Below are positions 1 to 64,000 of a stretch of 64,000 nt of DNA, one piece after another (positions within the stretch are counted from its first letter, which is position 1; each line of letters begins with the position of its first letter). The notes below the pieces were generated by a model. The model saw only the letters and a program-made list of their open reading frames with translations, did no database searches and had not been told where the DNA came from. The translations under genes were made by a program, and so were the position numbers. Origin of the DNA: Verrucomicrobiota bacterium (lineage in GTDB: Bacteria; Verrucomicrobiota; Verrucomicrobiia; Opitutales; Seribacteraceae); the NCBI GenBank assembly GCA_027622665.1, contig JAQBYT010000008.1, positions 1-64,000 on the forward strand, read 5' to 3'.

Positions 1-279
1 TAAGCCTCTGTCCAGCTTGTTGACCAGATCGTCGATCGATTTGTATAGATCATCACTGGCTGAGGAAATGGTAATGGTAGTTCCCTTGAGTTCTAGGTGT
101 CCCTTAGCCACGTATTCGTTGCTTCTCGTGGACGAACAAGAAGCGTGCTCGAGTTCAACTCGGACACGTATGATAGCGTCCTCATGCTTGAAAAGCCTTT
201 CGGTCTTTTCGTGAACAATGCTTTTCAAGGCATCGGTGAGTTCGAGGTGTAGTCCGGAGATGATGACGTTTTGATTCAT
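1..279 (-). CDS. hpf: Ribosome hibernation promoting factor (HPF/RaiA family); 3' end runs off the window
   Basis: Not in the ORF track. Manual translation from ATG at 279: MNQNVIISGLHLELTDALKSIVHEKTERLFKHEDAIIRVRVELE...SDDLYKSIDDLVNKLDRGL, matching the HPF N-terminal I-x-G-x-H-L-E-L-T-D-A-L and D-L-Y-x-x-I-D motifs. Confidence 0.9.
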   Translation of the reverse strand, partial: MNQNVIISGLHLELTDALKSIVHEKTERLFKHEDAIIRVRVELEHASCSSTRSNEYVAKGHLELKGTTITISSASDDLYKSIDDLVNKLDRGL

Positions 280-600
280 AAGCAATCTAGTATTCTTTCG
301 GATTTATGGTTAATCGAGCCCGGCATGAAGACATGCGAGAAACTCGAAGTAAAGTCGCCATGAGGAGGGTGACTCCTGGCAAGGGATATTTGATCTCTGT
401 GAAGATCTTGAATTGGAAAGCATAAACCGTGTATCGATATTCCTTAATAAAGCACGGTTTTGTAAAAGTTTCCAATTTTTGTAAAAAAATCTTATTAGAT
501 TGGGTGTTTTATAGTCTAAGGATTTGTTGCTAGGAAAGAAAAAAAGGGATTTATCTAAAATATTTGAAATCGACAGGGTGGAAATTTGCTTAATTGAGTT

Positions 601-1407
601 ATGGAGGAAAATTCTCGAATTGAAGAACGGTCACCGCTTGTATCACCAGAGGAATTTCCTGAGTGGATTCTATTCGAAGATCAAGATTTACTTGTCGTGA
701 ACAAACCGGGTTGGCTAGTTTGCCATCCTTCGAAAAATGGTCCTTGGTCAAGCTTGGTTGGCGCGGGGAGGGAATACACGGGAGCAGACCGACTGCATTT
801 AGCGGGAAGGTTGGACAGGGAAACGAGCGGCGTAGTCCTTCTCGGTAAAAATCCCAAGGCGGGAAAAACTTGGCAAAGGGCAGTCGAAAAAAGAGAAGCC
901 AGTCGAAGTTACTTGGCAATATTGACGGGTGAACTAAAAAACCTTCAAGAAGTGGAAACTCATATAGGAAACGACCCCGACAGTCCCGTTTTTGTAAAAC
1001 AACGCGTGACGCAATCCTCGCGGAAGTCAAAACTCGCCCAAACTTGCTTTCTCCCCCTAATCGCTGGCAAAGGCCATACATTGGCGCGAGTTACGACCCA
1101 AACTGGCAGAAAACACCAGATCCGTGTTCACGCTCAACATATCGGTCATCCCCTCGTGGGGGACAAGCTGTACGGCGATGACGAAAACCTATATCTGGAA
1201 TTCTGCCAAAATGGTTGGACAAATGAGTTAGCCGGCGCACTCGCTATGCACAGGCAAGCCCTGCATTCATCGTCTTTCGGCATGAAAGATGGGGCAAGTT
1301 CTTTCAATGCTCCCATGGCGGCGGATATGGAAATGTTTTGTCTCAACGAAATGGCCCTGTCCCTTGAACAACTTGAAGCTGTTCAAGGGCCGATTCTTGT
1401 TAACTAA
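601..1407 (+). CDS. RluA-family pseudouridine synthase
   Basis: Motifs VVNKPGWLVCHP, GRLDRETSG (catalytic Asp), TGRKHQIRVH, HPLVGDKLYG, RQALH. Confidence 0.92.
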   Translation: MEENSRIEERSPLVSPEEFPEWILFEDQDLLVVNKPGWLVCHPSKNGPWSSLVGAGREYTGADRLHLAGRLDRETSGVVLLGKNPKAGKTWQRAVEKREASRSYLAILTGELKNLQEVETHIGNDPDSPVFVKQRVTQSSRKSKLAQTCFLPLIAGKGHTLARVTTQTGRKHQIRVHAQHIGHPLVGDKLYGDDENLYLEFCQNGWTNELAGALAMHRQALHSSSFGMKDGASSFNAPMAADMEMFCLNEMALSLEQLEAVQGPILVN

Positions 1408-1490
1408 GGGAAAGAAACCGCGGAAAAGGATTGGCGCAGACCGAGGGTGAGGGTAGGGCAATCTTTTTTTATTTCGTATAGTTCCACCTC

Positions 1491-2321
1491 ATGCCACCTT
1501 CGCCATCCAGTCCATGGGAAGCCCTTAGGGCAGGATTTCGCAGAGCCTGCGTCAGGCGTTTAGTAGGTGACGAGGAAGGCGCGATAGCCGTGCTAAGGGA
1601 TGAAATTCCCGGACTAGTGGTGGGTTGGGCTAAAACCTCGTCTCTCGAAGCACCCGAAAAGAAGGCCAAGCTCAAAGAGGTTTTTGACGATGAGTCCGGA
1701 CGCGCCGACGAATTGGCGGTAGCCTTTGATCTTTTTGCCGCGAGGTTCGAAACCAAAGTCGCCGATCACGTATCCCGAGAAGTAAAAAAAGCTAGGGCAG
1801 AACTGGTTGCGGTATCTAATAAAATTGAGGAAGCCCTCGCGGATTTTTCCCAGAGAATCGATAGGTTCCCAACCGGAAATCAACCCACGCATACCGTTCC
1901 CGTATTCGAACCGTCTCCAATTGCAGAAGAGGCGACCACGCAAGAACCCGAACCTTCCAGACCTGAGATTGAGATAGAGGAAGAATCCGTACCGGAACCC
2001 ACTTCGGTCGAAGTAACTTCCGAGCCTGAAACCAAACCTTCCGAATCCGAGTCCCAAGATGACCCGGAACCTGAACCAGAGGCGGAACTCCTGCTCACGC
2101 CCGACCCGAAAGTTGAACTGGAGGTGGAACCCGAATCCGTACCAACGGCAAAGCCGAAAAAGGAACCGAAAAAGGAACCGAAAAAGGAACCGAAAAAGGA
2201 GGCGGAACCTGAACCTGAACCCGATTCTGATCTCGCTGAAACCCCGCCTGTAACTCCGCGAGGTATTCGTTTCGACGACATTGAGGGAATGATCGACGAA
2301 TTGCTTGCTCAAGAAGAGTAA
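1491..2321 (+). CDS. Hypothetical acidic protein: helical N-terminal domain, long Glu/Pro-rich disordered linker with PKKE repeats, short C-terminal acidic amphipathic helix
   Basis: 276-aa ATG-started ORF co-oriented with its neighbours; E/P-dominated from about residue 130; ends RGIRFDDIEGMIDELLAQEE. Confidence 0.8.
   Translation: MPPSPSSPWEALRAGFRRACVRRLVGDEEGAIAVLRDEIPGLVVGWAKTSSLEAPEKKAKLKEVFDDESGRADELAVAFDLFAARFETKVADHVSREVKKARAELVAVSNKIEEALADFSQRIDRFPTGNQPTHTVPVFEPSPIAEEATTQEPEPSRPEIEIEEESVPEPTSVEVTSEPETKPSESESQDDPEPEPEAELLLTPDPKVELEVEPESVPTAKPKKEPKKEPKKEPKKEAEPEPEPDSDLAETPPVTPRGIRFDDIEGMIDELLAQEE
2154..2201 (+). repeat. In-frame 12-bp tandem repeat (CCGAAAAAGGAA) x4 encoding (PKKE)4
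   Basis: Three perfect copies at 2154, 2166 and 2178, plus a fourth at 2190 with 11/12 identity. Confidence 0.95.
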
Positions 2322-2428
2322 CACAATGAAAGGCAGGCAAAAGTTATTCACATCCTCAAGTTTTCGTTGCCAAGAACTTTTGTTTCGCAAGCCTATCCGC
2401 ATCCCAATGTTTCAAAAGTTAGCGAAAA

Positions 2429-3586
2429 ATGGCTCAACAAATGACGATGGACAATATATCTCCAACCACTGAGGAAAAAACCGTGCCCAAGACTAAACCC
2501 ACTTCCGCCTCCAAAACCGCCAAAGGCAAAAAGACAATGTCTCTTGGCCTCGATCTGGGGACCCTTTTTTCCTGCTACGTCAACAAGCTCCCCAAGCCTG
2601 ATTCCGATGACTCGGGTGCAACGATCATTCCCTCGGTAGTCGGTTATGCGGAGGAGGGGATACTCTCCGGAATCCTTCCGGGTAACAACTCCACTCTTTT
2701 CGGTGATGATGCATTGGCCAACGAATTGCATCTTCGACTAGCCCATCCTCTATCCGATGGGATAGTCAGCGACGTTGATTCCGCTAATCTTTTCTTAAAG
2801 CACATCCGCTCACAGATGGACCCTGAAGGAAGTTCGGAAGTTCTCGTTGTAATCGGGGTGCCGGCGGTTGCTGATTCATCGGCCAAAGACAATTTGAAAA
2901 AGGCTGCCAAGGGGGCATTCGACGGGGTGCTTTTTATTCCTGAGCCCTTTTTGGCAGCCCTTGGACACCGAGACGAAAGTCGTTTGGACGATCCCGACTA
3001 TCAGGATCCTGTGGCAAACTCGCTTTTTATCGACGTGGGTGCCGGTACAACTGACTTTTGCATCGTTCAAGGATATTTCCCAAAACCCGAAGATCAGTTA
3101 AGTATTCCTTTCGCAGGTAACGAGATAGATGCTATCTTGGACAAGTCGATTCGCGAAGCATACCCCGAGGTGGATTTGCCGCTTTCCATGATTCGCAAGT
3201 TCAAGGAAGAATTCTCCTATGTCGGGGAAATTGAATCCGGAGCCCGGGTGAAGGTTCCCGTGGAAGGTAAGCCCCGCAAAATCGAGATCGGCAAATTGGT
3301 GGGAGAGGCTTGCAACGAGCTATTGCGAGAAACTTTGGAGTCAACTAGGAAAATCATAGCCACTGCTTCTTCACAGTCCGTATTTTCGCTATTGCAGAAT
3401 ATTATCCTAACCGGTGGGGGGAGTCGAATCCGCAACTTTGCCCAAGAGTTGCAAAAGCTACTGCTGGAGGACGGCTATGAGAACCCTTTGGTCACTGTGG
3501 CCGCTCGTGAAAGCAAGCCTTTCGTGGCTCTTGGAGCAATGAAAGTGGCTCAGGCCGCGCGTGATGATCAATGGATTCGCCCCTAG
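2429..3586 (+). CDS. Bacterial actin, MamK-like subfamily
   Basis: Actin ATPase motifs GLDLGT, DVGAGTTD and LTGGGSRIR, plus MamK-type segments SVVGY, HPLSDG, VIGVPA, EPF, PEDQ, AGN, KEEFSYVG, GKP, LQNI and a near-terminal Trp. Confidence 0.88.
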   Translation: MAQQMTMDNISPTTEEKTVPKTKPTSASKTAKGKKTMSLGLDLGTLFSCYVNKLPKPDSDDSGATIIPSVVGYAEEGILSGILPGNNSTLFGDDALANELHLRLAHPLSDGIVSDVDSANLFLKHIRSQMDPEGSSEVLVVIGVPAVADSSAKDNLKKAAKGAFDGVLFIPEPFLAALGHRDESRLDDPDYQDPVANSLFIDVGAGTTDFCIVQGYFPKPEDQLSIPFAGNEIDAILDKSIREAYPEVDLPLSMIRKFKEEFSYVGEIESGARVKVPVEGKPRKIEIGKLVGEACNELLRETLESTRKIIATASSQSVFSLLQNIILTGGGSRIRNFAQELQKLLLEDGYENPLVTVAARESKPFVALGAMKVAQAARDDQWIRP

Positions 3587-3621
3587 CGAAGCCGCCTATG
3601 AATTGGCGAATCCCAATTTGA

Positions 3622-4566
3622 TTAGATTATGCCTTTTAAGGTATTGCCGACCCGTTCGAGGGTTTGCTCTAGTTCGACGAGTAGGTGTTCGGTTTCCTTC
3701 TCGTTTTTTTCGCCGAAAAGAATGCCCCAGCCTGATACATCCGTCCAGTTCTCGCGCGGTATGGGCTTGTTCCGTTCGATACCGGGAATCCCTGCCGACT
3801 GCACTAAGACGTCTCCCAATTGGGCGGCCGCGGCAAGCTCGGAGTGGTGCGGAGCCGAATACGGGTCGTTATGCCATTGAGCGGTTTCGACGATCTCACG
3901 AGCGATATGATGATTCCAAAGGTAAAAAGCCCCCATCTTGGCATGATCCCATCCCAGGAGTGAACGCTCCAAATCGCAGAATTCCGCCGCATCCTTGTAA
4001 GAGCGCTCGTAAATTCGGCTGAACTCGTCGGGAAACGTTACGGCCATTATGATTTTTCCTAGGTTGTGAAGCAAACCAGCCACGTAATCGCTCTCGTCCT
4101 TGCATTGAAAGTCTGCGATAACTAAAATCTCTCGCGTGAGTATGGCAGTGCCGATGCTGTGCTTCCAGAAATCAACCCAATCCAAGCTTTTTGCGGATTT
4201 TCCCAAGTCTACGATATCTTCAATGATCGGTGTAGCGATAATTAGCTCATTAATCCGATTTAATCCGAGAAAAAGAGCCGCCTCCTCGACACCTTTTATC
4301 TGTTGCTCATCGGGGCTGCCGAAGAAAATGGAATTAACCAAATCCAGAACTCTTGTCGTTAACGAGGGATCCAAGCGAATGACTTCTGCAATTTGGGCGA
4401 CAAAACTTTCTTCTGAGTTTAGAAGGGAGCTCAGCGTCTGATTGATGCTTCTTAGGGAGGCGAGCTTGGGGCACTGGTTGATTTTCTCTATAACCAAGAA
4501 GTCCGAAATGGGTCTTTGCGGACTGGCGCCCGACTTTGCGGAGGCGATTTCTTTGGAAGAGACCAT
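3622..4566 (-). CDS. Stand-alone HDOD domain protein
   Basis: IAEVIRLDPSLTTRVLDLVNSIFFG, AALFLG, FWKHS, AGLLHNLGK, DHAKMG...W...WHNDP. Confidence 0.9.
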   Translation of the reverse strand: MVSSKEIASAKSGASPQRPISDFLVIEKINQCPKLASLRSINQTLSSLLNSEESFVAQIAEVIRLDPSLTTRVLDLVNSIFFGSPDEQQIKGVEEAALFLGLNRINELIIATPIIEDIVDLGKSAKSLDWVDFWKHSIGTAILTREILVIADFQCKDESDYVAGLLHNLGKIIMAVTFPDEFSRIYERSYKDAAEFCDLERSLLGWDHAKMGAFYLWNHHIAREIVETAQWHNDPYSAPHHSELAAAAQLGDVLVQSAGIPGIERNKPIPRENWTDVSGWGILFGEKNEKETEHLLVELEQTLERVGNTLKGII

Positions 4567-4588
4567 CGCCAGTGGAGACCTGTAGAAA

Positions 4589-5050
4589 TCAGGCCTTCAG
4601 TAAGGTTTCTCCAGGTCGATCTGGGGACATGTCACGACCGAGGAAGTTGGAGAGATCCAAATAGTCGCTGAGCAATTGGGCTCCGCCTGAATCAGGTGCA
4701 AGCGTCAGACTCTGCCCATTAGTTGCTCTCAGCACCAAATTGCCTTCCGGCGTACGCCTAGCGTAAAACTGGGAGTCGGGATTGTTCGCCATAAAGGCTG
4801 ACACTGCAGGATCGGCAAACAATTCGGTCTTTAATTGGTTTCGGATTACGCCGGCATCCTCGACGTTCTTGATGCCGAGACGATCGAACATCGGACTAGA
4901 CTCGGGTGAACCTTTCACCTTTTCCGCATTCGACAACATACCGTCAAAAGCCTTGGAGTCAGCTGGTTCTACTTCGGGAGTTCCACGAAAAGCCGACTGA
5001 ATAAAGTCCTTGCCGAGTGTCACTAAACTGGATGCTAATATAGGATTCAT
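4589..5050 (-). CDS. Hypothetical protein
   Basis: Likely start ATG 5050 (MNPILASS...), about 35 bp downstream of a sigma-54-like promoter; 22 bp gap to the HDOD gene. Confidence 0.7.
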   Translation of the reverse strand: MNPILASSLVTLGKDFIQSAFRGTPEVEPADSKAFDGMLSNAEKVKGSPESSPMFDRLGIKNVEDAGVIRNQLKTELFADPAVSAFMANNPDSQFYARRTPEGNLVLRATNGQSLTLAPDSGGAQLLSDYLDLSNFLGRDMSPDRPGETLLKA

Positions 5051-5082
5051 GGCGTAACAGAAGAAAAGATACACGAATCCCA

Positions 5083-5098
5083 AGCAAGTTCAGTGCCG
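5083..5098 (-). promoter_or_regulatory. Sigma-54 (-24/-12) promoter
   Basis: Minus strand reads CGGCACTGAACTTGCT, matching YGGCAC-N5-TTGC with exact GG-N10-GC spacing, in the intergenic gap upstream of ATG 5050. Confidence 0.7.
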
Positions 5099-5191
5099 GA
5101 ATAAATTTGAACCACTGGGAAAAGGCTCAGCGCATGCGCGACCGTCCGGTCGCACCTATACTTTCTTTCCGCGAGAAAGGCGGAAGAGTCC

Positions 5192-6217
5192 TTAGAGCAC
5201 GCGAAGCAGGTTTTGCTGGATCAAAAGTTCTGCGATTTGCACGGCGTTTAGTGCCGCACCTTTCCATAACTGATCACCTACTGCCCATAGAGCCAGACCA
5301 TTCTCAAAGACTTGATCCAATCGAAGTCTTCCCACGCCGCAGGCTTCTTTCTCGGTATAATCGAGGGGCATCGGGTACCTTAAGGCATTGGGGAGGTCCC
5401 ATAATTCCGTGCCGTTAAAAGCTTCGATTGCCGCGTGGGCGTCGGGAACGTTTACCGGATGCTTAAATGCAGCGTTAAGCGACATGGCATGCGCCCGCAT
5501 CACGGGGACCCTGACGCAAGTGCAAGAAACTTTGAGCCCGGAAAGATCCATGATTTTGCGACTTTCGTTTCGCATCTTAAGCTCTTCCTTGGTGTAACCA
5601 TCCTCCCTAAACTCATCGATGTGAGGGATTAGGTTGAATGCGATGGGATGAGGAAACACTTCCGGAGGCACTTGTTCGCCGCCGCCAAGAACTGAGCGAG
5701 CTTGGTTTTCCAGTTCCGCAACTCCGCTCGCCCCTGCACCTGAGACTGCTTGGTAGGTGGAGGCAAAGAAATGTTTTAGCCCAAATCTCTTGTGCAAGGG
5801 ATACAACGCCATGAGAGCCACGATCGTAGAGCAATTGGGATTTGAGATAATCCCCTTGTGCTTTTCCACTGAACTCGGATTGATTTCAGGGATAACCAGC
5901 GGAACGGTAGGTTCCATCCGAAAAGCCGAGCTATTGTCGATGACAACGCAACCATGCTTGCGGGCGTCTTCCGCGAATTGCTTGGAAATACTTCCTCCTG
6001 CGCTGAAGATGGCGAAATCAAGTCCCTTGAAGGCATCGGGCGTAGTCTCGCGCACAGTTTCGAGATTCCCGCAAGCCTTGTACTCGCGTCCTGCGGATCG
6101 AGAGGATGCGAGCAAACGCGTCTCCGCAACAGGAAACTCTCGCAATTCAAGTAAACGAATGATTTCTTGACCCACGGCGCCTGTGGCTCCTACGATACCT
6201 AATCTATATTTTTTCAA
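5192..6217 (-). CDS. asd: Aspartate-semialdehyde dehydrogenase
   Basis: GIVGATGAVG, DNSSAFRM, NPNCST (catalytic Cys), STYQAVSGAG, CVRVPV, DQLWKGAALNAVQIAE; TTG start. Confidence 0.96.
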   Translation of the reverse strand: MKKYRLGIVGATGAVGQEIIRLLELREFPVAETRLLASSRSAGREYKACGNLETVRETTPDAFKGLDFAIFSAGGSISKQFAEDARKHGCVVIDNSSAFRMEPTVPLVIPEINPSSVEKHKGIISNPNCSTIVALMALYPLHKRFGLKHFFASTYQAVSGAGASGVAELENQARSVLGGGEQVPPEVFPHPIAFNLIPHIDEFREDGYTKEELKMRNESRKIMDLSGLKVSCTCVRVPVMRAHAMSLNAAFKHPVNVPDAHAAIEAFNGTELWDLPNALRYPMPLDYTEKEACGVGRLRLDQVFENGLALWAVGDQLWKGAALNAVQIAELLIQQNLLRVL

Positions 6218-6771
6218 TGGACGAAACGAGTTTGTTTGAAAGGTTGCAAAAAAAAAGCGCGGTCCTCGGGGTGGATCAGCCTTTCATTGGGTTGATCGCC
6301 TCGATTCCCGAACAGAAACTATGTTTATTCGTGGACGGGACAAGATTGAAGGAGTACGTCATGTCAAGTTCTAAGAGATCACCCTCATGCGAGGCAAACT
6401 CTCTTGGAACCCCTTGGGGCTTGCACGAAGTTTGTGAAAAAATCGGGAGCGATGCCGTATCGGGTATGGTGTTCAAGGGTCGCAAGCCTACGGGAAAAAG
6501 ATACTGTGAATATTCGAACGAAGAGCAGGCGAAAAATTTAATCACCAGTCGAATACTTCGACTACGCGGATTGGAAGACGGTGTCAACGCGGGGGGAAAC
6601 AAGGATACTTTTTCACGTCACGTCTATGTCCATGGAACTAACCACGAGGAGGCCGTAGGTTCTCCGGCCAGTTCAGGTTGTCTCCAGTTGAAAAACATAG
6701 ATGCAATCGAGCTCTTCGATTCAGTCCCGGTGGGGACTTTTCTTTTAATCAACAATGGGCAATATCCTTGA
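6217..6771 (+). CDS. L,D-transpeptidase (YkuD family)
   Basis: TPWG and the YVHGTNHEEAVGSPASSGC catalytic His/Cys motif; start codon uncertain. Confidence 0.85.
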   Translation: MDETSLFERLQKKSAVLGVDQPFIGLIASIPEQKLCLFVDGTRLKEYVMSSSKRSPSCEANSLGTPWGLHEVCEKIGSDAVSGMVFKGRKPTGKRYCEYSNEEQAKNLITSRILRLRGLEDGVNAGGNKDTFSRHVYVHGTNHEEAVGSPASSGCLQLKNIDAIELFDSVPVGTFLLINNGQYP

Positions 6772-7007
6772 TTTCACATGGCAATAACCCACTCGAAGTA
6801 TGCTGCAAAAGTAAAATTTGCATATGCGCTAAGAGTGTGTATCTTGAAATTTCGAGACACTTTATGAGACTAGGAGGTATGCTCACTACCCAAGCAAGCA
6901 AATTGCCCGCTGTGGATTTCGACAAACTTGTTCAACCCTGACGGGGGTCCCCTTGATGGATGGATATCCACAGGGCGATTTGATGAATGTAACACTTATA
7001 ATATAGT

Positions 7008-10000
7008 ATGATGGGAATGTTTAGCTGGCTAGGAAACAGAGATTTCAATTTAGAATATGTACGGCGGACCCAAAAATCGGTAATGATCGGGTTGATTGGT
7101 GGGGCGATTTTGCTGTCTGCTCCCACCGCCCGGGGCACCAACTGGCAGGCGAATATCCAACCGGGTTCGGATATTGTCATGAACGACTTGCGCTGGCCCC
7201 TTTGGGACGCGGGAACGTATTACTGTTTCTGGTACATGAGCTTTTACCCCAACTACTCTGCGCTGTATGGCGGGGTGGCGGTCCATGGCCCCGACAAGAC
7301 GCCGGGGATGTTCACCTCATACTGGTGTGTGACAGAAGCCGTTTATGAGGGGCCGGAGTTCTATGGCAAGGGCTTCGGCGCCGAAGGCAGCAAGGGCGGG
7401 GCGAACGGGTCGCCCTCGTTCCAGCGTCCGAATTCGTGGTATCGCATGGTGATGCGGACCTTTCCGCCCACCCGTGAAGCCGATGGAAAAACGAATGTTG
7501 GCTGGTGGGTCAAAGATGTTGAGCAGAACAAATGGTATACGCACAGTGTGTTGCGGATCCCGAAGGCGGTCACAGGATTTGCGGCGAACAGTGGTTTTGT
7601 GGAAGCATTGGCACCGGAGTCCACCCCTCGCGCCTTCGAGCGCCGACTCGGCTACTGTCGCCTCAACGGTGAGTGGCACGACTCGCCTCTCAGTTCGAAT
7701 GACGAGAGGAAATTCAAACTGATCGAGAACGATACCGTTGTCCGATTCGACCGTTCGGGCCCCGATGGTGGGGCGAAGAAAGAAGCGACCTTTTTCCGTA
7801 CCAAGAAATCGATCACCCCGGCACTGGACACACCCGCGGTCGCCCAGGCGGAGGCTCATGCGTGGGGCAATCAGGTGAGCGTGAAGTGGCAAATCCCGCG
7901 GAGCGCGTCACCGCAACTCGGCTACAAGCTCGAGGCCTTTGCGGATAGCGAGGCAAAGGGTCAAGCGCTTGCCACCTGGGAGGATGCCGCTCCACACATC
8001 ATCAACAAGCGTCTTGACACAAAGTTTCCAGCGAAGTCGGTGAGACTGACGGTGACGGACATTTTCGACCGGCGGATCGCAGTGGTCATCCCTGTCCAGA
8101 GCACCACGATTGCAGTCTCTGCCTCCAGTGCGACCAAGACTAAGGCGGGACTCCGCTATGTTTATTACGAAGAGCCCGCCGAACGGAAAGGTGGTAAGTG
8201 GAAAAAACTACCCGACTTTTCGACCCTAAAGCCAGTCAAGCAAGGTTATGTCAAGGACCTCGACGACACCGTGAGAGAGGATCGTCGCGCGGGTTATGCG
8301 ATCAGCTATAAGGGCTACCTTCGTGTTCCCGCAGATGGTCTGTATGTGATTTCATCAGGGACCAGTGACGGCAGTCGCCTCCATGTCGATGGCAAGCTGA
8401 TTGCGGAAAACGATGGAATTCACAGTACATCCCAAAGACTCTACTCGCTTTCATTACGCAAAGGCCTGCGTGCTTTTGAACTGAAGTATTTCAAAGGGGC
8501 CGATAACGGAAACAGCAGACAATCGACGACCGCCAAAATCTCTATCAGTTGGGAGGGGCCCGACTTCGAGCTTCGCAAGCTGATGCTGGATGACTTCATG
8601 TGCGATCAAACTGCTGATGTTCCCTCCGCCACCCTGGTGGTGAAGGGAGCCGTTTCCGCCGGGGTGCTGAAGGATAACATGGCGAAAATTCAAGTGGTTG
8701 TCGAGCGCCGCAAGCAATCGATCCAGAAGTTGCAGCTCTTTGCCGGAAGGGTGCTACTGACGACCAAATTTGCTGATGATATCAATGACCAGGGTAAGGT
8801 TAATATTAACATCTTGCTGCCCGAGGGCAGGAATCAGGTCTGGGCGCGTCTCTGGTTTGGTGATGGGCAATCGATCGACTCCGCCAACGAGTTGGTGCTT
8901 GAAGCCAAGAATCAAACGATCGCACCGTGGCAGTTTACTAGTATGTTGAAGGGAGGTTTTCCTCTGGCTGTTCGAAGTGACGCTGACAGCGTATCCTTCG
9001 TAGGAGAAGGTTTTGGTTTTGTACATCAGACTGTAGCAGGAGACTTTACGCTTACGGGGCGGATTGCGGATATGCCTCTGACCTCGGAAGAGAATGGCCT
9101 GTGGCCCTCGAACTGGTTGGGACTATCGATTCTGCGTAAGCACGAGAACCCTAAAGTGCTCATCACGGATGCGGGGCCTTACAATTCTGAAATCAGCCTT
9201 TTTCTGACCGCCGAAGGAAAGATGAGAGGCGCGAAGGATTTTCCGGATTTAGCCGGAAGCAACATGAGTATCGCGACATTCAATGGAGCTCACCGCTGGC
9301 TGAGGCTTGTTAGATGTGGACGGCGATATCAGTCGTTCACGTCAGCAGACGGGAAAACATGGAAGCTGGTCGATGAACGTTTTTCCAGCCATTCCTCGAA
9401 AGAAGTTTATGCGGGTGTTTGTTTCCGTTCGGGACCGAACAAGAGCCGGAGCCTGTTTCAGGGCACCGTCGATCATGTCAATCTGGAAAGCAGTGCGCCT
9501 CAAGAGGTAAGGGAGAAACCCAGAAAAGAGGACCTTAGTCTAAATAATCGCGTCATCGCATTGGTGCAGGCACAGAAGAATCCTGAGGTTCTTTATGCCA
9601 GAAGCATAGGCAAGGGACTGCTCAAATCCAAAGACCAGGGAGAGAGCTGGACCGCAGTGAACCGGGGACTGACCACTCCTGATGCCCTGGCCGTCCGATC
9701 TGTGGCAGTGCACCCCGAGAATAGTTCCATCGTTCTCCGTGCTGGTGGCAGCGTCGTCAACGGCAAGCTGAAGAGTGGGTTATGGCGAAGTAAGGATGGC
9801 GGTAAATCATGGAAGCTGGTGACCCGCGAGATCGACTTTGACGGCCGTGGTCCTACTTCCATTTTTGGTGAGGTTATTATGTTCTGCCCCCAAGACCCCA
9901 CTCTTGTTGTGGCTGGTGGAGAAACCAAAGGTCTGTTCATCAGCCGGGATGGCGGCGAAACATGGACCAGTGCCGGCTTGACCGGGGAGCGGATCACGAG

Positions 10001-10640
10001 CATGGCATTTAGTCCACAACCGGAGAAACGCACCAACTCACCGATCGTAGTCGTAGGGACCTTTGCCGACAGTGAGTTTAAAACTCTGGGCTTAGGAAAG
10101 CCGGTCACCAACATCGAAGGACCTGGACGGATTTATTGGGTGGCCATTCCCGCCGATATAACAACGGTCAAAGGTTCGAAAGTCTGTGAGTTGGAGAATT
10201 TCGGAATCACAAACATGGTTTTTGATACGGAGAGAAATTTCGTGAATTTTGCCACCACCCGAGGTGTTTATTACACTTGGAGCCACTGCGCGTTGTATGC
10301 CAAGCGTAAGGTGGGGACGTCTAACGACAGGTTGTTTACAGCCATCGGTGCTCGGCCGTTTGACAAATGGAGCAAGTTTACCTGTGCCGCACCGTTCTCG
10401 GGTAATGAGCAAAGTCCGGTCCACTTCACCAAGGAGCGAAGCCGTAGCTGGTCCACACTTTCTGACAAATCGAAAATGGATAGTGACAAAGTTACGCTCG
10501 CATTGAATGCAGGGATCTCATGCCTGTTGCCAGATGCGGGAGATGAAAACACATTATATATCTGCAATCGTCACGGAGTCTTCAAGACCACCAACCAAGG
10601 CCAATCGCACAGGCTTGTCTTGCGGACTCCAAATGAGTAA
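7008..10640 (+). CDS. Large secreted multi-domain protein: DUF3472-like N-terminus, PA14 domain, ConA/jelly-roll-like module, C-terminal BNR/Asp-box beta-propeller
   Basis: Signal-like segment (MIGLIGGAILLSAPTARG; true start may be 7083); GTYYCFW...FTSYW; PA14 YKGYLRVPADGLY...SDGSRLHVDGKLIAENDGIH; Asp boxes SKDQGESW, SKDGGKSW, SRDGGETW. Confidence 0.75.
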   Translation: MMGMFSWLGNRDFNLEYVRRTQKSVMIGLIGGAILLSAPTARGTNWQANIQPGSDIVMNDLRWPLWDAGTYYCFWYMSFYPNYSALYGGVAVHGPDKTPGMFTSYWCVTEAVYEGPEFYGKGFGAEGSKGGANGSPSFQRPNSWYRMVMRTFPPTREADGKTNVGWWVKDVEQNKWYTHSVLRIPKAVTGFAANSGFVEALAPESTPRAFERRLGYCRLNGEWHDSPLSSNDERKFKLIENDTVVRFDRSGPDGGAKKEATFFRTKKSITPALDTPAVAQAEAHAWGNQVSVKWQIPRSASPQLGYKLEAFADSEAKGQALATWEDAAPHIINKRLDTKFPAKSVRLTVTDIFDRRIAVVIPVQSTTIAVSASSATKTKAGLRYVYYEEPAERKGGKWKKLPDFSTLKPVKQGYVKDLDDTVREDRRAGYAISYKGYLRVPADGLYVISSGTSDGSRLHVDGKLIAENDGIHSTSQRLYSLSLRKGLRAFELKYFKGADNGNSRQSTTAKISISWEGPDFELRKLMLDDFMCDQTADVPSATLVVKGAVSAGVLKDNMAKIQVVVERRKQSIQKLQLFAGRVLLTTKFADDINDQGKVNINILLPEGRNQVWARLWFGDGQSIDSANELVLEAKNQTIAPWQFTSMLKGGFPLAVRSDADSVSFVGEGFGFVHQTVAGDFTLTGRIADMPLTSEENGLWPSNWLGLSILRKHENPKVLITDAGPYNSEISLFLTAEGKMRGAKDFPDLAGSNMSIATFNGAHRWLRLVRCGRRYQSFTSADGKTWKLVDERFSSHSSKEVYAGVCFRSGPNKSRSLFQGTVDHVNLESSAPQEVREKPRKEDLSLNNRVIALVQAQKNPEVLYARSIGKGLLKSKDQGESWTAVNRGLTTPDALAVRSVAVHPENSSIVLRAGGSVVNGKLKSGLWRSKDGGKSWKLVTREIDFDGRGPTSIFGEVIMFCPQDPTLVVAGGETKGLFISRDGGETWTSAGLTGERITSMAFSPQPEKRTNSPIVVVGTFADSEFKTLGLGKPVTNIEGPGRIYWVAIPADITTVKGSKVCELENFGITNMVFDTERNFVNFATTRGVYYTWSHCALYAKRKVGTSNDRLFTAIGARPFDKWSKFTCAAPFSGNEQSPVHFTKERSRSWSTLSDKSKMDSDKVTLALNAGISCLLPDAGDENTLYICNRHGVFKTTNQGQSHRLVLRTPNE

Positions 10641-10735
10641 CAGTGACTTTTGGAACCCCGTCTGCTTTAGGGATTTCTGGATCAAGAAACTATAGCCGAT
10701 TCGAAAAGGCAGACCGCGAAATTCAGGCCAACGGA

Positions 10736-11539
10736 TTACCAACCGCTTGTTGCTGTTTCTCGACGTACGGGGCTCGCTCTCAAGCGAGAAAGTTCTTCAA
10801 GAAGAACGGTAGGTTTCTCATTGGAATCCGTCTCCACCAATTGGGAGAAGGGACTCACCAGACTAAGCATCGTCTTTATCGCATCTTCATCCATCTCGAC
10901 AATTCCACTTTCAATGACAATGAAGCGGTGGCTGATTTGACGGGCGTTAATGAGCACTTGGTCCAAACTTTCTACAGTAATTACACGAAACTCGGACGAT
11001 CGAAGTGCTTTTGCCGAAGCATCCCGGGCCTTTTTATCTTTCATGAAAAGAAGGACGGAAGGGTTATTCCGATCATGGATCAAGTGAATCACCTCATCCA
11101 TATCCAAAGGCTTTTGCAGGAAGGCTATGGCCCCCAGTCGGTAGCACTCCTCCTTTAACTCCGATACGGAATAAGCGCTCATGAAAATAAAACGAGGAGT
11201 TTTAGCAGATGCCGTCGGCTGTTTGGAATAGGGAATGGGAAAGGAATCCTGAAGTCTAGCTTGTGTCTCCTTCTTGATTCTGCGAAAGGCTTCCACTCCT
11301 GTGATATCGGGCATCTGTACATCCATCAAGACGAAGTCGAACTCATTCTCCATGCATAGGCGAATGGCTTCTTTACCATTAGCGGCTACCATTGGGGATA
11401 AACCTTCATCCTCAAGTATATCGTACATCGTTGATCGCATGGCGGGGTGGTCATCCACGATTAGGATGGAGACCTCTTGTTCATACGCGTCTATTTCGTT
11501 ATTAGATTTTGTCCCGTTAGTTGGTTTTTTTGCCGTCAT
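10736..11539 (-). CDS. Response regulator: canonical receiver plus degenerate C-terminal receiver-like domain
   Basis: ILIVDDHP...FVLMDVQMPDITG...FMSAY...FLQKP; overlaps the 3' end of the kinase gene. Confidence 0.88.
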   Translation of the reverse strand: MTAKKPTNGTKSNNEIDAYEQEVSILIVDDHPAMRSTMYDILEDEGLSPMVAANGKEAIRLCMENEFDFVLMDVQMPDITGVEAFRRIKKETQARLQDSFPIPYSKQPTASAKTPRFIFMSAYSVSELKEECYRLGAIAFLQKPLDMDEVIHLIHDRNNPSVLLFMKDKKARDASAKALRSSEFRVITVESLDQVLINARQISHRFIVIESGIVEMDEDAIKTMLSLVSPFSQLVETDSNEKPTVLLEELSRLRASPVRRETATSGW

Positions 11540-13205
11540 GAATTTTGTTTGGGAGTGTAATTACAATATTTGCCCCTTTATTTTTCTTCCAGTTGTGGCC
11601 AAGGCAAGAGTGTTTTTTATAATCGTTTATAATTGAAATCGTTCCATCATGCCTCTGCAAGATATCTCTACATAAACTTAACCCGAGACCCGCACCGCCG
11701 GCTTTTGTGGTATGGAGGACATCAAAAACCTTTGTTCGGTCGGCTTCGTCTACACCGCATCCTGTATCGCTTACCAAGATAACCGTTTCGCCCTCAGAGG
11801 AATGTGTGCCCGCAACCGTAATCGTCCCGCCATCCGGCATGGCTTGTTCGGCATTGGTGTAAAGGTTGATGAACACTTGTCTAAATAGTGCGGGGTCGGC
11901 GAAAACGAAGAATGGAGATTCGGCGAAATCGGGAGCAAAGGAGATGTTTTCGTTTAGGCGACAATACTCCGCCACCTCTTTTACGAGAGCGACCAAATCG
12001 AAACTGACGATATTCAGCTTCTTCCCTCTGCTCATTCCCAACAACCCGTCAATCACATCGTCCGAATGGGCCAACTCACTTTCAATCAAATCAAGATGCT
12101 CGCGAATTTTTTCCTCTTTTGGAAACTTTCCTCGCTTGAAGTAATTTTCGGAAACTCTACCAAGGAAGTAGACTGATTGGCGAATGGCGCTGAGCGGGTT
12201 GCGCAGTTCGTGCGCCATGTTAGCGGAAACTTGTCCGACCGCGGCAAGCTTTTCCTGAACGTTGAGTCGACGATTGGCGTTCAGTAACTTCTCTTCGGCT
12301 CGTACACGTTCTTTCGCCTCCTCTACAAGGCTTTGATTCGCCTGAGTCAATTGTCCCGTTCGTCTTTCTACGCGCTGTTCCATTTCTTCGTTCGACTCTT
12401 TTAAGATGCGGTCCGCCTCATCGACGGTCGACAGCATATCGTTGAAGACGTCCGTAAGGTCGCCGAGTTCGTCCTCTGAAAACTTTCGGGCTCGTACGGA
12501 AAAGTCTTTGTTCGCTGCGATCGCATTGGCCGTGGACGACAATTCCAAGATGGGTCGAGTGAGGGAACTCTGAAACCAAAGAGCACCGATCATAGTTACA
12601 ATAACCCCAACCCCCGCTACTCCGAAAGCCATGACCGCATATCGTTTGAAGCGATTATCCACGTCGGATAAAGTTCGTTCCAAAAAAATGGCCCCGATTT
12701 CAATGTCGTTTTGCGAAATTGGGCGAATGACCCAAGTCGATTTATCGCCCCAGAAATCCGCTGTTGTCTTGTTGATCTTAGGGAAGGGACTTCCTTCCTT
12801 TTCACGGTGATACCCGACGAAGAACTCTTGCTCAATGGTCTCCGATCCTGATGCTGAATGAGTCATGTAAACCGCGGCGTGAATAATGTTCGTTTGGTCG
12901 CCAAGTCTGTTCAGATCCTCATACACGGCTTGCCTATCATTAAATTGCAACGCCGTGCCTAGGTTATGAGCCATACTTTCGGCTTGGGCGTTGAGATTTT
13001 CGCGAATGAGGGCGCGAGTCGCCGAAACATCGACAGTCACGAAACTTACTGCAGCCAAAAGCATACCAAAACAGACGGCGGCAAAGGTAGACAGCATAAC
13101 CTTCCTCCGGAAGCGAAATCCCCACCCCATAGGCACTAACAATTTCCTGTTGGAACCGACGGGCTGCTGGTTTGACTTCTTTTTCTTTCGTTTCCTTATA
13201 GCCAA
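11517..13205 (-). CDS. Membrane sensor histidine kinase (periplasmic sensor, HAMP, HisKA, HATPase)
   Basis: Two TM segments; HAMP (RPILEL...DELGDLTDVFNDML); H-box MAHELRNPL; N-box NLYTNAEQA; G boxes DTGCG and GAGLGLS. Confidence 0.93.
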   Translation of the reverse strand: MAIRKRKKKKSNQQPVGSNRKLLVPMGWGFRFRRKVMLSTFAAVCFGMLLAAVSFVTVDVSATRALIRENLNAQAESMAHNLGTALQFNDRQAVYEDLNRLGDQTNIIHAAVYMTHSASGSETIEQEFFVGYHREKEGSPFPKINKTTADFWGDKSTWVIRPISQNDIEIGAIFLERTLSDVDNRFKRYAVMAFGVAGVGVIVTMIGALWFQSSLTRPILELSSTANAIAANKDFSVRARKFSEDELGDLTDVFNDMLSTVDEADRILKESNEEMEQRVERRTGQLTQANQSLVEEAKERVRAEEKLLNANRRLNVQEKLAAVGQVSANMAHELRNPLSAIRQSVYFLGRVSENYFKRGKFPKEEKIREHLDLIESELAHSDDVIDGLLGMSRGKKLNIVSFDLVALVKEVAEYCRLNENISFAPDFAESPFFVFADPALFRQVFINLYTNAEQAMPDGGTITVAGTHSSEGETVILVSDTGCGVDEADRTKVFDVLHTTKAGGAGLGLSLCRDILQRHDGTISIINDYKKHSCLGHNWKKNKGANIVITLPNKIHDGKKTN

Positions 13206-13316
13206 CGTTAAGAGATTAAGGTGTTAATAAGAGCCGAAACTCTTGCTGGATTCCTTTCGAGATCATCCGGCAATGAAGCAATTTATCGAACCCGAAAGCG
13301 AGATGGTTCAAGCAGC

Positions 13317-14036
13317 TCACGCGATATCCCCTTCGTTCAACTCCTGAATGGTTCGTATCGACAATTCCAGAAGTCTTTCGGGAGAACTTGATTCTTCCCT
13401 TTCAATACAGTCCGCCAAATAACTCTTGAAGGCTTCTTCATTCCGAACAATATCAGAATCATTGCGAGAAAGTCGCATGATTTCTTCTTGAAAGACAGCG
13501 TGCAGGCGATTCGTCTTCTCATTTGAGCAATCAGTGGATTCGTCTTTCCGCCGTAACCACGCAATGCCTTCAAACGCAGCACTGGCAGGAACCTCTCCGT
13601 GGCAATCTTGGTTGCGAGCCTTAAGTAAATGATCTAAAAATACCTGTTGTACTTTGATTACTGCGGTCTCTACAGTTTCGCCTGTGAAAAAAATGAACTT
13701 GGCATTGGGCCAGTTGTAAGCCTTGAGCAGGTCGACCAGGTCTTCGCTGCTCATGTCTGGCAAACCACGACATATTGCGACGAGAGGAAAACCCTCCAAC
13801 CGAGAAGCCATAAGCACCTGATTCCCATCGTGACTTACTTCACAGGCAAAGCCCATGTTTTGTCGGGTATCAACAAGTTGTTCGGATTCCGTGGAAGAGC
13901 CGTCCACCGGCAGAATACCCTTGGGTACTATTTGTTGAACGACATTATGATGTTTTTGAAGAACCTGCCAATTTCCCACACTTTCAACAAGGTTTATGGT
14001 CGAGCGCGTCTTTGGGGTGGACAGGATCGTATTCAT
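13317..14036 (-). CDS. Hypothetical protein with a pseudo-receiver domain
   Basis: GILPVDGSSTESEQL...GFACEVSHDGNQVL...FPLVAICRGLPDMSSEDLVDLLK...KFIFFTG follows the receiver pattern without the phospho-Asp; likely start ATG 14036. Confidence 0.6.
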   Translation of the reverse strand: MNTILSTPKTRSTINLVESVGNWQVLQKHHNVVQQIVPKGILPVDGSSTESEQLVDTRQNMGFACEVSHDGNQVLMASRLEGFPLVAICRGLPDMSSEDLVDLLKAYNWPNAKFIFFTGETVETAVIKVQQVFLDHLLKARNQDCHGEVPASAAFEGIAWLRRKDESTDCSNEKTNRLHAVFQEEIMRLSRNDSDIVRNEEAFKSYLADCIEREESSSPERLLELSIRTIQELNEGDIA

Positions 14037-14082
14037 GAAAGAATGAAAGGCCTCGCAATACAAAAGTTTATTTATTGCCTTC

Positions 14083-14112
14083 ACATTAGTCAACGATAAG
14101 ACCGCCTGTCAA
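14083..14112 (-). promoter_or_regulatory. Putative sigma-70 promoter
   Basis: Minus strand TTGACA-N18-TAATGT upstream of ATG 14036. Confidence 0.45.
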
Positions 14113-14131
14113 GTTCCGGACTAAAAGACTT

Positions 14132-15016
14132 TTACAGTACAACGATTGCAACACCCCCAAAAGCAACCAAGGCTCCGAGGACTTTGGCGAAATTTAGTTT
14201 TTCGCCAAGAAACCAGTAGGCTAACCCAAGAATAAAGAAAGTGGATGTTTGGTTGAGGATTGAAGCCACGGAAGCGTCTAAAAGTCGATAACCTTGAATC
14301 CACAGGCACATAGCGAAAAAAGCGGGCAGGCAAATGCCGACCCATACGCGTAGGTGAGGAAATTCCGGAGATGTTGAAAGTTTGGCGAACGTTCGAAATT
14401 TACCGACCGCGAGCAAACCCAAGAACCCAGTCGTGATTCCGGCCAGCATGCGAATCTCCATCGCGGCGAAGAAAGGAGCTTTTTCCAGAACGGGTTTGGC
14501 GAGAACGATTGCTCCCGCCATGGAAATCATTGCGGCGATACCATAGGCAATTCCTCGCGAGAGTTTTTTGACTTTACCTGCATTTCGCTCCGACAGAGTA
14601 GCGACTAGAATGCCCGCGACAACGAGGAGTCCGCCACCGATGCGATTCAGGGTCAATTCTTCTCCGAGAGCAAACCATGCTGAAATAATCACGAAAGGTG
14701 AATAAAGGCAGTCCAAAATAGCGTTCCGACCGGCGCCCAGAAGATTCAGTGAAGCGAGCAAAAACCAATCTGCGATACAGACTCCGAATACGCCACTGAG
14801 GATAAGAATCCAAGCGTCCGATGATGAGAACATTTCCCATGCATCGAATTCGAAAAAAAACACTGCGGGGACGAGGAGTAGGGCGATACCTATGTTCTTT
14901 AATAAATTGAGTTCAAAAGGAGGAACCGTTTCTCCGGCTCGCTTCAGGGAAATCGTCACAATGGCCCAGAGCAGGGCACATGCGACGGAGCAAATTTCCC
15001 CAGTGCCCCAATTCAC
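14132..15016 (-). CDS. DMT/EamA family transporter
   Basis: About 10 hydrophobic helices in two EamA repeats (LGEEL / LGEKL); GTG start at 15016 overlaps the upstream stop (GTGA). Confidence 0.88.
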   Translation of the reverse strand: MNWGTGEICSVACALLWAIVTISLKRAGETVPPFELNLLKNIGIALLLVPAVFFFEFDAWEMFSSSDAWILILSGVFGVCIADWFLLASLNLLGAGRNAILDCLYSPFVIISAWFALGEELTLNRIGGGLLVVAGILVATLSERNAGKVKKLSRGIAYGIAAMISMAGAIVLAKPVLEKAPFFAAMEIRMLAGITTGFLGLLAVGKFRTFAKLSTSPEFPHLRVWVGICLPAFFAMCLWIQGYRLLDASVASILNQTSTFFILGLAYWFLGEKLNFAKVLGALVAFGGVAIVVL

Positions 15017-15660
15017 CTTATTTTGAGTCCCCAAGCTTCTTGAGCGAGTGAAAAAAGATCTTTGTGAATGGAAAGGGCTCCGAGGTGTTCAAGTTGTTTT
15101 GCCGAGTGGGTGCCGGTGGTAACTAGCCTACAGTCCATTCCCACGTTTGCCGCGGAATCGAAGTCGAAAGGCGAGTCCCCGACTAAAAGTGATTCCTCAG
15201 CCGAGGCGTCGAGAAGCTTAAGTGCGTGATGTGTGAATTCAGCATCAGGTTTTCGCCAAGGGGTATCCTTCACACCAAGAACTTGTTCGACTAATGGAGT
15301 AAATCCAAGGTGATCACAAGCGGCTCGAGCGTGCCTGCCCACTTTGTTTGTGAATATTGCTGTTTTTTCACCACGTTCCTGCAAGGCTTGCAGCACCTCC
15401 ATGGAGCCGGGCATAGCAACAAGTCCTTCCAGCATAACCTCTTCAAAGATGGGCGGATAAATGGCCAACCCTCGTTGAGCCAAATCAGGCCCTACTAGAT
15501 TTTTCATTGTCATGTCGGCCGAACCACCCACGGCAGCACGGACGGTGGCATAATCGGCAGGTTCTAGTCCGAGTTCCTCCATCGCTCGAGCATAAGCCCG
15601 GTGAATGGCCGTGAATTGGTCGATGAGAGTCCCGTCAAGGTCGAAGAGTATTGCGCGCAA
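15013..15660 (-). CDS. HAD-family phosphatase (Gph/PGP-like)
   Basis: FDLDGTLID, FTNK, KPD and VGDSPFD motifs. Confidence 0.9.
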   Translation of the reverse strand: MRAILFDLDGTLIDQFTAIHRAYARAMEELGLEPADYATVRAAVGGSADMTMKNLVGPDLAQRGLAIYPPIFEEVMLEGLVAMPGSMEVLQALQERGEKTAIFTNKVGRHARAACDHLGFTPLVEQVLGVKDTPWRKPDAEFTHHALKLLDASAEESLLVGDSPFDFDSAANVGMDCRLVTTGTHSAKQLEHLGALSIHKDLFSLAQEAWGLKIR

Positions 15661-15747
15661 GAGAATTGCCCTTTGTCTTTAAGTGGTTTGTTATGAATTT
15701 TTCTTTCTGATGCCAAATCAAAGTAAAGTACGCGTGACTATCTTCCG

Positions 15748-16905
15748 ATGACTGAGGAGCAAGGACAATCGCCTTTAACTCGCATGAACTGCAAAGTGGG
15801 GGAGGGCGTTTTGCATTGTCGTTTTACGGGTCGGTGGACGATTGATACGGCCAAGCGAGAGACTTCTCGTCGATCATGGAGGCGTGCATTGACCAACGAA
15901 AAAGAAATCAAAAAAGTTTCATTCGAAATAGGGGAAGATGTTGAATGGGATTCGGTATTGGTTGTTTTTATCCGCTCCTGCCTACGCGATTGCAAGGAAA
16001 GTAAACTTTCAGTCGATATGTCTCGTTTGCCTTCGGGTTTGTGCAAACTGTTTCTCATGACTGAAGAGAAGATCATTGAAAAAGTCGGACTCGATGGGGG
16101 CGAACCGAGTTTTCTGACTGCCGTGGGCGAACTGGTCTTCGCCGTCGCCGAAGCGATCTTGTCTTCCGTTCATTTCCTTGGCGAATGGACTCTTTCCCTG
16201 TTTCGCCTGTTTAGATTCAAAGCACGCTTTAGAGCAAGCGACTTCCTAGACTCATGTCGAGCTTGTGGCGCATCGGCTCTGCCCATTGTCACTTTGGTTA
16301 GCTTTCTTACGGGTCTGACGATGGCCTTCGTGGGGAGCGTTCAGTTGGCAAAATTCAACGCCCGCATCTACGTTGCCGACTTGGTTAGTCTGGCCATGGT
16401 TCGCGAAATGGGAGGTCTAATGGTTGCCATCGTTATGGCGGGACGTACGGGCGCCGCCTTTGCCGCCGAACTTGGAAACATGAAATTAAACGAGGAAATC
16501 GATTCCTTGCGCACCTTTGGGATCTCTCCCATGGATTTCCTTATCCTTCCGCGCACATTGGCCTTGTTCGTGATGATTCCCATGCTGACTCTTTACGCTG
16601 ACGTGGTTGGCATGCTTGGTGGCATGGTTGTGGGCATGTTCGTAATGGATTTCTCCCTCCACCATTACGTCGAGCAGACTCAAACTGCCCTTAACTCTAT
16701 GTGGGATATTTACTCAGGTCTCGCCAAGACCATTGTCTTCGGGGGTATCATTGGCATGGTCGGATGCAGCAAGGGACTTAATTGTGGGAATGATTCCGCA
16801 GCCCTTGGAGAGGCTGTCACATCGGCTGTGGTTACGAGCATCACTCTAGTCGTGGTAGCAGACGCATTGTTCGAGGTTTTCTACAGTATTATGGGTTGGC
16901 GATGA
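15748..16905 (+). CDS. mlaE: MlaE-family ABC permease with N-terminal STAS-like domain
   Basis: REMGGLMVAIVMAGRTGAAFAAELGNMKLNEEIDSLRTFG...PR; N-terminal WDSVLV STAS-like segment. Confidence 0.9.
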   Translation: MTEEQGQSPLTRMNCKVGEGVLHCRFTGRWTIDTAKRETSRRSWRRALTNEKEIKKVSFEIGEDVEWDSVLVVFIRSCLRDCKESKLSVDMSRLPSGLCKLFLMTEEKIIEKVGLDGGEPSFLTAVGELVFAVAEAILSSVHFLGEWTLSLFRLFRFKARFRASDFLDSCRACGASALPIVTLVSFLTGLTMAFVGSVQLAKFNARIYVADLVSLAMVREMGGLMVAIVMAGRTGAAFAAELGNMKLNEEIDSLRTFGISPMDFLILPRTLALFVMIPMLTLYADVVGMLGGMVVGMFVMDFSLHHYVEQTQTALNSMWDIYSGLAKTIVFGGIIGMVGCSKGLNCGNDSAALGEAVTSAVVTSITLVVVADALFEVFYSIMGWR

Positions 16906-17678
16906 ACTCGGAGGACAATCAGATTTCCCACGCCATCGTTTCCGCCAAAGGTGTTTCCCTTGCGTATGGTGACTACGTTGTGTTGCGCAACGTCACTTTT
17001 AACGCGATTAGGGGGCAAGCTCTAGTCGTCATGGGAGGCAGTGGTTGCGGAAAGAGCACCTTGCTGAAATCGCTGATTGGTCTTCTCGAACCCGTTTCCG
17101 GGTCGATTCGGTACGGAGATCAGGATTTCTGGGCAAGCGACAATCAAACACGTGATGAAATCTCAAGACGCTTTGGTATCCTTTATCAAGGTGGAGCTCT
17201 ATGGAGTTCGATGAGTCTGTTGGAAAACGTCTCCTTGCCACTCGAGATGAATACCGAACTCTCGCCCAAGGAAGTAAGAGAGATTGCCGAGTACAAACTA
17301 TCTCTGGTGGGACTTTCAGGCTTCGGGGACTTTCGACCTGCTCAGCTCAGTGGCGGTATGCGTAAGCGTGGCGGACTGGCTCGAGCCATGTCCCTCGATC
17401 CTGAAATCCTCTTTTTTGACGAACCTTCCGCCGGCCTTGACCCGCTGAGTTCGAGACGATTGGACGACCTCATACTTGAGCTCAAGGAGACTTTGGGCAT
17501 AACCTTCATTGTCGTGACGCACGAACTGCCCAGCATTTTTGCCATTGCGGATGACTCCATATTCCTCGATGCGGAGACCAAGACTCTTTTAGCCTGCGGT
17601 CATCCGGCAACTCTCAGGGACGAATGTCCGGAGGAAAAGGTGCGACGCTTCCTTCTGCGGCAATCGAACTTCTCTTAA
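16902..17678 (+). CDS. mlaF: MlaF-family ABC ATPase
   Basis: GGSGCGKS, LSGGMRKR, FFDEPSAGLDP, VTHEL; ATGA overlap with mlaE. Confidence 0.92.
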   Translation: MNSEDNQISHAIVSAKGVSLAYGDYVVLRNVTFNAIRGQALVVMGGSGCGKSTLLKSLIGLLEPVSGSIRYGDQDFWASDNQTRDEISRRFGILYQGGALWSSMSLLENVSLPLEMNTELSPKEVREIAEYKLSLVGLSGFGDFRPAQLSGGMRKRGGLARAMSLDPEILFFDEPSAGLDPLSSRRLDDLILELKETLGITFIVVTHELPSIFAIADDSIFLDAETKTLLACGHPATLRDECPEEKVRRFLLRQSNFS

Positions 17679-17725
17679 CTCTAGCGTTGCGACCCATGCT
17701 TTCATGCTATTAACCTAATTGTAAA

Positions 17726-18628
17726 GTGAAGAGAAAAGGACACGCTACTCTTGTTGGCGCTTTTGTCGTTGGGGCTTTTGCAGTCTTGGTCGGCTTTGTT
17801 GTGTTTACAGGAGGTTTGACCAGCTTGCGCGATAAAAACGAGAGATTTGTCCTCGTGTTTCGTGAAAATATATATGGCCTTAAAGAAGGTGGCAAGGTCA
17901 CCTTGAACGGGGTGCGCATTGGCCGAGTAGAACGCTTTTTCTTGGGTTCGGCCGAGCAGGACGCGCCAGTTCCCATCCTTGTTGAAATCGATCGGAGGCT
18001 AGTTCTGCGCCATATGGATGAGGCAGGTAACGAACTGTTTGATTCCGATGGTGAATTTCGGCACGACGTTCTTCCACGCATCCAAGGACAGCTTGTGCAA
18101 GAAAGCTTTGTCACGGGCATACAGTACGTCAATCTGGAGTACCATTCATCGCAAGCTGATGCGAATATGACTACCCGGCATGGATACCCACAGATTGTCA
18201 CTCAAGCATCAACCATGGAACAACTAAGTGAAAACTTAGATCCGGAGTACATCGGAAAGCAGCTTACGAGCTTGTTGAAAACAGCAAACCTAAGGTTGGA
18301 GGAACTGAATGTCATTGCCATTAAGGATTCCTTCACCTCGTCATCTCAGCAGTTCGATGTTTTCATCGATGAATTTAGTAAAAATTTCGTTCCGCTCGGC
18401 CCAAAACTAGGAGTTGCCTCGGATGAAGCCACCCTGACGATGGCTGAATTGAGAAAACTGTCTCTGGCTCTCAATGAAATGCTGGATCCCTCATCCGATT
18501 TCCGTTTCGACTTTGGCGAAACGCTGCATGAGATTTCTGCCAGCATGAAGGCTATCAAAAACCTTGCCGAACTTCTCGAGCGTAATCCTCAATCGATAAT
18601 CAGAGGAAAGGGCGAAGACCAACAATGA
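17726..18628 (+). CDS. mlaD: MCE/MlaD-family protein
   Basis: N-terminal TM helix, GLKEGGKVTLNGVRIGRV MCE motif, helical C-terminus ending LERNPQSIIRG. Confidence 0.88.
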   Translation: MKRKGHATLVGAFVVGAFAVLVGFVVFTGGLTSLRDKNERFVLVFRENIYGLKEGGKVTLNGVRIGRVERFFLGSAEQDAPVPILVEIDRRLVLRHMDEAGNELFDSDGEFRHDVLPRIQGQLVQESFVTGIQYVNLEYHSSQADANMTTRHGYPQIVTQASTMEQLSENLDPEYIGKQLTSLLKTANLRLEELNVIAIKDSFTSSSQQFDVFIDEFSKNFVPLGPKLGVASDEATLTMAELRKLSLALNEMLDPSSDFRFDFGETLHEISASMKAIKNLAELLERNPQSIIRGKGEDQQ

Positions 18629-19254
18629 AGTCTAAAACGGTCAGTATTATTATTTTCATTACCCTAATACTCTTCGGCGCCTGTGTAAGTGTAGTGCCCA
18701 AGTCGACCCATGTCGAATCCACGAATTATTTACTTACTCCCGTGGACTCGAATCTATCCATCTCAGATTCGGACTTTCTGAACGGTACGTCTTTTTATGT
18801 CCGTCAGGTAGAGCTACCTCCCTATCTGGAAGGCAGTGGATTAGTTTCTCGTACGGAGTCGAACAAGGTTAAGTTCTCCAACTTGCATCGCTGGGGAGAA
18901 CCGCTCGACGAAGGAATCGCTCGCGTTGTGGCTAAAAATCTATCGATCGTGCTGGGTACGCTTAACTATTCTGCATACCCTCACCGCAAAAAACCTCAAT
19001 GCGACTTGGAAATCGGGTTACATCTAGAACGGTTTGAGAAAGTTTCAGGAGCAAAGGTGACCCTGGTCGGGACATGGCAACTTTTCCGTGACAATCAGCA
19101 AGTTTATACCGAAGCCTTGGCTGAAAAAATCAAACTTCCATCATCTGCCACCGATCTGGATGAAACTTCCCAGGTCGCGGCGCTCAGTCAAACGCTTAGA
19201 AAAGTTTCCGAGCATATTGCCGCCGGGTTGGTCCGACGCTTGGAGACTGAATAA
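18625..19254 (+). CDS. PqiC-like ABC transport auxiliary lipoprotein
   Basis: Lipobox LFGAC; VELPPYL...HRWGEPLDEGI motif. Confidence 0.82.
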   Translation: MKSKTVSIIIFITLILFGACVSVVPKSTHVESTNYLLTPVDSNLSISDSDFLNGTSFYVRQVELPPYLEGSGLVSRTESNKVKFSNLHRWGEPLDEGIARVVAKNLSIVLGTLNYSAYPHRKKPQCDLEIGLHLERFEKVSGAKVTLVGTWQLFRDNQQVYTEALAEKIKLPSSATDLDETSQVAALSQTLRKVSEHIAAGLVRRLETE

Positions 19255-19299
19255 TTCCGAACTGGAGAGATAAAGCATATTCGCACGAAAGAATTCTAG

Positions 19300-19584
19300 A
19301 TGGCTGCATTCTTTGCCGTGGTGGTTATCCTGCTTGGGGTATGTGGAGTGACTTTTATATATCTGCACACGCGTACTAAAGACATGCAACGTTTAGACGC
19401 GGAAATGAGCGAAGATTTCTCAGAAGAATTTGAGCTCGATGACCAAGGGCAACCTTCGGAGAAAGGCATGGAAGAGATGGTTGAGTGGTTAGAGGATGAT
19501 CTCCGGGAAAGCCGCCTCGGTCAATCGGTGGAAATCGAAAGTTTTCAAGAACTCCCTCAAAGACATAGCGATGAAATCTCATGA
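19300..19584 (+). CDS. Small single-pass membrane protein with acidic tail
   Basis: N-terminal hydrophobic helix followed by an E/D-rich region; fills the gap on the operon strand. Confidence 0.6.
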   Translation: MAAFFAVVVILLGVCGVTFIYLHTRTKDMQRLDAEMSEDFSEEFELDDQGQPSEKGMEEMVEWLEDDLRESRLGQSVEIESFQELPQRHSDEIS

Positions 19585-19740
19585 TGTTTTCCCCCTACCG
19601 ATTCGCATTTGCGTACAGACAGTTCGCTCCACCAAGTATTACATGACATATGCAACCTTCGGTTTGAAAATAGACCTACCCTCATCCCTTTTTTCTGGAA
19701 TCTTGCTGGTCCTATGTCTAAATTGATGTTCTTTAAATCT

Positions 19741-21090
19741 ATGAAATACTTAATGAAGTTTCTAAACTGCTTTCTCGTAACCATTTTCAGTTTCTCCGCT
19801 CAGGCAGAGAATTGGGCCAATTGGCGCGGACCGAATCACGATGGGTCTACCTCCTCGGCAAAACCGGTGCCCGTTAAGTTCGATGCCAAGGACCGAGTGA
19901 AGTGGAAAGTTCCTCTTCCCGGCGCCTCATCAGGTACGCCAATAGTCTGGGACGATCGCGTCTTCATCTCTTCCATTCGAATCTCAGACCCAAAAACCGG
20001 TACCGGACAACTACTTGCCATGTGCGTGGATCGATCAACTGGGAAAATTCTCTGGGAACAAAACGCCGGGAGTGGTTATCGACCGGGAAAAGGGGACGGC
20101 TTTGATTATCAGCTCGATTCCAAGGCAACCTATGCGAACGCTTCTCCTGTAACCGATGGTAACCTCGTAGTATTTTCTTACGGCAATGGCGACTTGGTTG
20201 CCTACGACATGGGAGGCAAGGAACTTTGGCGCCGCAACATACAAAAAGATTATGGCGATTTCTGTTTTCAGTGGACTTTTTCCGCATCTGCCACTCTTCA
20301 CGCAGGCAAGTTATATCTTCCGGTGCTTCAAAGGAACGAGCCTGTCCATGGCAGAGGCAAACCCAACGCCCCTTCCTTCCTTCTCTGTATGAATCCCCAA
20401 ACAGGTAAGACCATTTGGCAGCATAAGCGACACTCGGACGCCAATAAGGAATCACTTGAGTCTTTCGGCACGATTATCCCTTACAAAGGCCAATTGCTCG
20501 TCGCCGGCGGAGATGTTCTCACGGGACATGATCCCGCTACCGGAAATGAAATTTGGCGTTGGGGAACATGGAATCCCGGACACAAGGAACCGTGGTGGCG
20601 CCTTGTGCCTTCTCCTGTCGCAGGTTCGGGCGTGGTTCTTGTCTGCGCCCCAAAGACGGCACCCGTTTATGCGGTCAAACTTGGTTTCACCAGCACCAGG
20701 TCGGGCAAGGACGACTTAGCTTGGGAAAGTTCAGCCAATCCCCAAGTTACCTCCGACGTACCCACTCCACTCTTTGATGGCGGGAAGTTCTATGTCCTTA
20801 GCGATCTCAAGAAAACATTATCTTGCATCCAACCGAACAGCGGCAAGGTGGAGTGGTCTACGGTTATGCCCGGGAAATACAAGTGGCGAGCTTCTCCAAC
20901 GGCTGCATCCGGAAAAATCTATACAATGAACCATAACGGCGAGGTTGTTGTGATAGATGCCAAAGACGGTTCGATTATCCACTCTGCAAAGATGGGCAAA
21001 AACTACGACGACAACACCCGAGCCTCGGTTGCTATTTCGGATGGTCAACTGTTTATCCGTACCAACGAACATTTGTATTGCATTCATTAG
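19741..21090 (+). CDS. PQQ-like (BamB-type) beta-propeller secreted protein
   Basis: Signal peptide then ENWANWRGPNHDG; repeated D-x-x-T-G-K-x-x-W blades; C-terminal LFIRT..HLYCI. Start 19741 or 19753. Confidence 0.88.
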   Translation: MKYLMKFLNCFLVTIFSFSAQAENWANWRGPNHDGSTSSAKPVPVKFDAKDRVKWKVPLPGASSGTPIVWDDRVFISSIRISDPKTGTGQLLAMCVDRSTGKILWEQNAGSGYRPGKGDGFDYQLDSKATYANASPVTDGNLVVFSYGNGDLVAYDMGGKELWRRNIQKDYGDFCFQWTFSASATLHAGKLYLPVLQRNEPVHGRGKPNAPSFLLCMNPQTGKTIWQHKRHSDANKESLESFGTIIPYKGQLLVAGGDVLTGHDPATGNEIWRWGTWNPGHKEPWWRLVPSPVAGSGVVLVCAPKTAPVYAVKLGFTSTRSGKDDLAWESSANPQVTSDVPTPLFDGGKFYVLSDLKKTLSCIQPNSGKVEWSTVMPGKYKWRASPTAASGKIYTMNHNGEVVVIDAKDGSIIHSAKMGKNYDDNTRASVAISDGQLFIRTNEHLYCIH

Positions 21091-21141
21091 CATAAATTTA
21101 AATAGTATCGCCCCCTTTAACATTTCCCACCCACCACACCC

Positions 21142-21186
21142 GCGCCGGGCGGTACCCGCCAACACCGCCGCCCGGCGCTTTTTTTT
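21142..21186 (+). terminator. Rho-independent terminator
   Basis: Perfect 11-bp stem GCGCCGGGCGG / CCGCCCGGCGC with a 15-nt loop, followed by T8. Confidence 0.85.
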
Positions 21187-21213
21187 GCCTAGATTGCCAC
21201 CTCGTTTTTTGTC

Positions 21214-22116
21214 ATGTTAAAAAGCATGTCTTACTTGTGTGCCTTATTTAACCGAGAGGGTTGGCTCGCCTTCATTGTTTTCGTTTCTGCACCGGTGTTC
21301 TCTTCCGCTCAAGGTAACAACATTGGTGATTACAGTTCTCTGGACAATCGGGCTCAATCATTATCCGAGAGGCTTAACGCCCACGAAGCCTTGTTAGCCG
21401 AAATTCTCTCGAGACCAGATCCAACAAACCCAAGCCCGAGACCACCTCGACCGATACCCCCGCAATCCGTTCCGCCTGCTCCCCAACCCGGAATTATTCC
21501 CGGCGGACGTCTCCCGGCTCCTCGATACGACCAGTCACAGACTTCCGATACATCAACGCCAACTCCTGCCTCTCAATGGGGAAAACCCGAGATACCATTG
21601 CGTAACGATGGTTACTACCTTGGAATCGTAGGAGGCAATGTACTGCCACTGGATGGTGCCGTCCGGTGGCAACAATCTCCACCAGCTAGTGGAATGGCTA
21701 GTGTCCCCATGCAGTTCGATAAAGGGTATCTTGCCGGCGTGTTGTTGGGGCGCGACTTCGGGTTTATTCGAGTAGAGGGTGAACATAATGCCATCCATTA
21801 CGACCAGAAGAATGGAACAGGTTCAGCGGGAATACACCCGGTACTGTTTCGCTGCATTTTTGAAAAAGAAGTTGGAACACGAGTAGATTTACGAGCTGGT
21901 GTCGGAGCGGGAATCACACTTGCCAAGTTGAATGACGGAAGTAACTCGTATCGTGACGGTAGTTTTTGCTATGACTTCCTTTTAGGAATCGGTACACGTT
22001 TCAACAAAACCCTATCGATGAATTTTGATTATCGCTACTTCCTCACGGCAGCTAGTGATCATTACGAGCAGCTTCGAAGCAACTTACTTACCGCAAGCCT
22101 ACAGTTCGACTTGTAG
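21214..22116 (+). CDS. Outer-membrane beta-barrel protein (OmpA/Opa-like barrel) with Pro-rich N-terminal linker
   Basis: Signal peptide, Pro-rich region, amphipathic strands (GYYLG, LGRDFGFIRVEGE, FDYRY), ends SLQFDL. Confidence 0.75.
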   Translation: MLKSMSYLCALFNREGWLAFIVFVSAPVFSSAQGNNIGDYSSLDNRAQSLSERLNAHEALLAEILSRPDPTNPSPRPPRPIPPQSVPPAPQPGIIPGGRLPAPRYDQSQTSDTSTPTPASQWGKPEIPLRNDGYYLGIVGGNVLPLDGAVRWQQSPPASGMASVPMQFDKGYLAGVLLGRDFGFIRVEGEHNAIHYDQKNGTGSAGIHPVLFRCIFEKEVGTRVDLRAGVGAGITLAKLNDGSNSYRDGSFCYDFLLGIGTRFNKTLSMNFDYRYFLTAASDHYEQLRSNLLTASLQFDL

Positions 22117-22251
22117 GAATAAGCAGTGGGCGATCGTTTCGGATCGACGACTTATTCAAATGGTTTTACTGGCGTTATGTGGTTCGTTATTTTGAAATAG
22201 CTGCGAAAAGGCTTTTCGGAATGCATTTCAAGCGCGATAGTTTTGCTTTCC

Positions 22252-23217
22252 ATGAGAAGAATTGATTGTCACGTACACCTTGTCGGGGATGGTTCCTCAG
22301 GTAGCGGTTGTAGGTTCCGCGCATCCAACCTGTTCCGTTCTCTTGCAGCGCGTTATTTGCTTCGCACTACGGGGTTGCCTTCCTCGGTCCTGCGGGGTGG
22401 GTTGGACGAGGCTTATGTCGCTAAACTGTTGTCACTGGTAAAAGCTTCCTCGATCGATGCTGCGGTCTTGCTTGCGATGGATATGCCTCGGTCTGACGAT
22501 GGACATGTTCTAGAGGACAAAGCGAACTTTTACGTACCCAATGAACGCGTATTGGAACTTGCCGCTAAGCACGAGGAGTTCATTCCGGCCTGTTCCATTC
22601 ACCCCGGTCGACCCGACGCGATGGAGGAATTGGAGAAGTGTATCGAGGGAGGAGCCAAGGTGATGAAACTCCTGCCTAACTGTCACAACGTGAATTGCTC
22701 CGATTCTGATTTTCGGCCGTTCTGGGAACGCATGGCAAAGGCGGGCATGCTATTTCTCGCTCATACGGGAGGGGAATATACCATACCCGTTCTCAACAAA
22801 GAATATGCCGACCCCAGAGTATTGCGTCTACCCGCCGAGTGCGGGGTGGTTTCCATCGCGGCGCACGCTGCAGGGCGTAGCGGTCTGTTCGATCCCGACT
22901 ATACTGGCGAACTGATCAAGATGTTTTGGAATTATCCCAATCTCTTTGCCGACAACAGTGCCCTCGCGACCCCAAACCGTTGGCGAACGATCAAGCAGTT
23001 GCTCCCTCCAGAGGTTTGTTCTCGAGTTCTTCATGGGAGCGACTTCCCAGTCCCATCGGGCGGTTTTGGCCCTTGGGTTGGCCGTCAGCTAAAGTGGACG
23101 GACTTCCGATCAATCTCCCGCGAATCAAATACAATCGAGAGAGACGCCTTGCTCAAGACGGCAATCGGTTTCCCCGAAGAAACCTTTACTAGACTGGACA
23201 GCTTGTTGCCGAACTAG
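22252..23217 (+). CDS. Amidohydrolase_2-family metal-dependent hydrolase
   Basis: IDCHVH, SIHP, HTGGE, AAH, HGSDFP. Confidence 0.88.
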   Translation: MRRIDCHVHLVGDGSSGSGCRFRASNLFRSLAARYLLRTTGLPSSVLRGGLDEAYVAKLLSLVKASSIDAAVLLAMDMPRSDDGHVLEDKANFYVPNERVLELAAKHEEFIPACSIHPGRPDAMEELEKCIEGGAKVMKLLPNCHNVNCSDSDFRPFWERMAKAGMLFLAHTGGEYTIPVLNKEYADPRVLRLPAECGVVSIAAHAAGRSGLFDPDYTGELIKMFWNYPNLFADNSALATPNRWRTIKQLLPPEVCSRVLHGSDFPVPSGGFGPWVGRQLKWTDFRSISRESNTIERDALLKTAIGFPEETFTRLDSLLPN

Positions 23218-23262
23218 GCAAAGACCTCATCAACGAAGTAAGGAGGAGCCTCTCGTGCTTTT

Positions 23263-23766
23263 TCAGTGTCCGGAGCAACCACAGTCTGAATCTGAACCGG
23301 ACTCCATTGGGTGCCCGTGTTCAATCTCAAGAGAGGTGGCGTCACGTATGTCGCGAACGGTTGCTTCAAAAGAAATCGTTTTTCCCGCCATGGGATGATT
23401 CCGGTCCAAGGTTACGTGCGTGTCCGTCACCTCCTGAACACATATGGTCTCGGGATGACCATCCGGGCCAGGCACTTCGAATTGGCTTCCTGTGACGAAG
23501 CTCATATCCTTGGAGAACTTTGATCGCTCAATGGTTTCAACGAGCTCCTCGCTTCGTTCCCCAAAAGCTTCGTCCGGAGACAACTTTAGTTTGACCCATG
23601 CTCCGACTTCTTTGTCTGCCAACGCGTCTTCGATCGCAGGCATCAACTGACCATGACCAAAGAGAAAGCCTGTCGGACTCGTTTCTCGAGTATCTTCTAG
23701 CGTTTCATCTTCACCGTTTTTCATCAGGTAGTTGACGAACACGACCTTGTCTTTCTCTATCTTCAT
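23263..23766 (-). CDS. slyD: FKBP-type peptidyl-prolyl isomerase, SlyD-like
   Basis: MKIEKDKVV, DEAFGER, DRNHPMAGKT, IRDAT..EIEHGH and a Cys/His tail. Confidence 0.9.
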   Translation of the reverse strand: MKIEKDKVVFVNYLMKNGEDETLEDTRETSPTGFLFGHGQLMPAIEDALADKEVGAWVKLKLSPDEAFGERSEELVETIERSKFSKDMSFVTGSQFEVPGPDGHPETICVQEVTDTHVTLDRNHPMAGKTISFEATVRDIRDATSLEIEHGHPMESGSDSDCGCSGH

Positions 23767-23816
23767 TCTCGTAGCTTAATTTTCAGGAAAGGGTAGGCAA
23801 TTGAGAAAAGCAGATA

Positions 23817-24578
23817 TTATGAAAGGAGTTTTCCCAGAATGCGGGGCAGGGGGGACTCGGTGTAAAACTTAATGGGGGTGCCTTGATGCTTGAAATCAAG
23901 CTCGATGGATGTGGCGTGAAGACAAAGACGTTCGACTCGGGATGCTCGGGCGATCTTTCGATTCAAGGCGAAGTCGCCATAGATTCGGTCACCGACGATC
24001 GGGAAACCTCGTGTGGACGCTTGGACCCGCAATTGGTGTGTGCGACCGGTGATGGGCTCTAGTCGAACAAGTGACAAGCCGAGACGACCCACTCGCCTGC
24101 GTTCGAAAGTTACCTTGGCGAGAGCTTCGTGACCCCGACCTGCCTTTACTCTGAGCTTACCGTCTTCTCGAACTTCCTCCAAGCGATCCTTCCAGTGGCC
24201 ATCCCTTGCTTTCCCTTTTTCCCGAACTATGGCGTAGTAGGTCTTGTGCGTCTCGCGTTCAGCGAAGCTCTTTCTCAAGGAGGCGGCGAGATCGGCGGAA
24301 AAGGTGGCAAGCAAGACTCCAGAGGTGGGGGAGTCGAGACGGTGAACGAGATGGAGGGAGCGATTACCTCCGGTGTCGTCCACCCAAGTATAGCGTTCCT
24401 CTGCGAAATCGTAGTCCGCACGAAGGAGTGTTCGGGCCTTCTTCTCGTCCTTGCGATTCGGATGCGTCAGAACGCCAACTGGTTTATCGATGGCAATGAG
24501 TCCGGACGGGTGGTGGTCCAGAATCTTGGCTTCTCGATCGAGGGGTAGGTCCTCGAAGTCGGGGAAAGGTTCCGTCAT
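23817..24578 (-). CDS. RluA-family pseudouridine synthase
   Basis: DKPVG, HRLDSPTSG, TGRTHQLRV, PIVGDRIYG, RLCLH. Confidence 0.92.
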   Translation of the reverse strand: MTEPFPDFEDLPLDREAKILDHHPSGLIAIDKPVGVLTHPNRKDEKKARTLLRADYDFAEERYTWVDDTGGNRSLHLVHRLDSPTSGVLLATFSADLAASLRKSFAERETHKTYYAIVREKGKARDGHWKDRLEEVREDGKLRVKAGRGHEALAKVTFERRRVGRLGLSLVRLEPITGRTHQLRVQASTRGFPIVGDRIYGDFALNRKIARASRVERLCLHATSIELDFKHQGTPIKFYTESPLPRILGKLLS

Positions 24579-25666
24579 CTGTAGAGAAAATTAATGGTCA
24601 CCTCATCCGAGGATCCAAAGTCCTCTATCATTTTGGCGCTCCATTTGCCAAATGGTTCTCTCGACACAATGGCTTGTCGACAGATCTCCACGGATACGGA
24701 GTCACTGCTCTCGTCGAGCCGGTGTAGTTTGTGAATCCGACCGCCTGCATCGAGAGTGAATCGTAAAGTGACCTTTGGAGGAAGCCTGTCTCGCCTAAGG
24801 AATTGGCGAGAACCATGGGCTAACTGGGACCATTGGTCCTCGATCGCCTGAAGCATTTCCTGCACATAGGCGCCATAAGGATGAAGGCGGCACTCGATTG
24901 CCACCTTGCCGATGCGGGGAGCATTGGCAACCGTACTCATAATCGGTCCTCGAATCAGGTCTGCCGAGATTCGTGGTCTGGGACGCGGAGTAGGTTTAAT
25001 ATTAGGTCGGGCAGTGGGCTCGACTACGGCGATCGATGTCTTATCCGGAATGTCCGTCAGTACAAGTTGTCGGCGACTTTCGGTGTCATTCTCTTTGGCT
25101 TCCACTTTCTTGACGGTCGTTCCTTCGTTGTCATCCACTTTTGCCAAATCCAATGGAGCTTCAGGCGGATTGGCGGAATTCTCATCCTTGCCGACGGGAG
25201 ACCCTCTTTCGAAGTCCTTGGCTGTTTCGGGATCGACTGCAACCGAGGGGAGAGGTTCGGCAGGTGCGACGGGAACACCATCAGGCACGATTTTCTGTGA
25301 GTCCGGTTTATCTCCTTCGATCTTTGGCGTTTCGGAAACACTTTCAGAGGCAACCTCCTCGGCTTGGGCGGCTTGTTGATCGCGAAAAGAGAAATTGTCT
25401 GTTTCGTCGGGTGGGTTTTCGGGGGCATCGGGGTTGGCTTCCACGAAACGAGGCTTGAGGGCCCGCGGAAGGGATACGGGTTCCCAGGTCACTTCCACCT
25501 CTCTGGCCACTTCGCGATCAGCAGACACCCAACGAGCCTTGTTCGGCAGCAACCGGGCCAGCAACTCCGGGGCCACTAGGCAAGTAACCAAGGCCGCCGT
25601 CAAGCCAGCGGAGAAGGCTAGGGGATCGCCCGAGCGTGGAGCGACACGCAACTTATTCTTCTTCAC
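24575..25666 (-). CDS. TonB/TolA-like energy transducer protein (TM anchor, Pro/acidic linker, C-terminal domain)
   Basis: N-terminal hydrophobic helix; long P/E-rich linker; C-terminal YGAYVQEMLQAIEDQW...VTLRFTLDAGG...AI...PF...INFLY. Confidence 0.7.
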   Translation of the reverse strand: MKKNKLRVAPRSGDPLAFSAGLTAALVTCLVAPELLARLLPNKARWVSADREVAREVEVTWEPVSLPRALKPRFVEANPDAPENPPDETDNFSFRDQQAAQAEEVASESVSETPKIEGDKPDSQKIVPDGVPVAPAEPLPSVAVDPETAKDFERGSPVGKDENSANPPEAPLDLAKVDDNEGTTVKKVEAKENDTESRRQLVLTDIPDKTSIAVVEPTARPNIKPTPRPRPRISADLIRGPIMSTVANAPRIGKVAIECRLHPYGAYVQEMLQAIEDQWSQLAHGSRQFLRRDRLPPKVTLRFTLDAGGRIHKLHRLDESSDSVSVEICRQAIVSREPFGKWSAKMIEDFGSSDEVTINFLYR

Positions 25667-25708
25667 GAGAAACAGAAATAACTCGTAAAGCTAATCGAAG
25701 CAACGCCT

Positions 25709-26611
25709 TTAGACGTCGCAAACTTCAGCCGCGTGACGCAAGGCGAGCGACTTGTCTTTCCAAGTGGGGATGAACTCCTGGGCGACGTAGCCGTCGTAAC
25801 CCGTTTCAACGATTGCGCGCATCACCGCAGGATAGTTGATCTCTTGGGTGTCGTCTAGTTCGGCTCTACCGGGATTCCCTGCAGTGTGGTAATGGCCGAT
25901 GACGTCCTTGTATTGGCGAATGCGCCGAATGACGTCCCCATTCATAATCTGTACGTGGTAGACGTCGAAGAGTAACTTGAAACTAGGCGAGCCGATTTTT
26001 TCAATCATCTTTACACAATGGTCAACGTCGTCGCCGAAATAGCCGGGATGACCCTTCATCGGGTGCGTGTCGTCTCGTGAGTTTAGATGTTCCAGACAGA
26101 GCGTGATCTTTTTCTTCTCCGCCAAAGGGATTACCTTTTTCCAGCAGTCGATGCAGTTCTTTTCAGCCTCCGCGGCGTCAATGCCCTTTTCCTTCATCCC
26201 CGTAAAGGTAATGACCCGCTTGTAACCTGCTTCGGCGCACAACTCGATGGCCTCGGTGAGCTTTTTTATGCACTCGTCGTGATTCCTCGGATCTACGGGG
26301 CCCTTCTTGAATCCGTGACTGCCGACCAAGGAAACGTCCATTCCGAGTTTCCGAACAAGCGGATAATGTTCCCGGGATATACCCTCCATCGCCACTAACC
26401 CGACGTTCTTGGAAAGCTTGGCCAGTTCGGGCGTCGGCATCGGATTGAAGGTCCAGCCCATGATGGACTGCTTGATCCTGCCTTTCTTTATTCGATAATT
26501 GGGATTAGCCTTCTTCTTGGCCATTTGGGCACTGGAAGTGGCGGGAGCGATGCTAATTCCCGCCACAGTCGCGGCGGCAGTCTTTAGGGCGGAACGGCGA
26601 GTAAGTTTCAT
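25709..26611 (-). CDS. Tat-exported xylose-isomerase-like TIM-barrel protein (hydroxypyruvate isomerase-like)
   Basis: MKLTRRSALK twin-arginine signal; LEHLNS, LLFDVYHVQ, HYHTAGNPGR, QEFIP; ATG 26611 overlaps the upstream stop. Confidence 0.88.
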   Translation of the reverse strand: MKLTRRSALKTAAATVAGISIAPATSSAQMAKKKANPNYRIKKGRIKQSIMGWTFNPMPTPELAKLSKNVGLVAMEGISREHYPLVRKLGMDVSLVGSHGFKKGPVDPRNHDECIKKLTEAIELCAEAGYKRVITFTGMKEKGIDAAEAEKNCIDCWKKVIPLAEKKKITLCLEHLNSRDDTHPMKGHPGYFGDDVDHCVKMIEKIGSPSFKLLFDVYHVQIMNGDVIRRIRQYKDVIGHYHTAGNPGRAELDDTQEINYPAVMRAIVETGYDGYVAQEFIPTWKDKSLALRHAAEVCDV

Positions 26612-28182
26612 TTGAACAATTTGTCGTAGGTTTGATAAGCTCCGACCAGTAAGAAGCCGGCGAAGGAAAGCCAAAGGAAGAAATCCCAAGTTTTACTTGG
26701 TTCGAGATGTTTGTCACAACGCTTGTAGCGGAAATAGAGGACTGCAAATCCGATCATCGGAAGCATGATGGCCTGCATCGTTCCGGAAATGAGGACTAGA
26801 ACAACCGGCTTTGGAAAAAAAACATAGCAAAGCACACTCAAGATGGGCAGGACGATTCCCATCCATTTTAGTCCGCGCTGCCGAGCGGATTCGTCCAGAT
26901 CCAGAATACCAGATACTTTTGTCACGTCCACCGCCAGACGACCTTGGGCGGCGATCGCGACGTAAAAGGTGGAGAAGAGCACGGCGAAGGCCCCAAACAG
27001 AAACAAGTTCTGGGCGATATCACCGAAAACGGGTTGGTACATCGCGGAGAGGGTCTGGATCATTTCCGAACCCTCGGGTATGAGATTGGAGCGTCCGAGT
27101 ACGGCGGCCCCCAGCAAATAAAAAGCGATCGTGCAAAAGGTGTAGACGATCATGGCGCCCCAAGAGTCCCAGTGCATGACTTTCATCCAACCATTTGCAC
27201 GCTTTACCCAAGCATCTGAGTCATCTCGTTTACCGACGTATTTCCCATAGCCTTTCTCCAAGCACCAGTAGGGATAGGCGAGCAGTTCGGCGGCTCCAAC
27301 TCCGATAATGCCGAAGGTGGCGAGGGCGGTAACCAAGGGATTGACTCCATCTTTGCCGACTTCGGGAAACCCGAAGGATAGGCCACGCCGTAATTCCTCT
27401 GCAGTCACCGCCCACTTGTCATAGCTCTGAAGGGCGAATAGGTTTGCGATCGTGATCAAGGTGAAGCTCGCCACCAGAAACACGGAGAACCTTTCTATGA
27501 AACTAAACTTGCCCCAAACGAGAAGGAAAATCGCTGCCAACGTAAGGATTAGGGACCAATAAACGTCGTCCGTGGCCTTGGGGATTTCACCTGCTAACTT
27601 CAGTTCGTTTGCGGCAACGGCAATCTCGGATTGGAGTTTCTCGCGTTCCTCCGATGCCGCAGAAGCCGAAAGGTTTCTTAGTTCCGCTTTTCTTACGTCG
27701 AGTTGGATCTTATTGGCGACGTGTTCGTTGTAAGCCTGGCCTTCCTCTGTCAAGGGAACGCTGATCGCCATGGCTTGTCCCACTCCTCCCACGATTCCGC
27801 CCTGCTGGCCAAGAATCGCAGCCATCATGATAAACCAATAGAGCAATATCCAGTTGGCATTCACTTGACGGCCACCGATGGTAAACTTCAATCGAGGGCC
27901 GGGAACCTCGTTAAGGGCCGCCAAGGTGGTTTTCCCATTGGTTATTGCGTAACGGCCGAGCTCGATCTGGGCGAACACTTTGATGATGCAGCCGATTATG
28001 ATCAGCCAAAGAAAGTCGAAATGAGCCTCGGCTCCTGTTCTCGTGGTGGCAATCAGTTCTCCCGAGCCCACGATGGAACCGGCGAGAATCAAACCCGGTC
28101 CGACGTTGCGCAGGATGCCGATCGACGTAGTCGGAGCATCGCGAACTTCGGATTTTCCAGCTGCTTCAGTATCGTTCATCAT
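26608..28182 (-). CDS. Nramp-related (YcsG/COG1914-type) transporter
   Basis: GPGLILAGSIVGSGELIAT, ELGRY and 11-12 TM segments; lacks the canonical DPGN metal motif. Confidence 0.8.
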   Translation of the reverse strand: MMNDTEAAGKSEVRDAPTTSIGILRNVGPGLILAGSIVGSGELIATTRTGAEAHFDFLWLIIIGCIIKVFAQIELGRYAITNGKTTLAALNEVPGPRLKFTIGGRQVNANWILLYWFIMMAAILGQQGGIVGGVGQAMAISVPLTEEGQAYNEHVANKIQLDVRKAELRNLSASAASEEREKLQSEIAVAANELKLAGEIPKATDDVYWSLILTLAAIFLLVWGKFSFIERFSVFLVASFTLITIANLFALQSYDKWAVTAEELRRGLSFGFPEVGKDGVNPLVTALATFGIIGVGAAELLAYPYWCLEKGYGKYVGKRDDSDAWVKRANGWMKVMHWDSWGAMIVYTFCTIAFYLLGAAVLGRSNLIPEGSEMIQTLSAMYQPVFGDIAQNLFLFGAFAVLFSTFYVAIAAQGRLAVDVTKVSGILDLDESARQRGLKWMGIVLPILSVLCYVFFPKPVVLVLISGTMQAIMLPMIGFAVLYFRYKRCDKHLEPSKTWDFFLWLSFAGFLLVGAYQTYDKLFK

Positions 28183-28222
28183 TTGCCTTTCGTTCCGAGT
28201 TAGTGAATGCGTCAACGATCGA

Positions 28223-29653
28223 TCATCGCCAATCGTCCGCCCATTTGGAGGTTTCGTAATGGCTTCGAATTCGCCATTCCCGCAGGTTGCTCAACAACAT
28301 TTCCTTGGTATTCGAATGATTGAGGTCATCCCATAGGTTGACGTACTCGCCGGGATCATTGGCTAGGTCGAAAAGCTGCCCGAACGGTTCGTCCAGAAAG
28401 TGAACGAGCTTCCACTCCGTGCTCCGAATCATGGTCATGAATTCGGAGTCGGTGAATATAAGGTCCTTGGCTTGCTCGGCGTATAGATAATCACGACCCG
28501 TCCAGTTAGGATCGCTTTCGAGAGCCGGTAGAATGCTACGGGCTTCAATCGTTTCCGGTAACGTTGCGCCGGCTAGCTCGAGAATCGCCGGCCCGAGGTC
28601 CATCAGTTGTACGAGGTCTTCCACCTTGCGACCGCCTTTGAAACGTTCGGGGGCATGAACGATTAAGGGAACTCGAGTGATCTGCTCGTACATCGTCCAC
28701 TTCTGGCTGTGTCCGTGATCCGTAAGGTTGTCGCCATGATCACTAGCGAAAACGATTACCGTGTTATCCAGTTCACCTTTGTCTTCCAACGCCTTCATTA
28801 TTTCGCCCACTTTTTCGTCAATCATGGTTACGTTGGCCAGATAGTGGGCTCGTTGGCGTCGCCGTTGCTCCTCGGTGGGATTCAGCATGTGGACAACGGA
28901 GTCGTGATCAATCTCCGCGTTGTGAAGGCGCATGGCTTTGAAAGGAGGTGGTTGCCCGTCAAGATCGTCTTGCTTGACCGGATCCAGAGGAATTTCCGTA
29001 TCCTCATAGAGCTCAAGAAAACGGGGAACAGGGTCGTATGGGGGATGCGGCCCCGGGAAGCCGACCTCGAGAAAGAAAGGCTTTTCACTTTCGTATTCGT
29101 CCAGCCATTGGAGGGTGCGGTCGGCAACGAAAAAATCCGAATGAGTTTCCTCGGGTAGTTCCCAAAGAAAGGCCCCGAGACTCTCCCGATAGTCTTCTCG
29201 TTCGCGATAGGTGATTCGCTTTTGTTTCTCGAAACCACGTTCTTCGATATATTTTTCCCAATCGTCCTTGAACTCGGCTCCCTCAAGAAAACGATCCTTG
29301 TTTTCCACCACGATTCTCTCGTGAAAACCGCAAGGAGTCGTAAAGGGCCAAGTGTGCATCTTGCCGACATTGGCGCAGTGGTAGCCAGCATTCGCCAAGT
29401 TTTCGACCCAACTGCGAGTCCAGTTGTCGGCATTTTTTAGTATCCCCGTAACATGAGGATATTGCCCCGTGAATAAGCTGGCGCGTGAAGGGGCGCAGGA
29501 AGCCGCCGTCACGTGGCATTGAGTAAAGGCTACGCCCTCATTCACTAAACGGTCCAGATTCGGAGAGATTACGTGAGGATGTCCCAAGGCGGCAATCGTG
29601 TCGTGCCGTTGCTGGTCGGTGAATAAGAAAACGATATTGGGGCGTTTGGACAT
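28223..29653 (-). CDS. Formylglycine-dependent sulfatase (S1)
   Basis: RPNIVFLFTDQQR, CAPSRASLFTG (CxPxR), GKMH, PHPP, SDHG; no signal peptide. Confidence 0.93.
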   Translation of the reverse strand: MSKRPNIVFLFTDQQRHDTIAALGHPHVISPNLDRLVNEGVAFTQCHVTAASCAPSRASLFTGQYPHVTGILKNADNWTRSWVENLANAGYHCANVGKMHTWPFTTPCGFHERIVVENKDRFLEGAEFKDDWEKYIEERGFEKQKRITYREREDYRESLGAFLWELPEETHSDFFVADRTLQWLDEYESEKPFFLEVGFPGPHPPYDPVPRFLELYEDTEIPLDPVKQDDLDGQPPPFKAMRLHNAEIDHDSVVHMLNPTEEQRRRQRAHYLANVTMIDEKVGEIMKALEDKGELDNTVIVFASDHGDNLTDHGHSQKWTMYEQITRVPLIVHAPERFKGGRKVEDLVQLMDLGPAILELAGATLPETIEARSILPALESDPNWTGRDYLYAEQAKDLIFTDSEFMTMIRSTEWKLVHFLDEPFGQLFDLANDPGEYVNLWDDLNHSNTKEMLLSNLREWRIRSHYETSKWADDWR

Positions 29654-29688
29654 GGAAGGTCGATTTTTGGAAAAACGGCGTTGTGGAC

Positions 29689-30501
29689 CTAGCCGAAATA
29701 CTTCCTGTAGGACTCGATTGTCTGACGCGCAGCAGCTTCAGGATCGGGCCAAGCGAAGGCCTCGGCGGAAACACAACCCTCGTAACCAAGGCTTTTCAGG
29801 GTTTCCGCAATAGGGCCCATCTCGGTGTGACCACACCCAACGGGACGACGGTTGCTGTCGGCGAAATGAACATGTCCGATATGCCGAGCCCCTTCTCGAA
29901 GAGTAGCGGAAATGTCGGCTTCTTCAATGTTCATGTGAAAAAGGTCGGCCAAGAGTGTGACGCCCTTGGTGGAAAGACCATCCAGAAAGTCCGCCGCCTC
30001 GTTGAAACGATTGAAGAGGTTCGTTTCATATCGGTTGAGGGGTTCGTATATTAACTTAACGCCGGCTGCCGCCGAGGTGTCTCCCAAGTCCTCCAGAGCC
30101 TCAGCAAGCCAACCTAGAGCCTCTTCGCGAGAAACGTCGCCACTATGAGAGCCCTGCATCGAACCGATGATTGCAGGAGCTCCGAATCGTGCCCCGAAAG
30201 CGATCATCTCTCTGATGAAAGCTCTAGCTTGATCCCGGATGTCTTTGCTTGGGTCGGTCAAGGACAGCCCGCGCAACACCTTGCCGGCCCCGGTGCCTAC
30301 TGCGCCAATGGTCAAGTCGGTTTCCTCTAAAAGCGACTCGATTTCTCCCGGATTTCCCGCCTCGGGTCCCTCAGTGAAGAGCTCCACGGAATCGTATCCA
30401 AGCGCCGCAGCGCTCCGGATGCTTTTACCCAAATCGTTCCAAAGAATCCACGGGCCACCCCGCAATGCCGAGACCAAAGATATAGTTACGCACGATTTCA
30501 T
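29689..30501 (-). CDS. Sugar phosphate isomerase/epimerase (AP_endonuc_2 TIM barrel, IolO-like)
   Basis: YEPLNRYET, DLFHMNIEE, HVHFADSNR..G.GH. Confidence 0.88.
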   Translation of the reverse strand: MKSCVTISLVSALRGGPWILWNDLGKSIRSAAALGYDSVELFTEGPEAGNPGEIESLLEETDLTIGAVGTGAGKVLRGLSLTDPSKDIRDQARAFIREMIAFGARFGAPAIIGSMQGSHSGDVSREEALGWLAEALEDLGDTSAAAGVKLIYEPLNRYETNLFNRFNEAADFLDGLSTKGVTLLADLFHMNIEEADISATLREGARHIGHVHFADSNRRPVGCGHTEMGPIAETLKSLGYEGCVSAEAFAWPDPEAAARQTIESYRKYFG

Positions 30502-30571
30502 AAAAGAAATCAGCTACTTTAGGCAGAAGCAGTACCTGCCTACGAGGAAAATATGTAAGGAAGGCTAGGAA

Positions 30572-31510
30572 TCAGGTAACTGAAACCGGAAGATGTTGGG
30601 GGATCAAAGCCAATCCAAGTCCTGCTCGGATTCCTCGGGCGGGTTGGGCTGCTCCGGGCGCCGGCGCGGGAGCGGGGACAGGCCGTTGCAATTCCCGAAT
30701 TTGCCGATCTTTCTCAAGGCGTTGCTGCTGTCGGTCGAGAAACTGCCTTCGAAGACGATCTTGATCTGCAGGAACAAGATTCGGTGACAAAGGATTGATC
30801 TTTTTGCCGGTCGGGTCGGCGGGTTCGTTAGCGAAGGGATCATTCGGGTCAACTGCGGGTGCAGGTAGTGCTTGAGGAGCCAAGGGGTTCGCTCCGGGTG
30901 CGGGTTGTTGGCCCGGGACTTGAGGAGCCACCTGAGGCGCTAATCCCGGAGCAACTTGGCCCGGGGCTCCTATGCCGGGAGCAAATGGTGAATTTTCAAG
31001 TCCGGGCGCTCCGGGAGGGAGTAGAAACGGACCACCTGGCACGGCATTGGGGTTGACCGCACCTGGGTTGACCCCGGCTCCTGGAATAGGCGTGTACTTA
31101 GGTATCAAGGGATTCGCAATACCTGCGAAAGGATCTCGAAAAGAGGGTTGTCTCCGCGTCATGCCAATTGGCAAAAGGTCTCCCGCCGCACCTGTGACCA
31201 AGGGAACCGTGTCGACAAATTTCCGATGTGGTTTGTATCTCTTGTCGTGGAGGTTTGGGACGAAAACGTTCGGGTTCGTAGGAGAGGGAACGTAACCTTG
31301 GGCTAGCAATTTCTCGACAGTGCCTCCTCTAGGAAGCACGGCTCGGCCATTTATTTGAATGGCAGTGGGTAAGCGACCTACGTCCATGTAGCCTGTTTGT
31401 CCTCCTCCGATTGCGGGAGGCAGGCGGGGCGTCTGCTTACTCGAACGGTTGGCGGCGACCAAGACCGCACAAGAGATGGCGTACAGCGCGAATGCAAAGA
31501 GCAAGTTCAT
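30572..31510 (-). CDS. Secreted Pro/Gly/Ala-rich low-complexity hypothetical protein
   Basis: N-terminal signal peptide, P/G/A/Q-rich body and a short coiled segment (DQDRLRRQFLDRQQQRLE). Confidence 0.6.
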   Translation of the reverse strand: MNLLFAFALYAISCAVLVAANRSSKQTPRLPPAIGGGQTGYMDVGRLPTAIQINGRAVLPRGGTVEKLLAQGYVPSPTNPNVFVPNLHDKRYKPHRKFVDTVPLVTGAAGDLLPIGMTRRQPSFRDPFAGIANPLIPKYTPIPGAGVNPGAVNPNAVPGGPFLLPPGAPGLENSPFAPGIGAPGQVAPGLAPQVAPQVPGQQPAPGANPLAPQALPAPAVDPNDPFANEPADPTGKKINPLSPNLVPADQDRLRRQFLDRQQQRLEKDRQIRELQRPVPAPAPAPGAAQPARGIRAGLGLALIPQHLPVSVT

Positions 31511-31685
31511 GTAAATAAACTAAGAACACTTTGAGCCATTCGTCAAACAATACGTGATTTTTTTTAAAAAATCCTCCCAAAACAAAGAAAGCCAAGTTAC
31601 ATTTAGCTCTTGTTGTTACGGTGTTTTACCGCCAATCAGAGTTTGTCCAAAATGTTTCATTCACTCCCTCTTAATCAAGACCACC

Positions 31686-32669
31686 ATGAAATTCATAAGC
31701 TATTCCTTGATTCCGGCATTAGCCTTTTTCATCAATTTGCATGCAGCCCCTTCCCAGGAGGATGCAGCCGATCCCTCGAAAGTCGATGCAGACTACGCCA
31801 TACAGGGAGAATACACGGGAACCGTGAAGGGGGAGGACGGTGACAAGAAGCTCGGGTGCCAAGTCGTGGCTCTAGGTGATGGCCAGTTTACGTCCAGGGG
31901 CTTCGTCGGCGGTTTGCCGGGAGAAGGATGGAACCTCAACAAGGAGGAAATGGTGAAGGGCTCAACAAAACCGGACGGAGCTATTGTCTTTGCCAACGAC
32001 AAGCACCGAGGCATCATACGGGACGGGGTCATGCTTGTGGAAACCCTAGACGGCAAGGGCATCGGCGAGCTGAAACGCGTCGTCCGCAAGAGTCCCACGC
32101 TGGGAGCCAAGCCACCCAAGGGCGCGGTCGTCCTCTTCGACGGAAAGACGCATGGGGCCGACCTGTGGAAGGGTGGACGGCAAACCGAGGATGGTCTTCT
32201 CATGCAGGGCTGCACCAGTAAGCAAACCTTTGGCGACTTCAAAATTCACATCGAGTTTCGCACACCCTACAAGCCCAAGGCTCGCGGACAAGGTCGCGGG
32301 AACAGCGGTTTCTATGCCCACGGACGCTACGAGGTGCAAGTGCTTGATTCCTTTGCCCTCGACGGCAATCACAACGAGTGCGGCGGCATCTACTCCACCA
32401 AACCTCCCCTCCTCAATATGTGCTACCCGCCACTCACATGGCAGACCTACGACGTCGATTTTACGGCCGCCAAGTTCAAGGACGGCAAGAAGACGGCAAA
32501 CGCATTCATGACCGTGCAACACAACGGTGTCCTGATCCATGACAAGACCGTCTGTGACCACGCCACTACCGCTTCCCCGATGAGAGAAGGCCCTGAACCC
32601 GGCCCGGTATACTTTCAGGACCATGGTAACCCCGTCCGTTATCGTAACGTATGGGTGGAGAAGAAGTGA
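31686..32669 (+). CDS. DUF1080 (3-keto-disaccharide hydrolase-like) secreted protein
   Basis: Signal peptide; VVLFDGK, FGDFKIHIEF, GNSGFY, YEVQVLDS, GGIY, FQDHG.PVRYRNVWV. Confidence 0.9.
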   Translation: MKFISYSLIPALAFFINLHAAPSQEDAADPSKVDADYAIQGEYTGTVKGEDGDKKLGCQVVALGDGQFTSRGFVGGLPGEGWNLNKEEMVKGSTKPDGAIVFANDKHRGIIRDGVMLVETLDGKGIGELKRVVRKSPTLGAKPPKGAVVLFDGKTHGADLWKGGRQTEDGLLMQGCTSKQTFGDFKIHIEFRTPYKPKARGQGRGNSGFYAHGRYEVQVLDSFALDGNHNECGGIYSTKPPLLNMCYPPLTWQTYDVDFTAAKFKDGKKTANAFMTVQHNGVLIHDKTVCDHATTASPMREGPEPGPVYFQDHGNPVRYRNVWVEKK

Positions 32670-33670
32670 CTTTTCTTAAACGGACAAATCCCTGCCTTTG
32701 CGCACTGGCTCTTCTTTTGGCCGCGGGCTGCGGAAAGAAGGAGCCGGAAGAAACTCCACCCACCCCCGACGAGAGTTCGGCTGCCAAAGCTCCCATTGAC
32801 GAGACACCTCCTGCCGCAACCGGTAAGCTTCCGGTCCCGCCCGCCCCTCCTGATTTTACGCCACCTCCGCCTCCGACAGGCGTCCCGCTCGGCTTGGATG
32901 GGCCTTCCAGTCCGAAAGTGGCGGAGTTGCAAGCTATTCTCCGAAAAGCCAATCCTGCGTACCAAGGACAAGGCAAGTTTCGCGAGGAAAACGGAGAAAT
33001 TGTCGCTGCCGAGCTTGCGAACTGCAACTTGAGCGACCTCTCGCCCTTGAAAGGCTTGAGCCTGTTCGGCATGGATATCAGTGGAAACCCCGTTCGAGAA
33101 ATACGTCACCTCAAGGGAATGCCCCTCCGAAACTTGTTCATGGAAAACACACTTGTGACCGACCTTTCACCACTGAAAGGGGCTCCCATCGTAGAACTTC
33201 GCTTGAACGGAACGCCTCTTCAGTCGCTAAAAGGCCTGGAAGGCATGCCCGTGGAAAATTTGTATATGCTTGGAACGAAAGTGACCGACATCTCAGCTTT
33301 GGCCGGCTCCAAGTTAAGGCAACTTTGGCTGAACGAGACACCCATCTCCGACTTGGAGCCTCTGGCAGGCGCTCCGATCGTCAGTCTAACGCTTCATCGC
33401 ACGCAGGTTTCCGATCTCTCCTTTATTCGAAACTTGCCCGTCATTCAGCGTCTGCACATTGCCGAGACCCCCGTAACCGACCTCACGCCACTCAAGGGGG
33501 TGCCCTTGACGAGACTGGTCTTTACTCCCGCCAAAATCGAAAAAGGTCTTGAAGTTGCACGTCAACTTTTTGGACTGCGCGAGATCGGCACCCGTTTCGA
33601 CGACCAAAGTCGCGACCTTATGCCGCCCGATCAGTTCTGGAGCCGTTTCGACAACGGCGAATTCCGCTAA
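32666..33670 (+). CDS. Leucine-rich-repeat lipoprotein
   Basis: Lipobox LAAGC, Pro-rich linker, repeated LxxLxLxxTxVxDLSPL units; GTGA overlap with the DUF1080 gene. Confidence 0.85.
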   Translation: MTFLKRTNPCLCALALLLAAGCGKKEPEETPPTPDESSAAKAPIDETPPAATGKLPVPPAPPDFTPPPPPTGVPLGLDGPSSPKVAELQAILRKANPAYQGQGKFREENGEIVAAELANCNLSDLSPLKGLSLFGMDISGNPVREIRHLKGMPLRNLFMENTLVTDLSPLKGAPIVELRLNGTPLQSLKGLEGMPVENLYMLGTKVTDISALAGSKLRQLWLNETPISDLEPLAGAPIVSLTLHRTQVSDLSFIRNLPVIQRLHIAETPVTDLTPLKGVPLTRLVFTPAKIEKGLEVARQLFGLREIGTRFDDQSRDLMPPDQFWSRFDNGEFR

Positions 33671-33706
33671 GGCGGATTTCTTATTTCGGCGTGAATGGAG
33701 AAATGC

Positions 33707-34528
33707 TTAGAATTTCTCAACCCCGAACATCTTAACGAGCTTCCCTACGAACTCTTTGTGGTCTGTGAGCTTGCAGGCCTTTTTCCAGTCCGCCAGACAG
33801 GTCGAAAAACTTCTAGGGGTCTTTGTCTTGTGAGTATTCAGATAAGCGAGGGCACCCCAGTTTTCTGGCCGTTTCTCGAAAAAAGGTAGTAGTTTTGTGG
33901 CAATCGTCGTGTTTTTTGCTCGATCGGTGGGATTCTCCTTAAGCTTCACTTTGTTCCGCTCATACCACTCGGCAACAGTCAGGGAATCGGGCCAGGCGTG
34001 CGTGTCCAGACGTTCCTGCGCATAACTCTCCAAACTCGGGGAATAACCCCTCCAGTTAGGGTAGGGTGGTTCGTTATCCCATTCCTTCCGCATACTTCTC
34101 ATGGCAAACAGTGACGCGGTCTCGCACAAGCTTTCCTCGAACCATAGGTTGTCTCTGGCTCCCGCTTTGTATCCGCAAAGGATGTGACAGAACTCATGGG
34201 AAAACTGAAAGGCGTACTGGCACCAAAACGTCTTATGTGTATCCAGCCTTACGATATATTGCCCCTCGTTTCCCCTCCGAAACAAGACGATCGGCCCCGT
34301 GCGGGAGCGATCCACTATGATGGGCTTTAGTTGTTCCTGCGAAGCATGCGGCCAAAGTTGCCTTGCCGAGGAGTTCAGCACTTTTTCGATATCGCGAATG
34401 GAGGCTCCGCCCCAATCGGCGTTGGAAACTCGTATCTCGGGTAGTGGACCTTTTGCGGGTTCCTTCGCCCAATGATTCGCACCGACAAGGCAGAATGCTA
34501 TGGGAAGGAAGAGATTTCTTAGATTCAT
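33707..34528 (-). CDS. Secreted putative zinc metallopeptidase (HExxH)
   Basis: Signal peptide; FQFSHEFCH followed by WFEESLCE (gluzincin-like arrangement). Confidence 0.65.
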   Translation of the reverse strand: MNLRNLFLPIAFCLVGANHWAKEPAKGPLPEIRVSNADWGGASIRDIEKVLNSSARQLWPHASQEQLKPIIVDRSRTGPIVLFRRGNEGQYIVRLDTHKTFWCQYAFQFSHEFCHILCGYKAGARDNLWFEESLCETASLFAMRSMRKEWDNEPPYPNWRGYSPSLESYAQERLDTHAWPDSLTVAEWYERNKVKLKENPTDRAKNTTIATKLLPFFEKRPENWGALAYLNTHKTKTPRSFSTCLADWKKACKLTDHKEFVGKLVKMFGVEKF

Positions 34529-35409
34529 GGAACCTTTATCGTGGGTTTACCCTCCAACCAGCCAAGGGAGATCAGAAACTTATCCATTTCCAGAACCGTT
34601 TTTTCGTAATAATTTCCCTGTTTCCCCTTGTTGAAGAAGCCGTGCGGTTGTCCGGCGTAGACGTGAAGGTCCGACCGACTCCCCGCTTTTTCCATCAGGG
34701 CCTTGTATTTCTCGGCCGTGGAAACTGGAATCAGCTTGTCTTGGTCACCTAGGAAGACGATGGCCGGTGGCGTACCCTTGCGGATGTTGTCGATGGGCGA
34801 AATCTCCTTGTAGCGATCCTTTACTCGATCATGGCCATAGCCCTTGGGCCCGTTGTCGTATACGGGATTGAAAAGAGCCAAGGCATTCGGCTTGGACGAT
34901 ACCGACAGGTCTTCGCCTTCCTCCTCCAGTCCCGGCACCGTGCCGGTGGCCGCGGCTACGTGCCCTCCGGCTGATCCTCCGCCCGCAGCCAAGCGTTCCG
35001 GGTCGATCCCCAGTTTCTTTGCGTTTTGGCGAATCCAGCGAACGGCCGACTTCCCGTCCTTCACGCACTCGAAGGGTGGGGTGCCTTGCCGAGATCTCAC
35101 CCGATAGTCGGCGCTCATCGCGACCATCCCGCGAGATGCGAGATATTCGCAATGCGGGCCGAACTGAGCGGGGGTGCCGCCACTCCAGCCGCCACCGAAG
35201 AAAAACACGATCGCAGGCCGCTTGTCCTTCTTCGGGTCATGCCCTTCGGGATAAAAGACGTTCAGGATCAACTTAGCCCCGCTCGCCTCCTTGTAGACGA
35301 GGTGCACCGCTCCCTCGATCGGGGAGGCGACCTTGCCCTCCTTGGCCAATGCTGACGTAATCCAGAGGAAGCTCGCTAAAAGAGTTAGGAGCATTAACTT
35401 TATTTTCAT
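34525..35409 (-). CDS. Secreted alpha/beta hydrolase (esterase/lipase)
   Basis: FFGGGW, GGSAGG nucleophile elbow, GDQD, PHGFFN; signal peptide from ATG 35409. Confidence 0.88.
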   Translation of the reverse strand: MKIKLMLLTLLASFLWITSALAKEGKVASPIEGAVHLVYKEASGAKLILNVFYPEGHDPKKDKRPAIVFFFGGGWSGGTPAQFGPHCEYLASRGMVAMSADYRVRSRQGTPPFECVKDGKSAVRWIRQNAKKLGIDPERLAAGGGSAGGHVAAATGTVPGLEEEGEDLSVSSKPNALALFNPVYDNGPKGYGHDRVKDRYKEISPIDNIRKGTPPAIVFLGDQDKLIPVSTAEKYKALMEKAGSRSDLHVYAGQPHGFFNKGKQGNYYEKTVLEMDKFLISLGWLEGKPTIKVP

Positions 35410-35561
35410 GCATCCAAATTTGCAAGGCACTGGATTAAAGAGCGAGAGCAAATACCCTTTAATGCACCACAATCTTTCTTGGGTTATCCTTATCTCGAAA
35501 CTTGATTGAAGATTACTTCTTGCGCTATAAGAAAAATGTTCCAGCCCATTAAAACCATTAT

Positions 35562-36848
35562 ATGATGTATTTGACCTTCGCCAAAAGAATTTTAGTCACT
35601 GCCGTGGCCTTGTCGTTCATGCAAGTCGGGCTTCGGGCCGAGTCGCTTGAGATGTGGATCAGTTCCCATCAGGACCAGGTCTATTACGAAAAGATGGCGG
35701 AACTTTTCCGCAAGAAGACCAAGAAGGATCTGACCGTGTCGGTGAGTGCCTACGGTTTCCGGGAAATGCCGGACAAGCTGGGCGTGGCCTTTCGGACGGG
35801 AAAGGGCATGCCCGACCTCGTGCAACTGGACGAAACCTTCTTCGGGGTGTTTCTCGGTCCCAAGTCTCCCTTCGTCGACCTGACCAAACGGGTAAAGGAG
35901 TCGGGCTTGGACAAAGATCTCCATTCGAGGCGACTGGAAGTGTTCACCTACAAGGGTCAGGTATTGGGCGTTCCCCAATCATTGAGTGCCATGGTGCTCT
36001 ACTACCGGAAAGATTTGTTCAAGGAGCTCGGGGTGAACCCGGACGACTTGGCGACCTGGGAGGGAGTGGAGACAGTGGGGGAGCATCTTCAAAAGAAGCA
36101 CGGTCAGCGGCTCATGGCAATCGACGGTACTCTTTTCGACGTGTTGCTTCGGCAACGCGGGAGCGACCTTTTCGACGCCAAGGGCAAACTGCTTCCGGAC
36201 TTCGAGTTGGCGGTGGAATTGCTTGAGAAATTATCGGACCTCTCTGAGAGGCAGATCACCGTATTGCCCGACCGTGGCACGATTTTCGACCCCGTCTTTT
36301 TCAGTGGCGACTTGGAGACCGGCGAGGTGCTCTGCGTACCTGGGGCCGATTGGTACGGGCTCGACCTCTTCCAGCAGTTCGCCCCCGATATGAAGGGAAT
36401 GTGGGGCATGCTACCCCTTCCCGCGTGGAAGGACGAGAAGGGTGAACTGGGCCCCAGAACAGCCACTTTTGCTGGCCAAGGTCTCATGATTTGCAAGGGC
36501 AGCAAGAAACAGGACGCGGCGTGGGAGTTCATTGATTTCGTGATGAAAGATCCCGATGCCAACGCCGAACGTTTCCTGCAGGGAAACAGCTTTCCCGCCT
36601 ACAAGCCCGCCTGGAAGGACAAACGCCTCCTGAAGAAGCACGAGTACTTCGACCAGTCCATGGGCAAACTTCTTATCGAACTGGAAAAGGAAATTCCTCC
36701 CGTGAACGTAAACCCCAAGCGACCGCAGGCGATCTTCCTCATGCAGGAAAACTACTTCGGTGCCATCATGTTCCAAGCCCTCGAGGCCCGCAAGGCACTG
36801 GAAGAGTACAGGGACGCCATCGAGGCGAAGGACGGCAACCGCAGGTAA
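35562..36848 (+). CDS. Sugar ABC transporter substrate-binding protein (CUT1)
   Basis: Signal peptide; PDLVQ, LYYRKDLFKELG, WGMLPLP, AAWEFI. Confidence 0.88.
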   Translation: MMYLTFAKRILVTAVALSFMQVGLRAESLEMWISSHQDQVYYEKMAELFRKKTKKDLTVSVSAYGFREMPDKLGVAFRTGKGMPDLVQLDETFFGVFLGPKSPFVDLTKRVKESGLDKDLHSRRLEVFTYKGQVLGVPQSLSAMVLYYRKDLFKELGVNPDDLATWEGVETVGEHLQKKHGQRLMAIDGTLFDVLLRQRGSDLFDAKGKLLPDFELAVELLEKLSDLSERQITVLPDRGTIFDPVFFSGDLETGEVLCVPGADWYGLDLFQQFAPDMKGMWGMLPLPAWKDEKGELGPRTATFAGQGLMICKGSKKQDAAWEFIDFVMKDPDANAERFLQGNSFPAYKPAWKDKRLLKKHEYFDQSMGKLLIELEKEIPPVNVNPKRPQAIFLMQENYFGAIMFQALEARKALEEYRDAIEAKDGNRR

Positions 36849-36858
36849 ATAGTTTGTT

Positions 36859-37884
36859 TTGCCTAGTCTTTTGCAAACGCATCGTACAGGGCTGTTTTCT
36901 CTCATACTCTTTATCGGCCCGTTCTTCGGCCTATTGCTCTTATTTTGGGCAGTGCCGCTCGGACTGAGCGTCGATCTGGCTCTGCAACACCCCGATTACG
37001 TTCCTGGTTACCGCGAGGATGCCGCACCGCAAGGAGGGGAGGGCGGGGGCTCGGCAACCTCGGGTTCCGCGGATTGGTTGAATGTTTCCTGGGAACCTGA
37101 AGAAGAAGCAGCGAATGAACCGGTCGAGAAGTACGTCGGCTTCGGCAACTTCTCCTATGTTCTCGGCGACCCCAAGTTTCACAAGGCTCTGGGAAACACT
37201 GCCCTCTACGTCTTGGGCACGATTGGCATCGCGCTTCCCCTTGCCTTCTTTCTTGCCCATTTCCTGCGGCAGGTTCCGGGGCGGATGCGGCCTGTCCTTA
37301 GTTTTCTGCTTCTTCTTCCCGGGCTTTGCCTGTCGGGAGTGCTGGCTACGCTCTTTCAACTGTTTTTTCACGGGCGAGAGGGGGCCCTCAACCAGTGGTT
37401 CGTCGTGCCTATGGGGTTCGAGCCGATAAACTGGTTGCTTGACCCGTCCTTCGTGTTGCCTGCCCTCGTCCTTCAGGCGGTATGGAGGTGGACGGGGTTT
37501 ATTGTTCTTTTCTTCCTTTGCGGCATGGAGGCCATACCCAAGGCCTATTACGAGGCGGCTAGGGTGGAGGGAGCCGGTGCATGGCGGGTGCTAAGAACCA
37601 TAACCTTTCCCGCCGTCCGACATGTGACGGTATTCGCCGCCGTGTTCCTTGTCATCGACGGTTTCGCCTCCTTTTCGGGAGCCTACAACCTGCTCGGTGG
37701 TTCGGGCGGGATTCTGGACTCCGGCCTCCTGCTGGTCACCTACTTGTATCAGGTTGCCTTTCCGGGAGGTTCCGGACAGTTCGACTTTCCTGCTGCTGCC
37801 GCCATGAGCTTGCTGGTGGTGCCTCTTACCGCACTGGTTCTGTTTCTCGTCTTGTTCGGTAGAAATCGATTCTCACGTACATGA
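36859..37884 (+). CDS. Sugar ABC transporter permease
   Basis: YVGFGNF, ALGNT and the EAA loop IPKAYYEAARVEGA. Confidence 0.9.
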   Translation: MPSLLQTHRTGLFSLILFIGPFFGLLLLFWAVPLGLSVDLALQHPDYVPGYREDAAPQGGEGGGSATSGSADWLNVSWEPEEEAANEPVEKYVGFGNFSYVLGDPKFHKALGNTALYVLGTIGIALPLAFFLAHFLRQVPGRMRPVLSFLLLLPGLCLSGVLATLFQLFFHGREGALNQWFVVPMGFEPINWLLDPSFVLPALVLQAVWRWTGFIVLFFLCGMEAIPKAYYEAARVEGAGAWRVLRTITFPAVRHVTVFAAVFLVIDGFASFSGAYNLLGGSGGILDSGLLLVTYLYQVAFPGGSGQFDFPAAAAMSLLVVPLTALVLFLVLFGRNRFSRT

Positions 37885-38705
37885 ATTCTAGTTCTGCAAG
37901 ATACTTTTCTCCCGCCGTGCTCGTCTCCTTGCTTGCGGGACTGGTCTTTTCCTATCCCTTTCTGTGGATGTTTCTTTCCGCGTTCAAGACCAACAAGGAA
38001 ATCTATCAACCCTTGCTCCTGTTTCCCGCCGACTACGAATGGGATGCCTTTGCTGCCCTGTTTTCGGGGAAGTACCTCGATTTCACCAGCTTCTTTCTCA
38101 ATTCCGTTTTCATTTCCTGTATGCAGGCCCTGTTTGCCACTGCCGTTACAGCCTGCGCCGGATTCGCGTTTGCCAAACTGAATTTCCGGTTCAAGGGAGC
38201 ATTCTTCCTGTTGGCGGTATTGGTCATTCTGGTACCGAAGCAAGCCTTGGCCATTCCGCTTTTCGAATGGTTGACTTGGCTGGAACTGAACGGAAGCCGA
38301 TGGGCGGTGATCCTGCCCGGGATAGCCAGCGGGCTCGGCATCGTGTTCTTCACCCAAATCTTTAGCCGGATTCCGAACGAATTGATCGATCTCGCAAGGG
38401 TGGAGGGGGCATCGCTGCCCCGAACCTTTCTCGCAATCCTCCCGCTGGTGGCTCCGGCCCTCGTTACCTATGGCTTGATCCACTTCATCCTGGCGTGGCA
38501 GGAACACTTGTTTCCCTTGCTCCTGCTTTCCGATGCCAACCAAACCTTGCCCTTGGGGCTCGCCAAGCTGCGCGACTCCAGTCACCGAATTCCCGAAGCC
38601 GTAGCCATGGCGGCCGCCACCTTTACGCTCGTTCCTGTGGTCGCCTTGTTCGCCGTCTTTTATGGGAAGATGCGAACGGCTCTGGCCGAACTGACCCTAC
38701 ACTGA
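37881..38705 (+). CDS. Sugar ABC transporter permease
   Basis: PFLWMFLSAFK, FAFAKLNF, IPNELIDLARVEGA, TLPLGL. Confidence 0.9.
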   Translation: MNSSSARYFSPAVLVSLLAGLVFSYPFLWMFLSAFKTNKEIYQPLLLFPADYEWDAFAALFSGKYLDFTSFFLNSVFISCMQALFATAVTACAGFAFAKLNFRFKGAFFLLAVLVILVPKQALAIPLFEWLTWLELNGSRWAVILPGIASGLGIVFFTQIFSRIPNELIDLARVEGASLPRTFLAILPLVAPALVTYGLIHFILAWQEHLFPLLLLSDANQTLPLGLAKLRDSSHRIPEAVAMAAATFTLVPVVALFAVFYGKMRTALAELTLH

Positions 38706-39791
38706 GAGGTTTTTCCCTGTCTCCGGGTCGAACAGGTGACACCGTTCGGAATCTACGGTCAAGCTAACCTTGGAACCGATTTCCACTTCCGGTCGTTCCG
38801 TCACCTTTGCCACCAACAGGCTGTTGGCTACGCGAACATGCAGCAAGCGAGCCTCGCCGACATCCTCCAGCATTTCGAGCATTCCTTCCAACAAACCATA
38901 TTGGGAATCTTTGACATTCCCAGTTGCTAGGCTGAAATCTTCGGGCCTTGCTCCGAGTATGGTTTTACCTGCGGGAATGTTCTTAAGCTCCTCACTTAGG
39001 GGGAGAGTGCAATCGCCCATGGCGAAGCACGCATCGCCGGCCTCTTCTGTTTTTTCGCCTTCCAGAAAATTCATTGATGGGGAACCTATAAATTCGCCGA
39101 CAAACCGATCGACCGGATGATCGTAGACTTCCTTTGGAGTACCGACTTGGCGGATCAAGCCCTCATTCATGACGCAGACGCGGTCGCCGAGGGTCATGGC
39201 TTCCACTTGATCGTGGGTGACGTAGATCGTGGTGGTGCCCAGTTCACGGTGCAGGAGCGCCAGTTCTCGTCGCATGGTAACCCGGAGACGCGCATCGAGG
39301 TTGCTTAATGGCTCGTCCATGAGAAAGACGGCGGGCCTTCGGGCAATGGCTCGTCCAAAGGCGACTCTTTGGCGTTGTCCACCCGAGAGAGCTCCCGGCT
39401 TTCGATCGAGTAATTCGTCCAATCCCAGTTTCTCGGCGACTTCCAATACCCGTGTCTTCACTTCCGATTCGGGAGTCTTTCTAGCTCGCAGACCGAACGC
39501 CATGTTGTCGAAGGCCTTCATGTGAGGATACAGGGCGTAGTTTTGGAATACCATGGCGACGTCTCGGTCTTTCGGTTCCATGTCGTTTGCCAACTTTCCG
39601 CCGATTCGAAGGGAACCTGAGGTGATTTCCTCCAATCCGGCGATCATTCGAAGAGTCGTCGTCTTTCCGCAACCCGAGGGTCCAACCAAAACCAAAAACT
39701 CGCCATCCGATGCGGTCAGGCTTACGTTGTCCACGGCCTTTACGTTCTTGGGGTAGATTTTACTAACGGAATCTAATTCGACTTCAGCCAT
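38697..39791 (-). CDS. Sugar ABC transporter ATP-binding protein (MalK/UgpC family)
   Basis: GPSGCGKTT, VFQNYALYPHM, LSGGQRQR, DEPLSNLDA, YVTHDQVEAM and a TOBE-like tail. Confidence 0.94.
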   Translation of the reverse strand: MAEVELDSVSKIYPKNVKAVDNVSLTASDGEFLVLVGPSGCGKTTTLRMIAGLEEITSGSLRIGGKLANDMEPKDRDVAMVFQNYALYPHMKAFDNMAFGLRARKTPESEVKTRVLEVAEKLGLDELLDRKPGALSGGQRQRVAFGRAIARRPAVFLMDEPLSNLDARLRVTMRRELALLHRELGTTTIYVTHDQVEAMTLGDRVCVMNEGLIRQVGTPKEVYDHPVDRFVGEFIGSPSMNFLEGEKTEEAGDACFAMGDCTLPLSEELKNIPAGKTILGARPEDFSLATGNVKDSQYGLLEGMLEMLEDVGEARLLHVRVANSLLVAKVTERPEVEIGSKVSLTVDSERCHLFDPETGKNLSV

Positions 39792-39887
39792 TTCTCGGTA
39801 ATCTTTTACACGTTGAGCCAGGAGAGTGAAGAAGAAAGGGGATCATTCACGCTTGTCGGAAACGTACAGTGGACTAGATTGTGGGGC

Positions 39888-40610
39888 GTGAAGAAAATCT
39901 TCGACTGCAAACTTGGGCTTTGGCCCATCGTCTTTTGGGCGGCACTCACTGGATGCCAAACCGACTCTTGGGAAAGCCCTCCATCGGATAGCTCGCGGCG
40001 ACCGGAGGCAATCGTGGCCGAGTGCACCCTGTGCCACAGCACGCAGGAGGCGCAGCGGGGTCCCATTCTGCACGGCATGGACAACTGGTACTTGCTGGAC
40101 CAAATACAGAAATTTCATTCGGGTGTGCGCGGACGAGATTCGGACAACCGTTCGGAATACCTGATGGGCTCGGCAGTGAAGAAAATTCGCAGCGACTATG
40201 AAATGGCCTTGGCCGCGAATTGGTTTTCTCAACAGGCTCCTCTTCCGGCCATTCGCACCGTTTCCGGAGACTTGGAAGCGGGAGCGGTGCTATACGCTTC
40301 CCGGTGCGCATCCTGTCACGGCGAAAAGGCCGAAGGGAAGCGGGAAACCCTCTCACCTTCGCTCACCCGCTTGGAGGGATGGTACTTTTTCGATCAAATG
40401 AAGAAGTTTCGTTCCGGCGATCGTGGCAGCAACCTCGCCGACTTGGGCGGAAAAGCGATGTCCGCCGCCGTCAACGGCATGAGCAACCGACAATTCAAGG
40501 ACGTGGTCGCCTACGTCGTCGAAACCTTCGGCCCGCCCGAGGCTCTCTCGCTCAGGGAAAAAATGCTGCAACGGGTCTCCGAAGGCAAGGATGCCAACGC
40601 CACTCACTAG
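39888..40610 (+). CDS. Diheme c4-type cytochrome lipoprotein
   Basis: CTLCH and CASCH heme motifs, WYLLDQ / WYFFDQ repeats, lipobox LTGC; likely GTG start at 39888. Confidence 0.85.
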   Translation: MKKIFDCKLGLWPIVFWAALTGCQTDSWESPPSDSSRRPEAIVAECTLCHSTQEAQRGPILHGMDNWYLLDQIQKFHSGVRGRDSDNRSEYLMGSAVKKIRSDYEMALAANWFSQQAPLPAIRTVSGDLEAGAVLYASRCASCHGEKAEGKRETLSPSLTRLEGWYFFDQMKKFRSGDRGSNLADLGGKAMSAAVNGMSNRQFKDVVAYVVETFGPPEALSLREKMLQRVSEGKDANATH

Positions 40611-41275
40611 GCAACGCTCGCACGAATGGCTTCCAGTCGCTCGGGCGTGCCTACGTCGTCCCAATTGCCCTTATGGAGGGCTCCACACACGCGATTGCCT
40701 GCTATCGCGGCCCTGAGGCGAGGCACGATCGAGAATTTTTCGACCTTGGCCCCGGCCAGAATTCTGGGGTGGTACAGTGCAATGCCGGCGTAGAGAAGCT
40801 GGGGGGCGTCGTCCTCGACAACTCGACCTTTGTCGGTAAGGGCGAAATCTCCTCGCTCCCGCCATGCAGGTTTCGGTACGAGATACAGCATGGCATCGTC
40901 TTCGGGAGGAAGTTGCTTCGGAATCTCGGTAAAGTCCATGTCGCACCAGACGTCGCCATTGACTACGAGGAAGGGGGCTGCTCCCAAAAGAGGCAGGGCC
41001 TTGGCTAAGCCGCCTCCCGTTTCAAGTGGATCGGGCCCTTCGTCGGAATAGACGATTTTCATGCCCCATTCGGTGCCATCCCCCAAGGTGTCGGGGATTT
41101 TTGACCCTAGGTGCCCGAGGTTGATGACTGCTTCCGTAAAGCCCGCAGAGCTCAACTTTTCCAGATGGTGGACAATCATCGGCTTGCCCCCAATCTCGAC
41201 AAGCGGCTTGGGTGTGTGATCTGTCAGTGGTCGTAGGCGTTTGCCGTAACCTGCGGCGAGAATCATTACTTTCAT
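40607..41275 (-). CDS. murU: N-acetylmuramate alpha-1-phosphate uridylyltransferase (MurU-like)
   Basis: MILAAGYGKRLRPLTDHTPKPL, PLETGGG, VNGDVW, WDDVGTPERL; adjacent to the amgK-like gene. Confidence 0.82.
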   Translation of the reverse strand: MKVMILAAGYGKRLRPLTDHTPKPLVEIGGKPMIVHHLEKLSSAGFTEAVINLGHLGSKIPDTLGDGTEWGMKIVYSDEGPDPLETGGGLAKALPLLGAAPFLVVNGDVWCDMDFTEIPKQLPPEDDAMLYLVPKPAWRERGDFALTDKGRVVEDDAPQLLYAGIALYHPRILAGAKVEKFSIVPRLRAAIAGNRVCGALHKGNWDDVGTPERLEAIRASVA

Positions 41276-41284
41276 GGATCAGAA

Positions 41285-42259
41285 TTAGGCAAGGAGTTTA
41301 GCTTGTTCGACGATTGAGCGGAGAGGCTCCAGTTCCGGCCAACGAGAAAGCACAGTCTTCGCATAGCGCAAAACTCTGGGCACGTCGGCGAGGTAACTGC
41401 CCTTGCCGTCTCGCAACTTTAGGCGGTGAAAGATGCCGATGCACTTGAGGTGTCGTTGCAGGCCCGTGAAGTCGAACCAACGTAGGAAAGCTTCATCGCT
41501 CAGCTCGTCCGGCAATACGCCGGACTCAACGAGTCCCGACTTGTGGGCCAGAGCCTTGGAGGTGATCCAATCCTCGGCGTTGTCGACGTAACAGTCGCGG
41601 AGCAGTGACACCGGATCATAGGTAATCGGCCCGTGAAGAGCACCTTGGAAATCGATGACTCCGGGGTTCCCGTCCGGCAATACGAGCAGGTTGCGACAAT
41701 GAAAATCGCGGTGAACGAAAACACGTGGTTGCTCGAGGAACGTATCGACTAGGAGGGTCGTGACTTTGCCGTACTTCTCTTGTGGGCAGTCGGGCAAGCA
41801 CCATTCACGAAAAATTTCCAGTTCCATGCGAACCCAGTCCTCATCGTAATCCTTCAAGGCTTTGGCTTCTTCCCTAAGTCCAGTCTGGATTTTTAGGATT
41901 TCACCCAGAGCCAGCTCGTATAGGCTGTCTCGACCGTCACCTTCGATGGCTTCCTGATAATGGAGGTCGCCGAAATCGGAAAGGACTAGAAATCCATTAT
42001 CCAGATCTTGGGCGAGAATTTCGGGTGCGCGAACTCCTGCTTGAAGAAGTACCTCTGCAATTTTTACGAAGGGTTCGCACGGTTCCTTGTCGGGCGGGGC
42101 ATCCATGACGACATAGGAGCGCCCCTTGAGCGTCCACCGGAAGTAACGACGAAAACTGGCGTCAGCCGAGGCAATCGCCAATTCGCCACCGGCAAAATCA
42201 GGTATGCTTTCTAGCCAAGCTAGAACCTCGTCACGTCTGGAATCCACCACAACTGCCAT
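41285..42259 (-). CDS. amgK: Anomeric MurNAc/GlcNAc kinase (AmgK-like phosphotransferase)
   Basis: DASFRRYFR, MDAPP, HRDFHCRNL, IDFQGA, LQRHLK..GIF.RL..RDGK; start ATG 42259. Confidence 0.82.
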   Translation of the reverse strand: MAVVVDSRRDEVLAWLESIPDFAGGELAIASADASFRRYFRWTLKGRSYVVMDAPPDKEPCEPFVKIAEVLLQAGVRAPEILAQDLDNGFLVLSDFGDLHYQEAIEGDGRDSLYELALGEILKIQTGLREEAKALKDYDEDWVRMELEIFREWCLPDCPQEKYGKVTTLLVDTFLEQPRVFVHRDFHCRNLLVLPDGNPGVIDFQGALHGPITYDPVSLLRDCYVDNAEDWITSKALAHKSGLVESGVLPDELSDEAFLRWFDFTGLQRHLKCIGIFHRLKLRDGKGSYLADVPRVLRYAKTVLSRWPELEPLRSIVEQAKLLA

Positions 42260-42277
42260 AAGCAAACCCTTGGTTTC

Positions 42278-42338
42278 CGTGAACGTGGAGCATGAGCGAT
42301 GGCGCGTTAGCGACATTGCTCACTGCGATTGGTTATGG
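42278..42338 (-). mobile_element. Integron attC site 1 (61 bp)
   Basis: Minus strand: R'' CCATAAC, 5 bp, L'' GCAGTGAG (extra G at position 4), palindromic core, L' CTCATGC, 5 bp, R' GTTCACG. The HEPN gene stop codon lies inside R''. Confidence 0.85.
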
Positions 42339-42785
42339 CTTGAGGGTTGAGTATGTAAAATCATGTAAGCCATCTCTAAGTGATTCCGAAAAATAGCATA
42401 TTCTTTCGTAATAGGGTAGTTCGAAATACCCTTGTTTAAAATACTCAAAATCTTTCGATGCGTAAGTCTGGTTCAAGAGTGCAATCTCAGCTTTTGTCTC
42501 TTCCGTGATCTCCACCAAGTCTTGGATTCCCTCAGCTTCGCATTGAGATATCGCTTCAACCAAATTGTGACCAATTTTTCTTAATTCTTTCAGGTTTTTT
42601 CCTTTTGCTCGTAGGTAAGATTTCAATAAGAGCTCGATCGAGTGCGATACCAAATAATAAGCAGTCGTTGGGGCATGATGATCTAAGAGATGATCCGGCT
42701 TCCTTGGATCTTTTATTTTCTCTCCTGCATCGAGGAAGTCTCGCCCATATCTCCATAGGCCAAATGGTTTTACTCTTTCTTCCAT
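42333..42785 (-). CDS. HEPN-like domain protein (integron cassette gene)
   Basis: AYYLVSHSIELLLKSYL...GHNL pattern of HEPN domains; AT-rich; ATG lies inside the upstream R' box (GTTATGG). Confidence 0.7.
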   Translation of the reverse strand: MEERVKPFGLWRYGRDFLDAGEKIKDPRKPDHLLDHHAPTTAYYLVSHSIELLLKSYLRAKGKNLKELRKIGHNLVEAISQCEAEGIQDLVEITEETKAEIALLNQTYASKDFEYFKQGYFELPYYERICYFSESLRDGLHDFTYSTLKP

Positions 42786-42837
42786 AACGTCGAGGTAGAT
42801 CACGGCGATAGCCGTTGATCTCACCGCCTTGTTCGAT
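42782..42837 (-). mobile_element. Integron attC site 2 (56 bp)
   Basis: Minus strand: R'' ATCGAAC, AAGGC, L'' GGTGAGAT (extra G at position 4), core CAACGGCTATCGCCGTG, L' ATCTACC, TCGAC, R' GTTATGG. Confidence 0.87.
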
Positions 42838-42840
42838 TCT

Positions 42841-43080
42841 TTATTTTTTAATTAGCGCAACAATCGAAACGCATAACGCCAAAACTGACAAACTAATCGT
42901 AATCCATGAACGTATCTCCTGCCATTTATTCTTTCTTCTCTCTATTTCGTATTTTCCAACGAAAACATCGAGACACTCCGAACGCTTACCTGCAATCCAC
43001 TCAAGCAGAAATCCGTCGCTCATACTTTGAACTTCACGAAGCGACTTCTCGCCCTCTGACTGTTGATGATTTGGATTCAT
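42841..43080 (-). CDS. Small protein with C-terminal transmembrane helix (integron cassette gene)
   Basis: 79 aa ending WITISLSVLALCVSIVALIKK; stop codon 3 bp before the R'' box of attC2. Confidence 0.6.
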   Translation of the reverse strand: MNPNHQQSEGEKSLREVQSMSDGFLLEWIAGKRSECLDVFVGKYEIERRKNKWQEIRSWITISLSVLALCVSIVALIKK

Positions 43081-43247
43081 TGTTATCTCGTGTTAGTAGG
43101 TTACAGTCTGTATGGGGAGGACCAATCGATGATCTTTCGGAAATCGGCTTATTAATTGCGGTTGAAATGCCTAGATTGATACTTGCTATAAAAAATTCCT
43201 TATCGAACAAGGGCGTTCGTCAACGAAGAACGCCAAAAAGTAAGGTT

Positions 43248-44222
43248 TTAGGCCTCGATATTCGCCCAAACGTGAACATGGGGCTTGCCCCTGAAATACC
43301 ATACCATCTTGGGGCCTTCGACTTGCCATACGTCCCAGACGCCATCATCGCCGATATCCTCCTTCTTGTAGTAGGAGAGGTGGAGCTTGTTGAGGTCGTT
43401 GGCCTCGATGAGCTTCATGGCCTCGTCAGCGTCTTTCTTGCGGAAGGGTGCGAGGAGGTCTCCAAGTACCTTGCCCAAGAGCCCCTTCTGGTCTGCGGAA
43501 AGCTCGGAGGCCGGCAACCCCTCCAATCCTTCGGTAGAACCCTTGGTCTGGATTGTCTTGTTGCCGCGTTCCCCACGGCTGCGTTTATCGAGAAGGGCGA
43601 CCTTGCGTTGCTTGCCGTCGAGGGCTTGGTAGAGCTCGTTGGCCCGCTTAGCCTGGAACCAGTAGGCGTTGCCGGGATGATCGGCAGCTTCGTTAAATCC
43701 TTTGGCTGAGTGACCGTAGAAGATCGGGCCTCCGAAGGCGGCGCCTTCCACGGAGTCGCCGTCGCAGCGCCGGGTGCAGTGGCGACCAGTGTAGACGAAC
43801 TCGAACTTGCCCGAACCCGGCTTCCCGAAAAGGGCTATGGAACCTTTGCCGAAGCCACCGTCATGCTCCACTTGGTCATAAACCTTATCTGCGTAGTGGG
43901 GGCTGTGAAGCTTGAGGAAGATTTCCCGAACCATGGCCTGCTGATCCTTGGTGAACTGGCTGACGCGGGTCTTGTTGATGTGCCAATTGTTGTCCACCTT
44001 GGAGCGGAGTTCGTGATCAAAGGGAAGGCAGATGGCCTCGCGTTGCTCATCGGTCAGGCTTTTGTGGAGGGTGGCGACGAGGGTTTCGGACTGTGGTCCC
44101 TTTAATACATCTGTCTTCGCGAAGGCAGTCTTGGAATCAAGCAGGAGAGAGCCTGTAGAGGCGAGGGCGGCGGCACCCACAAATTTGCGACGGGAGAGGG
44201 AGAAAGTTTTTTTGTCTATCAT
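43248..44222 (-). CDS. Tat-exported DUF3500-like protein
   Basis: LSRRKFVG twin-arginine signal; SLTDEQR, LFGKPG, GRH.T, FGGPIFYGH, RVEGP-like QVEGP, PHVH. Confidence 0.8.
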   Translation of the reverse strand: MIDKKTFSLSRRKFVGAAALASTGSLLLDSKTAFAKTDVLKGPQSETLVATLHKSLTDEQREAICLPFDHELRSKVDNNWHINKTRVSQFTKDQQAMVREIFLKLHSPHYADKVYDQVEHDGGFGKGSIALFGKPGSGKFEFVYTGRHCTRRCDGDSVEGAAFGGPIFYGHSAKGFNEAADHPGNAYWFQAKRANELYQALDGKQRKVALLDKRSRGERGNKTIQTKGSTEGLEGLPASELSADQKGLLGKVLGDLLAPFRKKDADEAMKLIEANDLNKLHLSYYKKEDIGDDGVWDVWQVEGPKMVWYFRGKPHVHVWANIEA

Positions 44223-44255
44223 GATGGTGGCGGATTTGGCGTTTAGGTTTTCAGT

Positions 44256-45707
44256 TCAGGCAAGAATATCATGTACTACTTTGGCTCCTTCAACGCCAGT
44301 AAGGCGTTGATCGAGACCGAGGTAGCGATAAGTGAAGCGTTCGTGATCGATGCCAAGGCAATGCAGCACGGTGGCGTTGAGGTCGTTTACGTGAACCGGG
44401 TTTTCCAGAATGTTGTATGCAAAGTCGTCGGTTTTGCCGTATTCGAGCCCTGCCTTGATGCCGCCACCTGCCATCCACATGCTGAATGCCCGTCCGTGGT
44501 GATCTCGCCCGTGGTTGTCCTTGGTAAGTTTCCCTTGTGAATAAATCGTGCGGCCGAATTCGCCTCCGCAAACAACTAGGGTGTCTTCCAATAGACCGCG
44601 TTGCTTGAGGTCGAGTACTAATGCGGCGGCAGGTTGGTCTATATCCTCGCACTGTTGGCGAATCTTGGAGGGGAGGGCCCCGTGTTGGTCCCAACCCCGA
44701 TGGAACAACTGGACGTAGGGAACGCCACGTTCGGCTAGGCGACGAGCTACTATGCAATTGTGGGCGAAACTTCCTTTTTTGCGGGCATCCTTGCCATAAA
44801 GATCAAGCACATGGGCGGGTTCGTCCTTCATATCCACGAGTTCGGGTACGCTGGATTGCATGCGAAATGCCATCTCATACTGCGCTATGCGGGCGTCGAT
44901 CTCCGGATCGCCGGTTTCCTGCTTCTTGGCTTGGTTGATCTTGGCGATGCCGTCTAGCATCGAGCGGCGTACGTCGCGAGTGACGCCGGGAGGGTTCGAC
45001 AGGTAGAGGACAGGATCGCCCGCGCTGCGAAACTTAACGCCTTGGTGTTTGGACGGAAGGAAACCACTGCCCCATAAGCGGTCGTAAAGGGCTTGGGATT
45101 GACCGCGTCCCTTGGAAATCATTACGACGTAACCCGGCAAATTATGATTCGGGCTGCCCATACCCCAACTGAGCCATGCCCCAAGAGAGGGTTTTCCGGG
45201 TTGTTGGACGCCGGTATTGATGGCGGTGATGGCGGGATCGTGGTTTATGGCCTCGGTGTGGACGGACTTAATGAGAGTGATCTCATCAGCGATGCCTCCG
45301 ATTTTCGGAACGATTTCGCTGAACCAGCTCCCATTTTGCCCATGGCGAGAAAACTTGAACATCGGAGCCACGCAAGGAAATGATTTCTGCCCCGAGGTCA
45401 TTCCCGTGATGCGCTGACCTTGGCGAATTGAGTCAGGCAGTTCGATACCGTGGATATCTCGCATTGCGGGGTGGTAGTCGTACATATCGATGTGCGACGG
45501 ACCGCCGGAGAAGAATAAATAAATTACCCGCTTTGCTTTAGGACGAAAATGAATGCCTCCAAGCGTGCCTCCAAGGCCATCGGCAGTAATTCCTGCCGTA
45601 AGCGCAGGATTAAGAAGATTTGCTGCGCCAAGGGCTCCAAGCCCTCGGGCACCTAGGTTGAGAAGCTTTCGGCGAGTGAGAGCCGGATTGATATCGTAGG
45701 AATTCAT
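44256..45707 (-). CDS. DUF1501 domain protein (Tat signal)
   Basis: [61 protein letters not shown]. Confidence 0.92.
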
Positions 45708-45729
45708 GGCGATACTATTAGTGAAAGCA

Positions 45730-48700
45730 TTATTCTCGATTGAGAGTTTCGTCGAGATTCAGAATCATGGAGGCAAGCAGGGTCCAAGTGGCATGTTCCA
45801 CCGGATCTATCGATGCGTCCGGCTTTGAATCTCCCACCGCAATAAGTTGTTTGGCTCTTTCGGGTTCCTTTTTGAAAAGGGCCAGTTGCTCCTCGTAAGT
45901 CGATTTCAGAACATTGCGACGCAGATCATCAGACGGTCTTGAGGTGGCCAGTTCAAAGGCGTAGTCGAGGCGATCCTGGAAGTCGGTTCGACCACTCTTC
46001 AGGATGCGCTCGGCGAATACGCGTGAAGCTTCTACGAACTGCTCGTCGTTTAGGGTTATCAGGGCCTGCATCGGCGTATTCGTTCGCTGGCGTTTTAGGA
46101 CGCATTTCTCACGACTGGGGGTATCGAAAGCCATCAGAGCCGGTTGCGGGGATGAGCGCTTCCAGTATGTGTACATGCTCCGGCGGTAAAGCTTTTCCGC
46201 CTTGTCGGCGACGAACCTGCGACCTCCGCTCAAGGATACCTCAACCCAGAGTCCCGGGGGTTGATAGGGTTTTACGCCGGGACCACCGAACTGTTTGTTC
46301 AAGAGACCGCTTATGGATAGAGCGTTGTCGCGCACAAATTCCCCCATAAGGCGAAACCTGGGAGCTCGAGCCAAGAACTGGTTTAAGGGATCCAACTCCT
46401 TGTGCTTGGAAGAGGTGGTCGATGACTGTCGATAAGTGGCCGACATAACCATCTGCTTGATCGCTCGCTTGACGTTCCATCCATTGTCTCGGAGGTCGGC
46501 GGCGAGCCAATCGAGTAAGTCGGGGTGAGTCGGCCGGTTTCCTTGGGAACCAAAGTCACTCGGAGTATCTACCAGTCCTTGGGAGAAAATGGTTTGCCAG
46601 TGACGATTTGCGGTAACCCTAGCGGTGAGTGGGTGGGCAGGATCCATCAGCCATTTGGCCATGCCTAGGCGGTTCTTGGGCAAACCCTTTGACATTTCAG
46701 GTAAAAAGACAGGGGTTCCGGGCTCGATTTCCTTGTCTTTTTTTGGGGAACTGTACTGGCCTCGCATGAGGAGATAAGTAGCCCGCCGTTTTGCATTGTC
46801 GCCCATCACCATGGAGGTAATTTTCGTCTTTTTCAGCCCGGCCAGTTGGGTGTCGAGCTTACGGCGTTGGTCGACGAGGCCTTTGTAAGGTTTGTCCAAG
46901 GAATTGAGGTAGTGCTCGAAGAGGGTTTTGGTTTGGGCCGGCGTGCGATCTGCGGAGGCAATTCCAAGAAGGGGACCGATAGGGTCTGACCCGGAAAGAG
47001 TTTTCACTTCGGCATCGGTCAACTCTCGATCATAGAAGCGAACATCGTCGATTTCCAGGCCATTGGCCTGCGCGGAATTGAAACGGCGACCTAGCCGCAA
47101 GGGCTTGTCGGTTACGATAGAGGCGTTCAATCCATCCGCTTCAACGGTATGGTCTAGCTTTTCCCCGTTGAGGTAAACACTTGTTCCGCCGGCTGAACCG
47201 GAACCGTTGTAGGTTACGAAAATATGCTGCCACTTCTTAGCTGCAATTTTCTTTTTCCCGACGACTTTTACCGCATTGTCTTGCCATTTGTTAATGATGT
47301 GAGCTCCCGGGGCGCCTCCCTGTAGCCAAAGATCATATCCGCGAAAGTCTTTGCCTTCATCCATCTTGCCCAAGATGCATCCGTTCTGGTTGTCGTTTGG
47401 AGCCTTCACCCAGCAACCGTAACTGAACGGTCGGTTCCATTCGAAGTCGCCGAATCCTTTTACTTCCACGAAACCGTTTCCCTCGATCTTCAGCCCGCCA
47501 CCGAACTTGCCTGAGGGAATCGCTTTTGCCTTCCCTTGCAATCGGTTTTCACCTTTTTCGCGGACAAGGTCGCGAGTCAGATTCTTTTCGAAGGAGTCAA
47601 GGGGGAGATGAGCGACAAGTCCGCCCGGCTCGATTGGCTTCTTCTCCCCTTTATCGACGACTTCGAGGAATTGTTCCTCGGTCCATTGCTCGAAGGGCGC
47701 TTTGGCGCCTTTCTTTCGGGAATCCAGCTTTATTGCTAGTTCTTTGTGCTGTTTCTCTATCTCCGCTTTCTTTTTTTGCTCATCTTGCGACACGACTTCT
47801 ACGACAGGAGCTTGGTTGCCTCCACGAGTCTGCATCCCCGGATCGGCGTTGTTGTTGTAAAAGGCGTAGAATTGGTAGTACTCCTCTTGGGAAATAGGAT
47901 CGTACTTGTGTGAATGACATTGAGCGCATTCGAGGGTGAGCCCCATCCAGACGTTTCCCGTAGTTTTAACGCGGTCCACTACATATTCCACCCGATACTC
48001 CTCGGCTATGGCTCCGCCCTCATCGGTGGTCGCATGGTTGCGGTTAAAGCCGGAAGCTATCTTTTGATTCAGGGTAGCTTCGGGGAGTAAGTCACCTGCC
48101 AGTTGCTCGATGGTGAATTGGTCGAAAGGCATGTTGTCCCTGTAGGCATTTAGAACCCAGTCTCGCCAAGGCCACATGCTTCGAGGGCCATCATCATGAA
48201 AGACGGAAGTGTCGCCATAGCGAGCTGCATCCATCCAGACCAGAGTCATTCGCTCGGCGTATTCCTCGGAAGCGAGCAAGCGGTCTACAAGCTTTTCGTA
48301 AGCCTTTTCGGACTTATCGTTCAGATACGCCTGTACTTCTTCAAGAGTGGGAGGAAGCCCTGTGAGGTCAAAGCTAAGACGTCGAATAAGAGTTCTTCCA
48401 TCTGGCTCAGGGGATGGATGCATTCCTTTCGCTTCAAGCTTGGCCAAAATAAACCGGTCTATGGGGTTGCTCGACCAACTGTCATTTGTCACTGCGGGCA
48501 ATCCAGGCTTTCCAAGGGAAACGAAGGACCAATGCCCCTCCCATTCGGCTCCCTGCTCGATCCACTTCTTCAGGATGGCGATCTCGTCTGCGGACAATTC
48601 TTTCTTACTTTCGGGAGGTGGCATCACTTCGTCTGCATCGCCGGTGTTTACTCGATGCCAAAGCTCGCTCGCCTTTAGGTCGCCTGCCACAATGGCCCGC

Positions 48701-48909
48701 ACTCCATCGCGTTCGGCGAAGGGTGATTCCTGCTCGTCGAACCGAAGTTTCGCCTTTCTCGATTCCTCCTCCGGTCCGTGGCATTGGTAGCATTTACTCG
48801 AGAGGATGGGCTGAACGTCGCGATTAAATTTCACGACTTCCGGAACATTTGCCGATAATCCCAAACTGAGCAGCGAGATGACGAAAAACTGGACCGGCAA
48901 GGGTTTCAC
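45730..48909 (-). CDS. Planctomycete-type cytochrome c protein (PSCyt1, DUF1549, LamG insert, DUF1553/PSD1)
   Basis: [49 protein letters not shown], LamG-like domain, [29 protein letters not shown]; likely GTG start at 48909. Confidence 0.93.
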
Positions 48910-49073
48910 TCTCAAAGGGTAACCTGTCTTGATTTGGAAAATGCTCATTCTTTAATTTCGTGAAGTGTCTTCCAGCTATCAAACTCGATCTTTATTTGTA
49001 GCGCAAGCTGTTTGCGGGTTTCGTCTGAGGTTTTTTTTAGAACGAAGGGCTTGAACGAGTTGGCCTCATTCAT

Positions 49074-49592
49074 TTATTCGGAAGTATCCGAAAAAAGGTC
49101 GAAAGACCAGTCTTCCGGAGTGCCGATGACGTGTTGATCCGCCAGACTTGCCTTCAGTTCCTTGAAGCTCTTACGAAGGACAGGATGAAGGATTTCCGGT
49201 GCAAGGTCACACAAGGGGAGCAGTACGAAATCGCGTTCGGCAATACCCGGGTGTGGCAGGATCAGTTCCTCGGAGTCGATTACGTGATCCCCGTGCACGA
49301 GCAGGTCGAGATCTATTATCCGAGGACCATTTTCCCGGATCACCTTCTTTCCAAGCGCTTGTTCCACTGTTCGCAGTTCGCGGAGCAAGGCCAAGGCTTC
49401 GAGATCGGTCTTCAGCTTGGCGACTGCGTTCACGAAATCCGGTTGATCCGGAAAACCAAAAGGCGCCGAGCGATAAAGACGAGAACCGGCGACCACTTCA
49501 GCGAAACTTGAAATCAACCCCAGGGCTTCCTCGAAAGTTTTCCGAGGATTTCCGAGGTTCGCCCCGAGACCAACGTAGGTTTCAGAGCTCAA
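49074..49592 (-). CDS. folK: 2-amino-4-hydroxy-6-hydroxymethyldihydropteridine pyrophosphokinase
   Basis: YVGLGANLG, QPDFVNAV, GPRIIDLDLL, LPHP..ERDFVL.PL. Confidence 0.94.
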   Translation of the reverse strand: MSSETYVGLGANLGNPRKTFEEALGLISSFAEVVAGSRLYRSAPFGFPDQPDFVNAVAKLKTDLEALALLRELRTVEQALGKKVIRENGPRIIDLDLLVHGDHVIDSEELILPHPGIAERDFVLLPLCDLAPEILHPVLRKSFKELKASLADQHVIGTPEDWSFDLFSDTSE

Positions 49593-49932
49593 CCTGTACC
49601 CGAATTTCACGCAGTCCCAATTTGCCGGTGTAACGGGGCTTGTCCACGCAGAGGCTTATCTTGCTTACGGGAAACGCATCCTTCAAGCTTTCGGCGAGCA
49701 CTTGAGCGAATCGCTCCAGCATCTTCCCATCGTAAGCAGCGGCAAACTTCTTTACGAAAGCAATCACTTCGCGATAGTCGATGCCGTCCGACAATTCGTC
49801 GGTTTTACGTACCATCTCGAAATCGTACTCAAGGTCGACCGTGACGAAGAGGTGCTGTGGGGCGAGTAACTCCTCCTCCAACAGGCCAATCCGCGCCATG
49901 ACCTCGATGCCTTCCAAATGAATGCTGCCCAT
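49582..49932 (-). CDS. folB: Dihydroneopterin aldolase
   Basis: IG..EE..PQ, D.LSDGIDY, MLER.A, KP; located between folP and folK. Confidence 0.88.
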   Translation of the reverse strand: MGSIHLEGIEVMARIGLLEEELLAPQHLFVTVDLEYDFEMVRKTDELSDGIDYREVIAFVKKFAAAYDGKMLERFAQVLAESLKDAFPVSKISLCVDKPRYTGKLGLREIRVQVEL

Positions 49933-49998
49933 ATCTTGTAGCTAAAAGACTAATCGAAGAAGGGGAAGGCAAAAGGTGTTCCTACCGCAATGCTCAAC

Positions 49999-50817
49999 TC
50001 AACTCAACTGCTCCATGACCTCCAATGCCTGCACGGTTTCGCGGACGTCGTGGGCTCTTATGATTTCGGCGCCTTGACGAGCAGCTTCTATGGCGGCGGC
50101 GAGGGAACCGCCCAAGCGATGCTCGGGGCTGGGTGCGCCGCAGAGCTTGTCGATCCATGACTTTCGGGACGCTCCGAGAAGGATGCCCCAGCGATCGTCG
50201 CGGAGGTTGCCGAGGTTGTGCATGAGGGCGAGGTTGTGCTCGAGGGTCTTTCCAAAGCCGATTCCGGGATCCATCCAGATCCTGGGTAGGTTTCTTTCGG
50301 CGAGACCTTTCGCTTGCTCGTCGAAGAAGGATAGAACCTCGCTCACCACGTCGTCGTAGGCGGGAGCGTCCTGCATGGTCTTGGGGAAACCTTGGGCGTG
50401 CATCAGGACAAATCCTGCTTGGTGGCGTTCAGCGAGGTCGAAGAGGGTGGAGTCGGTTCCACCCGAGACGTCGTTGACGACATGGGCTCCCGCCTCGAGG
50501 GCAGCTTGGGCGACATCCGGTTTAGTGGTGTCTATGGAGATGACGCACTCGTCCGAGGGCAGAGCTTCGATCACGGGCAGGACGCGGCGAAGTTCCTCGT
50601 CAACGGATACCGGATCACTGCCGGGTCGGGTGCTCTCACCGCCGACGTCGATGAACTGGGCGCCTTCCTCAAGCATTTGCCGGACTCGATCGACTGCCTT
50701 GGCAACCTCTAGGTGCAGACCACCGTCACTAAAGGAATCCGGCGTCACGTTCAGGATTCCCATGACGGCGGGGTAGCGAAGGCGGAAGGCTTGGCCGTTG
50801 AAATTATGTTCGGTCAT
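49999..50817 (-). CDS. folP: Dihydropteroate synthase
   Basis: MGILNVTPDSFSDGG, GGESTRPG, SIDT, DPGIGFGK, SRKS, IIRAHDV. Confidence 0.96.
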   Translation of the reverse strand: MTEHNFNGQAFRLRYPAVMGILNVTPDSFSDGGLHLEVAKAVDRVRQMLEEGAQFIDVGGESTRPGSDPVSVDEELRRVLPVIEALPSDECVISIDTTKPDVAQAALEAGAHVVNDVSGGTDSTLFDLAERHQAGFVLMHAQGFPKTMQDAPAYDDVVSEVLSFFDEQAKGLAERNLPRIWMDPGIGFGKTLEHNLALMHNLGNLRDDRWGILLGASRKSWIDKLCGAPSPEHRLGGSLAAAIEAARQGAEIIRAHDVRETVQALEVMEQLS

Positions 50818-51596
50818 GCTTGAACTTTAACTGTTTCGTAGGTTTTTCGGAGTTTCAATAAGGTTTTTTCGGAAGAGCGTTGCCAACCGACTTCGGGAAT
50901 GGTTGCGAGAGAGACGACCTCGCGACCGGAACCACAGAGAATGATTTCATCGAAGGTGACGAGTTCGTCGAGAGTTGGTGAACGTCGATCGATCTCGAAG
51001 ACGTTTATATTGGAAAGAAGTCTGGACAGTACGATGCCGGGGAGAATGTCTTCCTCGGGAACAACGAGATGGTTGTCTTGGGCGAAGAGGAGGTTGGAGG
51101 TCGCGCTTTCTAGGACTCGGTCGTCAGTCGGATGAACGATTAGAAAATCTTCCATGCCAATGTCTAGTTCACCGAGGCGTCCGTACAATTCCTTGTCGAA
51201 GGTCGACTTTGCCTCGGGCACTGGCCGAAGGTGACGGAGGATTCTCGCGGAGAGCTCGGGGCTGGTCGGGTTGGCCGGTCGGACGTAGAGCGCGAGGCAA
51301 TCCTCGAGGAGACAAACGCGAACGAGGAATGGCACGGGAATTTGTGTCGAGGAAAGGAAGGTCGTTATCCGTTCGCGAATCTGGACTTGGGACACGATGG
51401 CTTTTACCTCGAGCAGGCGAGCGGATTCCTCCAAGCGAGCGAGATGAGTATTTAGGAAGAGAGGGCTGGGCGGGGTGCCTTCCACTCGAATGGTAGTGAA
51501 GGCTCCCTTGCCACCCCATGGTTCCGGAGGGGGGACGGAAGCGCCGTCCCTATCCCATGCAATAGTGGATGACGTTGGCGAGAATGGCGTGACCAT
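50814..51596 (-). CDS. pabC: 4-amino-4-deoxychorismate lyase (aminotransferase class IV)
   Basis: GAFTTIR, HLARLEESA, AKS (PLP Lys), ESATSNL, ILPGI; operon context. Confidence 0.8.
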   Translation of the reverse strand: MVTPFSPTSSTIAWDRDGASVPPPEPWGGKGAFTTIRVEGTPPSPLFLNTHLARLEESARLLEVKAIVSQVQIRERITTFLSSTQIPVPFLVRVCLLEDCLALYVRPANPTSPELSARILRHLRPVPEAKSTFDKELYGRLGELDIGMEDFLIVHPTDDRVLESATSNLLFAQDNHLVVPEEDILPGIVLSRLLSNINVFEIDRRSPTLDELVTFDEIILCGSGREVVSLATIPEVGWQRSSEKTLLKLRKTYETVKVQA

Positions 51597-52131
51597 GATT
51601 AGAAAGAAAAGATTCGGGATGGTATTGCATGCCGAAGAGGCGTCTTTCGCAATCTTCGAAGGATAGCGGGACGTTGCGGATGCGATCGCGAGCAGTGGTC
51701 CTAATGCCGGTCGGCAGGTGTGAAAGGCTTGAGGATTCGACTTGAAGCGAGTGGTAGCGACCGACCTTTACGGGGGGCTCGATGCCGGCATAGGTGACGG
51801 ATTCGGGATCTGTTTCGATTTCGGTTTCCACTCCATGGAGGACTTGCGGTTGTCGAACGATGCGGGCCCCTTCCTCTTCAAGCATAAGCTGAAAGCCCAG
51901 ACAAACGCCAAGGATTGGTTTCTTACCACGCAGTTGGTGATAAAGCGCCTGAGTTTCCGGATAGTCCGCCGGCTTTCCGGGGCCAGGTGAAAAGACGACC
52001 ATCCGAGATTCTTCTGAATTTGCGACTTCGGTAGCCTCGAGACGATCGAGCACCACGACTTCCTCAAAGTCTGAAAGTAGATGTTCGAGGTTTCTGGTGA
52101 AGGAGTCTTTGTGGTCAACGAGGAGGATCAT
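51550..52131 (-). CDS. pabA: Aminodeoxychorismate synthase component II (glutamine amidotransferase)
   Basis: MILLVDHKDSFT, SPGPG, GVCLG, RYHSL, QYHPES; ATG 52131 overlaps the pabB stop. Confidence 0.88.
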   Translation of the reverse strand: MILLVDHKDSFTRNLEHLLSDFEEVVVLDRLEATEVANSEESRMVVFSPGPGKPADYPETQALYHQLRGKKPILGVCLGFQLMLEEEGARIVRQPQVLHGVETEIETDPESVTYAGIEPPVKVGRYHSLQVESSSLSHLPTGIRTTARDRIRNVPLSFEDCERRLFGMQYHPESFLSNHGHAILANVIHYCMG

Positions 52132-53363
52132 CGCAACAGGTCGAGCAAGGCGCGGGCCTTTACTCCGTTTTCGTTGTATTCGTATTCGGGAGAGGAATTC
52201 ACGACTATGCCGCCGCCCGCTTGGGCAAAGCAACGGTCTTCTAGAATCAAGAGGGCCCGAATGATGAGGTTGAGGCGGATCGAACCATCGTCTCCGATAG
52301 TGCCGAAGCTTCCTGTGTATGGCCCTCGAAAGCAGGGTTCGAGCGAGTCGATGATCTCGATGGTACGGATCTTTGGGCAACCTGTGATGGTGCCTCCCGG
52401 AAGCATGGATCGAAGGATGCCTGCAAGATCACAATCAGAACGAAGCCGTCCCTCGATCGTGGACACGAGGTGAAAGAGGTGGGCATAGGTCTCCACTTCT
52501 CGAAACCGAGCTATCCGAACGCTTCCCAATTCACAGACGGCGGAAAGGTCGTTTCGTTCGAGGTCGACCAGCATGTTGTGCTCGGTTACCTCCTTGGGAT
52601 CGCCAAGAAAACGGGCGATTGCTTCGCTGTCGCCAATACCGGATCGCCGTTCGTGAGTTCCGCCGATGGGGCGAGTTACGATTTTTTCGCCCGTTTTATC
52701 GATTACCGTTTCCGGGGAACAACTGACGATGGCAAAGTCGGGTTGGCGAATCAGGAAAGCTTCGGGAGAAGGATTGGCGGCATGAAGACGGCGAAAGGCG
52801 TCGATGGGGTCGATCGAGATTCGGGCTTCGTGACGCTGGGAAATCTTTATCTGGTAGGTCTCCCCGTCGAGAATGGCTTCTCGAGCAGTGGCGAATACCT
52901 TCTCATAATCTTCGAAGGAAAGGTTGCAAATGATCTCTACGGGATTCGCCAAGGGTTTCGGAACCACAGGATCCACCAAACTGGCGGCGAGTTCCTCTTC
53001 GCGATCAGGGAGAGTGGATTCGATGGATAGTAGACTCTCCCTCAATCGCAGGATCGTTTGCGGACGGCCGAAAAAACCTTCCGGAACCGAAATGTCGCGG
53101 TTAGCCCTAAGCTGAACACCTGCATGTTTGGCTAGGAATTCGTATCCGAAGAATCCCACCCAACCGGAAAAGGAAAGCCCCGAGGGCGAAACCGTTTCAG
53201 CCAGCTTGCCGATTTGCTCCGAACTATTGATCGAATCCAGGGTCAAGGTTTCTGCGAAGTCGAGATAGGCGACGTACCCTCCTCCTCGATCGGTGCCCAC
53301 CATCAACGACCCATCCAGATGGGATAAGCTAGCCAGCGCATCAAGAACCTCAATCTCCTTCAT
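52128..53363 (-). CDS. pabB: Aminodeoxychorismate synthase component I (chorismate-binding)
   Basis: GETYQ, SCSPE, TRPIGGT, EHNMLVDLERNDL, PGGTITGCPK, RGPYTG, AGGGIV; folate operon context. Confidence 0.88.
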   Translation of the reverse strand: MKEIEVLDALASLSHLDGSLMVGTDRGGGYVAYLDFAETLTLDSINSSEQIGKLAETVSPSGLSFSGWVGFFGYEFLAKHAGVQLRANRDISVPEGFFGRPQTILRLRESLLSIESTLPDREEELAASLVDPVVPKPLANPVEIICNLSFEDYEKVFATAREAILDGETYQIKISQRHEARISIDPIDAFRRLHAANPSPEAFLIRQPDFAIVSCSPETVIDKTGEKIVTRPIGGTHERRSGIGDSEAIARFLGDPKEVTEHNMLVDLERNDLSAVCELGSVRIARFREVETYAHLFHLVSTIEGRLRSDCDLAGILRSMLPGGTITGCPKIRTIEIIDSLEPCFRGPYTGSFGTIGDDGSIRLNLIIRALLILEDRCFAQAGGGIVVNSSPEYEYNENGVKARALLDLLR

Positions 53364-54043
53364 GGCAAAAGGTCGAGAAGTTCTCGAAAACTCTCTATCC
53401 TTGATATGTTCTCGGGCGATGCACACGCCTTCTCAGAGTAAAGCGCGGTGTGCCAACCTGCTGACAATGCCCCTTGCACGTCCCTTGAATAGCTGTCTCC
53501 GAGATGAAACATATCCTTGGGGGTGGTTCCTAGTATTCGTTCCACTTCTTGAAAAATTTCCGGCGAAGGTTTTTCAAAACCAATCTCGGAGGAAATGAAC
53601 AGTGCTTCAAATAGTCCGCTTACACCGAGGTCGCGAAGAACGGGACGAAGACGGGAATCGTTGTTCGAAAGTACCGCCAGACGATAGCCACGCGTTCCTA
53701 GAACTTGGAGGGTGTCGACAGCTCCGTCGGCAAGCCGCCAGCATTTTCCCTCGGCAAAAGTTTCCCAGAGTTCCTCGAAGAGGGAATCGTGAATTTCTTT
53801 TGGGCAGAATCCCTCGAATGTGCGCCCCACGATCATACGCCAGAAACCCCGTTCGTCTCCCTCGAACGTCACCTTGGTGGACTGCGTCTCGGAAAAAACG
53901 CGATAGAATCGCTCGTTTATCTCGCTGTCTTCGGTTGCATAACCTCGGCATCGAGCGGCGTCCGCATAGACGTTCCCTACAGAAGGCCAAGGCCGCATGA
54001 GCGTGCCTGCGGCATCAAAAGTGATGGCTCGTACAGTCGACAT
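53360..54043 (-). CDS. HAD-IA family phosphatase
   Basis: FDAAGTL, LSNND, EKP..IF, HLGDS..RDV.GA..AG; stop overlaps the pabB ATG. Confidence 0.88.
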   Translation of the reverse strand: MSTVRAITFDAAGTLMRPWPSVGNVYADAARCRGYATEDSEINERFYRVFSETQSTKVTFEGDERGFWRMIVGRTFEGFCPKEIHDSLFEELWETFAEGKCWRLADGAVDTLQVLGTRGYRLAVLSNNDSRLRPVLRDLGVSGLFEALFISSEIGFEKPSPEIFQEVERILGTTPKDMFHLGDSYSRDVQGALSAGWHTALYSEKACASPENISRIESFRELLDLLP

Positions 54044-54142
54044 TGTTAAATGTGAATGAAAATTGTAATCCTTTTCGCGATTGGTAGAAACGCAAAATTG
54101 CGCAAGAAAGGGGATGGCATCAAAAACAGGAAATCGTAAATC

Positions 54143-55147
54143 ATGCGAGTCTTTCCCAAAGGACAGGGTTTCACCATCGGGCTTCTAGGAGCCTTGGCTA
54201 TGGCTTGGTATTGGCCCGCGGGTGGGGAACCGGATGGGCCGTTGAAGCCCGAAATTACCACAAAGGCAGCCGTGGCGCTAATCTTCCTATTGCAAGGCCT
54301 GAATTTGCCTTTGGGCCAATTGCGGCAAGGATTAGGTGACTGGCGTCTCCACCTTTTCATACAGATTTTTTCCTTCGTCTTGTTTCCTTTAGCGACCTTG
54401 GGGTTAGTCGTCTCGGGGATGATTCCACTTCCATGGGCTCCCGGATTCCTATTCCTCGCCATCCTCCCCACAACCATTTCGACCGCCATAGTCTATACCT
54501 CGGTCTCGGGTGGAGATTCGGTCTCCGCTACCTTCAACGCCACGCTTTCCAATCTCCTCGCCATACTAGCGGTGCCCTTGTGGTGTGCCTTTTTTGTTTT
54601 CCCGATGGAGGGCATTGCCATGGCGGAAACATCGTCCGATAGTTTTTTTAGCGAATTCCTCGCGAAGTTGCTCGGACTCATAGTGACCCCGCTTTGCGTA
54701 GGTCTGGGGTTTCGCCGAATCCTCGGCAATGAAGACTCTGCCCGCCGCAAACGATCCTTCCGCAATCTCTCCTATGGTGGTGTACTCTTCATCGCCTATG
54801 CGGGTTTCTGCCAAGGCTTCCTCGGGTCAGGCAAGGACTCGGGGGCGATTTGGTGGGAGGCGCTTGTGTGGGCGGCTATATTGCTTGCTTTTGCTAAGTG
54901 CTTTACATGGGGATTTGGGGGACTATTGGGATTTGAACGAAACAGGCGACTCCCCGCTTTCTTTTGCGCCTCGCAAAAATCCTTGGCCGTGGGCTTACCC
55001 ATGGGGCAGTTGCTGTTTGGGCTCGAACACCCTAAACTGTTTTTCCTGCTGTTGCCGTTAATCCTCTATCACATGTTGCAGCTCTTGGTTGGAGCCATCC
55101 TTTTGGGCCGTTGGCAGGACAATGAATCCCCAACCTTTCGGTCGTAA
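54143..55147 (+). CDS. Bile acid:sodium symporter family (SBF-like/YfeH) transporter
   Basis: IFLLQGL, LPTTIS, GG....A.FNATLSN, SQKSLAVGLP, YHMLQL; about 10 TM segments. Confidence 0.88.
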   Translation: MRVFPKGQGFTIGLLGALAMAWYWPAGGEPDGPLKPEITTKAAVALIFLLQGLNLPLGQLRQGLGDWRLHLFIQIFSFVLFPLATLGLVVSGMIPLPWAPGFLFLAILPTTISTAIVYTSVSGGDSVSATFNATLSNLLAILAVPLWCAFFVFPMEGIAMAETSSDSFFSEFLAKLLGLIVTPLCVGLGFRRILGNEDSARRKRSFRNLSYGGVLFIAYAGFCQGFLGSGKDSGAIWWEALVWAAILLAFAKCFTWGFGGLLGFERNRRLPAFFCASQKSLAVGLPMGQLLFGLEHPKLFFLLLPLILYHMLQLLVGAILLGRWQDNESPTFRS

Positions 55148-55199
55148 TATTCCCTTTAGTATTGCTCGGTTGTGTTTTTACCGTGTTTTAACGAATCCT

Positions 55200-56009
55200 G
55201 TGATCTGCAAGACTTTTAAGCAAAAGGAAAAAATGCGCCAAGCCGGGCGGGCGGCAGCCACTGTGTTGCACAAATTGTGCGCCATGGTGGAAGCGGGGAT
55301 TTCCACTTTGGACTTGGATGAGGCCGGAGGAAAACTGATGGAGGAACTGGGCGTCACCAGTGCCTGCAGGGGATATCGAGCCGGTTCCAAGGTTTTCCCT
55401 GGTTACACCTGCCTGTCCGTGAACGAGGAAATTGTTCATGGCATTGGCTTGCCCGAAAGGAAGCTGATGTCGGGGGACATTATCTCCGTGGACGTGTGCA
55501 TCTCTTGTGACGGTTACATCGGTGACAATTGTCGCACAGTGCCCGTTGGCAAAGTTTCCCCTGAGGTAGAACGTTTGCTGCGAATCACTGAAGAGTCCCT
55601 TTTCCTCGGGATCGAGCAAGCCGTTCACAAAAATAGGGTGGGGGACGTTTCCAGGGCAGTCCAGAGCCATGTCGAAGATGCAGGCTTTGCGGTAATAACA
55701 AATTTCGTGGGCCACGGGGTCGGCAAGACCCTTCACGAAGACCCTCAAATTCCAAACTATGGCCAAGCCGGTTCCGGTCCCAGATTGAAAAAGGGCATGG
55801 CGGTATGTATCGAGCCCATGGTGAACACCAAAAGCTCAAAGGTTAAGATGGCTGAAGACGGATGGACCGCTTTGGCGGTAGACGGTATGCCATCGGCTCA
55901 CTTCGAACACACTTTGCTCGTCGATGAAGAGAGGGCGGAAATAATTACAATTCCCGAAGGTTTCGAAAAGGCTGAGCCTTTTTTCGCTGCCGCAACGGCT
56001 ATAGCCTAA
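55200..56009 (+). CDS. map: Methionine aminopeptidase type I
   Basis: CLSVNEEIVHG, GDIISVD, GYIGD, GHGVG..LHEDP, IEPM, SAHFEHT; likely GTG start at 55200. Confidence 0.95.
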   Translation: MICKTFKQKEKMRQAGRAAATVLHKLCAMVEAGISTLDLDEAGGKLMEELGVTSACRGYRAGSKVFPGYTCLSVNEEIVHGIGLPERKLMSGDIISVDVCISCDGYIGDNCRTVPVGKVSPEVERLLRITEESLFLGIEQAVHKNRVGDVSRAVQSHVEDAGFAVITNFVGHGVGKTLHEDPQIPNYGQAGSGPRLKKGMAVCIEPMVNTKSSKVKMAEDGWTALAVDGMPSAHFEHTLLVDEERAEIITIPEGFEKAEPFFAAATAIA

Positions 56010-56034
56010 CAACGCTCGAAAGGACAATCATCCC

Positions 56035-56913
56035 ATGCTGAAAAATATCACCGACTCGGTTTTCTCCTTTGACGTGGAGTGGATTCCTGACCCAAAGGCG
56101 GGCGAAATCCTTTATGATGCCGCTCCCGCCGATGGTCCCGGGGAGGATGCCAGAGCGGCCTGCGAGACCCTTTGGGCCGCAGCCAGAGAGAGAGCGGGCA
56201 GTAAGGATCCGAACTTACAACCGTACTTGAAGACCATTCTATGCCGGATCGTGTCCTTGGCCGGAATTCTTCGAGAAAGCCCGCCGGGGGGAGAACCCAC
56301 CCTGAAACTGGTTTCCCTGCCTGCGGATTGCTCGGATGCGAGCAAGGTGGAGGAGAAATCCATTCTCATTGCCTTTATGAAGTCCGTAGGTCGAAGAAAG
56401 CCACAACTTGTCGGCTATAACTCGGCCCAAGCAGATGTTCCGATCATCGTTCAACGCGCCATTGTAAACGGCTTGCCCGGATTCGGCTTTTCGGATCGGC
56501 CGAGCAAACCATGGGAGGGCGTGGACTACTTTGATGCAAGAAACAGTACTTACAGCGTCGATCTGGCTGATTCTCTCGGGCAGTATCGTGATCGTCCCTC
56601 ACTGCATCAAGCTGCGACTCTCAGTGGGATTCCGGGTAAAATTGACGTCAGTGGAGGATCCGTTGCCGACATGTGGCTGGAGGGACGTTTGCCGGAAATC
56701 GTCGAGTATAACGAATTCGACGCCTTCACCACCCACTTGCTTTGGGCTAGGGTGGCTCACTTCTCGGGACTGCTTTCAAGCGATGCTTATGTTCGCGAGC
56801 AAAACCTTGTTCGTGAGCTTCTTGAGGAGGAAATCGCCGGAGGCAAAGCCCATCTGGAGCGATTCGTAGGCGACTGGGATCGCCTCTTGGCAATCACGGG
56901 GCAAAGCTACTAA
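56035..56913 (+). CDS. Stand-alone DEDD 3'-5' exonuclease (PolB exonuclease-like)
   Basis: FDVEWIPD, LVGYNS..DVP, DL.D.L, GIPGK, I.EYNEFD. Confidence 0.8.
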   Translation: MLKNITDSVFSFDVEWIPDPKAGEILYDAAPADGPGEDARAACETLWAAARERAGSKDPNLQPYLKTILCRIVSLAGILRESPPGGEPTLKLVSLPADCSDASKVEEKSILIAFMKSVGRRKPQLVGYNSAQADVPIIVQRAIVNGLPGFGFSDRPSKPWEGVDYFDARNSTYSVDLADSLGQYRDRPSLHQAATLSGIPGKIDVSGGSVADMWLEGRLPEIVEYNEFDAFTTHLLWARVAHFSGLLSSDAYVREQNLVRELLEEEIAGGKAHLERFVGDWDRLLAITGQSY

Positions 56914-57013
56914 GGTGGATCTCAAGCTATTTTAGGTTTGTAGCTTCCGGGGAATTCCGGCGCAAAGGCTTATCTAATTCTTTAACCTGACAACTATTCG
57001 TAGTTTTGAATAA

Positions 57014-58015
57014 ATGATCGATTCAGCAACTGCCGAGACCGCACTTAAACGCCTGAAGGAAACGCACCAACGCCTCCTTGATGAGATTCACAAGGTGATC
57101 GTTGGGCAAGACGGTGTCATCGAGCAGCTCCTGGTAAGCCTTTTGGCACGCGGTCACTGCCTCTTGACGGGTATCCCAGGACTGGGGAAGACGTTACTGG
57201 TCAAGACCGTGGCCAATGCCTTGGATCTTTCCTTCAAGCGAATTCAGTTCACGCCCGACTTGATGCCCGCCGACGTCGTGGGGTCGGAGATCATGGACGA
57301 GGATCCCGAAACCGGAAAAAAAGCCTTTCGTTTTTCTCTGGGGCCCATTTTCGCCAACGTGGTGCTGGCCGACGAAATAAACCGTACCCCTCCCAAGACC
57401 CAGGCATCCTTGCTCGAGGCTATGGAAGAGAGGCAAGTCACGGTGTCAGGTACGACTAGGCCTCTGGAGCAGCCTTTCTTCGTTCTGGCTACGCAAAATC
57501 CAATTGAACTCGAAGGTACCTATCCCTTGCCGGAAGCCCAGCTTGATCGTTTCCTTCTCAATCCGGTTATCGATTACCTGCCGATCGATGAAGAAATTCG
57601 CATGGTTTCTGACACGACGGGCACACCGAAAGAAGGCGCTGAAGTCATTCTCAACGGGGACGACATCCAAATCTTGCAAGCCCTCACTCGTGAATTGCCG
57701 GCATCTAAGAACGTTGTTTCCTACGCCGTACGCCTAGCCGCTGCATCACGTCCGACTTTGGCGGACACGGACGAATGGGTGAAGAAGCGCGTGAAGTGGG
57801 GAGCGGGTTCCCGTGGTTCGCAAGCCTTGATCCTTGCGGGGAAGGCACGAGCACTGCTCGCGGAACGACCCAACGTATCTTGCGAAGACGTACGAGTAAT
57901 GGCGAAACCGGCGCTCCGGCACCGAGTCTTGACCAGCTTTCTAGCTGAATCCGAAGGCATCAGTTCAGACGACGTCATCGATCGTTTGCTCGAACAAGTT
58001 CCCGAATCCGTCTAG
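57014..58015 (+). CDS. MoxR-family AAA+ ATPase
   Basis: GIPGLGKT, RIQFTPDLMPAD, LADEINRTPPKTQ, ATQNPIE.EGTYPLPEAQLDRF. Confidence 0.95.
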   Translation: MIDSATAETALKRLKETHQRLLDEIHKVIVGQDGVIEQLLVSLLARGHCLLTGIPGLGKTLLVKTVANALDLSFKRIQFTPDLMPADVVGSEIMDEDPETGKKAFRFSLGPIFANVVLADEINRTPPKTQASLLEAMEERQVTVSGTTRPLEQPFFVLATQNPIELEGTYPLPEAQLDRFLLNPVIDYLPIDEEIRMVSDTTGTPKEGAEVILNGDDIQILQALTRELPASKNVVSYAVRLAAASRPTLADTDEWVKKRVKWGAGSRGSQALILAGKARALLAERPNVSCEDVRVMAKPALRHRVLTSFLAESEGISSDDVIDRLLEQVPESV

Positions 58016-58020
58016 CCCGG

Positions 58021-58920
58021 ATGCCCGTCGAGACGGAACTGCTGGACCCCGTCCATCTGGCGTCCATCGAGGATTACTCCTTGCTTACCCGTATCGTGGT
58101 GGACGGAGCCTTGCCGGGCATCCACCGCAGCCAACGGCACGGTCGCGGCAGCGAATTCTTTCAGTATCGCGAATACGCATCCGGAGACGACTTGAAACTG
58201 GTTGATTGGAAGGTCTACGCCAAACGCGGTGAGCTTGTTTCCAAAAGCTTTCAAGAGGACACCAACCTAACTTGTTATCTCGTGCTTGATACAAGTGCAT
58301 CGATGGGGTACCAAGGCTCGAGGTCTTCCTGCAGTAAACTTCGCTACGCCTGCATGTTGGCCGCTTGCTTTGCCTACATCGCCAACAGGCAAGGGGATCG
58401 CGTGGGCCTTTTCGCTTATTCCGATGAGGCGAAAGCATGGATTCAACCCAGAAGCGGCCGCGGACACCTCAATCGAATTTTCACCGCGCTCGCGGGCCTT
58501 GAAGCGGAAGGCGCAAACGATCACCGAAGCAGTTGGAATACCCTTTCCACAGGCCTGCCGGGAAAGAGCCTCGTTGTCTTTTTGTCTGATTTTCTGGAAG
58601 CGGAAGAGGAATTACCCGAGCATTTGCGATTCGCCACTTCCGCCCGTTATGAATGTCTTTGTCTGCAAACCCTCGATCCCGATGAGCTCGACCTTCCTGA
58701 TTCTGAGGCTCTTCGATTTTCCGAGATGGAGGGGACGCATGAAATCTCTACCTCTCCGCCAGCCATACGAGAGGATTATAAGGCTGGCATGAACGACTTT
58801 CTCGATCGCCTGAAAGACAATCTCGCCTTAGTCAACGTGGAGTTCGAAAGCCTCACGACGGATGCGCATCTCGGACACGCCCTCCATCGTTTCCTCGGCA
58901 TGCGCTACGGATCACTTTGA
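58021..58920 (+). CDS. DUF58 domain protein
   Basis: G.HRS...G.G.EF..YREY..GDD...VDWK, LDTSASM, GDRVGL, LSDF. Confidence 0.92.
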   Translation: MPVETELLDPVHLASIEDYSLLTRIVVDGALPGIHRSQRHGRGSEFFQYREYASGDDLKLVDWKVYAKRGELVSKSFQEDTNLTCYLVLDTSASMGYQGSRSSCSKLRYACMLAACFAYIANRQGDRVGLFAYSDEAKAWIQPRSGRGHLNRIFTALAGLEAEGANDHRSSWNTLSTGLPGKSLVVFLSDFLEAEEELPEHLRFATSARYECLCLQTLDPDELDLPDSEALRFSEMEGTHEISTSPPAIREDYKAGMNDFLDRLKDNLALVNVEFESLTTDAHLGHALHRFLGMRYGSL

Positions 58921-58998
58921 GCGCAAAGAGGTTGGCATGAAGGCAAAATACGAGCTCGACCACGCTTACCATTTGAAGGTGCTTAACCTTTTTCTCAT

Positions 58999-61002
58999 AT
59001 GCTGACCTTCGTGCAACCAATGGCTCTTTGGGCTTTTGCTGCCTTGGCCTTGCCCGTCATTGCTCACATGGCGTATAGGCAGGTCACGAATCGATACCTC
59101 TTTCCCTCCCTCCGTTTCATAAAGCCTGCTCGCATTCCCAGAACAGGTCGCAAAATACCTACCGATTGGCTGCTGTTACTCGCTAGGATCATGCTTTTTG
59201 CCGTATTGGCCTGCCTCTTTGCCGATCCCTACTGGAAAGAACCCTCTCCACCCGAGGCCACCAAAGTAGGGCGTGAAACAGTAATCGCTCTGGACCTGTC
59301 TCCGAGCATGTCTGGTTGGGCCGGCCTATCCGAGGCAAAGAAAAGGATCGATGGACTTCTCGAGAAAATCGAGGGGCAGGTAGGTTACGTCGGTTTCGGT
59401 TCCGGCGTATTGGCGGAAATCGCCCCGACCGATGAGGTCGGCCTTGTGCGAAGTGCCATTGCACAGGCCACCACCGGCTACGGGAGTGGCAACCCGCAGA
59501 CAGGCATTGATCGAGCGGCAAAACTCTTTTCTTCCGGGGCGAAGGAACGAAATTTGGTTGTATTATCCGACTTTCAACGTTCGGACTGGCAGGCCACCTA
59601 CCGTCGTCTCGACGAGGAAGGGATCACCGTAGATCTCCGCCCGGTCGGTCATTCCCGAAAGGTGGGGGGGAAACGCGAGGGCAACCTGTCGCTCGCCGAG
59701 GCCAAGGCTGCTCCCGCCGGTCCCGGCAAAGTGAGAGCATGGGCCGTGGTTCGCAATTCTTCCAATGAACCGGTTGAAACCACTATTTCAATCGAAGCCG
59801 GCGGTGAAATTCGTGAAGAAAAGCCCATCATGGTTCCTGCGAATGGGGCAACCCAAGCGCAATTCATTCTACCCGAAGGAGATTTCGCCTCGGCCATCCT
59901 TAAACTAATGGATGAAGATGAGCTAGCCGTGGACAACGTACGCCATCTTTGGCTGAAAGCTCCTCCGCCCAGGAGATTCGGATTTTGGAGTTCGACGAAC
60001 GAGACCGAAGAAACTATCGAGGAACGTGAATTCCTTAAAGTGGCCATCGAGAGCGCGGGAGACAATGGGTGGAACCGCTGGCTTTCCGTCCAAGAAAATG
60101 CCGATGGCCTCCGAATTGGTGACCTGACGAGCGAACTGGACTTACTCATCGTCACCGGAATCGGATCATGGTTTGCCGAGGAAAAGCTTGAGGAAACAAT
60201 GAAGACCTACCTCAAAGGTGGCGGCTTTGTCATCGTGACCCCTTCGGAGCCTTTTGCCGCTTCTGTTTCGACATTACGTAATTCCGATCTTCTCGACCTC
60301 GGTTTCGTTCGGGTGGTAGGTGGCGCCGGCGCCACTCGCGAACCGTTCCGGATTTCGGCCTTAGAACCTGGTTCCCACCTTGCCAAAACCTTTTCTGGGA
60401 AAGCCGCTCGCGACCTTTATTTGACTGGTATTTACAGGTACGGTCTCGTCCGACCTGCGGAGGCTGAGGGAGTATCCACGCCACTTCAATCCACGGAAGG
60501 CAACCCCTTTGTTGTTCAGCGCATTTTCCCCGAGGGCGGGAAACTGACCTTCTTCCCTTATCGCCTAAACGCAAGGTGGACGGACCTTCCCATGAGAAAT
60601 AGTTTTCTTCCGCTTATCATGGAGCTCGTTCGTGGTTCAAAGGGTGTGATCGACCGATCTTGGCCGCGCTTGGAATCCGGTGAAACCTTGGTGGACGGCG
60701 AGGAGACTTTTCGAGCTGAAAAGCCGGGGACTTTTCGTTTTCGGGATCGCTTTGTGGAAGTGGCTCTCGCCCCCTCCGAAAGCATTGCCGAGGTCATTGA
60801 ACCGGCGGAAACCAGAGAAAGCCTTGGAGCCGGATCCATCCTAGGCAAGGTGAACACCTCCGGCGAAGACCTCGACGAAGAAGAGAGCAAGTCCCTGTGG
60901 TTGTGGTTTGCAATAGCGGCGGTGATTCTTTTTATTACTGAAAACCTTTGGTCTAGGCCACGCAGGACAACAGTACTTGAAAAGGAAACGGTAAATGCCT
61001 GA
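58999..61002 (+). CDS. BatA N-terminal plus VWA domain membrane protein
   Basis: LPVIAH...FPSLRF...LLLLAR BatA motif; MIDAS DLSPSM and LSDFQ; C-terminal TM LWLWF. Confidence 0.85.
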   Translation: MLTFVQPMALWAFAALALPVIAHMAYRQVTNRYLFPSLRFIKPARIPRTGRKIPTDWLLLLARIMLFAVLACLFADPYWKEPSPPEATKVGRETVIALDLSPSMSGWAGLSEAKKRIDGLLEKIEGQVGYVGFGSGVLAEIAPTDEVGLVRSAIAQATTGYGSGNPQTGIDRAAKLFSSGAKERNLVVLSDFQRSDWQATYRRLDEEGITVDLRPVGHSRKVGGKREGNLSLAEAKAAPAGPGKVRAWAVVRNSSNEPVETTISIEAGGEIREEKPIMVPANGATQAQFILPEGDFASAILKLMDEDELAVDNVRHLWLKAPPPRRFGFWSSTNETEETIEEREFLKVAIESAGDNGWNRWLSVQENADGLRIGDLTSELDLLIVTGIGSWFAEEKLEETMKTYLKGGGFVIVTPSEPFAASVSTLRNSDLLDLGFVRVVGGAGATREPFRISALEPGSHLAKTFSGKAARDLYLTGIYRYGLVRPAEAEGVSTPLQSTEGNPFVVQRIFPEGGKLTFFPYRLNARWTDLPMRNSFLPLIMELVRGSKGVIDRSWPRLESGETLVDGEETFRAEKPGTFRFRDRFVEVALAPSESIAEVIEPAETRESLGAGSILGKVNTSGEDLDEEESKSLWLWFAIAAVILFITENLWSRPRRTTVLEKETVNA

Positions 61003-64000
61003 ATTTCTTAACATCCTTCGCAGGGAAGCCCGACTAGTGGCTTTCTCCAGAATGGCCGTGGCCTTGGCCGCGGCATTCGTGACGTGGCCGGGGTTGGCTC
61101 TTTTGCTCGATGCTTACGATGCGGCTTTTCCTATTCTTGAATCCCAAGCGGTCAAATACGTCTTCGTTGCCCTTGGGGTAACTGCTTTAGTTTTTCTACT
61201 TCTGGCATGGCGGGCTTGGGCTGCTCGGCCAAATCCTGAGCAGGTAGCGATCGAAGTGGAGAAGGGTAACCCTCAACTGATGGATCTCCTCAACTGCGCC
61301 GTAGACCTTCACGACCGTGAGCGTGAAGAGTATACCTTCATGGAGCGGCGGGTCTTGGAGAAGGCGGAGCAACGGGCGGAAACGATATCTTGGGAACGCG
61401 GAGCCCGTCCGGGTGGTCGTTTTTGGAGCGCAGTGGTGGCAGGTTTGCTGGCGGGCAGCCTTCTTACGGCATGGAGCTTTGAGCGAAGCCCCCTGCAAAA
61501 GACCTTCGACTCTTTGCTGGATGAACCGGGACTTTCGGTCTTCACCACGAAAACGGGCGAGACCAGAGCCAAGGAACATCCTGCTTCCTACGAGTTTTCT
61601 CGTGGTACCGACATCTCCGTGTTTGCCGACGTAACCCGGGGGCATAGGGGCAAAAAGAACGCATTCATCGAGTTCGAGGAGAACGGCAAGGTCGAGCGGC
61701 TTGAAATGCTCGAGACTACCACTCTTGGCCGGTTCGAATACGTCGTTCCGGGTTTGGCGGAACCTTTTGTTTACAGGATAGTTACCCTCTCGATTGAGGG
61801 AAATTGGCAAAAGCTCAATCCGTACGACCCTCCCGTATTGGAAGAGGCTCGCTGGGACATTATTCCTCCCTCCTACTCGGGGTTGGTTGCTTTCGAGCAA
61901 GTCGGATTCGGTCATCGGCGAGTACCCGAGGGCAGTCGCATCGAATTGTCCTTGCAGGTTGCCGCCACCCCGCCGCACGTTGTCGCTCACATTCTCTCGG
62001 AAGCCAATTCCAGCAATGAGTTAGCTCGCAATGACGAAGGTTTTTTCGAACTCAACCGAGTGCTCCGCAAGGATTGGTCCGGACGTCTTGCCTTGAAGGA
62101 TTCCGATTTCCCTCAGCGTGATGCCGTGGAATATGAAGAATTCGTCTTCTCCGTTATTCCCGACAAACCTCCCGTAGTAGAGATCACCGAGCCTGCCAAG
62201 GATCTTGAAGTTCCCTCCGACGGCCAGTTGCTCTTGGAGATTTTTGCCGCCGACGATTACGGAGTCGCCAAAGCCGAGGTCATTGTTTCCCACGGTGGAA
62301 AAAAAGAAGCGGTCAACGTCTTTCCGGATCCCGTGGAGAGGGAAAAGACCTTGTCTCACATTATTGACCTGAGCGAATTGAGCTTGGCTGTCGGCGACGT
62401 GGTTTCCTATCACGCCATCGTTACCGACAACAAAGAGCCGGAGGGGCAACAAGCACGGTCCGAAATTTACTTTATCGAGATTTTGCCTCCCGAAGGTGAG
62501 GAAATCGAAGGCGATGGCGGAGACATGGCGGCCGAGCAAAAGGAAATCCCCATTCGCGACTTCATTAACCAAACCAAGCAAATCATTCGTTCCACTTACG
62601 ATGCCCTAGGCGAGGAAGGGGAAGAACGGGACCGACGAGCCATTGCCATTTCCGCAGATGCGCTCGGGCTCAAGCATGGCATGACAAAGGTTTATGACGA
62701 AAACGATGGGGAATTCCCTTCTGTCGACGGCATCGACTTAGGAGAACTCCTGAACGAGGCTACCTTTCACATCGAGCAGACGGAAATCTTCGCAGGAGAC
62801 AACGAACTGGAGAAATCGCTCGAGCCTTCCGAGGAAACTCTTCGCAAACTCGTCTTGATGTACGCGCTCATTCGCAAGGAACAAAAGATGAAGAGCAAAG
62901 GGAAAGGCAAAAAAGGTGACAAACAAGAGGAAACCGCGGAGAAGCAGGAACCCTCTGAAGAACAAGGTGAACCATCCGATCCTGCAGAGGAGTTGAAAAA
63001 GTTGGGCGAAGCCCTCGAACAGGCGCGAGACCTCCAGGAACGTCAAAACGAATTGAATTCGAAAATCGGGAGAGCTTCCCGCAATGGACGAAAAGGCGAA
63101 CCGAATCGTGAACTGGCCAAGGAACAAGATGAAATACAAGAAGACACCGAAGGATTGCGTGACGACGTCTACGGGAAGTCGGGTCGTATCGGCGACGTTC
63201 GTTCCTTCGACCGAGCCGGTGAGGAAATGCAGGACTCCAAAGGTGAGCTTTCCAAAGACGATCCCCAGAAAGCCAAACCACATGGCGACTTGGCTGCCGA
63301 GGCATTGAGCGATGCGATCAGTGAGATCGAAGGCAAAATGTCCGCCATCGCCGCAGATATGCTGGGCCAACTCGAAAGCCAAGGAAAGGGCTTGGCCAAA
63401 CGCCAACGTGAAAACGCTGAAAAGACAGAAGGTGCCGGAGCCGGAAGCGGCGAACCCCTTAAAGGCGAGCAGGACGGAATCAACGAGGAAGCAAAAGATT
63501 TGTTGTCGAAGATCGAGCAAGCGGGCATGGCCCTGCGCGACCTCAGCGAAAACGCTACCGAAGATCTTTTCCGCTCCGCTCGCGAGGCTCGCGGCAAGGG
63601 CATCGAAAAATCCGGAAAAAGAGCCTCCAACGCCTTGCTTTACGAAGCTTTCCCACAAGCCAAGCGCGAGGAGGATAAGGTTGCCGGTGAACTAGAGGAT
63701 GTGGCCGAAGACCTTGCGGACGTTAAGAGAAAACTCCAAAATCAAGGCAACGCAGCTCTCGCCGAACTGGCGAAGAAACTTCGAGAAACCCAACAACAAC
63801 TACCCGGCATGGGAGATGAGCAACTCAAGGAACGGAGCGATGAACTCGCCAAGGCTATAGGTAATTTGCCCGGAGGTGAATCCGATGAACGCGTAAGAAA
63901 CCTCACTCAGTTTTTCGAGCAAGTCGCCATTGATGAAAACCCTAGCCAAGCTCGTTCCGCTGCTTCCGAAGCGGTAGCTCAAGCTTTGGAACTGGTCGAG
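60995..64000 (+). CDS. DUF4175-like large membrane-anchored coiled-coil protein; 3' end runs off the window
   Basis: Not in the ORF track. Spot-checked translation from ATG 60995 (MPEFLNILRRE...) gives TM helices, AIEVEKGNPQLMDLLNCA, VIPDKPPVV, ADDYGV, then an E/K/Q-rich coiled coil; the final codon at 63998-64000 is in the same frame. Confidence 0.8.
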   Translation, partial: MPEFLNILRREARLVAFSRMAVALAAAFVTWPGLALLLDAYDAAFPILESQAVKYVFVALGVTALVFLLLAWRAWAARPNPEQVAIEVEKGNPQLMDLLNCAVDLHDREREEYTFMERRVLEKAEQRAETISWERGARPGGRFWSAVVAGLLAGSLLTAWSFERSPLQKTFDSLLDEPGLSVFTTKTGETRAKEHPASYEFSRGTDISVFADVTRGHRGKKNAFIEFEENGKVERLEMLETTTLGRFEYVVPGLAEPFVYRIVTLSIEGNWQKLNPYDPPVLEEARWDIIPPSYSGLVAFEQVGFGHRRVPEGSRIELSLQVAATPPHVVAHILSEANSSNELARNDEGFFELNRVLRKDWSGRLALKDSDFPQRDAVEYEEFVFSVIPDKPPVVEITEPAKDLEVPSDGQLLLEIFAADDYGVAKAEVIVSHGGKKEAVNVFPDPVEREKTLSHIIDLSELSLAVGDVVSYHAIVTDNKEPEGQQARSEIYFIEILPPEGEEIEGDGGDMAAEQKEIPIRDFINQTKQIIRSTYDALGEEGEERDRRAIAISADALGLKHGMTKVYDENDGEFPSVDGIDLGELLNEATFHIEQTEIFAGDNELEKSLEPSEETLRKLVLMYALIRKEQKMKSKGKGKKGDKQEETAEKQEPSEEQGEPSDPAEELKKLGEALEQARDLQERQNELNSKIGRASRNGRKGEPNRELAKEQDEIQEDTEGLRDDVYGKSGRIGDVRSFDRAGEEMQDSKGELSKDDPQKAKPHGDLAAEALSDAISEIEGKMSAIAADMLGQLESQGKGLAKRQRENAEKTEGAGAGSGEPLKGEQDGINEEAKDLLSKIEQAGMALRDLSENATEDLFRSAREARGKGIEKSGKRASNALLYEAFPQAKREEDKVAGELEDVAEDLADVKRKLQNQGNAALAELAKKLRETQQQLPGMGDEQLKERSDELAKAIGNLPGGESDERVRNLTQFFEQVAIDENPSQARSAASEAVAQALELVE

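Follow-up and report, generated by a model that had tools for sequence, protein, structure and literature searches.

Two adjacent genes in a 64,000-nucleotide stretch of an Opitutales genome (hereafter the window) could plausibly form, as we tentatively propose from gene order and complex prediction, a two-gene cytoskeletal module in which an actin of the BeeR clade is paired with a cognate end-binding adaptor or regulator. The family of the actin is already known; the gene upstream of it belongs to a family that is undescribed in the literature searched and whose product is probably the binding partner of the actin.

The locus encodes an actin and a protein with a Glu/Pro-rich linker

Both reading frames described in the initial annotation were confirmed. 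The first encodes a protein of 276 amino acids (P0002; positions 1491 to 2321, forward strand), a BeeR-associated protein that is unnamed and has one copy in the genome, and the second, on the same strand after a gap of 107 bp, encodes the actin-like ATPase of 385 amino acids (P0001; positions 2429 to 3586). All 10 of the motifs that had been listed for the actin are present, none of the 3 MreB motifs occurs, and the near-terminal tryptophan that had been pointed out corresponds to residue 382 of 385, the sole Trp of the protein.

The description of the upstream protein as dominated by a repetitive E/P-rich linker held only in part. A disordered Glu/Pro-rich linker does occupy residues 126-258 (positions 1866 to 2264, forward strand), that is, 133 of the 276 residues with 32 Glu and 29 Pro, but residues 1-125 form a charge-balanced helical domain with 23 Asp/Glu and 21 Lys/Arg. 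Tandem repeats do exist in the gene, limited to a 12-bp unit present 3.9 times (positions 2154 to 2200) and a 6-bp unit present 2.8 times, but the longer of them encodes a Lys-rich and not an acidic stretch.

The actin belongs to a divergent sub-lineage of the BeeR clade

Among non-magnetotactic Verrucomicrobiota, BeeR has been described as the closest MamK relative; it assembles into a three-stranded tube whose role is unexplained and whose filament structure was solved at 3.1 Å (PDB 8R2N; PMC11929497); neither a partner protein nor the gene neighbourhood of BeeR appears in that paper. When the actin was compared with NCBIfam, the BeeR model NF053558 scored 497.3 bits, MamK 226 bits and MreB 49.7 bits, all three falling under the respective cut-offs (530 bits for NF053558, 400 for the MamK model NF040964 and 293 for MreB). 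The same holds for 27 of the 39 strong BeeR matches found in the order, which likewise lie under 530 bits, and because the score is below the equivalog cut-off we file the actin in the BeeR clade as a divergent sub-lineage and not as an equivalog. Its top match in the PDB is 8R2N (362.7 bits, E 2.4e-107), with MamK at 146 bits, and it is 49% identical over 348 residues to a protein (L020) identical to 8R2N residues 33-386. A quick maximum-likelihood search over 49 BeeR-like and 7 MreB rows, with no MamK row, placed this actin outside MreB and gathered all the BeeR-like rows, L020 among them, in one clade with an SH-aLRT support of 100.

The actin shares several of the features that set BeeR apart. 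About 35 low-complexity residues rich in Thr and Lys (positions 2429 to 2533, forward strand), judged by composition, precede the first actin strand, and an unstructured N-terminal extension of 30-50 residues is a hallmark of BeeR (PMC11929497). The cross-strand loop of MamK is missing, as seen by a 5-residue gap in the MamK alignments, and an insert of 12 residues (residues 180-191; positions 2966 to 3001, forward strand) that is found in BeeR appears in turn as a gap in MamK. Within this insert, Arg181 and Tyr191 do not vary among the 49 BeeR-like sequences; the insert adjoins the predicted partner site described below, and Arg181 belongs to that interface.

In addition to these likenesses, and to the shared upstream partner gene, the lineage differs from the BeeR of the solved structure both in its score (497 bits against a cut-off of 530) and in its filament contacts. 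Of the 12 cross-strand positions named in PMC11929497, a single one is identical, 4 carry conservative substitutions, 6 others have changed and 1 (Leu385) is absent, with the qualification that the residues named there as Arg252 and Asn380 are His and Gln in the deposited sequence. With 7 of 12 contacts non-conservatively altered or absent, a three-stranded tube is not assured in this lineage.

On sequence evidence, the actin is thus a member of the known BeeR clade and neither a MamK nor an MreB. The initial annotation had been right to see a MamK-related actin outside a magnetosome island, MamK being the nearest other family, and it had gone too far in presenting the actin as a new system, since the protein belongs to a clade already published together with its structure (PMC11929497, 8R2N).

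The upstream gene accompanies beeR within one order

We examined the gene pair in a sample of 251 genomes of the order, counting as strong those partner matches with E ≤ 1e-12. Strong BeeR matches were found in 39 genomes and strong partner matches in 37, while 210 genomes had neither gene. The partner was present in 35 of the 39 BeeR genomes, in agreement with the two-gene module that had been suggested, and in 34 of the 35 genomes holding both genes it lies upstream of beeR on the same strand, so that the pair is syntenic in relatives. The partner gene also precedes the beeR gene that encodes the 8R2N-identical actin, and in genome G258 a second beeR copy has a partner copy of its own.

Three further comparisons bear on this association. 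BeeR genomes that were unused in building the search profile (A1) had the partner in 23 of 27 cases. A profile made from residues 1-125 alone retrieved at convergence, out of 5565 frames, P0002 and 28 others and nothing else, every one of the 28 being directly upstream of a beeR gene. Finally, in a sample of 301 genomes across the phylum, strong BeeR matches occurred in this genome and in 18 of the 62 others of the order but in 0 of 238 outside it, and the partner occurred in 18 of the 19 BeeR genomes (most of which had fed the profile) and in 0 of the other 282. Among the genomes searched, BeeR is by these sequence matches a patchy trait confined to one order, a narrower range in this sample than that of a protein 'conserved in the phylum'.

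The pairing has exceptions. Two genomes whose actins are sister branches in the tree (G309 and G317) have beeR with no partner detectable by profile search, and in G315 both genes are present but unlinked; BeeR can therefore be maintained with no partner next to it. The frame upstream of beeR in G231 and G485 retains the C-terminal motif of the partner with a barely recognisable N-terminal domain, and the whole-profile matches are weak (E 0.006 and 0.004, respectively). In G465 the locus stops at the edge of a contig. We also considered G321 as a case in which the partner lost its C-terminal motif after BeeR had been lost, and rejected it: the locus looks decayed, with a 22-residue beeR-like remnant (a weak match, E 0.013), and a single deletion probably removed both, so that the case adds no independent evidence and was set aside. 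The counts exclude five weak partner profile matches (E 0.001-0.01), three of which are sigma-28-like proteins.

Family and architecture of the partner protein

In a set of 1.84 billion representatives, the partner family accounts for 531 clusters (50% identity). Of 143 members compared, no two have a Pfam or NCBIfam family in common, P0002 itself has no match in either collection, and in the 8 clusters looked up the 4 named members are all called 'hypothetical protein'. We found no description of the protein or of the BeeR gene order in the literature searched, which was confined to sources outside subscription journals and in which only the two versions of the BeeR paper were relevant.

Structure prediction with AF2 divides P0002 into three parts. 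The conserved N-terminal three-helix domain (positions 1509 to 1865, forward strand; residues 7-86, with the third helix extending to residue 125) has predicted helices at residues 8-24, 28-49 and 54-125, with pLDDT values mostly of 91-98 over residues 1-125, and Glu68 and Arg71 within it are kept in at least 90% of the sequences. The linker that follows is predicted with a pLDDT of 49-60 and is hypervariable: across loci it spans 12-172 amino acids with 0-36% Asp+Glu, frames of 572-601 amino acids contain much longer ones, and between close strains it shows indels at positions 2126 to 2233. The C-terminal amphipathic helix (residues 259-276; positions 2265 to 2318, forward strand), the predicted BeeR-binding motif, is again conserved, is modelled as helical over residues 261-275 and follows the pattern I-x-D-[LFM]-[IL]-D-x-M-L. 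Of the 150 best family representatives, 132 carry this pattern, compared with 5.8 on average and 14 at most in shuffled tails, a figure tuned on the data because the pattern was widened after a first version had matched 83 of 150 (shuffled mean 0.85). As judged from these alignments, conservation in the protein resides at its two ends, in the N-terminal domain and in the C-terminal helix, and the linker between them is variable.

We compared the N-terminal domain with known structures. The best Foldseek E values, 0.85 and 1.2, missed the threshold of E ≤ 0.001, and the best Z scores, 7.9 and 8.1 in a comparison with MIT and TPR-like folds, are of a size that helical bundles commonly give. Nothing significant was found with Foldseek, VIA-align, PDB profile search or the ESM Atlas, a result that speaks neither for nor against a novel fold.

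The C-terminal helix is predicted to dock on BeeR

Next, we predicted the complex between one actin subunit (residues 33-385) and the 33 C-terminal residues of the partner (residues 244-276). The helix docked on BeeR with an ipSAE of 0.64, compared with 0.00-0.01 for 3 controls, the best of which gave 0.01. Of 157 solved complexes, 116 reach the mark that this score passes, as do 2 of 215 mismatched pairs, a calibration that applies only roughly here given that our own alignments were used. Prediction runs shared at least 38% of their contacts, with a pLDDT of at least 54 for the partner. The docking that the initial annotation had proposed to examine is thus predicted for the C-terminal helix of the acidic protein, and together with synteny it supports, at the level of a model, the idea that the upstream protein is a likely filament partner.

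On the partner side, the predicted interface consists of residues 259-261, 264-265, 267-272 and 275, with Ile264, Met267, Ile268, Leu271 and Asp269 touching actin residues 168-170, 174, 178, 215-217, 372-378, 381 and 383. The docking place is framed by three elements of BeeR, the strand that precedes the PEPF motif, the C-terminal helix and the GYF hairpin, and by general actin numbering we take it to be the hydrophobic groove between subdomains IA and IIA. On the actin side, 6 of the 19 predicted interface residues are invariant in 49 sequences and the mean conservation is 0.80 against 0.65 overall; this conservation may stem from the fold or from filament contacts instead of partner binding. 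The predicted contacts also include actin residues 150 and 381, the equivalents of Glu149 and Gln380 in 8R2N, positions that are among the cross-strand contacts listed in PMC11929497.

The hydrophobic groove of actins is the binding site of ParR, arcadin-2, thymosin and WH2 (PMC5173319 and PMC9178275), and complexes of this kind have been solved for ParM:ParR, crenactin:arcadin-2 and actin:thymosin (PMC5173319). Because such complexes are already solved, a passing prediction may reflect likeness to them only.

Proposed mechanism and the readings that share its evidence

In the module that we propose, the C-terminal amphipathic helix of the partner would dock in the BeeR groove. Since the groove site includes the equivalents of cross-strand contacts, it should overlap the contacts of the filament, and the helix should then reach only monomers or an exposed filament end. 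There it could steer assembly, while the flexible spacer would connect the end of the filament with the ligand of the N-terminal helical domain, in the manner of ParR and ParM; as a guess, the anchor might be a site associated with the pole or the envelope. The groove is a polymer interface in both ParM and crenactin, and the ParR C-terminal peptide overlaps the polymerisation interface of ParM and binds only the barbed end (PMC9178275). We favour an end-binding adaptor over the other readings because a second conserved domain sits on a spacer of variable length, and also because the C-terminal motif has been kept beside beeR in G231 and G485, where the N-terminal domain diverged.

The resemblance to ParM-ParR lies in an actin with an adjacent adaptor that has a folded N-terminal domain and a groove-binding C-terminal helix, the binding being predicted in our case and described for ParR. 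The present pair differs in that it sits among housekeeping genes and in that its N-terminal domain has no match to a DNA-binding family, and homology is not the basis of the comparison. Crenactin and arcadin-2 (PDB 5LY3; PMC5173319) offer a second likeness, a small cognate regulator that occupies the groove with a helix made of its last 17 residues. That system is archaeal and its actin is of another family, no homology was detected by PDB profile search, and arcadin-2 is a regulator of measured activity.

The arcadin-2 case also lends itself to a different reading, which we consider possible but doubtful, in which the partner occupies the groove as a sequestering or depolymerising factor for monomers, like arcadin-2 or thymosin beta-4, and sets the free BeeR pool with no cargo involved. 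The synteny and the predicted interface are the same under both readings and the site is equally compatible with each, including the contacts at 150 and 381 that match listed cross-strand positions of 8R2N. Moreover, the last 17 residues of arcadin-2 depolymerise crenactin through the groove (PMC5173319), and BeeR by itself did not depolymerise over about 12 h (bioRxiv 10.1101/2023.11.07.565980), so that a disassembly factor would fit. What speaks for the end-binding adaptor instead is the separate conserved N-terminal domain on a spacer of 12-172 amino acids or longer, which would resemble a two-ended tether more than a sequestering peptide.

Less likely still is that the two proteins share an operon and a pathway without touching, the C-terminal helix folding back on the N-terminal domain or binding a third protein. 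Amphipathic helices readily dock into actin grooves in predictions, and when P0002 was modelled as a single chain, three structural matches extended from residues 3-6 to 273-276, hinting that the helix lies beside the N-terminal domain. Against this, a deeper model of a short-linker protein (pTM 0.57) gave no such spanning match, the controls of the complex prediction remained at 0.00-0.01 compared with 0.64, and the motif is retained beside beeR in G231 and G485 despite the diverged N-terminal domain. In RNA data, 20 runs contain part of this stretch, and in 4 of the 4 runs examined RNA contigs cover parts of both genes, bridging the gap in 2, but since these contigs also cross the convergent neighbour and library DNA is possible, neither transcription nor an operon is shown by them. 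A scan for promoters and terminators gave nothing above chance.

Candidate cargo and the comparison with MamJ

The initial annotation had proposed microcompartments, chemosensory arrays and flagella among the cargoes that such a filament could position. We compared 40 BeeR-positive with 40 BeeR-negative genomes, a hand-picked set whose kin are not independent. Microcompartments were rejected, as BMC shell proteins occurred in 18 of 40 positive and 20 of 40 negative genomes, and so were chemosensory arrays, with CheR in 21 and 19, respectively; neither BMC shell proteins nor CheR were found in this genome or in 8 other tested members of its family. The flagellar suggestion fared better without becoming firm: FlgI was present in 32 of 40 BeeR-positive and 11 of 40 negative genomes, but within family f4 the enrichment was weak (11 of 15 against 6 of 11), and it is not required, being missing in 8 BeeR genomes, two of them single-contig. 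These numbers hint at a loose association of flagella with the BeeR pair. No match to gas vesicle protein was found in this genome, in a search run with no positive control.

We also inspected the neighbours in 29 wide loci. No third gene accompanies the pair throughout the order, and the linkage of pseudouridine synthase, HDOD and asd genes to it is found mainly within the marine lineage. Neither comparison yielded a cargo.

These data also weigh on the original suggestion, which we now regard as improbable, of an acidic adaptor resembling MamJ by which an organelle is aligned with the side of the filament. The partner gene does lie directly upstream of a MamK-related actin, and MamJ likewise contacts MamK through its N- and C-termini, around a Glu/Pro repeat that is dispensable (PMC3905215). 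The acidic repeat that had been taken as the mark of MamJ is, however, no family trait: in the 132 motif-bearing members the linker is mostly short and rich in Pro and Ala (median 39 amino acids, 38% Pro+Ala and 8% Asp+Glu) and a content of 20% Asp+Glu is attained in just 12 of them, so that a MamJ-like composition is mainly a trait of this marine lineage. MamJ furthermore has an 88-residue motif and tandem 20-residue Glu-Pro copies, where P0002 has only its 12-bp and 6-bp repeats, and it is predicted to be mostly unstructured (PMC3905215), whereas the partner has a folded helical N-terminal domain. The predicted site should, in addition, be buried along the side of the filament, and the near-equal BMC shell and CheR counts given above do not point to an organelle of either kind. 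The MamJ analogy survives only as one of architecture.

Genome context

Consistent with the absence of mamA, mamB and mamM noted originally for the window, a search of the whole genome, an Opitutales (Verrucomicrobiota) assembly that is 93.5% complete, gave no match over cut-off to the MamA, MamB, MamI, MamK, MamM, MamP and magnetochrome models, and hence no full magnetosome set by these markers. The MamB and MamM models had zero matches here and matches in 13 of 14 control genomes; the controls included no magnetotactic genome, and the MamI and magnetochrome models had no positive control. A separate and complete mreB-mreC-mreD cluster was found on another contig (C53) of the same genome. It is hardly tenable to read the actin gene as an ordinary mamK displaced in a magnetotactic bacterium or as an mreB that has diverged: MamK is its nearest other family at 226 bits, but the BeeR score is far higher at 497.3, the MamK loop is absent and the BeeR insert present, no MamA, MamB, MamI, MamM, MamP or magnetochrome match exceeded the cut-off, and mreBCD lies elsewhere.

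Implications for BeeR

Returning to the proposed adaptor, a more specific and rather speculative version of it is that the partner is a dedicated end-binding factor that anchors or follows the end of a rigid BeeR filament and couples it to a fixed structure, for example a flagellated pole; the pair would then be an Opitutales-specific positioning or force-bearing machine encoded on the chromosome, and the partner a second bacterial user of the groove, evolved independently of ParR. The short helix that is predicted to bind BeeR makes the function of this actin cheaply testable, with a peptide and the already purified protein. If the binding is true, the partner would be the first BeeR regulator to emerge from these searches and would represent another convergence on the hydrophobic groove of actins, and its N-terminal domain could serve as bait for finding the cargo of the filament.

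Cross-strand residues of BeeR

When the window actin (2429-3586) was set against the residue numbering of the characterised BeeR (PDB 8R2N), two residues that the accompanying paper (PMC11929497) names Arg252 and Asn380 turned out to be deposited as His and Gln. Gln380 (8R2N numbering) is invariant in the 49 BeeR-like sequences aligned (49/49), while most of the other cross-strand residues named vary among them, which runs counter to the statement in PMC11929497 that these residues are mostly conserved.

Variants of the partner and its neighbours

In family f2, the gene directly upstream of beeR (the partner) encodes a long form of 572-601 residues (L084:7779-9494, L094:3115-4917 and L095:1514-3229), where the usual N-domain and C-terminal motif flank a long helical, coiled-coil-like middle. 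Seven f4 loci (L030:435-806; also L020, L022, L023, L026, L027 and L028) carry just upstream of the partner a small gene with no match in a Pfam search, and its product, with a coiled-coil-like helix at the N-terminus and a hydrophobic segment at the C-terminus, is a possible membrane anchor in this family. Sigma-28-like proteins account for 3 of the 5 weak matches of the partner N-domain profile (E about 0.001-0.005; L089:2479-3375, L090:2351-3181 and L091:1645-2460); the match falls between their regions 3 and 4 and probably reflects helical composition.

An HDOD-domain gene, a family-less gene of 164 residues and an L,D-transpeptidase-domain gene (window 3622-5083, minus strand, and 6217-6771, plus strand) adjoin beeR in nine loci, all from the marine lineage. 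The complete set of contigs of the genome behind the window (G000) contains the flagellar marker FlgI without any match to the chemotaxis marker CheR, as do the 8 other tested members of its family, and gave no match whatever to the magnetosome MamB and MamM (CDF transporter) models.

Genomes with beeR alone, with an apparently decaying locus or with a second pair

Two small genomes of 1.3 and 1.8 Mb, G317 (L073:5460-6812) and G309 (L074:5869-7029), retain beeR with no detectable partner; their beeR sequences form sister long branches, and both genomes contain FlgI and CheR. In the 2-contig genome G321, which has no intact beeR, an intact partner N-domain frame continues into a short beeR-like remnant that closes with a stop (L069:5718-6290). 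The locus seems to be partway through degradation. Genome G258 holds a second beeR copy accompanied by its own partner copy (L076:5136-6890), and in the tree this second beeR clusters with its counterparts in G180 and G213 and lies well away from the first copy of G258, a placement suggesting that the beeR-partner pair moves as a unit.
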